In this document: piece after piece, positions 1 through 64,000 of the stretch
Layout: each line of letters starts with the position of its first letter
How positions within the stretch are numbered: the first letter of the stretch is position 1
NCBI GenBank assembly: GCA_034780895.1
Contig: JAUZTB010000001.1
Location: forward strand, 99,975,199-100,039,198
Length of the DNA: 64,000 bases
Direction of reading: 5' to 3'
From: Rhynchobatus australiae
Taxonomy: Eukaryota
Translations under genes and position numbers: made by a program
The notes under the pieces: model-generated
Database searches by the model: none
What the model was told of the DNA's origin: nothing
What the model saw: only the letters and a program-made list of their open reading frames with translations

Positions 1-329
1 GTGTAAATTGATGGATATGGGAACAGAGGATGATGGGTAGCTTGGGTTTAGTGTGGGAAAAGTTATGGATGACACAGATGTGAATGACCTAAAATTCATG
101 CAGAGTGGAGAACGGGATCTTGGTCAGGACAGCACCGAAATAGTCAAACGTGGAGGGTGAAGGGATGCACAAGAGTTTCGGAGGAAGATGGACTGGGGCA
201 AAAGCTGGGAAATGAAACATTGCAGTCAGTTCTTTCCTTCTGCATCCTTCAAGATACTTGTACCTGTTTGGAGCACTCAGCCCTTTATTATCACGGGGAG
301 TTTATAGAAAAGGCACAGAAGAACCCGGC

Positions 330-645
330 GGCAGGTACTACCTTATAGCTCCAGTGACTAGAGTTCGATCCAGACCTTTGGTGCTGTCTCCACAGCACTT
401 TCATGTTCTCCCTGTGACCGTACAGGTTTCCTCTGGGTGCTCTGGTTTCCTCCCACATCCCAACGACATGCTGGTACATAGGTTAATTGACCTCTATAAT
501 TTGCTCCTAGTGTGTAGATGAGTAACAGAATCTGGGCGAGTTGATGGGAGTGTGGTGATAAATGGATTTACTGTAAATACGTGCTTGATGATAATGTGGA
601 CTCAGTAAGTTGAAGGGCCTGTTTCCATGCTTCATGACTTCATGC
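330..645 (+). mobile_element. tRNA-derived SINE, V-SINE/HE1-like
   Basis: B-box-like gagttcgatcc, V-domain core ggtttcctctgggtgctctggtttcctcccacatcc, CR1-like tail gaagggcctgtttccatgct. Confidence 0.75.
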
Positions 646-647
646 AT

Positions 648-880
648 AGGTTTTTCCAGGTACTCCAATTTCCTCTCACATCCCACAGACCTGCGGGGTG
701 GTAGGTTAATTGGCCAGGAAAGAAAATGCTCCTAATGTGTAGGCGAGAAGTATAATCTGGGAGGAGTTGACGGGAATATGGGGAGAATTTGAAACAAATG
801 GGCTTCGTTAAAATAGGTGCTTGATGGTCAGTGCAGACCTGGTGGGCTGAAAGGCTGGATTCTGCGCTGCTTGACTTTAT
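648..880 (+). mobile_element. Second, 5'-truncated V-SINE-like copy in tandem
   Basis: ggtttttccaggtactccaatttcctctcacatccc, ggtaggttaattggcc and tail ggtgggctgaaaggctggattctgcgctg parallel the copy at 330-645. Confidence 0.7.
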
Positions 881-3800
881 GAATGATGACAGGTGGAGTA
901 ATTTGTGCAGCTTTATAAATGAATCAAAGAAAGTTTATAAGGCTATTGGGATCCTAAATCATATGCTTGCCTGTTCTGCATGCTAGAAAGAGTGGGGTAT
1001 GGGGGGTGGGTCACAGGTGATTTAGTTAGGGTTTGGTGTAAGCACAAATGGGGAACCATGCATAGTTTTGATCTCCTTATCAAAAGAACAATGTTCTTCC
1101 CCAACAGATCATGCAAAGATTCACCAGATTTTTTTCCTTTGAATGAGCACTTTGTTTTATGAAGAGTGACAGAGTAGAAAGGGTTGCTAGAAAGGAGATT
1201 AAAATATAATTTCATTGGAGTAGATGTTGACTGTTTCCCTAACTGAAGAGTCTAGATCCCTGGTCTTAGGATGAAGGTGTGGACTTTTAGGACTCTCTCC
1301 CTTTCCTCATGACAAAGGGGAGGAAACAGAGGCCTTTGTATCCCTACCGAGAAAAATAATCAAGTTCTTTGCTCTCAGCAGAGCATTACTAATATAGAAT
1401 AATGCACAGAACCAGACCCAGTTTCTTCAGTATCCAGACATAAATAGCTTACCTTTGAAGTTTCTTCAAATGAATGCAACCTCAACAGCCCCCAGGAATC
1501 TGTCCATTGTCCTAATAGCTTTGTTTTAACATGGTAGAAGTTTTGCTTATTGCTGACATGTGATTGTCTGATCCTCCCCATCATTATAGAACAGGAAGTT
1601 CACGAGAGTGTCAGCTCATTTTGAACCTCAGCAACAGTAAGCAGGAGTGCTGGATGAAAAACCTCTTAGGACCTGCAGGAATGTTGTGGGGTGAGATAGA
1701 GGAGATGGGGGGGAAGCATTGTGGAAGTACATCCATGAGAACAGGAGAATCGATCCTCCCCTGCAGTGAGTGGAGGATGTGAATGAACAAGAGACTGAAT
1801 ATAAATGTGAGATGCTTCATTTCAGGGAAGGCTCACTGTGACTGGGTCTCCAATTCACATATTCTAGTTGAGAGATGTGGGGCTACCAAGATAAAAATTA
1901 TGTAGGTTCCCAAAATTAGAATGCAAGGTGATGTAAATCTGGTATCCATGGTGAGGGAAGAAATAGGAATATTCACCAAATGGGCCTTTGAATATTCAGT
2001 GAATACAATTTATTTGGCAGCAGCTCAAATTAAAACTAAAGATAGTATCTTAATTTTAGAGTAACAATGCTGAAAGATTAATGTGGAGATGGTCACTGAA
2101 GACACAAAAATCAAACATGTCCAGATGCAGAATATGGTTTAAAACAATAGGGATTAATAAGCAAATTAAAGTTAATAGAATGTTTATGTGTTCATGGTCT
2201 TAGTCAGGTTAGGCACCATGGAAAATCAATTACTTTCTCAAAGCGATTTCATAAATTGATTGGGTTCTGTACATGTGGTGCAGTAACATTGAAGTTGAAG
2301 ATCCCAGGTGCATTAAGTAGATATTCAAAGATCATAGTAGTTTAATCTTTGCAACTGTAATTTATTTTTAACAAGTGGGAGTTTAAACCTAATCTTGGAG
2401 CAATAAATCATGTTGCTGCCAAACCATTCAGCCATTACCTCTCAGTACAAGTGGTTAAATGGAATGAAGACTGGTTAAATTCAACAAAATAAAGATTGTC
2501 ATTGATCTTAACAGAGGATGAAGCTGCGATAATTTTCTTCTCCCCTTTTTCTTTTAGCCGATATAAAGGTGCAACTTTTCAAATTTCCCAAGAAAATATA
2601 GAGTGGGATGATTAACAGGTAAGTCAATCCATAATTTCCTTTATCTTTTGTGCCATTCAAGGGTTGCCACGAGATGGATGTGCTATTAAAATGATCCAAG
2701 TCTCCAGGAAAGTCAGAGCCATTTGTTAGCCGAGTCCAAATTAACAGGAAGGATCAAAATAGTTCAAACTTTTTTCATAAACTCAGACTGAAACTTTTGA
2801 GAATTGAAGATGATTTCTTTTGACATCAGTTCAATTAGAAGTTAATAACTTTGCTGTCAATGAAACAAGAAAGCTAGGAAGAAATCAACTGTCTGGGTTT
2901 ACCCAGCTAACAAAAACTGATCAGCATTTTATTTTTGGCTAAGCCATTGTTAGTAACAAATGTCCAATAATTCAGGTTTGTGTGTTGTCAACCTTTTTTT
3001 TACATTCAAGACTAAAAATTGTTTTCTCTCCGCAATGCCCTTAAAGTGATAATGGAAAAACAAAAATCAATTTGTTTCCAAGGCAACAAGCCAACCCTAT
3101 TGTGGATCTTATTAACTCTAAGATTGTGTACATTATGCTTCCAGTCTCAGTCTTTCTCCAGATAAACCTAATCTTGGTCAACACACAATAGTGATAAATT
3201 GCTCATGTCGGCTAATCTCACTATGCTGCTTACCTATAAAGTATGTCGACAGGTCAGAGATTACCTCTCTCCAACCTTTTCCAATTTACTGCTGCGCTGC
3301 AAATGGATTATCAACACACTGATGTGAATGTTAATCACTGCTACTCTTACAAACAAATGTCAGGCATGTTATTTATCACAGAATAATGAACTTAAAGCAG
3401 ACCCAGTCTGTTCAAACCACCAAGAAGTCATGAGGGCAACTGCACAGCAGTTTCAAAAACAAGAGGGGCAATGGTAGTGCTGGAGCTTACAAAGAAAAGG
3501 GCTGTAAGACTCCTATGTCTGATTCCAATTCATTACAAAATTATGAAGAAAACTTTTATTAATACAAGTGTGCCAATTTTGCTCATTGTTCTTCCAAATA
3601 AAACAATAAACTGAATTGAGCAGCTGACAGTTCTGAAGGCAGCATTGCCAGGAAAGTAAGTCCTGGACTTACTTCGACCTACTCTAAGTGCAGGACGTGC
3701 TGAGTGACAGATGCCAGTGCATCTGTCATTCTTTTCCATTGATGATTTCATTGTAGAGACCAGTGGCCTCAACATTTCTACAAATTCAATTTCTTCAGTA

Positions 3801-4599
3801 CTGGCAACTGATGCTTTTAATTAATATAACATTAAATGCATGGAACAGAAGTTCTACACACAACATGAAAATCTTCTGCATTTCGCACATTAGTTGCTTA
3901 AACTTTTAATGTCTAGAGCTTATTGTATGGATAGCATTGCAACACAAGACCAAGGTGATGATAAATAATGTTATCAGTTCACTTGGAGTGAGTTCTTTTA
4001 ATGGAGTCCAGCTATTGTTCAATCATGCGTTACTTCAGAGAACAATATACAATTAATCCTTGACCTTGAGAGTATTTGAAACCAGGGAAGAAAGTGGTAG
4101 CATAGTGATACAGTTGTAGAAAACGGAATATATTTTACACTGTGATAAACTGAAAGAATAACTTTGTATTACATTGTACCATCTTCTTTCTTAGTGATAT
4201 TCACATCAAGAACATAAATTGCAATGCATGAGAAAAATGGACTTGGCCAATTGTTATGTTAGAGAAATGCTGTTAAAATGTTTTGTACAGCTCACGTACT
4301 TCATTGATGAAGAATAATTCACATCAAACTTAAATAGAAATATTTTGTAATGTTATTATCTATAATCAAAGATTAAAAATCAAGCATTATGACTGATTAT
4401 TTCCACATTGTTAAAAGTAACCACGTTCAGTAATTACATAATTTGAGAGCGAGGTTATCGTGTCAGTTAGGTTGTGGATAGGTGCTTCAGAAGTGAAACC
4501 ATTTTGTGAAAGGTGAGTAGCATCTTGCATGAACAATTTTCTGTAAAATGGTCTTACAATAATCAGACTAATGTGTTTTGTGAGTGGGAGGTAAAGAAT

Positions 4600-4920
4600 A
4601 AGTTATAACAATGGGCCATTTATATAAATTAACAATGGGCCATTTATATAAAGCACCATTATGGTAACAAATTTAGGTCACATTTTGTGGCAAGGTGTTT
4701 TCTAGGAGCATTACAACAGAAAACTGTTCAATGAAGTACTAAAGAAGTTCTTAGGAGAGTTGGCTGAAAGCTTGTTCACAAAGATGGCTTTTAAAGGAGA
4801 TCAGGAAATACTCAAAGGAAAGAAATCTAGATGTTAGAGCTAAGGCAGCTGAAGACGCAGCAGTCAAAGGGGGAATGATTAAAATCACAAATGCACCAAG
4901 AAGGCAGAACTAGACTAAGA
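4600..4920 (-). mobile_element. Degenerate L2-like LINE 3' end
   Basis: catttatataaagcacc / gaaagcttgttcacaaagatggcttttaaagga / ctaaggcagctgaagac resemble reverse-complement L2 tails; similar to 59330-59900. Confidence 0.45.
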
Positions 4921-5149
4921 TAAAAGAGCTGAAGAGGTTACATTGATTTGGGGGCATGAGCCACTGCAGGCCATCAATTTGTTGCCCAAGCCTGATAGGA
5001 AGGGAAGAAATTTCAACTTTATTTCAAACTTATTCATGAACTCTGCAGCACTGAGCAGATATAATATGAAGCTCTCCTTACACTGCTCTGTAAAATGTTT
5101 TATTTCAGCAATCCATTCCCATCTCATGCACAGCTGGAACTTCGACTTT

Positions 5150-6240
5150 TTACAGAGTCATTGAGTTGTGCAGAAAAGGGCCTTTTGGCCCACCACATCC
5201 ATGCCAACTTTTTTTCCCATCTACATGAATACCACTTGCCCACATTTAGGTCTGTATCCTCCTATGTCTTGCCTATTCGAGTGATTATCGAAACTTCTCT
5301 TAAATGTAGTGATTGTATCTGATTCCACCACCTCCTTTGGCAACAAGTTCCAGATATCAAACATGCTCGGTGTAAAAAAAACTTACCCTTCAAATCCTCT
5401 TCAGAACTCCTTCCTCTCACCTCAAAGCTAATCCCTCTTGTTTTTGATACCCTTACCACGGGAAAAATATTTTGACTATCTATCCTATCAATGCCCCTTA
5501 TAATTTTGTATGTTTTTATCAGGTCACTCTTCAACCTCCTTCGCTCCAGAGAAAAGAAGTCCAGCCTATCCAATCTCTCCCTGTAACTCAGGTCCTCCAA
5601 TCCAGGCAATATCCTGATGAATCTCCTCTGCATCCTCTCCAGTGCAACCAAATACTTGCTGGAGTGTGGTGAGCAGAACAGTGCATAATACACAAAATGC
5701 AATCTAACCAGTTTTGTAAAGCTGCAACATAATCTCCCAACTTTTATATTCCATGCCCCGACCTAGGAAGGCAAGTATGCCTTATGCCTTCTTCAGCACC
5801 CTCTCAATCTGTGTTGCCACTTTCAGGGAACTATGATCCTAAGGTCTCTCTGTTCATCAACATTCTCAGTGCCTTACCATTTACTGAATACTTCCTAACC
5901 CTATTAGACTTCACAAAATACATAACCTGCCTAATCTTTGCCAGAACATGCTGTCCCTGAACTCCTGCCAGCTCTCTTTTAAAAGACTCCCACTTCTCTG
6001 CCATTGTTTTACCCACAATCATATGTTCCCAATCTACTTGATCTTCTCTTGCACTATTGAAAATAGCCTTTCACCAATTCATGACTTGAAACTTACAGAA
6101 TTATAGTCACTGTTCCCAAAGTGTTCCACCACTGATACTTTCACCACCTGCCCAGTTTCATTTTCTAAGATAAGCCTGAGTACTGCTGCATCTCTGGTGG
6201 GACTATATTGTCTCAAAAAACTTTCTTGAACGTACCTAAC
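5150..6240 (-). mobile_element. CR1 (HER1-like) LINE, degraded ORF2 C-terminus and 3' UTR
   Basis: ORF 5262-5702 ALERMQRRFIRILPGLEDLSYRERLDRLDFFSLERRRLKSDLIKTYKIIRGIDRID is the classic CR1 ORF2 C-terminus; further remnants to ~6240. Confidence 0.92.
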
Positions 6241-6545
6241 AAATTCTTATGTCCAAATATCTAGGCAATCTAGACTGTTCATTAAGAATGAATCAAAGTA
6301 TTTTCCATTATTATATCATGCCTTCTGGTTGGAGTGTCTGCATCCAAAATCTTAAACATTTTGAGAGAGAGGACCTTTTTTGGTCTTTAGCTCAGTTCCA
6401 ACAACAAAATGCACCTTAACCACTGTGCTCTACAGGCATAACAACTCTATAAATTATAAAATTGCAATGATTTTCATTTATTTTTAAAGCACACACACAC
6501 AAATGAACAAAATGTCTTATCAACAAAACTCATAATTGGTCTTAC

Positions 6546-6730
6546 CTCTTTTTCAAACAACATTACCAAATATTGGTGAAGTCATCATTAACACTCTAGA
6601 GCTTTTGAACATGTTCAGCTGGGACACAACATGAGTTACATCATGATGCACAACAGGAGTGACCATTAATCTAGTTTAGATAACCTTTGTCTTTATGCTA
6701 CATTCAGTTGAGAAAACAGACATGTTATTT
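6546..6730 (-). other. Candidate poison (PTC) cassette exon in NOVA1 intron 4
   Basis: Branch point CACUAAC (A at -20), pyrimidine tract cauuuugccuuuugucag, exon begins AAA UAA, strong donor GAG|guaaga; 185 nt. Confidence 0.45.
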
Positions 6731-7134
6731 CTGACAAAAGGCAAAATGGTTAGTGAAGGGAAAACTGGAAACAAAAAGGCACAGAGACAAGGATGTATAC
6801 TCTGCTCTTACCAGAGACAGTCAATCAGTTAAAGCAAAAGCCTACAATACTGCAGGCAGAAGTTCTATAATAAGCAGCATCATACTTTTGCTGTGGNNNN
6901 NNNNNNNNNNNNNNNNNNNNNNNNNNNNNNNNNNNNNNNNNNNNNNNNNNNNNNNNNNNNNNNNNNNNNNNNNNNNNNNNNNNNNNNNNNNNNNNNAAGC
7001 AGCATCATACTTTTGCTGTGGAATTAGCACTCCAGTCTAATCTAAAGCTAGTTATTAACATATGTACCTGTTACAAAATATTCAAGTCCAGGAAAGGCCT
7101 CCTTCCCAGCGTGGCTGCACAATGTTCTCTATAC

Positions 7135-7240
7135 CTGTGAAAGTATGGTGTAGATGGTAGATGATACTGTACCTGATTGGCTCTGGTGGTGGTCATGGGG
7201 TCAGATGGAGAGGACTTGGTGGTAGTTGGGGAAGATGGCA
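7135..7240 (-). promoter_or_regulatory. YCAY cluster (NOVA-binding splicing element) across exon 4 and the start of the following intron
   Basis: Pre-mRNA has CCAU, CCAC, CCAU, CCAU, CCAC, CCAC in the exon and UCAU, CCAU, CCAU, UCAC in the first ~38 intronic nt (guacaguaUCAUcuaCCAUcuacaCCAUacuuUCAC). Confidence 0.8.
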
Positions 7241-7244
7241 ATGT
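7173..7244 (-). CDS. NOVA1: NOVA1 72-nt alternatively spliced cassette exon (exon 4 / exon H)
   Basis: ttgctttattcccag|ACATTGCCA...GCCAATCAG|gtacag; 72 nt, phase 0-0; encodes TLPSSPTTTKSSPSDPMTTTRANQ (mammalian TLPSSPTTTKSSPSDPMTTSRANQ); 5.2 kb downstream of the preceding exon. Confidence 0.96.
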
Positions 7245-8959
7245 CTGGGAATAAAGCAATTCAGGAGGAAATCACCAACCTTAAGCCTTATACTGAACAA
7301 TCCCAATGCAATAAATTGCAAACAGTCCAAGGTAGCTTAGCTTGGCTAATACATTAGTTATTATTTCCATAATTATTCATTCATAACCAGCCTATGCCAA
7401 TGAAGGATGGATGAGATTTACGATGAAGAGCTGGTGTCTAACTTATTAAGTCATTATGCCTTTTCAATAGGTTCAAATAGATTATACCTTTTCAATATTT
7501 TTCAATTATTGCTACCTACTGTGGCTGTTGGAGCACAGAATAAATATACAGCCATCTCTGCTCTTTGAGCACAAATATGAATAATTTCGAGCAAATTCTT
7601 GAACAACATTTCTCTGTAAACATTTCTGAAAAAATATTTCCTGAACACACTGTTTTGAGCTAGACTCACATTGGAGCAACATGCTTTATCAATTCAAATG
7701 CCAGGTAAATGCCACTAGACCATTCAAACAGTTGTAGGATAGCATTTCAACTGATCTGGTGGGGCATTCCTTGGCATTGAATAGAATATCAATTATTGGC
7801 TAAAGTACAGCTCCACAATCAAATGATTTACAATAAAGTTATACAGATTGATGCATGGTATGAAGAGATTGCACTATAAATCAGTTTATCAATGCCAAAT
7901 AAAAATACAAATTTGTGAGGCTGGGAAATAATTTGTCAATATCCCATTATTCCAAAATATTTTGTGAAAATTAAAACTCAAAACAGTTTTAAATCATTAT
8001 TACATGAACATCAAAGGGTAATTAAGTTTAGAAATAAATCACTCTTAGCATTATTTGATTTTCTCTGAAATCAACATACAAAATCAGCTTTGCTTGCCAC
8101 ATTTCTAAAGTTTTACTTGTGCTGCAGAAATGTTATTCAAAAGGACTAAAGGAAGACTGTCTGCAAAAAAAAGAATCTCTTTAGTTTGCAAAATAACTTT
8201 TCCCAAACCCCCTTTCATTTTAAAATGTCATCTGTCAACACTGTGGGAAATTTGCATGCAAATTTTTCATTAGTCAGGTAGCCATACCTTGAAGGAGTAG
8301 CCACATAACAAATATACAACGGAGTTTATACGATTTTCAGATGGGAAGTAAAGAAATTCTGTTAAAACTTAGAGATCTTTGTTGTAGATAATAATTTCAG
8401 AAACAGTTTAGTGAAAATCATGCCCACAACGCAAAAGATAGGTAATACTAAAATGATTCTTCCTTGTAAATGGAGAGTAGGAAGGGGAAATATAACCAAA
8501 TTATAGTCCAGGATGTCTCCTGAAGTGACATGATCACCAGGGCTCTGTTGGGATGTCAAGTTGATGAGTAATACCAATGTCACATGTCTCTGTTAGCAGA
8601 TTAGGCTGCAGGATACCTGTTGATGTTTTAGCTGCAGCAGTAGTTGTTTAAAGGTTTTCTTTTCTATTGCAGTCAGTATCTATCCATTTGTGTTCCTGTT
8701 TTCACTGCAGCTTTGAGATAGGTTTTCAACCCTTTAGGTTTTCAACCCTTTTCAATTACTTGAGATGCTTCCAGAAGCGAAAATGGATCTCTTGAGCACT
8801 GGTATTAAGAATTTGGAAGAAAATCTTTGCACGTTTAGTTTGCCCATCATTCCAGCTGCTTTTCAGCTACAAGGACTCTCTGTTCTCTGGTCTCTTATCT
8901 CCAATCCACCTAGAATATTGACAACTGAGAATATTGATACACTAAAATTCTTAGGGGGC

Positions 8960-9412
8960 TTGATGGACCATATGCAGGGATGATGTTTCCTCTGGCCAGG
9001 GTGTCTAGAACTAGGAATCACTGTCTTAAAATAAAGGGTCATCCATTTAGGATTGAAATGAGAGAAGTTTCCTTCACCAAGACTGTTGTGATTCTTCAGC
9101 ATTTTCTGCCTCAGAAGGCTGTGGAAGTTCAGTTGTTAGAAATATTCAAGACAGAGACTGACAGACTTTTCGATATTAAGAGCATCACAGGATATGGGAT
9201 GAGTGTAGGAAAATGACACTGAGGTAAAAGATCAACCATGATGTTATTGAATTNNNNNNNNNNNNNNNNNNNNNNNNNNNNNNNNNNNNNNNNNNNNNNN
9301 NNNNNNNNNNNNNNNNNNNNNNNNNNNNNNNNNNNNNNNNNNNNNNNNNNNNNTTGAATTCTGGAGCAGGCTTGGCGGATCAAATGTCCTACTCCTGTTT
9401 GTACTTCTTGTG
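8960..9412 (+). mobile_element. CR1 LINE 3' end (spans gap)
   Basis: MFPLARVSRTRNHCLKIKGHPFRIEMREVSFTKTVV...LPQKAVEV; tail agatcaaccatgatgttattgaa...caaatgtcctactcctgtt. Confidence 0.88.
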
Positions 9413-9739
9413 ATCTTAAAAAAGAAATAAAAGGCAGTACTGGAAATGGCAAGATAATAAATCTCAAACAACGATAAATCTGGTCTTCCATTTTGTGGGC
9501 AATGTCTCACATAATTTCATCTTAATAATTGTTGTACAAAATAGTTACATTTTCCCTGATGCGATGCTCCTGGCTTCACAAAACGGAAATGATGATGAGG
9601 TCCATGGTCTGTTAAGGGAATGAATATATGAACTCTTTTCCTCAATCACGATGTAAAAAATGGATATTCCTGCTTTGGAGACCAGAGGGTTTTCCCCAGG
9701 ATTGCAAAGATTAACATTGGTGATTCCAACTATTCTGTG

Positions 9740-9930
9740 GATTACTTCACTGTCCTAAATTTTCTTTGGACATGCCTCCTGTACCTTATTCTTCCTCTTT
9801 TGCACTATTTATTTATTTACGTAACTTACAGTCATGTTTATATCTTTATGTCTTGCACTGTACTGTACTGCTGCCGCAAAACAACAAATTTTATGACATA
9901 TGTCAGTGAGAATAAACCTGATTCTGATTC
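9740..9930 (+). mobile_element. Rex1/Babar-like LINE 3' tail
   Basis: tgcactgtactgtactgctgccgcaaaacaacaaattttatgacatatgtcagtgagaataaacctgattctgattc with terminal (ctgatt)n repeat. Confidence 0.6.
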
Positions 9931-12489
9931 AACAGTGAACATGGGAGATTTTCCATACAATAAAAATGTAATTCCCTGTACGAAATATGTTGATGCTGCC
10001 TCTCATAGCAGTTTTAATGCAGATCGATTTAATATTTGGGAAGCTGCAGTTGAATATTGGTTGAATGATTATAGACTTCCTACAAATTGTTATAGTGGAT
10101 AAGTTTTCCTTTGGTCACTTGTACTAAATGCACAATGTAGTTATGTATGTACACCAAGCTCCAATTAAGAAATCCCATTCCATTATCATTAATGAAACTG
10201 AATTTTGGAAGAGTAGTTCAAATGCAGTTAATTGTGCAAACAACACATGTGACTGAAATCTAATTCTATGCCCCCTTGTCTTTGGCTAGATCCAATGGTA
10301 GCATTGGATACCCAGTCTCTAGAAATTTAAGGTGAAGGTTCCAGCATTGCTGCTGGAAGGTAAACCGGTAAAAAAGCAAAGTTGATTCCCAATACTTGAA
10401 TGTTTTTGCACAAACCACTGTTACCACAAAATTGCAATAAAGTCACTTAAAGGGATCCCAAATGTTATACATAAAGTGTGGACACATGTTGGGATATCGA
10501 ACATCCAAGAAGAGTTGGTAATACTATGGATACAACTTTACATGGCTCTTACAGTTTTCGTTTGGAATGGGGGTCATGAGACATCAGTAGAGGCCCCACG
10601 CATTACTAAAACAACTGCATTCTCTTAAATATTTCACAACAAATTAATCAACTTGTCTGTCTGAAAATCATCTTGTTTTTTTTCATTATTTGTGTGCCTG
10701 TTGGGTTGCTATGGCCAGAAAGTTTATATTTTCAATGTATGTGAAATCATATATAATGCTTTAACTCAGATTGTCTTCTTCCAGTCAAATGATTGCTAAG
10801 TGTTAAATCTAGACATGATAAAAAAAACTCCCAACATCAAATATGAATATTTTCATCTCAAAAACAATCTTCACTAGTTAGTTTTATTTTAAATCCTTGA
10901 AATTGCTCCTGATGGGTGCCAAATGGGAGCAAATCACGTGACAGGAAATTGGTAATATTCAAGAGCTATGCCAAAGATTTCACTCTGATTTTTTATATAG
11001 TTAACAGGAAGAGTCATTGATACAAGATTATTAATGAGTTATTAGTGATTTTGTACTTACTTAAAACACAGAATAGTATGACCCCCAAAACACTGCTTTT
11101 GATATGCAACATATTATTGAAGCCTTTAATGAAATGTATACATTTTGCCAATTTTCCTCATTTGTGTGCTCTGCTTGATTTCAAAATACTGTTAATTCAA
11201 GTGGACGCAGTTCATTGGCTCTCCATGACGCGATGAGTGGGACTAAAAACATAGTATTATGGTGGGCTGCAGCTTCTACCCAATGCTCTTTGAAGCTGAA
11301 ATTGCACTGTGGTTCGAAAATGGTACTGCACTTCTTTATTTCACTGATGTGCATATTTTCCTTAAAACAAAGTTCTGAAATGAATCGCTTTATGATTTTA
11401 AAGCTATTGGCATTCCTACTGAGCAACTGAAAGTCACTGCTGTCCTTGTGCAATGAATAAGATACTGAATGCATTCACAATTTCATTATATTGTAGACTT
11501 CATCTAAATCATCCACTGTTCTAAACACTATTTTAAAATTTCTCAATTGTTGATTTTGTTTTAAATAATCCTTTACAAATGGCAATTCATATTTTTTTTA
11601 TATTGCACAGTTGCTTCTGTGGAACAATGAGTGACATCAAAGGCTGTAAAGGAAATCCTCACTGCAGCACATTCAAGACCATAAATGAATGATACTGCAG
11701 TACAAAACAAAATATTTCAGATAGGAATCATTTTCAAAAGGAATGATTGCTTCTGAACCTGTACTGTGCTAAATAATAATGACATAACGGGAAAAATAGC
11801 TGGTTCAATTTACAGGGACAGCAAGAAAATTATGATAAACTCATCTTGTAATATGATGCTAAGGAAAAGTGCATTACTGATTTAATGTTATATGAAAAGG
11901 TAGCAGTTCTGAACAATTGTCACTGACTAGATAAGCAGATGTGTAAACTACAAGAAATGTATTACCTTTTTTTTAAATTAAAAAGGGTTTCCATTGACTA
12001 CATGTTTATTTACACAAAAACATTGCAGACAGTCTTCCTTTAACAATATGTTTAATTAACACAATTAATAAACCTACTTAAATTTATGCATTCATATAGA
12101 TCAAGGCTCAAACTGAGGATAATCAGCAAGAAAATTGTTCACGTGGTAGAAATACCTAACTTTCTTCCATTTCTTGGAACTATACTAACTATTATTACAC
12201 ATAAATAATGAACACAGGCTTGGGAAGATGATAGGAGCTACCGGAGTGGCTCATTAATTGATCACCTCATCAAATATGTTGCAGGCAAACAGGCGCTTAT
12301 GTTAAATTTCTGACAAAACAATCTTAATGAGTTCCCTCTGTGACTGAGTAGACTTGTAATTTAAGTTAACATTGTTCTACTTGCTACCTGACAAATTGAT
12401 TTGTTACTATGCTCTTCCCCCACCACTATTTGTGTATGCTCATTCAAATTCAAACAATATTCTAATTTTAAACACTATCAGTAACTTAC

Positions 12490-12656
12490 TTGTTTGATAC
12501 GATCTGGGTTCACTGTGGTCTGAGGCTGCAGAATACTAACTGGTTCTGTCTTTGCCACATTCTGAGGCATTTCTCGGATTTTCTCTGCAATGAAGCTGTG
12601 AACTGCATTCAGAGCTTCCACTGTTCCCTGGATCAGACATACCCGCTCTGTCGTAC
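12490..12656 (-). CDS. NOVA1: NOVA1 internal coding exon (equivalent of human exon 3; C-terminal half of KH1 plus linker)
   Basis: Minus strand ...ttctctgcag|GTACGACAGAG...ATCAAACAA|gtaagt; 167 nt, phase 1 to phase 0; translates (G)[55 protein letters not shown], near-identical to vertebrate NOVA1 as I recall it. Confidence 0.97.
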
Positions 12657-12690
12657 CTGCAGAGAAAATGTCAAAAAGCAATACATAATA

Positions 12691-12768
12691 AACGCCAATG
12701 TGAAAAATAAAGACAAATACTGCTATATAACGCCAATGTGAAAAATAAAGACAAATACAACTGCTATA
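12691..12768. repeat. 38-bp-period tandem duplication next to the exon 3 acceptor
   Basis: aacgccaatgtgaaaaataaagacaaatac at 12691-12720 and 12729-12758, each followed shortly by tgctata. Confidence 0.9.
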
Positions 12769-12809
12769 GAAAATCTGTTCAGTTCAGTTCTTTTAAGGAC
12801 ATATTCTAC

Positions 12810-13060
12810 ACATACATCATTGAATCCTTTGACCAAATAAACAAGAGGATGGATAAAGAAAATGGAGTGTCAGTGGTTACTATGGATTTACAAAATGCTT
12901 GTAGTACCAACTATTAAGTAAGAAATTTATCCAAGCTTAATGTCAAATGGAATTAACAAAAAATGTGGTCATGTGGAGAGGGAGATGGTTCCAGAACAAA
13001 GAGCAAAATGATACAGATAAAAGTAATGACTTTCAGCTTGGAAAACATGGTTTCTGTTGC
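12810..13060 (+). mobile_element. Old CR1 RT fragment
   Basis: Translates IESFDQINKRMDKENGVSVVTMDLQNAC, resembling CR1 LEFFEEVT..VD.G.AVDVVYMDFQKAFDKV. Confidence 0.6.
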
Positions 13061-13339
13061 TTGGTGTTGCTCAAAAGTACACGCGTAGTTATTTAATGAA
13101 AACAGAACTGTGTAATTAAAAATGTGAAGTAAAATTCAACTATTGAAATATAAAACAAGCTGAGAAAGATACAGCTATAATCATTTTGATTTATAAAGAA
13201 TCAGTGATAGTCAAACCTAAATTTTTATTTGCAGTTTACAGTAAACAAACATTTTATTCAAATAGTTTGAATATCTAAAATTACAAGGTTAAAAAACATG
13301 TACACACACATTCTAAAATTGAAATGAAATAAATATGGA

Positions 13340-13475
13340 TTTATTCTGATGAAAAGTCATTGACCTGAAACATTAACTCTGTCTCTCCACAGATTCTGTC
13401 TGACCTGCTGAGCATTTACAGCATATTCTGTTTTTAGTTTAGATTTCCAGCATTTGTAGTTTTTTACTTTTGTAT
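13340..13475 (+). mobile_element. Penelope-like pLTR end with degenerate minimal hammerhead motif
   Basis: ttCTGATGAaaagtcattgacctGAAAcattaactctgtctctccacagattctgtctgacctgctgagcatttacagc; similar blocks at 28400-28510, 28750-28860, 30015-30130, 31725-31835. Confidence 0.65.
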
Positions 13476-13499
13476 TTGTTTACTGTCATCTCAACATAT

Positions 13500-16400
13500 G
13501 TATAGCAGTAACACTGTACAGCAAAGCCAAAAACATGGATAATCTCTTCTGAAAATGCTTAACACGTTTTGACCAACATGTATACTGTACTTGGACTGGC
13601 AATGCTCCTGTGAGTTCCTAATCTCCAGTGAAGTAACATGCAAGGGTTGAAGAGTAATACATGGGCAAAACCAGGAGCTCCAGAAAGTATGTCTGATTCA
13701 CTTGAGGCTCTTCTCAGACTGTGCACATGCACAATGGTAGACACATGATCAAATATGTCATGCAATGATGTCATGCTTACATATTCTACACTGTTTTCCC
13801 CTTTGAAAGAAAAATATGAGTGAAACTAGTTTAACAGTATTAACAAATTTACAAGTCCAGCTGATTAATTGGTTTTGAATTCTCTTGGAGCTTTGTAGGT
13901 GAACTGTGTTGCCTGTGCAGTACCCCTCCTTGGATTCACTGAAGGTAAAACAGCTCAGCTCTTTTCAGACACTTAGTACATCAACTTTCTTCAACAGCTG
14001 AAGGACTCATTTCAGGTGGCTGAGCACATTCACTGTTCTCCTGTCTTGTACCCAGCTTTCTGACACTCTCACCCTTTCTTTCGAGGTAATTCATGGTATT
14101 TCGAGGTATATAAACATGATCCATCCAATTTTTCCTCATTTGTTTACTGATCTCTTAGCTTCTTCATATGGCAATGTGAAACATTGTTACATTCCATTTT
14201 GTTTCACAAACTGTTCAAAATGAAATTGATCAGAAGTGTGGACAATTATCCAAGTTCCAAGGGAAGCTTATGTGGCACAAAAATCTGATTCTTCTACAGT
14301 GTGTTCCATGATGGTGTATGATCCAATACATTTTGAATGGATGTCCATCAACCTGCAAATGCTGTTCATGTCTTTCTCCCAGTAGTTATGTGGACTATTA
14401 CATTTGGAGTGGTGCTCTCTATAGCTGTAAGCTGTAGTACTGGCAGTCTATGCACTTGTGGTTAACTCCTTTAGATCCTTATCTGTGCTGGGCCGATAGA
14501 CAAAACTATGTGCTATGACTTTCACATCAACAATGCCCAGATGCTCCAAGTGAAGTTCCTCCAATATTCTACTTCATGGTTCTTTGGTCGTAATAATTTG
14601 AAACTGCCTTGATAGGCTATTTTATATTCTTATCCTGAACTGTTACTGAATCAACCCTGCAACTGGCTTTCACATTGAATCATTCTGTTCCAATTTTGCT
14701 ACTTCCATCACTGTTACAAGAAAATCACTCTCTCCTGCCTGTCCAGAAAATACTACATATCATTCATCATATGCCTATTTTTGTAAGTCAATCTTGATGC
14801 TGCACCTCCTGTGGCACTGTCTGGATAATGCATATTCAATATTATACNNNNNNNNNNNNNNNNNNNNNNNNNNNNNNNNNNNNNNNNNNNNNNNNNNNNN
14901 NNNNNNGTCCAAATGCTTGTTGTCAGTGGCCAGAGTGAGTGGCTTGTCTCAAAAAATTTGGTGGAACCTTGTGAATCCAAATATAATTTCCAGTGCCTTC
15001 TTCTCTGAGTGTAGTTTCTTGTTCTTTGATGGTGCACGGAATGCAAAGGCAATGACTTTTGCAATGTAATGTGGCTTATCCATATCACATTTCCATAACT
15101 GGAGGCATCTCAAGCAAGCTTCATCACGTGAATGGTATCGCAGTGACTGGAGAGACACACTATGTCTTTTCTTACAGAGGTTGCATATCTTCAGCTTCTC
15201 CTTTTGCTACTTCCAATAGTTCACTCTTCTTCGACTGTTCATGCTTTATGAAATCTGGCGGAAAACTGGAATTAACATTGGACCACAACAGAGGAAAGAT
15301 AAACATTCAGGAACATTCTTACTTTCTAGTCTTGTCATCATCTTGTCTGCGTAGAGAGTGTGGGGCTGCCTTTAACACCTTGTCCACAGTTGCCTGCCGA
15401 GTCTCGATGATGAGTTTATGTTATAAGAAAATGTGGTGTTTGAATAAAGTTCAAGGGTTGCCAGATGTTTTTTTTTAATCTATATTTAATTGTACAGACA
15501 CAGCTGACAGGTCCGGTTTGATAAAGATAATGGACTCTGCCAATTCAGGATACAGGTCCTGCTTTGCAAACAAAGGATTTTCTCTGCTGTCCACCCTTCA
15601 GGTTTTTTCAAATTATCCACCATTTGATTATAATTGCCAAAGAGAGGCATCGTCTTCAAATACATGAGCCTTTCTCCAATATGGTACGGGTCTAGACCTC
15701 CAGTAAATTGACTTGCCTTTGGTTGAATGCATATATGGGCTTTGTGCCCCTCAGTGCAGGGGCACAAAAACTTGAACATATTTCCATACTGGTCCAGGAG
15801 CTTATTCTTCCAATGCACGCTTAGTTCCTTAGCCTGTCGTTTCCTAATGTATTTATGTGGTCTGTGACCATGACNNNNNNNNNNNNNNNNNNNNNNNNNN
15901 NNNNNNNNNNNNNNNNNNNNNNNNNNNNNNNNNNNNNNNNNNNNNNNNNNNNNNNNNNNNNNNNNNNNNNNNNNNNNNNNNNNNNNNNNNNNNNNNNNNN
16001 NNNNNNNNNNNNNNNNNNNNNNNNNNNNNNNNNNNNNNNNNNNNNNNNNTTTACTTTAATTTTAAAATTGCAGTATATTCCATCATTGCTGCTAGTGGGG
16101 TATATTCTGGCTTTGGCTCTGCGTGTTACTCATCATCTTCAGTCTTGTACAAGCCTCTCCCATGAGGCTTTCAGTTATCAGTGTTACCTTTGCCTACTTG
16201 GCTGATATTACTGTGAATTTCAGCCCTTACACACAGGTTACGTCCTTTGCTTTTTCAGCTGAACCATCTCATTGCCTTAAACTGCCATACTTGTGGCAAG
16301 TTATTGCCATTGCACCCCTAGCAACTTTACCTGTCAGTCTTTCCTTTCACACCAGGTTCATTCCTGTGACTCTGACATTATTGGAGCTGTTACCTTGCTA

Positions 16401-17300
16401 CTGCTATTTGTCTCAAACAGCATTACTACCGATATTATGCATCAGCTAAACTTCTTTCGCATTTTTGAAACCTAACTCCATTGATCTGACATGTACACTC
16501 AAAAGTTAAACATTGGTTAATTTAAATTTTATTTGCTTTGGAGTTAAATTGGACACAAATGTCCTGCACCCTCCGATACAGGAAATACCAAGATTACGGC
16601 ACTGAGGGAGATTCTCCAATCTATGTAATAACTACTCGTTGGCTTTTCCTTCAAACTTGTAACTCACTGTGATCTCCAAGGGTGCTGGATTAAAGTGATT
16701 CTGCAATCTCTCTATCACCTCACTGAATGGAATATCATTTGTCTTGTGGGCCACCAGAAGGTAGCTCTGGATGTCTGAGCCCGAATCTATTGTTAAGATT
16801 GCTTTCTTATATTCTGCTGCGGCTTGTTTTTGAGCAGGCAAAATCTGGCACTTGCTTTAATTTCAATAATGTTGTGTGAATGAAGAACATTTCCATTCAT
16901 TTGACATAAAAACAAAAATTCTCAAGCACTTTATCATAAATGCTAACGTTCCCAATGTAGCCAGATTGGGTCCAAGCTGCCACCTTGCAAAATTCCCTTT
17001 GGCAGTTTCAAGGTTTATACTCAAAGATGCCATGTACTGCCCTCAGTTCTCCTGTGCTTGAGGCTGAAAGTGACACCTGTTGCTTCAGGTCTGCACATTG
17101 AACTTACTGCAAATAACCTGGAGTTTTTACCTTCCTGTCACTCGATGTCTTCAATGGCTATGTAATACAGACAAAGAAAATGTAACAGAAAAAAATTATA
17201 CTGCCCAGAGTATATGGCTCTGTGGGTTCCCAGTATATAGCAAAGTAACATGTAGAGTGTGGACAGTAACATGTAACAAAGTAGGAGAAGATGCATATGG
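13500..17300 (-). mobile_element. Highly degenerate Ty3/Gypsy LTR retrotransposon (gag-pol remnants)
   Basis: Gag-like KKAILTIDSGSD..SYLLVAHKTNDIPFSEVIERLQNHFNPAPLEITVSYKF (16632-16841); RNase H-like IAFAFRAPSKNKKLHSEKKALEIIFGFTRFHQ (14949-15158); integrase Zn-finger-like ILEELHLEHLGIVDVKVIAHSFVY (~14490-14570) and core DNCPHF..FEQFVKQNG (~14190-14255); order RH then IN fits Gypsy; many stops and frameshifts; LTR edges uncertain. Confidence 0.85.
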
Positions 17301-19549
17301 TTATTTGAGGTTCTTCTCAGACCTTACAAAATGATCAATTATGCCATGCTGTCAATTACACTTACTACAAGAGGTAGTTGCACTCAGTCACTCAATTAAA
17401 CTGCAAATTCCACCAATTCCAATTCTCAATAGAAAGCATGGCCTCCTGAGCCACAAAATAGTGAAAGATTATATCGAAACATAAAAGCACCACATATATG
17501 GTAACTGCATTAGGCATGTAAAGTGAAAGCAAACTTGACCAGCATGACCAAATCACAAATTTGCTTCATCTTAGCCTTCAAAAAGCATTCCAGCCTGGGA
17601 TTACTCCAGTCAGGCTGGAAGCTATAAATAGTTTCATGTAACAGCCAGGTTTTGGTTTTCTACAATTATCATGAAGTGTTGGCACCAGAATTTAACAGAG
17701 CTGCATGAGAGCAAGGTTTAAAAGTTTTCAGTCATTTTGGCACACAATGGGTCAGAATGAAGATTCTGATATATTAATAATGCACCAGAGTCAGGATATT
17801 TATTAATTCATTTTATATCATAAAGTAACTTAAATTAGGACACCAAATGACCTAAACAATTGATCTCTACTTGACTCCCAGTGCTTACAGGTTGGAAATG
17901 GCTTATGTTTCAAAACTCTCTAGTCAAGTTTAAACCAAGAAAGAATTTTAGCAATAATATTTTCTTTCTAACTAATCTCAACTCTACACACTCATCACAA
18001 ATCTCAACATCCTCTCAATAATTACAACTAAATATCTATTCCTGGTAATTAATTACATGTATTCATCAGCTTTCACATAAAACACTTCTGTCCAAATTCT
18101 CTACTTATTCATGATATTTAATATTAGCATAGCTTTAAGTTATTTTTGTGAAGCATTGGTCATCAGTTAAAATTAGAAAGTTCAGAGTAACAGGAATCAA
18201 ACTTTAAAAAGATCTATTTTGTTGCTCCAAATAAAAGTACATGTATCAATATTTATTCATCAAGTTATCCAACGCATCTTTACTCGTGGTTTGGTCCATA
18301 TTTTACATCTTACTCTTTTCAATCTCTGCTGTTACTATTCTCTGGGGGTTGCTTTAACAAGGGCACCGATCTACTTCTGTGGAAGGGGCTCAGGGGAGTC
18401 TTCAGATTGAAAACATTAATTCTCCATTAAATGAATGATTGGGAAGTGATATGGATTGATCAATGTAACTAACACAAGCATTTTTCAGAAGGTCACCAGA
18501 CAGCACATGAAAACAAAACTAAGATCAGATTACGTTCTCTGCATTGACTCTCGACTAAAAGGCTGCATATCTGAGAAGGGAGCAATGCCCATGTGCATTT
18601 CCTTCCAGAGGAAAACAACAGAAATGTTTGAAATTGAAAATAATTAATTAAAATTATAAATTATTGAAGTAATACAAATGATGTGTGATTTAAATACATT
18701 AGATCTGATACTAATCAATAAAACCATTAAATATATTTTTTTAAAAATCACTTACATTCCCCATTCTGAAGATATCTAATAAAACAAAGGTGGTCTCTAA
18801 TTTTACCCCAAGTCTGAGAAACTTTAGATTAGAGTGGCAGTTTGCCCAATATTATTGCTTTGGAGCTGGTGGTGTGATCAGATGGTGTGGGCAGATCAGC
18901 AAACTGAAGGCAGAGGCTCGAGATAAATAGAACGATGGCTTCCCCTTACCTTGGGGCAGACCTGGCCTAGTCCTGTAATTTTAAGACCTTGTTCCTTGAG
19001 TAACCAAAGTTGCCGGGTGAAATTGATATCATCTCCAGAAGGAGATTTGCATCAGTAATAATTTCATTTCATGCAGGTCTGATGCTGAAAATGTGTCAGA
19101 TATGTAACCATGACCCAAGAAGAGAAGAGCCTGGTGAAATTTCTGGTAATGCAAAATAATCCAGAAAAGTGCATTGCTGGAATTCGCTTGGGGAAAACTG
19201 CATTTCCACTTTAGTAATTCTAAAATAAATAGTGTTACTTGATTACATTTCTGGGCAATTTTCTTCCTAATCATATTAAGTACTGGAGTGAAAATAGACA
19301 TCAATAAATAGAGAATAGTTTTAATAGTTTAACCAATAGTTATCTGGTTAATAATCCAAAATCTTTTTTTTAAAAAGTCACAGTTGAATTTCATTTGAGT
19401 TTTGAGTGCCGTTCTCCATTCATCAGCATTTCTTTGCTACAATATTTTATCTGAAATTGTCCTTGCCACTGGTTATTACTGGATCAGAATGCGAGAACCT
19501 CTGATGCTGTGGAGGCCCTCACATACCCATAGTGCGTATTATTCAACTG

Positions 19550-19882
19550 TAGTAAAACTCCAATAATCTGGCATGCTTGTGATTTTCTGCTGGACTGGCA
19601 GATTTTCCAGATTATTGGATGTTATTTCTGATAATACTTGAATATACTTTTAATTCACTTTTATTACCTGTTACACGGAATAATAATACATTTTCTAATG
19701 AACCAAGTAAATTGAAAGACCCCAGTGAGTATAGAGTGCAGGAACCAGGGCCCTGGTCTGTTAAATGCAATGCAGAAACAGGGCCCTTGGTGAGTGGAAA
19801 GGGAGCACAGCAAAACATTTCTGGGAAATCCAAATGCTGAACCATCAGGATTTCTGAACAGTCAGAGAGCAGATTTTTACTG
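19550..19882. mobile_element. Non-autonomous Tc1/mariner (Tigger/pogo-like) MITE, copy 1
   Basis: Left end tagtaaaactccaataatctggcatgcttg; right end cagatttttactg followed by TA; internal similarity to 56390-56779 and 63095-63889. Confidence 0.7.
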
Positions 19883-20864
19883 TATACTGTGAACCTTTAC
19901 TCCTCAGAAGAGGTCTCCAGTGTCAAATAAGACCCATAGCATTGTACGATGTCACTCAGAGACAATTGAGTAATTTGCTTATGCAAACATTTTACCAATA
20001 TAATCTGCACCAATTCTCAATATTTCTGCTGCATCTAAGTATGCAGGAAGATTTTAATTGCAAAACAATAATTTTGTGCAAATAAGATATTTTTCAAATG
20101 ATTTATGCATCTTATCAGCAATAAACTGACAGTCAAGCAACAAACTTCTAGCAGACCTGCTGAATTTAAGAATGCTCTATTAATATTGTTTTACAACTTT
20201 GCATGCACAGCTAATTGCCTTGATTCAACTTTATAATCAAGAAATGCAACTTTTTTAATAACACCTTTCCTATACTCCAACAAACAGAGGGCTAGTAAAT
20301 TGCACTACTGAACAGTAACGGACATGTGGATATTTTATGTATATTCAAGACAAAATTAATCTGTGCAATAATTCATATCTTGTTGGTATATAGTGGTAGA
20401 CATCATGTCAATAATTAGTGTGCTGAATGAAGTTGATTGTTTTAATAGATCTGGTNNNNNNNNNNNNNNNNNNNNNNNNNNNNNNNNNNNNNNNNNNNNN
20501 NNNNNNNNNNNNNNNNNNNNNNNNNNNNNNNNNNNNNNNNNNNNNNNNNNNNNNNATCAACTGAACCGGTTTGTTCACGACCTTTGTGCCTTGACTGACT
20601 CCGAGCTAAGGTTCAGACATCAAAGCTGCACCATTTCAGCGATTGCCAATTTTCTCATCCATGACACTGTCCGACTCTGGCCTTGCTTTTGCTCATCTTC
20701 CGCTAAATCTCACATTCGTGTCTTTGTTGCCTCTAGACTTTGACCATTTTAATGCACTCCACTTGGCATCCCTTGTTCTCCACCCATTGTCTCCACCTTT
20801 AATGCAGTTATTAAAAAAACTGAAAAAAACTTAAAAAAAAATGAAAAAAAAACTTTAGTTAAAG

Positions 20865-21090
20865 CAATGGTAACAGGCCCTTCCAGCCCAATGAGTCCGT
20901 GCCGCCCATTTAAACCCATGTTAACCTACCCGTACATCTTTGGAATGTGGGAGGAAACCGGAGCACCCGGAGAAAACCCATGCAGACACGAGGAGAAAGT
21001 ACGACTCCTTACAGACAGCGACAGGAAATGAACCCTGATGGCTGGCACTGTAATAGCGTCATGCTAACTGCTACGCTACTGTGCCGCCCA
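20865..21090 (-). mobile_element. tRNA-derived V-SINE-like element inserted in an L2-like remnant (~20560-21240)
   Basis: gtgggaggaaaccggagcacccggagaaaacccatgcagacac (reverse V-domain core); same family as 40623-40840. Confidence 0.85.
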
Positions 21091-22739
21091 ATGATGAAGC
21101 TTTTGGTCATCTGTCTAAGTATCTCCTATTGTGGGTCCAATATAAATTCTTTTGTTTGATTGCAATTCTGTGAAATGCCTTGGTATGCTTTTGCCATGTT
21201 CAAGGTGCCATGTAAGTAGCCATTGTTGTTGTATTGTTGATGGCAAACATAATTTTCTACATTATCATTTTCCTTTTATCAAGCAAGTCAAAATTGCATT
21301 TAATAAGCATGAAAAAGTTTATATTAGTTGCCCTTGAACAGCTCATACAGGAGAGTTGTGAGAAATTGCCTGTGGAAGTAATTTCCTTATTTCGACCAGC
21401 ACATTATCAAGTGCAATGACTGCCAAACTCTCTGACTGCAAACGGAAAAAAAATGCAATTTTCCAATTTGCTGCAATGCCAGTTTAAAATCTATCCTGTG
21501 ATCACTACTCTCCTAAAATGGCTATTTTCTCTTGTAAATCATGGGCTCGCTGATATTATTGTACCCCATTAAATCTTTTAAATGTTCTGGAGGTTGTTTA
21601 CATTTCTCATAGCATAACATGACATTTAAAAGAAACATCAAGAGCAGAATACTAAACTTTTTTCAAAGAAAAAAATATTAAGCACAGTTATCACAAAGTT
21701 AATTCTGGGGCTACCAAAATGCTTGAATCTTTTTCATCTTGAATTCATCTTGACTTTTTTAAAATTATGTATCAAAAAATGAAAGGGGTTTCAACACCAG
21801 AAATCCAATCAAGCTCTTGGATCAGATCTGGCCACATACCTTACCAACCAGAGGAAAATTCAGTAGGATGAAGTCACAGGGCTAACACTGAGGCGAAGCT
21901 CATTACTTATAAGCAAATGATAATGCCAATGTGGTGGTACAATAAATTTAAAAAAACATAGTGAAATGTTCCTTTGTGCATTTCTGCCAGATAGCAGGTA
22001 ATTTCCTAAATCTCTGGAGAGAACATCTCATTCAATCTAACAAAGTTTTCAATAGCATGTATAAATTCATAATAATTAAACCTAAATTAAATAACTTTCA
22101 TTAAAATAATTTTAAATTGATTTTCACCAACATTCAGATGCAGTGAATGGTTTCTGTAAGGTTAACAAGAACTCACTTGTTACTTGTGAATTATGATCAA
22201 CCATGAGACGCACTATTTATAAATTGTTCTGCATTTTCTGCCACTCTGAAATCTATAATAAACTATCTGAAATCCTGTCAAAGTGAGAAAGATATGTTAA
22301 GTCTTGCTTTGAGGATTAAATGTTAGGTCTGTTATTAGCAACATCCATGTTTACTCATGTCAGGCAAATATATATTAAAAAGCTGCAAAGTAAGAGGATG
22401 AGCACATCCTTTTCTTTGTTAGACAATAACAACAATTACAAATTGAATACCAGATGGTTCAATAAAAAGATCAGCAACCCATAAACTGATAATGATAATG
22501 ACTTACAAATAAAATACACCTATTAATTGCAAGCAATTCCACAGCACGCAGCCAATCTTATTGAGCAAGGTAATCACATCTGTTCAAGTTAAAGAAAAAC
22601 AGATAATTACCCAACCCAATACCAAGTACTATCTGTATTAATATTTCAGAAAAAAAGTCGTAAGAAATCTCTAACCAACAGGCAGTGAAGGCAGGGAGAG
22701 GAAGGGCAGAAAGGAAGAGCAGAAAGGATGAATGTAACC

Positions 22740-23120
22740 TTTGGGTATCAGCCATGAGGCCACACTCTTGTCTGAGTCAGCAGGTTATGGGATCAAATTC
22801 AACCCTGTAGACTTATACTTGCAATCTGCACAACTATGTCAATGGAGTACTAGAAAGTGACTGTATTCAAAGATGCCAGCTGTTGGGAAAATCTTTACAA
22901 CTAAGGCTACATTTGCTCTCACGAATCATATGTTAATTTTCAAAGAAGCTCAGAGGAGTTCCATAAGCCTGGATAATATCCTCGACCAGCATGACTAAAA
23001 CAAATGATTATTTCATTGCTATATGTGAAAGCTTGCAATGCACACATTGGTTGCCTTGTTTCCCTATTTTGCTTCAGAGCATTCTGACACTTTGTCAAAT
23101 CTATGACAGATGTTATAAAA
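22740..23120 (+). mobile_element. Deu-domain SINE (SacSINE1/AmnSINE-like), degraded
   Basis: Head cacactcttgtctgagtcagcaggttatgggatcaaat; Deu-like tcattgctatatgtgaaagcttgcaatgcacacattggttgccttgtttcccta. Confidence 0.6.
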
Positions 23121-25049
23121 ACTGAGAGTCCTTCCTTCTTTAAGATTACTGTCCTGAAGAAACAAAAAAATGTCTGCTTAAACAAGGGATCTCAACTGCA
23201 ATAACTTCACAAAAAAAAGTTCTGTGAAAAAAAACACTTTGGGGCATATCAAGGTACCTTACAGATCAAAAGTATTCAAACATATGTTCATATCCAAAGG
23301 CAATTGTACTGAGTCAAGAACTGGTGGGCCAGGATGGTAGCGATCTTTTTCCACAAGGTAGCTCTAAACCAAATGCAAGGATAGCTGATTCCAGAAGAAT
23401 CTCCTAATTTCCAGCTACCAGAAAGATTGCGCAACAGTCAAATTCCAATTGGATTTTCTTCATCTATTAGTCTAACAATCTTAGCCTCAAACTGAATTCA
23501 TTTTGAAGGACATCTGAGAACAAAAACACTTTTAATTGCCTTTGCCATTTGCATGTTCCCAGTTTTGAAAATTGGACATTTTTCCAGTCTGTCGTATTAC
23601 CACTTCCTTTACCTTGTTTAAAATTGATGTGATTTTTCAACATATATTCTAGACTCCTTTGCACAACTGTAAATCATTTAGTTCTTTCTTTTTATAACTC
23701 TCTTTTTGTTCCATATATTCCTTTAATATTCCTTCCTGAGTATATTGATTGAATTCAAAAATTCTCCATCAATTTTTGTAAATCTGGTTCTAAAACATCT
23801 TGCCGCATGAAATTAAATTACTTTTTAAATCACTGATGTTGATCCTTTTCTTTATTGCTCCCATTTCAACCTAGAGGAACTCATCCACCACCTTCAGCTA
23901 ATAAAATTTAATTTACATTTTTAGCAACCCCACAACAACTTTGCGGATTACCTAAAAATCAAGTTCTCTTCTCTGACCCTAGTATTACATAGATTTGTGA
24001 GGAGAGGCCCAATTTTTGTGATCAGAGGCAAAAGGACAACACTTGGTGTTGACCTTGAAGAAAGATAGGTTCTGTTCTGATGTTTCTCAAACTAGTGCTC
24101 TCTCGAAAGAACATTGGATGTCCAGCAACATTGAGGATATCAAAAACGTTGGGCAGCTAGTCAGATTGAAACAGAAAAACCAAGTAGGTGTAAAGGACTG
24201 AATATCATTCATATTTTAATCATTTTGAGAAAAGTACCAAGAAAATCAGGATACATACATGAGATTAAAACTGATGCAGTAACATGAAAAGTGCAAAAAA
24301 GTGAATTCATGTTTTAAAAACCATTCACATGGAATGAAGCAAATGAAAATCCACATTTCTGAAATTAATTTTCAAAGAACAGAGAGTTTGTTCACCAGAA
24401 AGTTCCAATTAGTATTATTTTATTGGAAAACTAAATCTCAGTCCATTTCACAGGGATTAAGATTTTCAATGTTTACTTGAACAAGAGTAGCATGTAAATA
24501 TTGAAGTTCACAATAACCCATTGATTCAGCGTGAAAGCTACAATAGAGCAGCCCAACAGAGAAGCCGGGTATTTTTGATGGCAGGTTCTGGAACATTGCA
24601 TTTAACCGTACAGTGCAGTCACCAAGATATCAATTTTACACAGCAAACATGGTCAATTTCACCACTGCTACAACTGCAGAGTCAGGGCTATTATTTTATT
24701 CATTTTGGGATTGTTTATTTTTTCCCCAATTCTACTTGCATTGAATATAGAAGGAATTCCAGCATGAGAAAAGAAGCAGATTTTACTGATAAATGCTAAA
24801 AACCTCCACAGACTCTCATCCAAAAATGGAGGACACAGGCCTACTACCTGGTCACTTCACCTCTGCTGGAATCAACCTGGAGTCCAATGTCAGGGTTGAT
24901 CTGTGCTCAGACCCTGCACCAGCCCATTGATTTCAACAGAGTTTGTTGGGCTGTGGGAATAAAGGGAAAGCATATGCTCCTTCTTTTAATTTTTGGCATT
25001 TGTTTAATGTTTATTGTTACTTGAAAGTGTTTTATTCGTTTAGTCAACA

Positions 25050-25210
25050 TACAGGTTAGAAGCTGTGGGCAATGTTATGTTGGCACCTGAAGAGTGGCGA
25101 CACTTGCGGGCTGCCCCCAGCACATTCTTAGTAACGCAAAAAGACGCATTTCACTGTGTGTTTCAATGTACATGTGATTAATAAGTAAATACCTATATCT
25201 ATCTATATCT
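25050..25210 (+). mobile_element. Young LINE-like 3' tail with (tatc)n end
   Basis: CpG-retaining gtggcgacacttgcgggctgcccccagcacattc...gacgcatttcactgtgtgtttcaatgtacatgtgattaataa then tatatctatctatatct; family not assignable by eye. Confidence 0.5.
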
Positions 25211-26252
25211 GAATGTTTTAAAATGTATTAATGATCTGATTTGAGTTTTAATAAACTTAAATATTCCTAAATGTTAGACGCATTGAATAAGTGAAGATCT
25301 CTGACAGTTTTAATAGCTGGCAAAACAGGGGTCTCGGGGTCTGGGCATTGGTAATTATCAAGTTTCTGAAGCATTTCATGGGTGGGGCTTCTTAGCTACC
25401 AATGTTACTCGTTTACCTTGTTTTCAGCCTTTGCAATACTCAGGGTGTTGTCATTTTACACTGAGATTGTCTGGACAAGTAAGATCAGCCTTCTGGTGTC
25501 AGCTAAAATAAATCTGGGCAAGTAGTGACCCCTGGGCAGGAAGTATGGGTGGCAGACTCATAGCCAATGTATCTGGGCCAATATGAACAATTAAAGAGAA
25601 AATAAGAACAGACAAGAGCATTCATTCGAAGATATCACCCATAACGATAAATACAAGCTGTACTAAAATGTTTTGTAGTCTTTAAGAAATATCCTGTTAT
25701 CAAAAGGTGAAACAGTTTTCCACAACTTTTGCACTAGAATATTATGTACGTGCAGCTCATGTACATAGACCCTCCTGTACTGTATTAAACTGTGCTGAAT
25801 CCAGCATAAAACTCAAATTACTGCAATTGCAATTCCTTTCGACTTCATCAGTGCTGAACTGCCTCAGAGCATTGGAAACAACAATTAATTTTGTCACAAA
25901 CGGATTTAAAACCAATTTGAACCCATGTGGTTTCACAAGTGCAGATCTCATTGAAGAGTACCTTATATTTCCATCTACAAATTCTTCACCACCAAAAAAA
26001 ACTGTACAGTTAAATTATGNNNNNNNNNNNNNNNNNNNNNNNNNNNNNTCAACGTGAGGGTGCACATTCAATTTTGCAAGACTGGACCATTCCATTTGAA
26101 GACAATCTCTATTAACCAGAAGTTTGATTTAAAATAGATAAGAACTAAATAGGTAAACTGCCAGCAAATATGACTAAATTCACTGGGCCTGTCCAGTATT
26201 AGTAAGATATGTTCTGTAGGGCAGCTACATTTCTTACTATAAGTAGATTTGT

Positions 26253-26666
26253 TTGACTTGCTGTAATACCTGCAGCTGTGGGTTACCAAATGAAGTGAAA
26301 TACAACATGTATTATTTCCTTAATTGTACTTTTCTCAAATACTCCATCACAGTTTTTCTTCCATTTACAGCAAATTTCCACTTCTTCATCCAATTTGTTC
26401 TTGCTGAATTCACTCTGATACCATGGATATTTCTCCAGTGTTGATTTGAACACATGATAATAGGCAGGCTATCTGACCACAGAAATATCATAACCTGAGG
26501 CCTTGGATTCAGAGTGAATTCAGCATGAGTAACAAATTGGATGACAAAATGGAAATTTGCAGCTAAAGGAAGAAATACTGTGACAAAGTATTTGAGAGAA
26601 GTACAATTAAGGAAATAATACATGTTGTAATTAACTTCATTTGCTGCAGATATTTCAGCATGTTAA
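26253..26666. repeat. Long imperfect inverted repeat (foldback)
   Basis: Arms ~26253-26423 and ~26504-26666 are reverse complements (e.g. tacaacatgtattatttccttaattgtact vs agtacaattaaggaaataatacatgttgta); ~80-nt spacer. Confidence 0.95.
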
Positions 26667-27944
26667 TTGAGCTATGGACACAAAATACTTTCAACAGAAT
26701 TTCAGATAAGGAAAATGAACACCGTGGCCACAACTGAAGTCGCAATCAAGCACATGCACAATCTTGGCATTGCAAATGTAAGCATGCTATTTCATGAACA
26801 TTCTTTAAAAAATCAAGTATTACCTATAAAGCAGTATAATGCAATAATAATTTTTCTGGCAAACATGATCTTTCCATTACCTAATACATTTTACTAATAA
26901 TATTAAAGCTTTCTATTCAGATGAAAAGGTAGACGATTCAATAGTTTACACAGTAATTTATCATTGAAGCCTTCAATTATCCTGAACTTCATTTATATTG
27001 AATTTCATTGCAAAAACAGAGGATATAAAAGTACACGGGTGCAGATTTTTAATTTCACCACTATCATGGCTAAACTGGCAGAGCGGTTTACCAATTTCTC
27101 CTGAATCATACATTCTGTTATTTTACCAATCAGATGACATAGAAGAAAATCTATTTCAGTATCTTATTACGATGATATGATCTGCAAAACACGGCAAATA
27201 CAAAGTATGCCAAACAATGTCTGACTGGCACTAAATGATTCACATGAAAGCCAATCAACTAAAATGACCAAAATTATCATCAACATAACTTTTTCTGCAA
27301 CTGTTTAATCAACTTATTCCTAACAAACACACATCAGGAATTAAGTTACAATTTTCAACAGCCAGAAAGTAGACCAATTACTAATCAAAGTGGGAACAAG
27401 AAAAGTATTGCTGTAAAATATTGTAAATCAATTAATTAGCACCTCATGAATCTGTAATGATCTGAAGTGAAACAACTTGTGAAGCTTTAAGGGACAGCTG
27501 TGATACAAATATTTAATTAACTTCCATGATTTACCACATCAGGGACCAAGAATTAGCACTTAATTTCTTTTTAAAAATATGAAATCCATCACTGCCCTGC
27601 ATGGAGATCATGCAAATTGTTTCTAAGATTCACAGTGAGGTAATTAACAAATTAAGGATGTCAAATCCAGACCACAGTACGCTGGCTTTTCTGTAAGTCA
27701 CATGTGTCCTGAAGGTCCTGATGTTATGTTATTACACATTGGAACACCAAGGCTCAGCAGAAACAAAATGCAGGAATGTCGGTGAGTGACAGCCAGGATT
27801 TGGCCTTAGATTACCTGTATGGCTGACTTAAACTGCATTTTGTGTCTTGTGCACCATGGCGGCCATTTGGTACTGAGTGCAGGGAGCTTCACATCCTGAA
27901 TTTACATTGGAAGCTCCAGCACTGAGCCAGGCTGAGAGGAGAAC

Positions 27945-28025
27945 AATGCCCAGAAGGCTGTAATGTGTTAGAAGATGAGATGCTGTTCCTCAAACTCATG
28001 TTGGGCTTCATTGGAATAGTGTCCA
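27945..28025 (-). mobile_element. Penelope-like ORF C-terminal fragment
   Basis: gctgtaatgtgttagaagatgagatgctgttcctcaaactcatgttgggcttcattggaatagtgt parallels 28920-28990 (LEEQHLIF motif on minus). Confidence 0.55.
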
Positions 28026-28399
28026 AGGAAGCTACTGTCAGTTCCAGGAGACTCCCAGACATTCCAGGAACGCTGACAGCTTGAAAGGAAAGGTTAAATT
28101 GTCAAATTTGTGAAAGCATATATGAAAGACAAGTCCAACAATGCCTCACTAACCTGCGACATGTATTTATCTGGAGTAAGAAATCTCCCTAAATACCAAA
28201 TTTAATTCCTGCTTATAGTTTTGAAACTAAGAACTCAGTCCTTCCTCATGCAAAAACATATTTCTAACAGAAGGGAATGTAAGGTAAGCTAGGAATAAAT
28301 CTGGGAAGTTGGATGTGCAGAATAATGGGAAAGTGTTTAGGACTTGGACTGGTTAAGTAACAAATTGTACAGCTTACAGTGAGGAGTCATACAGTTATT

Positions 28400-29010
28400 A
28401 AAACAAAACAGAACATGTGAGAAATGCTCGGCAGATCAGGCAGCATCCGAGGAGAGAAATAAACAGAGTTAACACTTCAGTTTTGATGACAGGTTGTCAA
28501 CCGAAGGCAAAAAATCAAACACATTTAAAATTGCTGATAAGGGGGAGGGATGGAGAGGAAAGAAATGACTGGGATCGGATGGGACTGAGCCAGACTGAAT
28601 GACACAACTGATGGTGATGGTAGGTGAAAGAGGACTGTGAAGTCTTGTTAATCTCAGGTTCGGTGGATATGTAAATTGAAAGAAATAGATGAATAGGAGA
28701 TATGAGAAAAAGAAATGCAGAACTGAGAGATAAAATACAGTTAATCTGAAATAAAACACAGAGTACTGGAAGTACTCAGCAATTCAGGCAGCATCTGAAG
28801 AGAGCGAAAAACAGAGTTATTATTACTGGTTGATGACCTTTCATCGGAACTGGCCAGTTCCAACAAAAACTGGAAATGCTGGTAATCTGAAATTGTTGAA
28901 TTCATTGTTGAGTCCTGAGGGCTGTAATCTGTTGGAAGATGACATACTGTTCCTCAGGTTTATGCTGGGTTTCATTGGAACAGTGTAAGAGGCCAACAAT
29001 AGAGAGGTCA
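28400..29010 (-). mobile_element. Penelope-like element 3' region: GIY-YIG C-terminus plus tandem pLTR fragments
   Basis: Minus strand reads GLLHCSNETQHKPEEQYVIF / LQPSGLNNEFNNFR, followed by two pLTR-like blocks. Confidence 0.7.
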
Positions 29011-29214
29011 GAGTTGGAAAAGGACAGAGAAATAAAATGACATTTGTTCGGAAGGAAGGAACAGATGAAGTGATCACTAAATTACAAATAATACTGAACA
29101 GCAGATGCACACATTTATAGAGAACAGAAACCAAGTTTGCTGAACTGAATAATATGGATGGGAGACTTTCAAACATCTTTCATTAATTGCATAGCTAAAC
29201 ACAGATGTCTAAAG

Positions 29215-30530
29215 TTTAACATAAAACTGTTCAGCACAGGAACAGGCCCTTTGGCCCACCGTGTCTGTGCTGACCAGAATGCCAATCTAAACCGATCCCA
29301 TCTGCCTGCACGTGGTCTGTATCCCTCCATTCCTTGTCTGTTCATGTGTCTGTCTGAACGCCTCTTAAACATCACTATGTATCTGCTTCTACCACCTCCC
29401 CTAGCAGCATGTTCCAGGCACCAACTACCCTGTGTAAACAAAAACTTGCCTTGTAAGTCTCACCTTAAACCTATGCCCTCTGGTATTTGATATTTCCACC
29501 CTAGTAAAAGACTCTGACTATTTGCCCTATCAATGCCACTCATACTTTTATGTACTCCTATCAGGTCACCTGCTCCAGAGAAAACAATCGAAGTTTGTCC
29601 AACTGCCCCATTTTCGCCCCCCTCCACTCCTTGTTCCACCCACCTACTACCCACACACTTCACCCAATGGATCCCCTCCTCTATCTGGTTATATCTGCCC
29701 TTCATTCTTCATCCAATGGTTCCCATCGTCACCGTACTTACTGAGCAGATACCAGCACTTGTAGCCGTGGTGCCCCCACTTGTCAACCTCCAGCCTCTGT
29801 CTCCGCTTTCACCCTCCCCTCCCCACACCTGGATCCATTTGTCTCTTTTGCCCTTGTCTGCTTCTACCCATCACCTGCCTGCTTCTATCTCCCACCTCCA
29901 CCCGGCTCCTTCTGTCCATCATCCCTCGCCCTTCCTCAGTCCACCGCTCACCTACCAGCCCTCGTCTCACGCCGCTCCCTCTCCGCTTTATACCAGCTAT
30001 CTTCCCTACCCACTCTCAGTCCTGATGCAGGGTTTCAACCTGAAATGTTGAAAATTCCTTATTTGCGCCCCTCCCCCCCCATAGATGCTGCTCAACCTGC
30101 TGAGTTCCTCCAGCAGTTTATTTTTTGCCCAATCTCTCCTTATAGCCAATACACTCCAATCCANNNNNNNNNNNNNNNNNNNNNNNNNNNNNNNNNNNNN
30201 NNNNNNNNNNNNNNNNNNNNNNNNNNNNNNNNNNNNNNNNNNNNNNNNNNNNNNNNNNNNNNNCTCCAATCCAGGCAACCTGGTGAACCTTTCCTGCAGC
30301 CTCTCCAAAGCCTCCACATCTTTCCCAAAATGAGGTGACCAGAACTGCATCCAGTATTCCAAATGTGGCCTCACCAAAGTTTTATACAGTTGCAATGTGA
30401 CTTGCCAACTTTTATACCCATTGCCCCGGCTGATGAAGGCAAGTATGCTACAGGCCTTCTTCACCACTCCATCTACTTGTTTTGCCACTTACAGGGAACT
30501 NNNNNNNNNNGATTGCACCCCAAGATCTCT
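29215..30530 (-). mobile_element. CR1 LINE 3' portion interrupted by an oppositely oriented Penelope-like pLTR (~29600-30130)
   Basis: ORF 30006-30488 QVDGVVKKACSILAFISRG..YKSWQVTLQLYKTLVRPHLEYWMQFWSPH; tail 29215-29590; C-rich insert ending cagtcctgatgcagggtttcaacctgaaatgttg...gatgctgctcaacctgctgagttcctccagc. Confidence 0.88.
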
Positions 30531-30649
30531 CTGCACATCATGAGCAGATATAAAATGATGAAACTTGAAGGTCATGTGATCAAATCAATGGCTACACTTT
30601 AAAGATTCAGGCACAGTGTAAAGGAGTTGAAGATGATGCAAACTGTGAC

Positions 30650-31150
30650 ATGAGGATTTATTTTCTGTTTGTGTAAAAGTAGGATAATGTTGGTGTGATC
30701 TTGTTTAGAGTACTGTGGACTATTTTGACCCCCACCTCAAGAAAAGCATGTGGATCATGAGAAGATACAAAGGATGGAAATAAGGGTGATCTCTGGCTTA
30801 TGTGTATTAAGAAATACCGAGTCTTAGAATTAGATTTGTTGGAGATGCACAGAAATAGAGGGGATTTGATCCAAGTCTCTAAAGTCAGTAAAGACATTAA
30901 TTACATGCAAGTGGACTGTTTGAGGTGATGGGCCAATTAAAACCAGGAGTCACCCAATAAATTGAAGAAAACAGGTAATGAAGTTTAATTTGACTGAACA
31001 ACAGGATTCCAAAGGTTATTATGTGGCTCTTCAGGAAACTACAAGACATGTTGCGGAAATCTATAAGACCGACTGTGAAGAGAGATATTGCATGCATAAA
31101 GTCAACAAGTTAGGGAGTGCTGGTCATCCATGAAGAATCCTTTACAAAGC
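30650..31150 (+). mobile_element. Old CR1 ORF2 C-terminal remnant
   Basis: ttagagtactgtggactattttgacccccacctcaagaaaag (LEYC..F..PHL.K) and agagggatttgatccaagtctctaaa (RGDLIQV.K). Confidence 0.6.
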
Positions 31151-34100
31151 AAATGGCTATTGCTTTTGTTGTCTTTTCCTTGAGATATTGATAAAGAAAC
31201 ATAAAATGAGTCTTGAGAGAAATTAAGTCAAGTTTATGGGTTTGCCATCTTTTTCATCTTGAAACCATAAAGTAAATAATCATTAAATGAGTGGAATTTG
31301 CAGACAAGTTAAAAAGCTCATGAAATTGATAACATTATAATGAACCCTTTTTTAAAATTTGTCAATGACAGACATTCCTTATGTTTTTGGAAGAGCATCA
31401 GAACAGGTTTCAATCACTCATGTTTAAAGCCTTGCTAAATTTGCAGCAACAGATGATTTGAAACATTTGCATGCATGAATTGTACTTGACAAAGTATTTC
31501 CCAGAAATCAATTGCAAAATACTGTCCATTGTTAAAAATACACCAGTAATTATTTACGCACTGTTATCTTTGGGAGAGGTAAGGTATGGGAGCACTTTGT
31601 AAACAGGGATAGAAAGTTCAGTCAATGCAACAATGTCATCTTGGACTTCAAACTATGACTACAAGATCCTTGAGTTTTGCTAATTAACAACTTACAATTA
31701 TGTGGTAAATCAAAAACGATATGATACAGATACCAGAAATTTGAAATAAAAACAGAAAATGCTAGAAATACTGAGCTGGTCGGGCAGCAGCTGTGGAGAG
31801 AAGTTAATGATTCAGTTCAAAGTTCTTTCATTATATTACACTGCCCTTTTTAATAAAGCAAAAGATCCCAAAGTGCTTTATAGATTTGCAATGAGAAAGT
31901 GTGTACTGACTCAAGAATAACCTTGTGAGGGCACGTGCGTAAGCTATAAAGTCTTTTCAGGACAATCCTGGAAAAATGGTTAATTTTTCCAGAACAATTT
32001 TGAAGAGTGATGACTGACAGTGAATATTGAAACAAGTTGTATTTTTGAAAAGGATAGGTAGTTGTGGTTTTGAAAATGCAATTATCAATAAAATGCAGGA
32101 CTCACCGCAGTCCAGGGACTAATGCAGAAGAAAACACTTGGTAGGAATTAGAGGATGATGGAAAATGTGAGGAATAATACAGGAAAATGGTTAAAATTGG
32201 CCATGTCAGAGTATAAGCCATCTTAACCTTNNNNNNNNNNNNNNNNNNNNNNNNNNNNNNNNNNNNNNNNNNNNNNNNNNNNNNNNNNNNNNNNNNNNNN
32301 NNNNNNNNNNNNNNNNNNNNNNNNNNNNNNNNNNNNNNNNNNNNNNNNNNNNNNNNNNNNNNNNNNNNNNNNNNNNNACCATGATGAATCATGTGGGAGA
32401 GATATACTTCACTTCATGTCCGACTCAGAGTAATGCAGGAACCAAAGGGACAACAATTACTGCAGTAATCAGCTGAGATGTGAAGGCATCAACTAAAGAA
32501 CAATATCTACAATATCATACATCAGGTGAAATAACATAAAACACAATCAGAGAAGGCTCGCAATCATCAAAGTCAACTCAAAATGGATTACAACTGCAAA
32601 TTGGTAGTAAACTTATAGAAATTGCAAAAGAATAAAGACATATTGAGAAAGCAAAAGATTGCAAAGCATGTCTCTAATAGCATAGGAAAGAACAACTTAG
32701 AAATATTCATAAGGACAAAAGTTGCAATGGGAAGCTCAAAGCNNNNNNNNNNNNNACCTAGAAGTCAGGCAGTATAAAACTGAAGTATTTGTTTTTCTCT
32801 TTTGGTAATATACAATGGAAGCAATTATAATTCTGCAGTCCAATTTCAATAGTTCCTCTTCCATTCCTTCTTACATACTGTGTCTTTTTTTAAATAGTTG
32901 CTGGATATAGTTCAGTCCTCCATCACATTCCATTCTACTTCTCTGGAGAGTTGTCATTGTATCAAATCATTACACAAAATCCTTCAGCAGTTTCTCTGGA
33001 TTTTGGCCAAAAATCACAGAGATAGACATTTTAAAATGTTAAATGCTGGTCCATTTTAGAATAAATATGCCTGGCTGAATTTTTAGAGATAAAAATCACA
33101 TTCTTACTTGAAGGAAGGTGCCATCTGATAGGATGAATCATCTGATCAAGTTTCTGTAAAAATATATGGCATTTAGATAACTTGTCAGATGTTCCATTTA
33201 ATAATGCTTTCATTCAAGAACAGTTTTTATAAAAATCTGTTTAATTCATAGTTATTGACAGTACTTTCAGACACAATGTTTGCCACAGTTCACGCAAAAG
33301 TGATAATGAGACAATCTGGTGAAAACCCAATAAATGCAGTTCAAATTACCACACAGCTAAACATAGTGTCATGGTAAATGCACTGTTTATAGCACTGAAT
33401 AGAGCAAGAGAGACTGCACAAATGTCCAAGTAAAACAAAACACTTTCGCTCCTCTGAAGTTAGCAAAAATCAGCATGTGATCAGTACGTACACAATTCAT
33501 TTCTCTATTCATACTGTGTGAACAGATTTCAGTCAAAATGGCAGTAGAAAGTCCATGCATTATCTTGAGAACGGGATTCACAGTCTCCCTTCCCCTTCCT
33601 GCATCCTTCATAATAAAATTAACTCCCTGCAAAGAACTGCGAGTTACTTGAAAATAGCATTGGAGAATCCCAGCACAGTTGGTACTCCTTAAAGCAGTGA
33701 TAAAGAAAATTCACTTGATTTTACAGAACAGGAATAGTATAGCATTTAGAATTTGTATATTTAATTTACTTGCGAAGGAGTTCTTACTCTGTAGGACTTG
33801 TGAAGGGAACCCAATAATTAGTGTAAATTGTTCAGTTTAATTTGCTAGTGCAAAGAGTCCATCAATAGCTTCAACTTTATCAGCAGATGTTCAATAAAAA
33901 CAATGTTTGGAACTATTGATATTATCACATACTCATTAGTCAGCTCACACTCTGCTTGCTCTGCTTTCACAGGAGCCTTAAATGGCACAGATTCCAAGTC
34001 TCATCGGTTGCCAGTTAAATCATCGCACATGTGAGTACAAGAATACAAAATGAGATAGCCGCAGTACTCGCTGCACCTCAGAGATTGTTCAGCTGACGTA

Positions 34101-34846
34101 ATGCGCTACTGCAGGCAAAGTGACTCTCATAGGAAGGAAACCTCCAAGATAACATGCCAAAATAGTTTTATCCTTAAGTTATCCTAAGATGAATGGATTC
34201 AATATTTGTATTAGATTGAAACTTTACATACCACTTGCTGGATTTACCGACGTGACAGTAATCACTGCACTTCAAAATAACTTAGTGAATGTGTAATGTT
34301 TCCAAATGTTACTAAGATATATAACACTACATGAGTATGGCAGGATCTGCAATTTCCCAACTAATTTTCTCTTATCCAAAAATACCAAGATTTAAGGTAG
34401 ACTGATGTGTTTCCTGAAGGTGGCCAGGGTAATGATGCAAAGAATTAAAGATGGTGACTTCCAATCGTGGTGATCCTCTGGAACTTGGTTGACTGCCTTC
34501 AGGGGTTGGATAAAAATTCCCTAGAGGTTTATTTCCTAAAATCGTTTCAGGTTTTTTACCTCCTTATTCAGGAGGTTGCTGGCTGATGAAAAGAGGGCAG
34601 GATTATGGTGGGGTTTATGGTGGGGATTATGACAGCTTGTCAGCAAGGAACGGCCACAATAGACCACCAGGTCTGAGTTGTTTTTTTATATTCATAGCAT
34701 TGAGGAACTAAACAGCCAACAGGGGCATTGATGAAGCTTTCTCAATATTACAGAAACAGTGGGTTAAAAAGATTCCCCTGCATCTGATTTCCATGTGAGT
34801 CCTTCGTGTGAATTCTTGGGGTCATTAATGAATGCTTCCTACTCAC

Positions 34847-34949
34847 CAACAAATCCTGGATAGGGGTTGGCTTGGGAGTAGATGCTCTTCCTGTCTTCTT
34901 TGGTAAGGTAGCTTCTTGTTTGGAAGAAGGTTCATGACCTTTACATACT
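34847..34949 (-). other. Candidate frameshifting cassette exon in NOVA1 intron 2
   Basis: uuuucuugugguuguuuuauuuuuaaag| acceptor, purine-rich body (ACAAGAAG, GAAGACAGGAAGAG), UUG|gugagu donor; 103 nt. Confidence 0.3.
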
Positions 34950-37900
34950 CTTTAAAAATAAAACAACCACAAGAAAACCACAAACTAATATAGTTATTAG
35001 TTTAGGAGGGATTGAAGAAGATACATTCTTGAGGTTTCACGAAAGCTTTGTAGTAACTGCCTCATGACAAACAGTTGTATTATTTTGAGATGGTGAAGAA
35101 ATGTCTCATGTTGATCTTTGGACCGTGAGATTTGATGATTATTTCATTTTGGGATTGGCTTTGTGATATTTGAGTTTAGGACTTCCTGAGGCAAAACTCA
35201 GGGGAGAAGGCAGACGCAAAAATAGAACTGTTTAACACTACCACAGCCATTATTTATTCACAATTTCAAAGAACAGTAATTCTTAATGAATGCCTCAGAT
35301 TTAGTGCATATCAAAATCAATAGCTGTGCAAATTAAAACATTTTACAACAGAAGTAGTATTGGAAACTGAAATTACATAGTACCTGGTTTAAAGGACAAT
35401 GACCAATATCCTGCTCAATCCATCCATTGCCCCTGCTATTTCTTGGGCTGGACACACTTTTGGTGATCCTGTGAGTGTAACTGCTCTGATAGACTTGCTG
35501 CCAGGGTCATCTCATGAACTGGATTGGACTGTGAGCAGCGACTGGGTCTCAGACATTAAGTCCTGAGGGCATCTTGCCCAAATCATGCCTGATGACCCTA
35601 CAACAAATCCCAATTGACAAAGACCTTTTAACAATTTTGAAATGTTTCTGATCAGAGGTGTGTAGAAATCTATTGTATTAAAAATAAATACAAAATACAG
35701 AAATAAGAAAGTGCGTAGATTGTGTTTAAATGGAAAAAAAAGATTAAAAAATATACAGTCAAGAGTGTGCTACATACACCAGCCATCCCTTCTGCATCTG
35801 GTCCCTCACTTCTCCCGGACTCATGCTGAGTTCAGTGATGGATGGGGGGATCAGATGTGACTTCCAGCTTATTTCTTCTAACTTTGGTATTGGAATGTGT
35901 GCAAACAGAATTCAGGAATGAGCTGGTATGTGCACGGCAGCTCGTTGAAGGTCGGCAAGATTCACTAAGTAGATCAGAATGTGTTTTGTAATGAGGAACT
36001 TTGAGCACAATGCCTAGTGTTGATCCACTGACATTGTGGAAGTAACTGTGAACAATTTTCCAAAAGGAACTGTTAGCAACGTTAACAACTTCACATAATC
36101 TTGAAAAAGACAACAGGAAAATAAACAGTCACCCAGAGCAAATTCAGTGAGGCAAGACTGGTTTTGGATCAAGAGGAATTCTGCTGTGCAACTGCCTCTT
36201 TAAGCAAACAATGTATTTTGAGAGTTACTCCAGGAAGATATCAATGTCACTGAGTGCATTCAACAGCTCTAGGTTTAACCACAGTAAAAATAAATAAATA
36301 CAGCCACAGAATAAAATGTGGCTGTATTTACAGTGAAGCTGCTACCTTTATCTAGAAATAAATATTCTTAATTCTTTCAGATTGTTCATCAAGCAAACCT
36401 TGAGAAGGGGGTGCCGACCCAGATGTCTCANNNNNNNNNNNNNNNNNNNNNNNNNNNNNNNNNNNNNNNNNNNNNNNNNNNNNNNNNNNNNNNNNNNNNN
36501 NNNNNNNNNNNNNNNNNNNNNNNNNNNNNNNNNNNNNNNNNNNAGTGCCAATTTTGTATTTCTTTGAGATTAATGCAATACTTCAAAGGTGTGAATTAGT
36601 GATGGCTGAGCAAAACCACAAAGGACTGAGAAATTGCTATTTTGATTTTATTAAATATTGTACATGCCATCCCTCACCAAGAGAAAAGGCCAGACATTTG
36701 CTCCCAAGATTCTGCATACATCTCCAAAAAGGGCCAAGCACATCTTTCATACAGACTTTCCCATACTCCCTATGGCCTTTGGAGTAGTATTGATGTGAAA
36801 CATTCCCTCTGGAGAATTTCAGGCATGGAGCAATGTCAAACACACTCCACAACTGCATCATAATGCTCAGCACGCTGTACTGCTTAATTTAACCACATAT
36901 TCATTTTGAGTAATCCTATTGAATAGCTTCAATATTGATCCTGATTCACAATTGCAATGATTCAAGTCCTCCTTTGGGCATATTCCAATTCAATGGGGCA
37001 GCTTTTGCCTGAGTTTTCGGTGGAAATTAGTTGAAGTTTATATGATAACTGAGTTTTAATGGCTCTGTGTCTACCTTTTAAACTTGAAGATTGGCAAACA
37101 TCATGCTGAATATAATGTAAGCTCCCATAACCCTGAAGGTGAAGTTTGTTTTCAGATCATGTTGCAATAAGAGTTGTTGAACTTATTAATGAAAATCAGA
37201 AACATTTGTTTATATTGATCTGGATTCTTGTATTAACCTATTAGGTTCCCACAGATGCAAAAGGCATAACAGTTCATCAAAGAATCCAAATCTTCATCAC
37301 TATATGTAGAGAAGGCGACCTTGTAAAAACAAATTGCCTTTCAACAAAAACCTCATTAGCTGAGAACATTTAAGGTTTTGCAGACTTGCATTGTGAATTG
37401 GTCAGAGAGAGAATTACTTTCTCTTGAACACTTAAATTCATAGCATTCTCTGCCAAAGGTAACAATGAGCTGGAACCTGGTGTGAAGTGCTGGAAATTCT
37501 GTGCCGGATTGCCATGATTCACCCAGGTTAAGTATCAAGGAGTTCAGGATTCCCACACTAAATGCACAAGTTCCAAACTTGCGGCCGAGCTCAGATGGCA
37601 ATTTCCCAGCTGTTCTCTGGTGTTGGATTCCGTATGGAGTTCAGCAGTGGAGTACACTAGCTGCAGTACCCCTGTTATTACCCTGGGGAATCCATCTGCT
37701 GAACTTGTGCCTGATTAGACCATGGGCAAGAACAGTGAGCTTGTTCATTTGAAAGAAGAGTAATGGCTATGAGGGAGAAGTGTAAGTATAATGGTAATAA
37801 CAATGATTTTGAATTAATTGATGTTGCTTTAATATTTTTAATTATTTCTGTTTTCAAGTGTTTTAAGTAATTTTTGTAATGTGCTGGTTGCTTATTGTAT

Positions 37901-39419
37901 TTTTATTAGTTTATGACAACATTGACAGCCATCAAAATCTGATGGCATGGTTTATGCAATTGTCAAAACCCTTCCCCCACGTGATTACATTACATTACAT
38001 GAGGCCGAAGCCCCACGTACTGCCCTGCCATTTTGGATTAGGATGGTATAGGACGGTAAGGCAGATCCAGAAAATGAAAGACTTCAGTTACAATGAATGT
38101 CAGTGGCAAGTTGGCTCACTGTTAGTACATAATTCTCACATCATTTTTCTGAGCTGCCAAGCAACAAGATTTTTTATCCCATCACCCCAAAATTCTAATG
38201 AACAAAACCAAGACATGAAATGAATCTAAGATGTGAGTAATTAGATTTCTCTGGGGATTGAATCCAGATAATCAACTAATCTTCCCCGGCCAAACTTTGA
38301 CCTGTATTTCAAAAAATGACTGATTGAAATGGGCTTTTGTTTATATGGTTACCTAAACTAAAATCTCACACTTTGGTTGGTGAAAGGCAGTCTAACTGCC
38401 CCTTTATTTTATTATAACCACAAGATGCACTACACAAATGCAACTGTCGGCAGCTAAATTCATGTTTAAGAATGCAGAAATACTTGTCAAATCTGCTCTT
38501 TCTAACATGACAAGGAAACATTTATTGACAATACAGATACATTGTCAAATCAATGGTTCATAAAGTACTAAATAAACATTAAATTGGACATTTCAATATG
38601 ATAGTGTATTGTCAATACATGTTCAAAAACATTTCTGTTTGAATTAATCAAGGATTTAATGATCTTTATCTGTTGGAACCTGCAACAAGCTTCTGTCATA
38701 CTGCCTAATTCCCCTCCACAGCCTCAAAACACTCACCGTCATAAGCTCCCTACCCAGCAAACAAATCAACTGGTGCCAGCATGGAAATGCCAATCAGCCA
38801 CTGTGGGTCCAATTATTTTTTGAAGTTAAATTACAGCACTTCTGATATTTAAAGGCCATCTTGGTTTTTATTAGAGGAAGGTCAACTTTGAATTAGCTGA
38901 TCCCCTGAAGATGCTGCCTGTAATAGTCACAGCAGCTGTACTTTACCACTCCTAAATTATCCAACGTAACAATGTAGTTCTCAAACAAGGTAAGCTAATT
39001 TCCAAAGGTTAATTTAATTAAGGAAGACCTTTATTTTCCACTTATTCATGGAAATCAAAACTTACACTGCTTGGACCTTGGGATTTAAAGTTCTCTAACC
39101 TCCAAAGGTAAAAGCAGTTTATTCTTCAATGATTTTGCCCATATTATTTGGAAAAGGTTTGAAAAGTCATCCTTGAATTGAGCTGGATCCATGTGGAGTC
39201 GTTCAGACAAAATTTCTTGAAACTTCTCTTTCCCCATCTCCTTGTCTCCAATGGTTGAAGCTAGAGGTATCATCATTTGGATGAGATGTTAAAGTGTAGT
39301 CCAATCCTCCCTCTCAATTGAAAATAAAGAACTACTGGAAGTGTTTGAAGAAGGGGAATATAATTTATTCTTTGACTTTTGTGTAATATCTATGGGAACA
39401 CTTCTGTCCAGTGTGCAGA

Positions 39420-40295
39420 AACAAACCAATGCTTCTGGATACTCATCATTTTAACTCCATGCTCCGTTTCCACTCTGACTCTGCCTTCTATATTGTTTCA
39501 GTGAATCACAAGAAAAACTCCAACAATAGCTCCTCATCTATAGACTGAGGAACTTGAAGTCTTATGGACTCAAGACTTCATTCAACAAATTCTGACCAAA
39601 ACCACTGATCCTAGCTTTTCAGGCATCAGGAGGCTGAAGAGAGACCTGACAGAGGTATACAAAGTTACGTAGGGAATAAATAGGCGATATAGTTGCAAGC
39701 TTTTCTCCATAGAAAAGGGTCAAAAACTGTAGAGCTGAGGTTTAGGATAAAGAGTAGGAGTTTTATTGGTATTGGGATTAGAAGAAGACTTTTTTTTAAC
39801 CTAAAGTACGGTTGGAATCTGGAACGCACTGCCTGAATGGGTGGTGGAGGCAGGTAATTTCACAACATTTAAAAAGTATCTGGATGAACACTTAAATTGC
39901 CACGGTATTGAAGGTCAAGGAACTAGTGCCAATTAATGTGATTAATATAAGTATATATTTGATGGTCAGCAAGGACTTGTGGGCCGAAGGGCCTATTCCT
40001 GTGCTGTATGACTCTATGATTCTACGAGATGTTGGTTACGGCTCTGCTGTCATCACTTAGAGCTCACATGGACACATCATTTGTTTCTTTTCTTGTCCTG
40101 TCCTTGCACCATTGTCCATTTAGTCACTCCTCCCATCACGAGATCTACCCTTGTGCATATTCTACCCAGCCCTCTTTCCTCATCTCCATATTTTCTTAAA
40201 GACAGTTGCATCTTGTACACTTTCCAAAGCCCATTGGCATGAAACCTTAACTCTACCTCTCTTGCCACAGATACCACCTAACCTGATTAAAAAAA
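39420..40295 (+). mobile_element. Penelope-like remnant with nested CR1 3' end (39625-40022)
   Basis: 39420-39600 HFNS...LLIYRLRNLKSYGLKTSFNKF; CR1 aggaggctgaagagagacctgacagaggtatacaaa...gggccgaagggcctattcctgtgctgtatgactctatgattcta; pLTR-like sequence resumes at ~40030. Confidence 0.7.
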
Positions 40296-40622
40296 AACAA
40301 GTATCACTTTGCTTACTGCTGAAATACAGTAAATTTATTGAAATAATATATTTATAAATTATTACAGATTTAACAGATACAGCCTTGAGTAAACTTAAGG
40401 TGAAAGTTAATTTATCCGTTCTTCCCTCCCCGAAACCTTATAGTCCCTGTTATGTTTAATACCTTCCCCCCACGAGGTATTCTTATGCTAGCATAAATCA
40501 TGTGTAATTTTAAATTAAAAATNNNNNNNNNNNNNNNNNNNNNNNNNNNNNNNNNNNNNNNNNNNNNNNNNNNNNNNNNNNNNNNNNNNNNNNNNNNNNN
40601 NNNNNNNNNNNNNNNNNNNNNN

Positions 40623-40840
40623 ACAGGCCCTTCAGGCCCAACAAGTCCGCGCTACCCATTTTAAACCCCAAATTAACCTACCCATACATCTTTAGAATGT
40701 GGGAGGAAACTGGAACACCCGGAGGAAACCCACGCAGACACAGCAGAAGGTACAAACTCCTTACAGACAGCGACAGGAATCGAACCCCGATCACTGGTGC
40801 TGTAATAGCATCGCGCTAACCACTACGCTACTGTGCCGCC
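40623..40840 (-). mobile_element. tRNA-derived V-SINE-like element
   Basis: gtgggaggaaactggaacacccggaggaaacccacgcagacac; ggaatcgaacccc is a reverse B box; cgctaaccactacgcta is a reverse A box. Confidence 0.88.
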
Positions 40841-41649
40841 TCTCATAAATGTATTTTCTCCTCTCATAAATGTAAAGACACAAAAATGGTAGATTTTGAA
40901 TGATGAATGAGAGAGATTTGTTGTATTAAACCCAATGTTGGCCTTTTGATGGTAGTGTATTTTCTCACATGACTTACAAGTGTACAATAATCAACCTCTT
41001 TAGGAAATCCAAAACCAAGTCAGTGAAGCTCATCAGTGGCAGAAAGCCTTACCAGAGAGTTCTGATTCACTTCAAACTTCCCAAGTGTATTGTTGTTTCT
41101 TTTCTCAGTGGCAGAGAAACCATAGGAATTTGCAGCTGGTGAACAACAATGCTTGGATGGTAAGGAAGTAATAAAAAGAGACACCAATAATAGTGATGAA
41201 AAGTAACATATAGAAGTTCTGCTAGCAAAGACACAGTTCATTAAAAATCAAACATTCATATCGTTATTAGAAAATCCACGATGGCAATGTCCGCACTGAG
41301 TCTTCAAATGAAATTGGATCAGAGTACAAGTTTGATTGCATTGCCTGTGCAGGCATAACTTTTTCAATTTTACAGTCAATGACTAAACCTCATTCTCATA
41401 TGATCTTCCATTTTGTAGCTCAGTAGCAAAGCAGGCAGTAATTGGGGAAGCATAGTGCTTAAGTCAGTTGAAGCACAAAAGTTTTGCTGCAGCACAGCCT
41501 AAAACTGAAGCAGATGCAAAACTGAAGCCACTATTGCAAGAAACATACAAATGCAATGAGACATTTAAAGAGCTAATTTACATCAGGAATTCTTAATGCA
41601 GACAGCTGACACAAATGTGTGACATTCAAACGTGGGCTCATAGTAGCAA

Positions 41650-42390
41650 GTTATATGCATTTTGCACAAGTTGTAGGCAATGACCATTTCAATAAGACAG
41701 AATTGAACCAACTTCTCTTGCCATTCAATGGTATTACCATTTAGCATCAGCATCAGCATCCTGGGAGGTGACTATTGACCAGAAATTCAACTGGACCAAC
41801 CAAATACATGCCAAGACTAGAAGAGCAGATCAAACTTTGGTTATTCTGTAACAAGTGACACCACAAAGATGTTCCATCATCTAAGACACAAGTAAGAAGT
41901 GTGATAGAATAGTTTGTACTCATCGAATGAGTGCAGTTCCAGTAACACCTAGGAAGCCTGGCAACATCTAGGACATTGAAGCATATTTCATTGGCATCTT
42001 TTCCATCAACCTAAATGTTCAATTCCTCCATGATCAGCATTCTGTGGCTGCTGTGTGGACCATCTATAAAATGCATCACATTTACTTGCTGGGCAACTCA
42101 AACAGCACTTTTCAAACCCATGACTACTACCACTAAGGAGGAAAAGGCTAGAAGCACATGGGAATACCGCCACCTACAGGTTTCAGAGCAGCCTAACCTG
42201 GATGTATCCTGCCATTGCTTCATCATTGCTGGGGCAAAATCCGGGAAATCCCTACCCAACAATATCGTGAAAGTACTTTTCCCATCAGGACTGTAGTAGT
42301 TCATGAAGCTGGCTCACCATAACCTTTTCAAAGGCAGTTAGGAATAGCCAATAAATGCTGGCCTTGTCATTGACATCCGCAGCCTGAAAA
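41650..42390 (+). mobile_element. LINE (CR1/L2 superfamily) 3' part, degraded
   Basis: ccattcaatggtattaccat...catcctgggaggtgactattgaccagaaattcaactggacc...aataaatgctggccttgtc; same family as 56790-58590 and 60150-60925. Confidence 0.7.
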
Positions 42391-43169
42391 ATAACTAGGT
42401 AAACAAAAAATCACTAAGAATGACTTTAACTTCAGGTTTTGAATTTAACCCATGTGTATGTGTCCCCCAAACTCTTTGAGATGAGAAAAACAGGGGATGT
42501 GGCTGAGAAATGCCAACTTAATCTCATTGTAGAATTTGCAGCCTCAAGGCTCGACAAAAGGTCGTATTGTTTAGAAAGATTTAAACATAATAGTCAGAAG
42601 AAAAATAAGCATGGATTTGGGAGTCAAAACCAAGATCATGAATCTTGGAGAAAATGTGATGGTTATTAACAAGGGTTGAGGGCCCGAGGCTGTGATTCCT
42701 GAGGAAGTGGTTCTGATAATGGCCACTCTTTTATCTTCAAGATTGAGGAGAGGGAACCATTTGCTAAAATGATGGCCAGAAGTTGGATGGTCAGTACTTT
42801 AGTGTGAATGCGGTCAAAAGAACAATAACAAATTATATGGAGGAGGAAAGCAAGCCTTCCAGCTGTACAATCATATGATATTAATGCTCTTTCATTTTTG
42901 GGTTCTTGAGTATCCTTGATTTTAAAAGCTGCACTACTGGCAGCTGCCAAGATCTCAAGCTCCGGAATATTTTCCCAAAACTCTCTGCCTCCTGAAACAC
43001 TCCCAAAACTTACCTATTTTACCAAACTGCAGAAAATAGTTCTTTAATGTAACTTAATGCCAAAATCTGTTTGATAATAGTTCAGCAAAGTAGGACTATG
43101 CTAAAGATGGAGCATTGCTGTGCAGATATTTGAGAATGTAATTGTGACAAATGCTTAAATGCCTTAGTT

Positions 43170-43400
43170 TGGAAGTGCTGTATTGCCGGAAGTGCTACTT
43201 TTTGGATGAACCATGAATGAACTGTGGAAGGATGTTTCTATTTGATCTCTGGGATGGCTTTAAAAGATCCTATTTCACTTACTGTACAAAAGCAGAGTGG
43301 TCTTTCTAGTGTACTTCCAGCTAAAATAACTATTTGCTTCATGACCTTATTGTTATCCCCAAAGTGGTTGCTCAGATTCTCAATATTACAGTTCTGAACT
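43170..43400 (+). mobile_element. Deu-domain SINE fragment
   Basis: gtgctgtattgccggaagtgctactttttggatga...aaaagatcctatttcac...gtggttgctcagattctcaatattacag. Confidence 0.45.
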
Positions 43401-46321
43401 AGCTACTGCCAAACACTCATTACATTGAATGTTACAAAAAAACTTTGACTTTGATTGGACAGATGTATCAAATACTTTATAATCAAATATCACATGATCA
43501 TATATCCAGAATTGATATCTTCGGTCAAAACTCACTGATCAAGTTTATGATATCAATCATTTGAAGGGCAAATGAATGCATGGATATTCTCCAGACAAAC
43601 AAGAACAATCCTTTGTTTTTTGATGGATCCTTTTATCATTTACTAATCCACAAAAGAAATAACTACGAGTCCTTGGAGTCTAAAATGTACTAATAGTATC
43701 AAGATGTCATTCAAAGTCTCTTGGCAATACAGATGCTGAATGTTGGACTTCAAAATGGTAGGCAAGATATTTGACATTTCACAAAATGTTAAAAACCATT
43801 TAAATGTTAAAACATTTTTGTGCATGGTTCTCATAAGGAAAACCAAGGCAATGACTCTATTTACACTTCCAATGTTTGGATAGTTATGTGCAAATAAAGT
43901 TAAATAGGATATTCTAGTTGGCCGACTATACTACCGGAGTTCAAGCTCAGTATACCAGCTAAAACAAAATCTAAATAATAGCTAGAAATTCTTTTATTTG
44001 ATGCAATGCTCTTGTGTGCGACATGTAAGAATTTGGTCAAAAACTTGATCATTAGACATAATCTGATACTTACTGCACAGTTCTTGTAAAGACCAATTTA
44101 GTTCTTTGTCTATGCTTAAAAATCTATTCGAGTTCCTCTGCGAAATCTGCAATGCCCTTGGACCTGATGCAGCAGGCAACCTTAAACAAAACATACTCTG
44201 GCACGGCTGGTTTATCTTGGCTTTTAAAATGCCAAACAATTTCTAGATTTTTGTGTTTAAAGTGGACATGTTTTCTTTCTGCAAATGATTTTGCATCATT
44301 AAAAAGAAAGGCAGGACCTAACTATAATGTGCAAAGCAATTATACAAAAAGTTAGAAAAAGATGCTAAGGTTTATTTATCCATGCTAGTTATTGAATATA
44401 AATGTAATGCATTTCAAATGAAAATCTTACATCCAAAAGACTCTTTTTATCTGTCATTCCAAGCTGATTCCATTGGTGAAATCTTCTACATAAATTCCAG
44501 AAGAAACCTTCTGTCCTTTTTTTTTAGAATTAACCTATTGCTCTTTTATGTTTCAAGCAGGTTGGGCACCACCTTAGGTGGAAGGATGGGCAATAAGGAA
44601 CCATGAACAGAAAAGCTTTTTTTTAAAGAAATCCGTCTGGTATATTTCAATGCCTATACAACCATCAGCAATGAAATATCTGGAGAAGACAGTCAATCAA
44701 ATCCAAATGTGAAACATTACTTAGTATGTAAGGAATAGGGCAAAATCAACCGATGACTGTAATTTCAGACTTTTTTACCACCCCAATAAAGGCTAAGCTT
44801 TTTCTGACGGTTTATTGCTGCTGACACCACATGGAATTGTTTGCTCTGATCTCACCAATTCGTCTGCAGCCAGCAAATACATATATATGGGGAAGTTTCT
44901 GAGAAGTTCAGAAGCAAGAAGCAACATGGAATTCCTAAACAAGCACTGCCATGGGTTTTCTCTCTCTCTTTCTGTTGTCCTACTTCCAGATGCCAATTGA
45001 TTTCCTCTTTTAAATTGTGCCTTAATGTTGAAATAAAAGAATATGAATCAATGTTTTGTTTTCTCATGTACAATACAGACAAACAAGAAAAATGGGCCCA
45101 ACATTTCTCACAGACTTCATCATTCCACTGAGAATAGTCCCTATTTTATTCAGTGTTTCCAAAAACTGTAATAGAGTCTGTTCAGAGTGCTATCCTTCCT
45201 TTTGAAAAGATTACATTAAGCAATGTATTTGTTATATCTTCCAAGTCCAGCTTCAGATAATATTTTCAATAATTAGCCTTTTGGCAGTGCAGTCTTGCTT
45301 GACAGTATTTGGAATACAACATCCCAAATGTAAATATTCATACTTAGATATCACCTCTTGGATAGCTTCCAAAAAGTGTAGCTAAATGAAAAAAATGCTT
45401 GGAACAAATTCTATGGTGTGGATATGCCATCAGAAATGTGGATAACAGTGCAATGAGTAAAACATTCATACTTGATATTTATCTATCATTAAGGAACATA
45501 AGCTTGCCAGATATTTCCATATAATTCTTCAATTCTTAGATGAATCTCAGTTAACACCCATGGTTTAGTCCAAATTAATAATGGATGCAGAAACCATTCA
45601 TAAGATTTCAAGATTAAATTATTTTTTCAGGTTTTCAAATTCCACAACAAGACTGACATATATATTCATTTTAGCTCTAAATAATGAAATTGCTGTCTAA
45701 AATGATGTAGCATGCTTTACGCACTCAGTGTCCCATTTGCTTTGCAGACAACTTTTAAACAGCAAGGTCTCAGAAAAATTGTTGGGCTAAATTATCATGT
45801 AATCTGTTGTGTTGGTGGTGTTGGTTATTAACCTTTAGATGATGGCCAGAGCTAGAGCAGGAGGATAGTTCAGATGAACACTTTTAAGATTCACAGAATC
45901 ACAGAACAGAGTTGATGTAATAGAGAGGCCTTTAGTTTACCAAGACAGTGGGACTGATTCTAGGGAAAAGTGGGAAATATATGAGCTGAATAGATGGTAT
46001 TTCAGCAGGACTGCAATCAATAGTTTTGCAGGGATTTGGTACTGCTGCTGGGATGGTTTAGAAGAGCTTCAGAAAGGAGAAAAGCAAGGTAGGATACGGT
46101 TGACAGGGGATTCTTTAGTGAATTGGGAGGGCAATAAAATCAAAGGCTGATAAAATGGCAATAAAGTAATGTGACAATACTTTTATATGAGTATGGAAAA
46201 TAAGATGTGTCAGCCAAGGACATAAATAGACACTGAGTACAACTATCTAAAACATGGTTGTAACAAAGGTTGGGAATGTCATCTTATTATTTCTGGTTAC
46301 AGGGTTTTGAGTCAGGAGGAC

Positions 46322-46686
46322 TTAGAGGGCATTCCAATAGTCTTGTGAATTTGTGTAAATTCCCTGTAGTCACAGGTCATGCAAAACTGGCAGTGGTAAA
46401 TGGGTTTCCCAGGAACAGGTCAAGTCCATCAAATCACACATCTCATGTCAAGGAAATCCAGGAATCAAGACCAACTAACAATTCCAGCTGAAGTGAAAAA
46501 GTCAGTCAAGTACAAGGAGGAGAGTTGGGACCATGATTCTTTGTAATCCCTCTGGTGGACATCTCCTTAGTCAATATCATCCAAAAATGGGTTTAGATTT
46601 TTTTGTTTGCTCTGATCTCACCAATTAGTCTGCAGCCAGAAAATACGTATATATGGGGAGGTTTCTGAGAAGATCAGAAGCAAGAG
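46322..46686 (+). repeat. Unclassified locally repeated element (other copies 49443-49800 and partial 44837-44919)
   Basis: tagagggcattccaa..gtgaatttgtgtaaattc..acaggtcatgcaaaa..ccaggaacaggt and tgctctgatctcaccaa..gtct shared among copies in direct orientation. Confidence 0.85.
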
Positions 46687-47410
46687 AACGGTTAAAGTGG
46701 AGACTCTTAACTTCATCAACATTGACAGGAACAGAAACAGTGGAAACTGCAGAGGGGTCTAGAATTCTTTAAATGCATTCAACACAACATCTTAAATCGG
46801 TAAACAGCAAGCCAAACAAGTGAAGGGACAATTTTGGGAGACTGATTTAGTGGTGGTGATCATAATTTATTTAGGGTTAGCATAATTTTGGAAAAGGTCA
46901 AAATAGATCAAGAGTAAAAGTTCTCAACTGAACGGTGCAATTGAGCTTAAGCATGAAATCTTACTAACCTGCACATAATCATTACTTCACACTTTTGTTT
47001 AACATTATTATTATAGTCATTAGTATCCTAATTAGTCTCAATAGAGAGATAAGTAATTGTTTTTGCATATTTACAATCTACAAGGTTGTTGATTCTGTTC
47101 AAAGCACCAATTTTGCTGAAAATTTGGGAAGAATAAACATTTGCATCAAGAGGTATTAAAAAATCTAAGTTTAATGTTGTATGTAAGCAACGTATTTACC
47201 ATTTGATTCAGCAGCAGCAATCCTCTAATTAATAGGAAATCAAAGACTCTAATCATTTATATCACATACTAGATGACCTGCATAAAAATTAAAGACTAAA
47301 ATTGGTGAATTTCAGAAAAGAAGTGAAAACAAAGCACAAAAATAAACAAGGATATGGATGAGATAAAAGATCTATGTGGACAGGAAAGAGGAAGGAAATA
47401 AGCAATTTAA

Positions 47411-48900
47411 TTGCAAACTTTACTCCTCTTTTTAAAGGGAGGGAGGCAAAAGATGAGAAATTATCGACCAGTTAGCCTGACTTCAGTGGTTAGTAAGATG
47501 TTAGAGACCATTATTAAGGATGAGGTTTCGGGGTACTTGGAAGCACATGATAAAATAGGCAGAAGTCAGCATGGTTTCCTTAAGGGTAGATCTTGCCTGA
47601 CAAATCTGTTGGAATTCTTTGAGGAAATAACAGGCAGGATAGACAAAGGAGAGTCAGTGGGTTTTTAGAAGGCCTTTGACAAGGTGCTGCACGTGAGGTT
47701 GCTAAACAAGATAGAAGCCCATGATATTACAGGAAAGGTTTTAGCTTGGATAGAAGATTGGATGACTGGCAGAAGGCAAAGAGTGGGAATAAAGGGGGCC
47801 TTTTCTGGTTGGCTGCTGGTGATGAGTGGTGTTCCGCAGAGGTCGGTGTTGGGTCCGCTACTTTTCACGTCATATATTAATGATCTGGATGACGGAATTG
47901 AGGGTGTTGTGGCTAAGTTTGTGGATGACACAAAGATAGGTGGAGGGGCAGGTAGTGTTGAGGAAACAGGGAGTTTGTAGAAGGACTTGGACAAGTTAGG
48001 AGAATGGGCAAAGAAGTTGCAGATGGAATACAGTGTAGACAATTGTATGGTCGTGCCTTTTGGTAAAAGGAATAGAGGTGTAGACTATTTTCTAAATGGG
48101 GAGCGAATTCAGAAATTGGAGGTGCAAAGGGACTCGGGAATCCTAGTGCAGGATTCCCTAAAAGTTAACTTGCAGGTTGCGTTGGTAGTAAGGAAGGCAA
48201 ATGCAATGTTAGCATTCATTTCAAGACTAGAATATAAAAGCAAGGATGTAATTCTCANNNNNNNNNNNNNNNNNNNNNNNNNNNNNNNNNNNNNNNNNNN
48301 NNNNNNNNNNNNNNNNNNNNNNNNNNNNNNNNNNNNNNNNNNNNNNNNNNNNNNNNNACCACATTTGGAGTATTGTGAGCAGTTTTGGGCCCCATATCTA
48401 AAGAAAGGTGTACTGACATTGGAGAGGTCCAGAGGAGATTTACAAGAATGATCCTGGAATGAAAGGGTTATGCCTGTACTGACTGGAGTTTAGAAGGATT
48501 GTGGTGGGGGGGGGTGCGTATCTCATTTGAAACCTACTGAATATCGAAAGGCCTGGATAGGGTGGACGTGGAGAGGATGTTTCCAGTAATGGGAGAGTCT
48601 AGAACCAGAGGACACAGCCTCAGAATAAAAGAATATCCCTTTAGAACAGAGATGAGGAGGAATTTCTTTAGCCAGAGTGTGGTGAATCTGGAATTCATCG
48701 CCACAGATGGCTGTGGAGGCCAAGTCATTGGGTATATCTAAAGTGGAAGTCGATAGGTTCTTGATTAGTAAGGGCATCAACGGTTATGGGGAGAAGGCAG
48801 AAAATGGGGTTGAGAGGGAAAAATAAATCAGCCACAATTGAATGGTGAAGCAGACTCGATGGGTCAAATGGCCTAATTCTGCTCCAATGTGTTATGGTCT
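47411..48900 (+). mobile_element. CR1 LINE, 5'-truncated, RT domain to 3' tail (pseudogenised)
   Basis: NYRPVSLTSVVSKMLETIIKD, SQHGFLKGRSCLTNLLEFFEEIT, SGVPQRSVLGPLLFTSYINDLD, KFVDDTKIGG, PHLEYCEQFWAP; tail ggtcaaatggcctaattctgctcc. Confidence 0.96.
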
Positions 48901-51900
48901 AATTTAGTTGAAGCTCAAATTCCTGTGATGGTCCAGTAATCATAAAAAAAAGACAATTTGTCAATGGAGAGGGGAGGGATAGACGCACACAATCTCATTC
49001 TGCTCACTGCCTCCAGACAATTCCAAGAGGTTTTCCAACTTGTCAAATGGACAATGGCTACTGCATCATTAATATATACAAAGTGTGTACCAGACCAGGC
49101 TTGGGAGTGATCTTTCATGTAACACTCACTAATTTGCCAATATTTCAAGCCACCTTTTCTCTAGCAGAAATTAGTTAAGGTTAATAATCAATGAGATTTT
49201 TCAACTTGCAGCAAAAACAAAACACGTTGTTCATGAGTAATTATTTATTGAAATATTTCTTGCAGGTATCCTACAAATTTATAGCCACAGAACAGTGTAT
49301 TATATGTTTTCACAAACTACAACAAAAATACATTCTAATCTGCAATGAAGTTATTAATCCATGTCTGTAAATTGTTTCTTTGGGGCATTGTGTTATTTAG
49401 GATGTAAATAACTGTTATGCACGTAACGTTAGGCCTGTTCTATTAGAGGGGCATTCCAAATGTCATGTGAATTTGTGTAAATTCTCTGCAATTACAGGTC
49501 ATGCAAAATTTGGCGGAGGTAAATAAGTTTCCAGGAACAGGTGAAATCAAAATTCTAACATCTCTGATATCGAGCAATCAAGATTGATGAACAGTTCCAG
49601 GTGAAGTGAAAAAAATCAGTCAACTCTGAAGAAGAGAGTTAGGGCCATGATTCTTTGTAATTCCTCTGGTGGACAACTCTTTGGTCAACGTAATCCAATA
49701 ATAGGTTTATTTTTTTTGCTTGCTCTGATCTCACCAACTAGTCTAAAGCTGGTGGATATTAAGAGCAGGTCAGAGATTTCTGAGGTAATGCAGAACTACT
49801 TAAGAACTACAAGAAATATGGTTCAAAAGTCAATTTATTATTGAAGGTAAGAGCAAAATAAGCATTTCTTCTGGTTCTTAGACCTTGCGCACAGTTTGTA
49901 ATTACTGTAAGTTTGCTGGTTGTACCAAGTACTGCTCAGATTTAATAGTCATACAAACTAATTAATAAATGACCATCTGCTGGAATAGTACTATGGATGA
50001 GAAAGGTGACTAGAGAGCTTGAAATTGTTAATTAGCAAAAAAATCAGAGGGAAGTAAAGAGATTGTTTTCAAAAAACAGAGTTGCTTTGATTTAGAAGCA
50101 GTCTATAATAGTGTTTGGGGAAGATTCAAAAGTAATTTACCTCAAGGAATTAAAAAAATAGATTCTGTGGGGAAAGGAGGAGCTTGACACTATTTGATAG
50201 CTCTTTCAGATAGCTGATTGAAGTATGATGGTAAAAGGCCTGTCCTAGAGTGTTAATTCAATGATTCTGTCCCATAAATCAGACTAATGATTTTCCTGAA
50301 CTGAGACCAAGTGCGTTCTTTTGCCTAATGAAGCTATTGGAAAATGTAGTGGCACGTGATATATTCTAGAAAACTACATTACAATGCCGATGATTCTCTG
50401 TTCAACCTTGGGTCTCCCTACATTTTCCAAGAAATTGATTCTTTCAGTGGAGTTTTAAGGTCTACTTACAGAAGTCACCAATCCATGAAATACTCATATA
50501 AAAATTCTGAACACTGTAGGTTTTAAATGAATTTCCATGTGACAAAAGTAAACTGTGTGACACTTTACCAGGTCAGCCATTTTTCATTGCAATTTGAAAC
50601 TGTTGAGCATTACAAAGTCTTTTATATCAAGTTACTTGATGAAATTGGAATTTCAACCATGGCCATCTCAGTGAGCACTACTTTTAATACATAATTCTAG
50701 ATTTGTTTAATTACAAGTTTTTACACAGGTTTTCCTCATTGGAAATTGGATTCACACAGCACTTTCAGTTACTGACATTAACTTCTTTGAAGTTTGGTTC
50801 TGTGTATGCGACAAGTGAGGAACCATTCCATTTAGTTTGTAACTTTACAGAGTGAACACGATGCAATAGGCTTCCATTTGGCATTGACATCTAAATCTGT
50901 CAATAAAGACAATGATATGAAATCAAATATTGAACATTATGATCCTGACCAATAGCTGACATTTGAACATTCATTAACTTTTCCTATCTTACTGGAGGTT
51001 TGGATCTTTTTCTGAATATCTTCATTAAAATAGCCAGTAGGTCAACAGTACTCTCTTTTTCACCAGTTTTTGCAAATGGAAATAAAAAATTGTCTGGATA
51101 TTTCATCGCTTATATTCATTAATTGTTAAATATAAAGGAAGCGATATGCTTGCATCTGAAATAATTTTGTCCCTTTTGCTGTTGATAGTGTGTACTGTAA
51201 TATTTTGCTTGTTCTCAATTGTTATGTTCTGCACCAGTTATTTATAAATTAACATCCTCCCAATTCAAAAACATTTAAATTGCCACTTTTCAAAAAACCT
51301 GTTGAAGATCCAGAATAGTGATCATTGGCAGCCTCTCTGTATTGATATATCTTGGCTGCACATCTTCAGTCTGGTACCAATTTGGCATACTTACTGGCAC
51401 ATAAATCCTAAATCTTCCAACAACCGCTTAAAGAACAAATGCCAACCTTAATTCAAGCAGGGGTAAAGTCCAGAAGGTCAGGAGCAAAGGGTAGTGGAAG
51501 ATTAGCATACCTTGCAGACATTCTAATTTAGACATTGGGCCGTAAAATCCTATCATTTTATTTTTCAGTCATCATCACTTTTTGTAATCTTAAATCCTGC
51601 TCCAATCTGTCAAGGATCAGTACTTAATTAAACATTATACCAAAACAATTTTTATACTGATGCTTTGTAGGAGAGGTGTCCTGTCTGATTTAAGAGGAAC
51701 CAATATGCTTGGTTGCGTGATTCAGACAGCTTGAACTGAGAAGTAACTGTCTTTCTGTGTTACAGTAAACATGTCCTAGAAATACTTAATTAAGTGCAAA
51801 GCACTTTGTAATGTCAGGTGTTCATGAAAGGAGCTATATTAAGGCAAGTTAATATANNNNNNNNNNNNNNNNNNNNNNNNNNNNNNNNNNNNNNNNNNNN

Positions 51901-52019
51901 NNNNNNNNNNNNNNNNNNNNNNNNNNNNNNNNNNNNNNNNNNNNNNNNNNNNNNNNNNNNNNNNNNNNNNNNNNNNNNNNNNNNNNNNNNNNNNNNNACG
52001 TACTACATTACTTGAATGC

Positions 52020-52370
52020 ATAAGAAATACCTGGGAAGACATTTCTGAGTCGCAAGATAAGTCACAGTGGGAAAGATGAGACCAGAAGTGAATTTATGAA
52101 TGGCTTCAACAGTGGATGTGGAGAAACTGTTTCCACTTGTAGGTAAGTCTGTAACAAGGGTCAAAAATTTAGCATCACTTCTACAGGTCAAATGAGGCAT
52201 TTTGTTACCTACGGAACAGATGGAATGTAGCAGTCTTCACTGTATGTACTCAGACATTTCAGGAAAGGCTTGGTACCTAATTGTGGCAGAAGAGGACAGA
52301 GGGATATGATGTGGAATCAATGTAGTCATAGATCATATGAGTCAAATGGCCTGCTCTGATGCTGTGGATC
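52020..52370 (+). mobile_element. Old CR1 3' end
   Basis: gtggatgtggagaaactgtttccacttgtaggtaagtctgtaacaaggggtca; tail gagtcaaatggcctgctctg. Confidence 0.6.
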
Positions 52371-55300
52371 CCAGCAGTTCTATTTCAGCCTCTCTCTTTC
52401 TCCCTGTACACTAATTCCAAGGCCAATGTACCATCTTACACACTAGTTCTTATAAACAAAGCATCGCATGTTACGTGTTTACTATGCCAATGAAATTCAG
52501 GTAACTAAGAAAAGATTTACAAAGTTATGGAGGACTAAGTTTATGTCAGTGGGCAGGCTGACCAGCAGTACTTCTCATGTAACAAATATATTCCCCAGTG
52601 TTTCTAGCATTTCTGCGGAAAAGAAAGCACATATATGTATAAGGTACTGGGAGTGGGAGNNNNNNNNNNNNNNNNNNNNNNNNNNNNNNNNGGCGGAGGG
52701 GCAGAAGGGGTATGGTGGTGAAATAGATAATTAGAACATGGATGATCAAGTTAAGGCAAGTAACTTCCTTCTAATGCCAATATGTGAAATGTTCTTCACA
52801 GCTGTTCCCATGCTTGATGGTCTGACCATCTGTTTGATAATTCCTGGAATCATTTAAAATTCAGCACCTTTATATCAGGTCTGGATCAAGTACTTATTCA
52901 TTTATTATTGTGGCATTTAAAGACTGATAAATTGCAGCTCTTAGTTTTTGACATCAAACAGGGATCACCCTGATGCCTCCAAACACAATCTGGATATACG
53001 GCCTATTCCTGGGTAAATGTTTACATTCCAGCGGTAATAGATAGCTCATGTCCTATAGCTCATAAACTGAGATGGTGTTGCTTAGTGTATGCAGCCAGAT
53101 TTATGTTGACAGCAGGCAATGACCCAGTAAAAACTAGTCATTCATGTGAACTGCACGCCCTTTGAACTAAACCTTCAACAGCCGATATGCAAGGTTGTGT
53201 GAGCTAACAATAAAACTGCTTTTTATTAGACCATCACTGACAAGACATTCCTTTGTATTTTAAAAACTTCATAAGATAGACAATTTGTTTTACAGAAAAC
53301 AGGGAGAACATGATAAGTGTCTGGACTGACCTATGACTATATGGTCTGCATGCTATGTAGGAAGACACATTTAAAAAGAGCCACAGCTTGTCAGGATAAA
53401 TGTTTGTATTGATGTGATGATAACCACGTTCCTTCTTAAAAATAATTCCAGGCCCTCTGAGCATTTCCATCAAAAAAAACCAAAGCAATACAAGAAAATG
53501 CTACAATGTGCATTTTAAATTTTAAATTTTTTTAAATTTAAAAAAATTTAAGCAACTCCTGTTAACTGAGTTCATTTAAGCAACTGCATCCTTCAATAAT
53601 GTGGTTAAAAGCTCCATATTTGTCCCAAGGGTACAAAAGAATGATGTGCTATGAAAAACACCAGACTCAGATTAAAAACTTTTAAAAATCCAAGTGATTG
53701 GGAGGTTTCTTTGACTATCTTTTTGACAATCTTCAAATAGGATCAGCAATGGATATATTGGAACACAGGAGTAAGTAGTAACTTATCAGCCTGGTTTCAG
53801 CAGCAGCAGGATGCACAACATCATGAGAAGCAGCTAACCTGCTACACATTAAAACAAGTAATTATTTAAAGATATCTGAAGGATAGTAACACCTACTTCT
53901 ACAACATCAATTGGCAGCTCCTAAATATGCTCCATTAATCATTGAAGCACCTGCTCTGTGAACTTGTCCAGGTCATTTCTCATTTTTTTTTAGCAAGTTC
54001 CTGTGGTTTCTGCATTTCAGGATCACCAAGACTTCCTTCTTGTTCCCAGCAGGTTGTCTTCCAAACTCCATGTGGGATTGTGTGAATTTGGGCCCATGGA
54101 CAGCAATTACGAACAAATTGCTAAAGAGTTTAGTCTGGTTCATCTCTTCACGAGCAATACCCCTACCTTCTGATAAACAATTTGGGTTCTGTAAACCAAG
54201 TGATGGGAATTGGAATTCAAAAACAAAGTATCTAGTCATTTTATCAATAGCCTTCTTTGAAACTTCACAGTCACCAAATACTTTTGATTTCTGAAACCTT
54301 TTTCAAGACTGAATTAAGGCACTAATGATTAAACTACTGCTAACTACAATAGATACACCTAAGAGGCATTGAACACATGAACAGGAAGGGAATGGAGGGA
54401 TATAGATTGTGCGCAGGCAGATGTGCAGTTTAAATTGGCATCATGGTCGGCACAGACATCATGAGAGAAAGGGCTTGTTCCTNNNNNNNNNNNNNNNNNN
54501 NNNNNNNNNNNNNNNNNNNNNNNNNNNNNNNNNNNNNNNNNNNNNNNNNNNNNNNNNNNNNNNNNNNNNNNNNNNNNNNNNNNNNNNNNNNNNNNNNNNN
54601 NNNNNNNNNNNNNNNNNNNNNNNNNNNNNNNNNNNNNNNNNNNNNNNNNNNNNNNNNNNNNNNNNNNNNNNNNNNNNNNNNNNNNNNNNNNNNNNNNNNN
54701 NNNNNCTTGTGACACACAATACCAAACTCAGAAGATTTTTAATGTTGTTATGGTTACAGATCACAATCTATGTTCTTTAAATGGGTAAAGTTGTTAGGCT
54801 CCAAAGATTTTTCAGTATTTAATAAATCTGAAGGAGGAATAAAAAAGACCACAGTCAGATTGAGATAGAGGAACGGGAGATGAAATAAATAATCGTGGGG
54901 TCAAGGGTAGGGCTAATTTTAAACGTATATCAACCAGGATTCTGCAATTTATACAGATAAATGTGGTGTCACTTCATGATGTATTTGATCTTGTTTGCAT
55001 CAACATGCGCATCAGGACAGTCTGATAAGAACAATGAGCGAACTACAGACACCTATTAGAGATGTGGAGACTAGATGTCCAAAGGAACATATGTATTACA
55101 GATTCCCAAGAAATCTAAGTATAATAGCACAGTAAAATTAGGTTTTACCGAAAGTCAATATATTATTTTGGGACAAACCTAATGGACTGAACCCTCACCT
55201 ACCTCGCTGTTGTAGGTGAATCTAGATGGGACATTATCGGTAAGATTGACGGCCATACAATTCTTATAGAGACAAAATCCCTACTTCACACCGGGACACT

Positions 55301-55529
55301 TTCAGCATCCAGTGGGAAACTCCTATCATGCTAAATGGGATAAAGTCAGAACAGATCTGACAGTTAAAACTGGGCACTCATATGTTTCCGTGGGTAATCA
55401 GCAGAAGCATATTCTTCCACAATCAGTAACAACATGCTTGGTCACGTTCTTCAATCTTGACACAATCAAACCAGAATATTAAGCTTGATTCGACAAGGAG
55501 AGTGAAATGACCAGTACCAGGTAAATAGA

Positions 55530-56335
55530 CATTAGAACATAGAATAGTACAGTGCAGGAACAGGCCCTGACCAATTAAGGCAAATATGCCATATGCTTTC
55601 TTTCCCACTCTATCCACTTGCATTGATGCTTTCAGGGAGCTATGGACTTGTACCTTGAGATCCCTTGAACATCATTGCTACTAAGGGTCTTGCCATTTCC
55701 TCCATATTTTCCTGGTGTATTTGACTGCCAAAAATGCAAAACCTCACTTGTCCAAATCAAACTCCATCTGCCATTTCACTGCCCACATTTCCAACCAATC
55801 TGCATGCGGAAATGGACTGATTAACTTATATTGAGGGATATAGACCATATGCAGGCAGATGGGATTAGCTTGGATTGACATCATGGTTGGCACAGACATG
55901 GTGAGGTGAAGGGCCATTTCCTGTGCTGTATTGTTCTATGGTCTGTACCCTTCTCTATCATTTGACAACCTTCCTCACTGTCCACAACTCGATCAATTTT
56001 CATGTTATCTGCAAACTTTCTGATCAGACCACCTACATATTCATTTAGGTCATTTATAAATATCATTAAAAAACCGAGATCCCAGCACTGATGCTTGCTG
56101 AATGCCACTGGTCACAGACCTCCAGTCAGAGAAATAGCCCTCTACCACTATCCTCTGTCTTCTATAACTAAGCCAATTTTGAATCCATCCTATCAACTCA
56201 CTGTAGATCCCATGTAGCTTAATTTTCTGGACCAGCCTACCATGAGGAACCTTATCGAAAGCTTTACTAGAGTCCATTTAGAAAACATCCACTGTTCTAC
56301 CCTATTAATCATCTTCATCACTTCCTCAGAAAACA
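55530..56335 (-). mobile_element. CR1 RT fragments with nested CR1/SINE tail
   Basis: MDSSKAFDKVPHGRLVQKIKLHGI..WIQNWLSYRRQRIVVEG, IFINDLNEYVGGLIRKFADNMKI, QVDRVGKKAYGIFALIGQG. Confidence 0.92.
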
Positions 56336-56389
56336 CAACCATCTAAAAAGGCAGAGCTAACCACTCAAAGCTGCAACACTGCATTATAT

Positions 56390-56779
56390 GCATTGGAACG
56401 CCATTAATCCAGCACACCTGGGACTTTGGTGGTGCCAGACTGGTAGATTTTCTATTGGACATTATTTCTATTGATACGTCTAACACATCTTTAATTCTTT
56501 GTTTTAGATGTTACATGGTAGAATAATGAGTGTTTTAATGAATGCAGAAAACTTCAAGGAGTGCAGGATGGAGGCCCCGATGAGTCAGAAGCAAAGGGGA
56601 CACCAGGGCCCTGGCATGTTGGAATGGAACATGAGAACTGAGCCACTAGTGTGTCAGAAAGCAGTGTGGGAACCAGAGCCCTGGTGAAGTGGAAGGGAGT
56701 ACAGCAAACATGATCTGCCACATGCTGATCTATCGGGATATTGGAATAGTCTGATGGCAGATCATCAGAGTTTTATTTT
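56390..56779. mobile_element. Tigger-like MITE, copy 2
   Basis: gggactttggtggtgccagactgg, internal ggaaccagagccctggtga subrepeats, right end cagatcatcagagttttat. Confidence 0.6.
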
Positions 56780-56789
56780 ATGTGCTCAC

Positions 56790-58590
56790 AACTAAAAGCA
56801 TTGTGCAATAAACGGGTAATCCCAAAACTAGTGGATCAGACCAAAGATTGAAATTCTGCTGTCCTGCCACATCCAGCCATGAATGGTTGTGGACAATTAA
56901 ACAGACAACGGGAGAAGTTTTCAAAAGCATCTTCATCCTCAGTGAAAGTGTAGCACACCACGTATGTGCCAAAGGTGAGACTGATGCACTTACAGATATC
57001 TTAAACCAGGACTGCTGAGAAGATGGTCTCTCTTTACTGCTTTCTGAGCAATTTCGCAAAAGTAACGACAATGGCACCGGGCAGTATCACAAATACAACT
57101 TGTGTTCCAGAACTGGACAGAGCTCTGGCCAAACTGTTCCAGCACAGTTAAAATTCTGCTGTTGACTAGGCAATGTTGAGCATTGCCCAAACAGGACGTG
57201 CTCACATGAAGCATGACAAATCAATTTAATTGCTGGTCAGGAGTATCTTCTGAATCATCAGCAAATCAGTATAAGGTTTCATTGACAGTGCTATCAATTA
57301 GCACTAACTCATNNNNNNNNNNNNNNNNNNNNNNNNNNNNNNNNNNNNNNNNNNNNNNNNNNNNNNNNNNNNNNNNNNNNNNNNNNNNNNNNNNNNNNNN
57401 NNNNNNNNNNNNTAGCACTAACTCATAACCTCCTCATTGTTGCTCAGGACCACTCAGGTTCAGACCTCACTGCAGCCTTGGTTCAAATATAGGTAATAGA
57501 GTTGAATTCTAGAGGTGATGTAAGGTTCACTGCCCTTCATATGAAGACAGCATGTGACTTGATAGAACTGAAGTCAATGGGAATTAAGTGGCAAATTCCT
57601 TCTGGCTGCTGCCATAACTCACAAAAGGACGATCATTTTTGTTGTTGGAGGTCAATTATCTCAGCTTCAGGACAGCACTGTATGACTCCTTCAGGACAAC
57701 ATCGAAGGATCAACCATCTTCGGCTGCATTGTTAATAATTTTATCTCCATGAGAAGATCAGAAGTGGTGAGATCTGCTGATGATAGCACAGAACTAAGTT
57801 CCATTTGCAACCAATGAGTTAGTCCATCTCCACTGTAGCAAGACATGGAAAATGCTCAGAAATGAAAAGAGGGAAGTAACATTTGTGCCACTTAAGTGTC
57901 AGGCATTGACTATTTTCCAACAGGTGGGAGTTTAACCGCTTCCCCATGACATCTAATGCTTTTGTCACCATTGAATCCATTATCGGTACCTTGACCAAAC
58001 TAAACTGAGCTAGCCATGCAAGTAACAGGGCTACAGGACCAGGATCAGATGCAGGACATTCTGTAATACTTGATCGACCACTTACCCTCACAAATGCTTT
58101 CCACTATTCACAACACACAAGCATGCAACGAAATACTCTCCATTTGCTTGGATTAATGCAGCTACAACAAAATTCAAAACACTGAGTGCCAGCCAGAATG
58201 AAACAGGCCATTTGATTGGCACACCAACCACCTTCCTTAACATTCACTGCCATCATCACTGATGCACCATTGCTGCAGTGTGTGCCATCTACAAAATCTA
58301 CTGCAGTTATGTACCAAGGCTATTTGACAGTGAGTGTATCCAAGGGCAAGAAACAGTAGCCAGGTTGGAACACCACCATTCCAAAGTCACGTTCTAAGTT
58401 GCATACCATGCTGACATGGAAATATCTTGCCGTTCCTTTATTGTCACTGGGTCTAAATCCCAAAAATGTCTATTTAAAGCATTGTGATAAGTCCTTTACC
58501 AACAGTAGCTCAAGAAGACAGCCCACTGAACCAATTTCACAGAAGCAATTAGGTTTTGCCAGTGATGCTCACATCCCTTTATTGAATATA
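56790..58590 (+). mobile_element. LINE (CR1/L2 superfamily) ORF2 remnant and tail
   Basis: Degenerate RT motifs (gaccactcaggttcagacctcactgcagccttggttcaa; ctgctgatgatagcaca) and tail ttgccagtgatgctcacatccc. Confidence 0.7.
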
Positions 58591-58779
58591 AAGAAAAATA
58601 TTGATGAAAATCTTGTGCGTCACAAAAGGAATTGCAAAGTACAGAACTTTGGTTAAGTTTCGGTTTGGAATTTAGTTTTGATCCCTTGAAAAGGCTCTGA
58701 TTTTTAACTAATTTGAAAACTCTTAAGACAATAGGCTTTGATTGGTATTTCTTCTTATTCCAGAAGAGCATAAACTTTA

Positions 58780-59300
58780 GTGAGATTTGATTGAGGTATA
58801 TTTAAAATAACATAAGGTCTGGACTATGTTCATATAATTGAACTACTTGTGTTAAATAGATTAAAGTTACATGCATAAAGTTCCTAAAACACAGAAGCAG
58901 GCTAACTGTCCAGAGTATTTTTTTAAACCACAGGAGATCATCAACTGTGGAAAAAGACTCTGAATAATGAAATGAATTTCAGATTTTGTAGATTTTCTGC
59001 ACACCTCAAGCATAGAGCTTGATGAGTTCCTGGCTTAGAGTCTAATGTAAAGCTAGATGGAAACATTGATGATTTGCTTCATGGTTACTGCAGTCCCCTA
59101 CAAAATACAATCAAGACCTTGAAACAAGATTTTCCGTAATTCTTTTATCTCTGCATTGGGTCTTCATTTAATGTTTTGCTTTGGCTCCTCCCATAGATTA
59201 CATAACTGTTGATGGATAGTCAGTTTTTAAAAAGTTATAATTGTCATTCCAAATGATGTTTTGTTGTAGATTGAAAAGATCAATATGCTCTTGTCCCTCC
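58780..59300 (+). mobile_element. Ancient CR1 3' remnant
   Basis: gatttgattgaggtatatttaaaataacataaaggtctggactatgtt (DLIEV...KGLD.V); tail similar to 34390-34690. Confidence 0.5.
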
Positions 59301-59329
59301 CCATGATTTTCAAAGGTCTTTATCGTAAC

Positions 59330-59930
59330 AGCAATTTCAATTCACTTATAACATAAGTAAAACATCCCAAGATGCTCACAGTAGCCTTAGCAATCAAAAT
59401 TTGATCCATGATATATTAGGGCAAATAAGGAGGCAGATTTTAAGACACAGCTGAAGCTAGGAAAGAAGTGCAAAGAGAAATACGAAAGAAACTTCAGAGC
59501 TTTGGACCTTGTTAGCTGGAGGCATGTCTTCTGATATTTAATTAAAATTGGGGATGTGCAAGAGACCAGATCTGCAAAAATTCAGATGGCTTGAAAGGTT
59601 ATAAAGCTAGAAATAGATAGTGGTGTGGGCATGGTGGAGATTGGTGGTGGGGTAAGACCATAACTGGAATAAAAAACAATAATTATAATTATAAAAGTGA
59701 GCCAGTTTAATTGAGAACCAACACGTCTTGCCAACAAGATTCAGCAAGCATGGGATAACAGGTAAACTTGGTGTACATTGGGTCATGGATAGGGAAATGT
59801 ATTGAAGCAGGAAGATGGTCAGGAACAAATAAAAGGGGTTCAGCAGATTAACAGAGGCAGGTCAGAGTCAGGCGATATAACAGGGCGGAAACAGGTATGG
59901 AATTTAGCCAGAAGCTGAACTCAGGCCAAA
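59330..59930 (-). mobile_element. L2-like LINE 3' remnant
   Basis: aacagcaatttcaattcacttataacataagtaaaacatcccaagatgctcacag; cttcagagctttggaccttgttagctggaggca. Confidence 0.5.
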
Positions 59931-60149
59931 TGCAATATTAATAACAAAGCCAATGACAGTCAACAACAGAAAANNNNNNNNNNNNNNNNNNNNNNNNNNN
60001 NNNNNNNNNNNNNNNNNNNNNNNNNNNNNNNNNNNNNNNNNNNNNNNNNNNNNNNNNNNNNNNNNNNNNNNNNNNNNNNNNNNNNNNNNNNNNNNNNNNN
60101 NNNNNNNNNATATCTACAGCAATGGTCAGATTTAAAACAAAATACATGA

Positions 60150-60925
60150 CACGTACCTTTGAACTTATATCATTCTTGCTGAAAGTGAAGACGATACTAT
60201 GCTGCCCATGAAAAGCCAGAAGATATCCATTCTAGCCAATTACTACCCAATCAGTCTACCCTTAATCAAATAAACTGATGGAAAGTGTCAATGACACTGC
60301 TATCAAATAGTACTTAATCATCAACAGCCTGTACACTAATACTCACTTGAATTCTGTCAAGATCACTTGGTTCTAAGCCTCATTACAGCCTAACTTCAAG
60401 CATGAACAAAACAGCAGAATCCCACAGACGAGTTAAGACTGTCTGCACATAATATTAGAATAGCATTCGACCAAGTCCAGCATCAAGAAATCATGGTTAC
60501 ATTGAAGTCACTAGAATCAAAAGGGAACTGCACAGACCGAGGTTATATATCGTACAAAGGGAGCTGGTTCAATTATTTTAGCAAATCATTTCTACAAAAA
60601 ATCTTCAGAACAGTGTCCCAGGATCAACCATCCACAACTTCCTCATCATTAGCCATTGTAAGATCACAAGTGGGGATGTCTGCTGATGATAGCACCATGT
60701 TAGATTCCATTTTTAGTTCCTCAGAATCAATATATTTGTGCATGCAGCCAAACGTGGACTATATTCCAGTTTAGGCTGATAAGAGGAAAGTAACACATGT
60801 ACCACAGAAGTCCCAGGCGATGACCATTTCCAACCAAAGGAAGTCTAACCACTCCTCCTTGATGTTCAACAGATTTACTATAATTAATCCACCACCAAAA
60901 TTATTCTAGGTTTCACGACTGACAA
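60150..60925 (+). mobile_element. LINE RT remnant (same family as 56790-58590)
   Basis: gccaattactacccaatcagtcta (NY.PISL), gcattcgaccaagtc (AFDQV), gtggggatgtctgctgatgatagcacc (VGMSADDST). Confidence 0.75.
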
Positions 60926-63094
60926 AACCAAGGGATCTTGTGAAATGCACTCCAAAATCGCTCTGTTCCTCTACACTTAATAGTATCCTAGGTAACCTTA
61001 AATCTTTAAACCCCAATGTATATTAGTATCCAAAGTAGAGTGGAATTATTAAATGTAATTGATAACAATAATTATTGAAAATGAAATTTCTTAAATTCAG
61101 GAATCAAATAATTATGAGTTCCCTCAAACCCGTAATGTGTTTGGTATGTTAATACTTAATCTGGACTAAGGAACACAATCAAGAAAGAAATCAATGCCTT
61201 GTCCTTTGAATAACACAGCAATTCTTGAAATAAAATCATATAAATTTTAATAATAACCTGTTCTTCTTAAGTGATTTGATACCACTGTAAAATGGGTCAT
61301 GTTAATAGATATGAATCAGTATCGTGTTTAAACAAATTTTGCAGATTTTATTTTAATTCAGGGTGATGGCAATCAGTACTAGGAAATTTAATGTGCTTTT
61401 ATTTTCACACTCAAAAATTGTAATGAGCATCATTACACCCAGGGTTCAGGGTACACCAATAAAAGTGGGAGAGGGGTTTCAGCAGCAATCAAATCTATAA
61501 ATAAAACACCTCATTGTGGTCAAAATAATATTTTTCAAAAATGACTAATTGCGCTAAATTTAAATCCCATATTATTATCTTATGCTAGGTGCAGACTTGT
61601 TTACATCATGAACAAATGAAATTTCGATAGAGCTCTCAGTCCTTTTGTTAAATAAACTAAAATGAGCATTGTTTCCAAATATCATAAGGAGTATTTACTC
61701 CAAGGCAACAGATAACACAAAGCTCTATTAGATACCAGAAACACAAATGAACAAAATTTATGATATCTTATCTTCTTTCTTAATCCTTCTTAACCTTTCT
61801 ATGCCTAAATCTTCATTTCGTCCCTGTAAAATGTTTAACAAATTGGTTAACAATTAGAGCTTTTCACTTCCTGATGAGAATTTGTCAATGTAATTGGTAG
61901 CTTAAAATCTTTTGTTAACTGTTTCTTTTTCCACATTTGTCGCAGTTGGTTTTGCCGTAGTGGACCGACTGAATGCTGCAATAACAGCAACCTATCACCA
62001 TTTGCTGCCAATAATGTGAAAATGACAACAATGAAATCTCAACAAATGCAGTTAAATATGGAAATCAAAAACATAGTGTCAGCAATACTTTTCTCTTCCA
62101 TGCAGCATGCTACTGGTCCTTGTAGAATTTTTTTAAAGATCATTAAATTAATGTGAATTTAAAATGCTTGTTCAAAAAGTAAATATATGCTCCATCAATG
62201 TTTTGAGTATCCATTAATCAAACAAAAATCTATCTTTAGTCGAACCAACAATGAACATGGTAGTAGTTTATTGAGAAGGGCAATGCTTAATAAGACAACC
62301 TTTGTTATACTGTAATCATTTAGTTGGCATGTGATCTTCTGCTGACAGGCAAATCAAGTGTTCCTGGAGTGTTGAGATTATAGTAACAACCCCTCATCAA
62401 TCACTTCTAGTGCATGCTGGTAGAAAAGCATACACAATTAGCAGGTCATACTTAATAAATATAAAAATATACAAGTCAAGACATAGTTGACTGCATTATG
62501 TAATTATGAATATATGAAATGTTTATAACCATTACTATGTTATGTACATTATTCATCAGTCACAAGTTAAATGACTTATGACAGACTTGTGCTAACCAAA
62601 TAGATTTAAGCTGCACTTTTAAAACAAGACTGGTTCTGGTACTAAGAATGTCTGATAGCTTGCATTATTTTAGTGATGACAACAGTTATCCCCCTCCACA
62701 AACGCTCTGGATTAACTCACATACTGATAAACATTTGAAATATGTCTCCATGAACTACCATTTGACCCACATTTTCACATATTTATGCAGTTTCCTCTCC
62801 CCCAAGTCTATCACATCTCTCTAGTAGACAATTGTGGTGTGCTTTATTTATTATCTTGGTCATTCTACCAAGCAGTCTAAATATCTTAAAAATGGGAGTT
62901 TGCCACTATCAAGTTGTGCCATGAAGTAACTTAATGTTNNNNNNNNNNNNNNNNNNNNNNNNNNNNNNNNNNNNNNNNNNNNNNNNNNNNNNNNNNNNNN
63001 NNNNNNNNNNNNNNNNNNNNNNNNNNNNNNNNNNNNNNGTCATTGCTATTGTTGGACACCAGAGACCTCGAAAACTGACATCAGAATAAATTAA

Positions 63095-63889
63095 TAGTGA
63101 AACTCCCACAATCTGGCATGCTTGGGACTTTGGTAATGGTAGGGTTTCCAGACTATTGGATGTTATTTGTGTTAACACCTCAATACTCTTTAAATTCATT
63201 TTTTTTTAAATGTACACTGTATGAAAATAAATTTTCCAGTGAACCACATGAATGGAATGGAAATACAGGAACCAGGGCCCCAATGGGTTGGAGGAAGAGC
63301 AGAAACTGGGACTCTTGTATATCAGGGGAAGCATATGAACCAGGCCCGACTGAGTGGAAAAAGAGCTTAGGAATCAGGGCCCCATTGTGTCAATGGGAGT
63401 GTGGCCACCAGGCCCCTGGTGTGTCAGTGGGAGTGTGGCCACCAGGCCCCTGGTGTGTCAGTGGGAGTGTGGCCACCAGGCCCCTGGTGTGTCAGAGGGA
63501 GTGTAGCCACCAGGCTCCTGGTGTGTCAGAGGGAGTGTGGCCACCAGGCTCCTGGTGTGTCAGAGGGAGTGTGGCCACCAGGCTCCTGGTGTGTCAGTGG
63601 GAGTGTGGCCACCAGGCTCCTGGTGTGTCAGAGGGAGTGTGGCCACCAGGCTCCTGGTGTGTCAGTGGGAGTGCCAGAACTTGGGTCCCATTGAGTGGAG
63701 AGGAAGCATGGAAACCGGGGCCCTAATACATTAGTGGGAGCACAGCAACCAGGGCCTGGGTGGAAGAGAGTGCGGGAATGAGGACCCTGGTGAGTAGAAA
63801 ATGAGCGCGGTAAACATTACCCAGTGAGCCAGATGCCAAACCATCAGAATTTCTGAATATTTGGATAGCAGATTATCAGAGTTTTACTG
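63095..63889. mobile_element. Tigger-like MITE, copy 3, with internal minisatellite
   Basis: Left tagtgaaactcccacaatctggcatgcttggg; right cagattatcagagttttactg (reverse complement cagtaaaactctgataatctg matches the left end of copy 1). Confidence 0.75.
63386..63673. repeat. 34-bp minisatellite, ~8.5 copies
   Basis: Unit gtggccaccaggc(c/t)cctggtgtgtcag(t/a)gggagt starting at 63401, 63435, 63469, 63503, 63537, 63571, 63605, 63639. Confidence 0.97.
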
Positions 63890-64000
63890 CATTAGGAAAG
63901 GGTCACAGAGACAGTAGTTCTTTGTGTGCAAAAATTAGTGGCAACTACAGAGTCTGGGCCAGTGTATTTTTGCTCCTAATATCAGAACTTGGTCCAAATA

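Follow-up and report, generated by a model that had tools for sequence, protein, structure and literature searches.

A conserved candidate acceptor in intron 4 of NOVA1 from Rhynchobatus australiae may open an unproductive exon

Unproductive (poison) exons in the genes of splicing factors are a well-known and commonplace class, and NOVA1 is a dosage-sensitive gene that is central to motor-neuron splicing. In human NOVA1, an NMD exon of 102 nt lies between exons 2 and 3 (chr14:26549679-26549781), and its inclusion goes up by 0.14 PSI on cycloheximide (PMC13078869, available part). A cryptic exon of equal size occupies the same intron in mouse (chr12:46766290-46766391; PMC8797253, available part). 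A NOVA1 poison exon was also validated by RT-PCR according to the available part of bioRxiv 10.1101/2025.06.26.661736, and this exon may bear on the novelty of the element described here. Human intron 4 contains a last exon, the IPA event ENSG00000139910.20_7, with its upstream edge at chr14:26470490 (PMC12586162, Suppl. Table 3); in the available part of the scheme of that source an event coordinate may mark either end of the annotated exon. On TDP-43 knockdown the values for this last exon change from 0.044 to 0.066 and from 0.062 to 0.144 in two data sets, the full-length last exon drops by 0.06-0.08 in the knockdown sets, and the intron-4 event is filed as non-cryptic (PMC12586162, available part). 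The NOVA1 mRNA level was unchanged in three TDP-43 depletion sets in the available part of PMC9381448.

Our literature search, which left most subscription papers outside, gave no report on a poison exon in intron 4 of NOVA1 from any fish. No NOVA1 intron-4 NMD exon is listed in those brain tables of human and mouse that were searched, the supplements of PMC11632617 (one file) and PMC7347940 (eight files) that were searched do not contain NOVA1, and the available parts of PMC10359595, PMC9381448 and PMC13542418 are silent on this exon.

The stretch of DNA analysed here, called the window, has a length of 64 kb and carries two coding exons on the minus strand; exons 1, 2 and 5 fall outside.

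12656-12490, minus strand: NOVA1 exon 3 (end of KH1 and linker), phase-0 end
7244-7173, minus strand: NOVA1 exon 4, 72 nt (24 residues), a known autoregulated cassette, phase-0 end

The exon-3 codons 12654-12490 encode 55 amino acids that share 100% identity with NOVA1 of several sharks and at most 98% with bony-vertebrate NOVA1 among the matches listed. These peptide matches together with exon 4 identify the gene as NOVA1 of a cartilaginous fish and place the candidate in intron 4. A scan for related loci with exon 3 gave three loci (two short contigs of 85-87% identity and one weak match), none of them candidate-like. The distance to exon 4, initially given as ~440 nt, is 442 nt as assembled. 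This figure includes a 100-N gap (6897-6996) that is flanked on both sides by an exact 25-nt duplicate (6872-7021) and may be an assembly artefact, so that the true distance may be 317 nt.

The candidate and its surroundings comprise the following features.

6814-6806, minus strand: donor-like CTG/GTAAGA, 7/9 U1 match, 81 nt above the acceptor
6766-6765, minus strand: upstream second AG, preceded by its own pyrimidine tract
6755-6749, minus strand: CACUAAC branch point, also an SF1/QKI motif, branch A at 6750 (-20)
6748-6731, minus strand: pyrimidine tract and AG acceptor, AG at 6732-6731
6730-6546, minus strand: candidate 185-nt unproductive exon (splicing predicted), opening AAA TAA, Lys-stop at 6730-6725
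6548-6540, minus strand: candidate donor GAG/GTAAGA, junction 6546/6545, 7/9 U1 match
6501-6490, minus strand: (UG)6 run, donor 45 nt upstream, surroundings rich in U/G; no other run of (TG)5 or longer in the window
6482-6477, minus strand: AATAAA, ~64 nt past the donor, followed by U/G-rich sequence

Every letter and coordinate that the initial annotation had quoted for the candidate exon and its signals is present in the sequence, and exons 3 and 4 do end in phase 0, as it had stated; the AATAAA and the donor-like site had gone unmentioned. The candidate is not the mammalian intron-2 NMD exon, since it measures 185 nt and follows exon 4, whereas the latter has 102 nt and lies upstream of exon 3. 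Both are stop-bearing cassettes of the same gene, the splicing of the candidate being predicted. The mouse intron-2 exon primers have no match in the window at 3 mismatches, and neither primers nor a size scan revealed a clear counterpart of the 102-nt exon in 12657-64000; this counterpart may have diverged or lie outside the window.

The acceptor has canonical spacing, with the branch A at -20 and no AG between branch point and acceptor. The combination of YACTAAC, a tract with a pyrimidine share of 75% or more and YAG is present once in sense and never in antisense in the 64 kb, and the single match is the candidate acceptor. With the branch point relaxed to CTRAY, the same pattern is found seven times in sense and seven times in antisense. 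CACTAAC alone occurs once in sense and three times in antisense, and 6300-7100 contains only one ACTAA. By comparison, the donor is unremarkable: scored by plain U1 match count, an equal donor lies 50-300 nt downstream of 18% of random points. At the candidate, RNA structure is at background (z = +0.33; 64 of 100 shuffles fold equally well). Neither inverted repeats in 5800-7100 nor Rfam matches in 2500-7100 were found. A repeat origin was rejected, as no further copy of the candidate exists within the window. Paired with the candidate acceptor, the donor-like site at 6814-6806 would delimit an intron of 81 nt; the site reads GTGAGA in contigs X1 and X6 (see below).

Inclusion after a phase-0 exon was originally said to give Lys-stop at once, and AAATAA at 6730-6725 bears this out. 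Early stops are common by chance, being found within the first two codons at 11.5% of AG sites and within 61 codons at 96%. The stop would lie 179 nt upstream of the next junction. Use of the upstream AG would give FSLH-stop, with the TAA within CACUAAC as the phase-0 stop and a distance of 204 nt. A stop that is farther than 50-55 nt above the last junction marks an NMD substrate, and at 179 nt the predicted transcript falls under this rule. The candidate thus has traits expected of an AS-NMD cassette, namely a canonical acceptor and donor (the latter only average in rarity) and a stop at more than the required 50-55 nt from the predicted junction downstream.

For comparison with other organisms, runs were found via exact 31-mers (search over 6440-6890), and four of the 17 listed were aligned on 6150-6896 at 80% likeness. 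These are X12, X1, X5 and X6; X2-X4, X7-X11 and X13-X17 lie outside the comparison. X1, X5 and X6 each contribute a single contig, belonging to organisms A, B and C, respectively, and their RNA origin is a guess; among the matches listed for 6440-6890 there was no RNA holder. The aligned spans are 6730-6896 (X1), 6634-6790 (X5) and 6662-6815 (X6), and all three contigs share one unchanged block.

6782-6735, minus strand: 48-nt block unchanged in X1, X5 and X6, covering the upstream tract, upstream AG, branch point and main tract

Directly adjacent, a T>C exchange at 6734 is common to the three contigs and remains a pyrimidine, and the AG is kept in all of them. AAATAA is kept in both contigs that reach it (X5 and X6), with the following codons altered. 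The core 6724-6782 shows a single change in each contig (53-59 nt) versus 13-19% difference outside (Fisher p 0.023, 0.018 and 0.0009, values overstated by the exact-31-mer ascertainment, by core bounds set post hoc and by substitutions shared among the three organisms). Since substitutions are common to the three organisms, the evidence for conservation amounts to about one comparison. The X5 contig continues past 6634 but aligns there at less than 80%, and the 3' half of the exon looks less conserved. As the contig alignments stop short of the donor, the UG run and the AATAAA, the conservation is that of the acceptor and the stop. Branch point and AG, whose conservation had been named as a check of the candidate, are thus both kept in three of three contigs, on the acceptor side and with the weight of about one comparison. 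A further 36-nt block upstream of the acceptor (6861-6896) is identical in X1.

Could the arrangement be due to chance, in shark intron DNA that evolves slowly, with conservation apparent from the way in which the runs were found? The donor, the early stop and the YCAY motifs are each common, the runs were ascertained by 31-mers, and effectively one outgroup comparison is at hand. Exact-31-mer ascertainment guarantees some identical block, though neither its place nor its length. The identical block is 48-56 nt long and overlies the branch point and tracts, a position corresponding to 18 of 421 possible 31-mer starts, with 13-19% divergence alongside. We therefore regard chance as most improbable.

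More speaks for a regulatory element or decoy acceptor within the intron, a QKI site with U/C tracts a few hundred nt past the exon-4 cassette, which would tune exon 4 and almost never be spliced into mRNA. The conservation is centred on intronic letters, including a second tract and AG above the branch point, and the contigs seen are all unspliced. Furthermore, no intronic regions of mammalian NOVA1 are more conserved than those flanking exon 4, and ACTAAC is known to act as a regulatory motif in downstream positions (PMC1877881, available part). A QKI site alone, however, needs neither the -20 spacing nor a second tract, an AG or AAATAA, all of which are kept. This explanation is possible, if rather doubtful.

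Transcript data contribute little in either direction. None of the four aligned runs contains a splice junction at the candidate, and no joint or loose end occurs at 6730 or 6546. The X5 and X6 contigs read unspliced across the acceptor. Assembled contigs lose rare forms, and an NMD substrate is expected to be rare; hence the absence of junctions from contigs does not discriminate. X12, the raw RNA run, is uninformative, with seven reads, all less than 90% alike, on the repeat-like positions 6150-6249 and none on the exon. A metagenome scan with the 21-nt acceptor pattern gave no matches. The X1 contig terminates one base past the AG (window position 6730), which could represent the end of an excised intron or chance; it is a single contig.

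The AATAAA at 6482 could turn the candidate into a terminal exon. It would then be an alternative last exon corresponding to that of the mammalian short isoforms, and its product would be a stable KH1-only protein. We take the human intron-4 event to be the exon of the human 181-residue isoform. The human event lies in the same intron as the candidate and truncates the protein after exon 4, as predicted for the latter. Mammalian short isoforms (P0058 and P0140) add an 8-residue tail that starts with Lys, KHNISWIS or similar, and on degenerate back-translation of this tail, position 6730 ranks 6th of 440 AG sites in the analysed part of the intron. In the controls, however, equal scores were reached by 22-30 of 1200 random AG sites and by 12-16 of 136 AA-starting sites, and the rodent tail is at background; homology of the candidate with the mammalian exon is thus weakly hinted at. 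The AATAAA followed by U/G-rich sequence and the rise of the human chr14:26470490 event on TDP-43 knockdown (PMC12586162, available part) would also fit a last exon. On the other hand, the edge of the human event is ~1.83 kb past exon 4 (which ends at 26472319), compared to 0.32-0.44 kb here, and an annotated shark last exon matches position 3039 instead.

The protein catalogue speaks to the same alternative. Among 278 database NOVA proteins, 88 carry the end of exon 4, and 63 of these continue with sequence other than exon 5. None of the 88 stops at a lone Lys, and none starts FSLH, the product of the upstream AG. The set includes two complete clusters dominated by sharks and rays (15/15 each) and 15 of the 85 members of a tetrapod cluster. 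This argues against an abundant KH1-only product of this acceptor in annotated sharks and rays, and the KH1-only protein envisaged in the initial annotation was not borne out. Taken together, a last exon at this position appears very unlikely. Gene catalogues usually leave NMD cassettes untranslated. Absence from the protein catalogue is consequently not counted against such a cassette and is in fact a prediction of it.

Other sites in intron 4 also have truncating potential. Behind an AG at 3040 (minus strand), the frame 3039-2950 shares 71% identity over 28 residues with the last exon of Chiloscyllium NOVA1 short isoforms (P0151 and P0153; E 1e-10), ranks first of 440 on back-translation and is accompanied by AATAAA at 2933. 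It may represent a second exon of intron 4 that truncates the protein, supported by annotation in a shark. AG/GTAAGC at 3233 (minus strand) resembles a recursive splice site in shape. It ranks at 2-11 of 440 with four shark short isoforms in which exon 4 is followed by VS-x-stop; ray short isoforms also begin with VS and fit it poorly (ranks 31 and 103).

Regarding regulators, control by NOVA through YCAY motifs of the exon had been proposed and found no support. The exon has four YCAYs (6662, 6646, 6634 and 6579), that is 4 per 185 nt compared with 1.9 per 100 nt on average over the window, and the density over 6900-6400 is 1-3 per 100 nt against the same mean. No YCAY cluster lies in or beside the candidate exon; a dense one (8 per 100 nt) is instead found at 7200-7101 by exon 4, the neighboring cassette whose autoregulation is attributed to Dredge 2005 in the available part of PMC1877881. 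Exon 4 preserves the frame, in contrast to the stop-bearing candidate without YCAY enrichment.

For QKI the situation is more favorable. QKI competes with SF1 and represses exons having ACUAA branch points (PMC13004596, available part), and the candidate resembles these exons in having ACUAAC as the branch point of an alternative exon. The worked example RAI14 has tandem ACUAAC sites, unlike the single site here, and the available text of PMC13004596 does not mention NOVA1. Judged by the motif, this suggests QKI repression through competition with SF1 at the candidate branch point. The (UG)6 run, correctly placed ~45 nt past the donor in the initial annotation, provides the UG repeat near a splice site that is typical of TDP-43-repressed exons and is a possible TDP-43 or CELF site.

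We therefore cautiously favor, as probable, an exon in NOVA1 intron 4 that is normally skipped and starts at the conserved 3' splice site; its inclusion would lead to one Lys, a stop and NMD. SF1 and U2AF would use CACUAAC, tract and AG as a 3' splice site, with inclusion after exon 3 or exon 4 at a low rate. The donor at 6545 would join exon 5 and the transcript, with its stop 179 nt upstream, would be degraded and stay rare. The likeliest gate would be competition of QKI and SF1 at the ACUAA branch point, and the downstream UG run may act as a second, weaker brake via TDP-43 or CELF. If the donor is missed, AATAAA at 6482 could end the transcript. The second regulatory switch that had been postulated thus retains an unusual, conserved acceptor and a predicted NMD substrate upon inclusion, with no support for NOVA control via YCAYs or for the KH1-only protein.

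A bolder reading equates the candidate with the human intron-4 last exon, of which it would be the version in cartilaginous fish. The two would then be one truncating switch dating from the origin of jawed vertebrates, with QKI (in glia and progenitors) on the branch point and TDP-43 on the UG run capping NOVA1 beside the exon-4 loop of NOVA itself and the intron-2 poison exon. We consider this decidedly unlikely. If true, the 8-residue tail of mammals would have arisen incidentally, when a small indel altered an ancient stop exon, and would not be a protein end under selection.

NOVA1 already has a poison exon in intron 2. The candidate is another element and would be a new instance of an ordinary class, which makes it only modestly surprising, except if it proves homologous to the human intron-4 exon. 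If the favored reading is true, a second unproductive exon beside exon 4 would show other RNA-binding proteins setting the NOVA1 level and would provide a testable link from QKI or TDP-43 to NOVA1.
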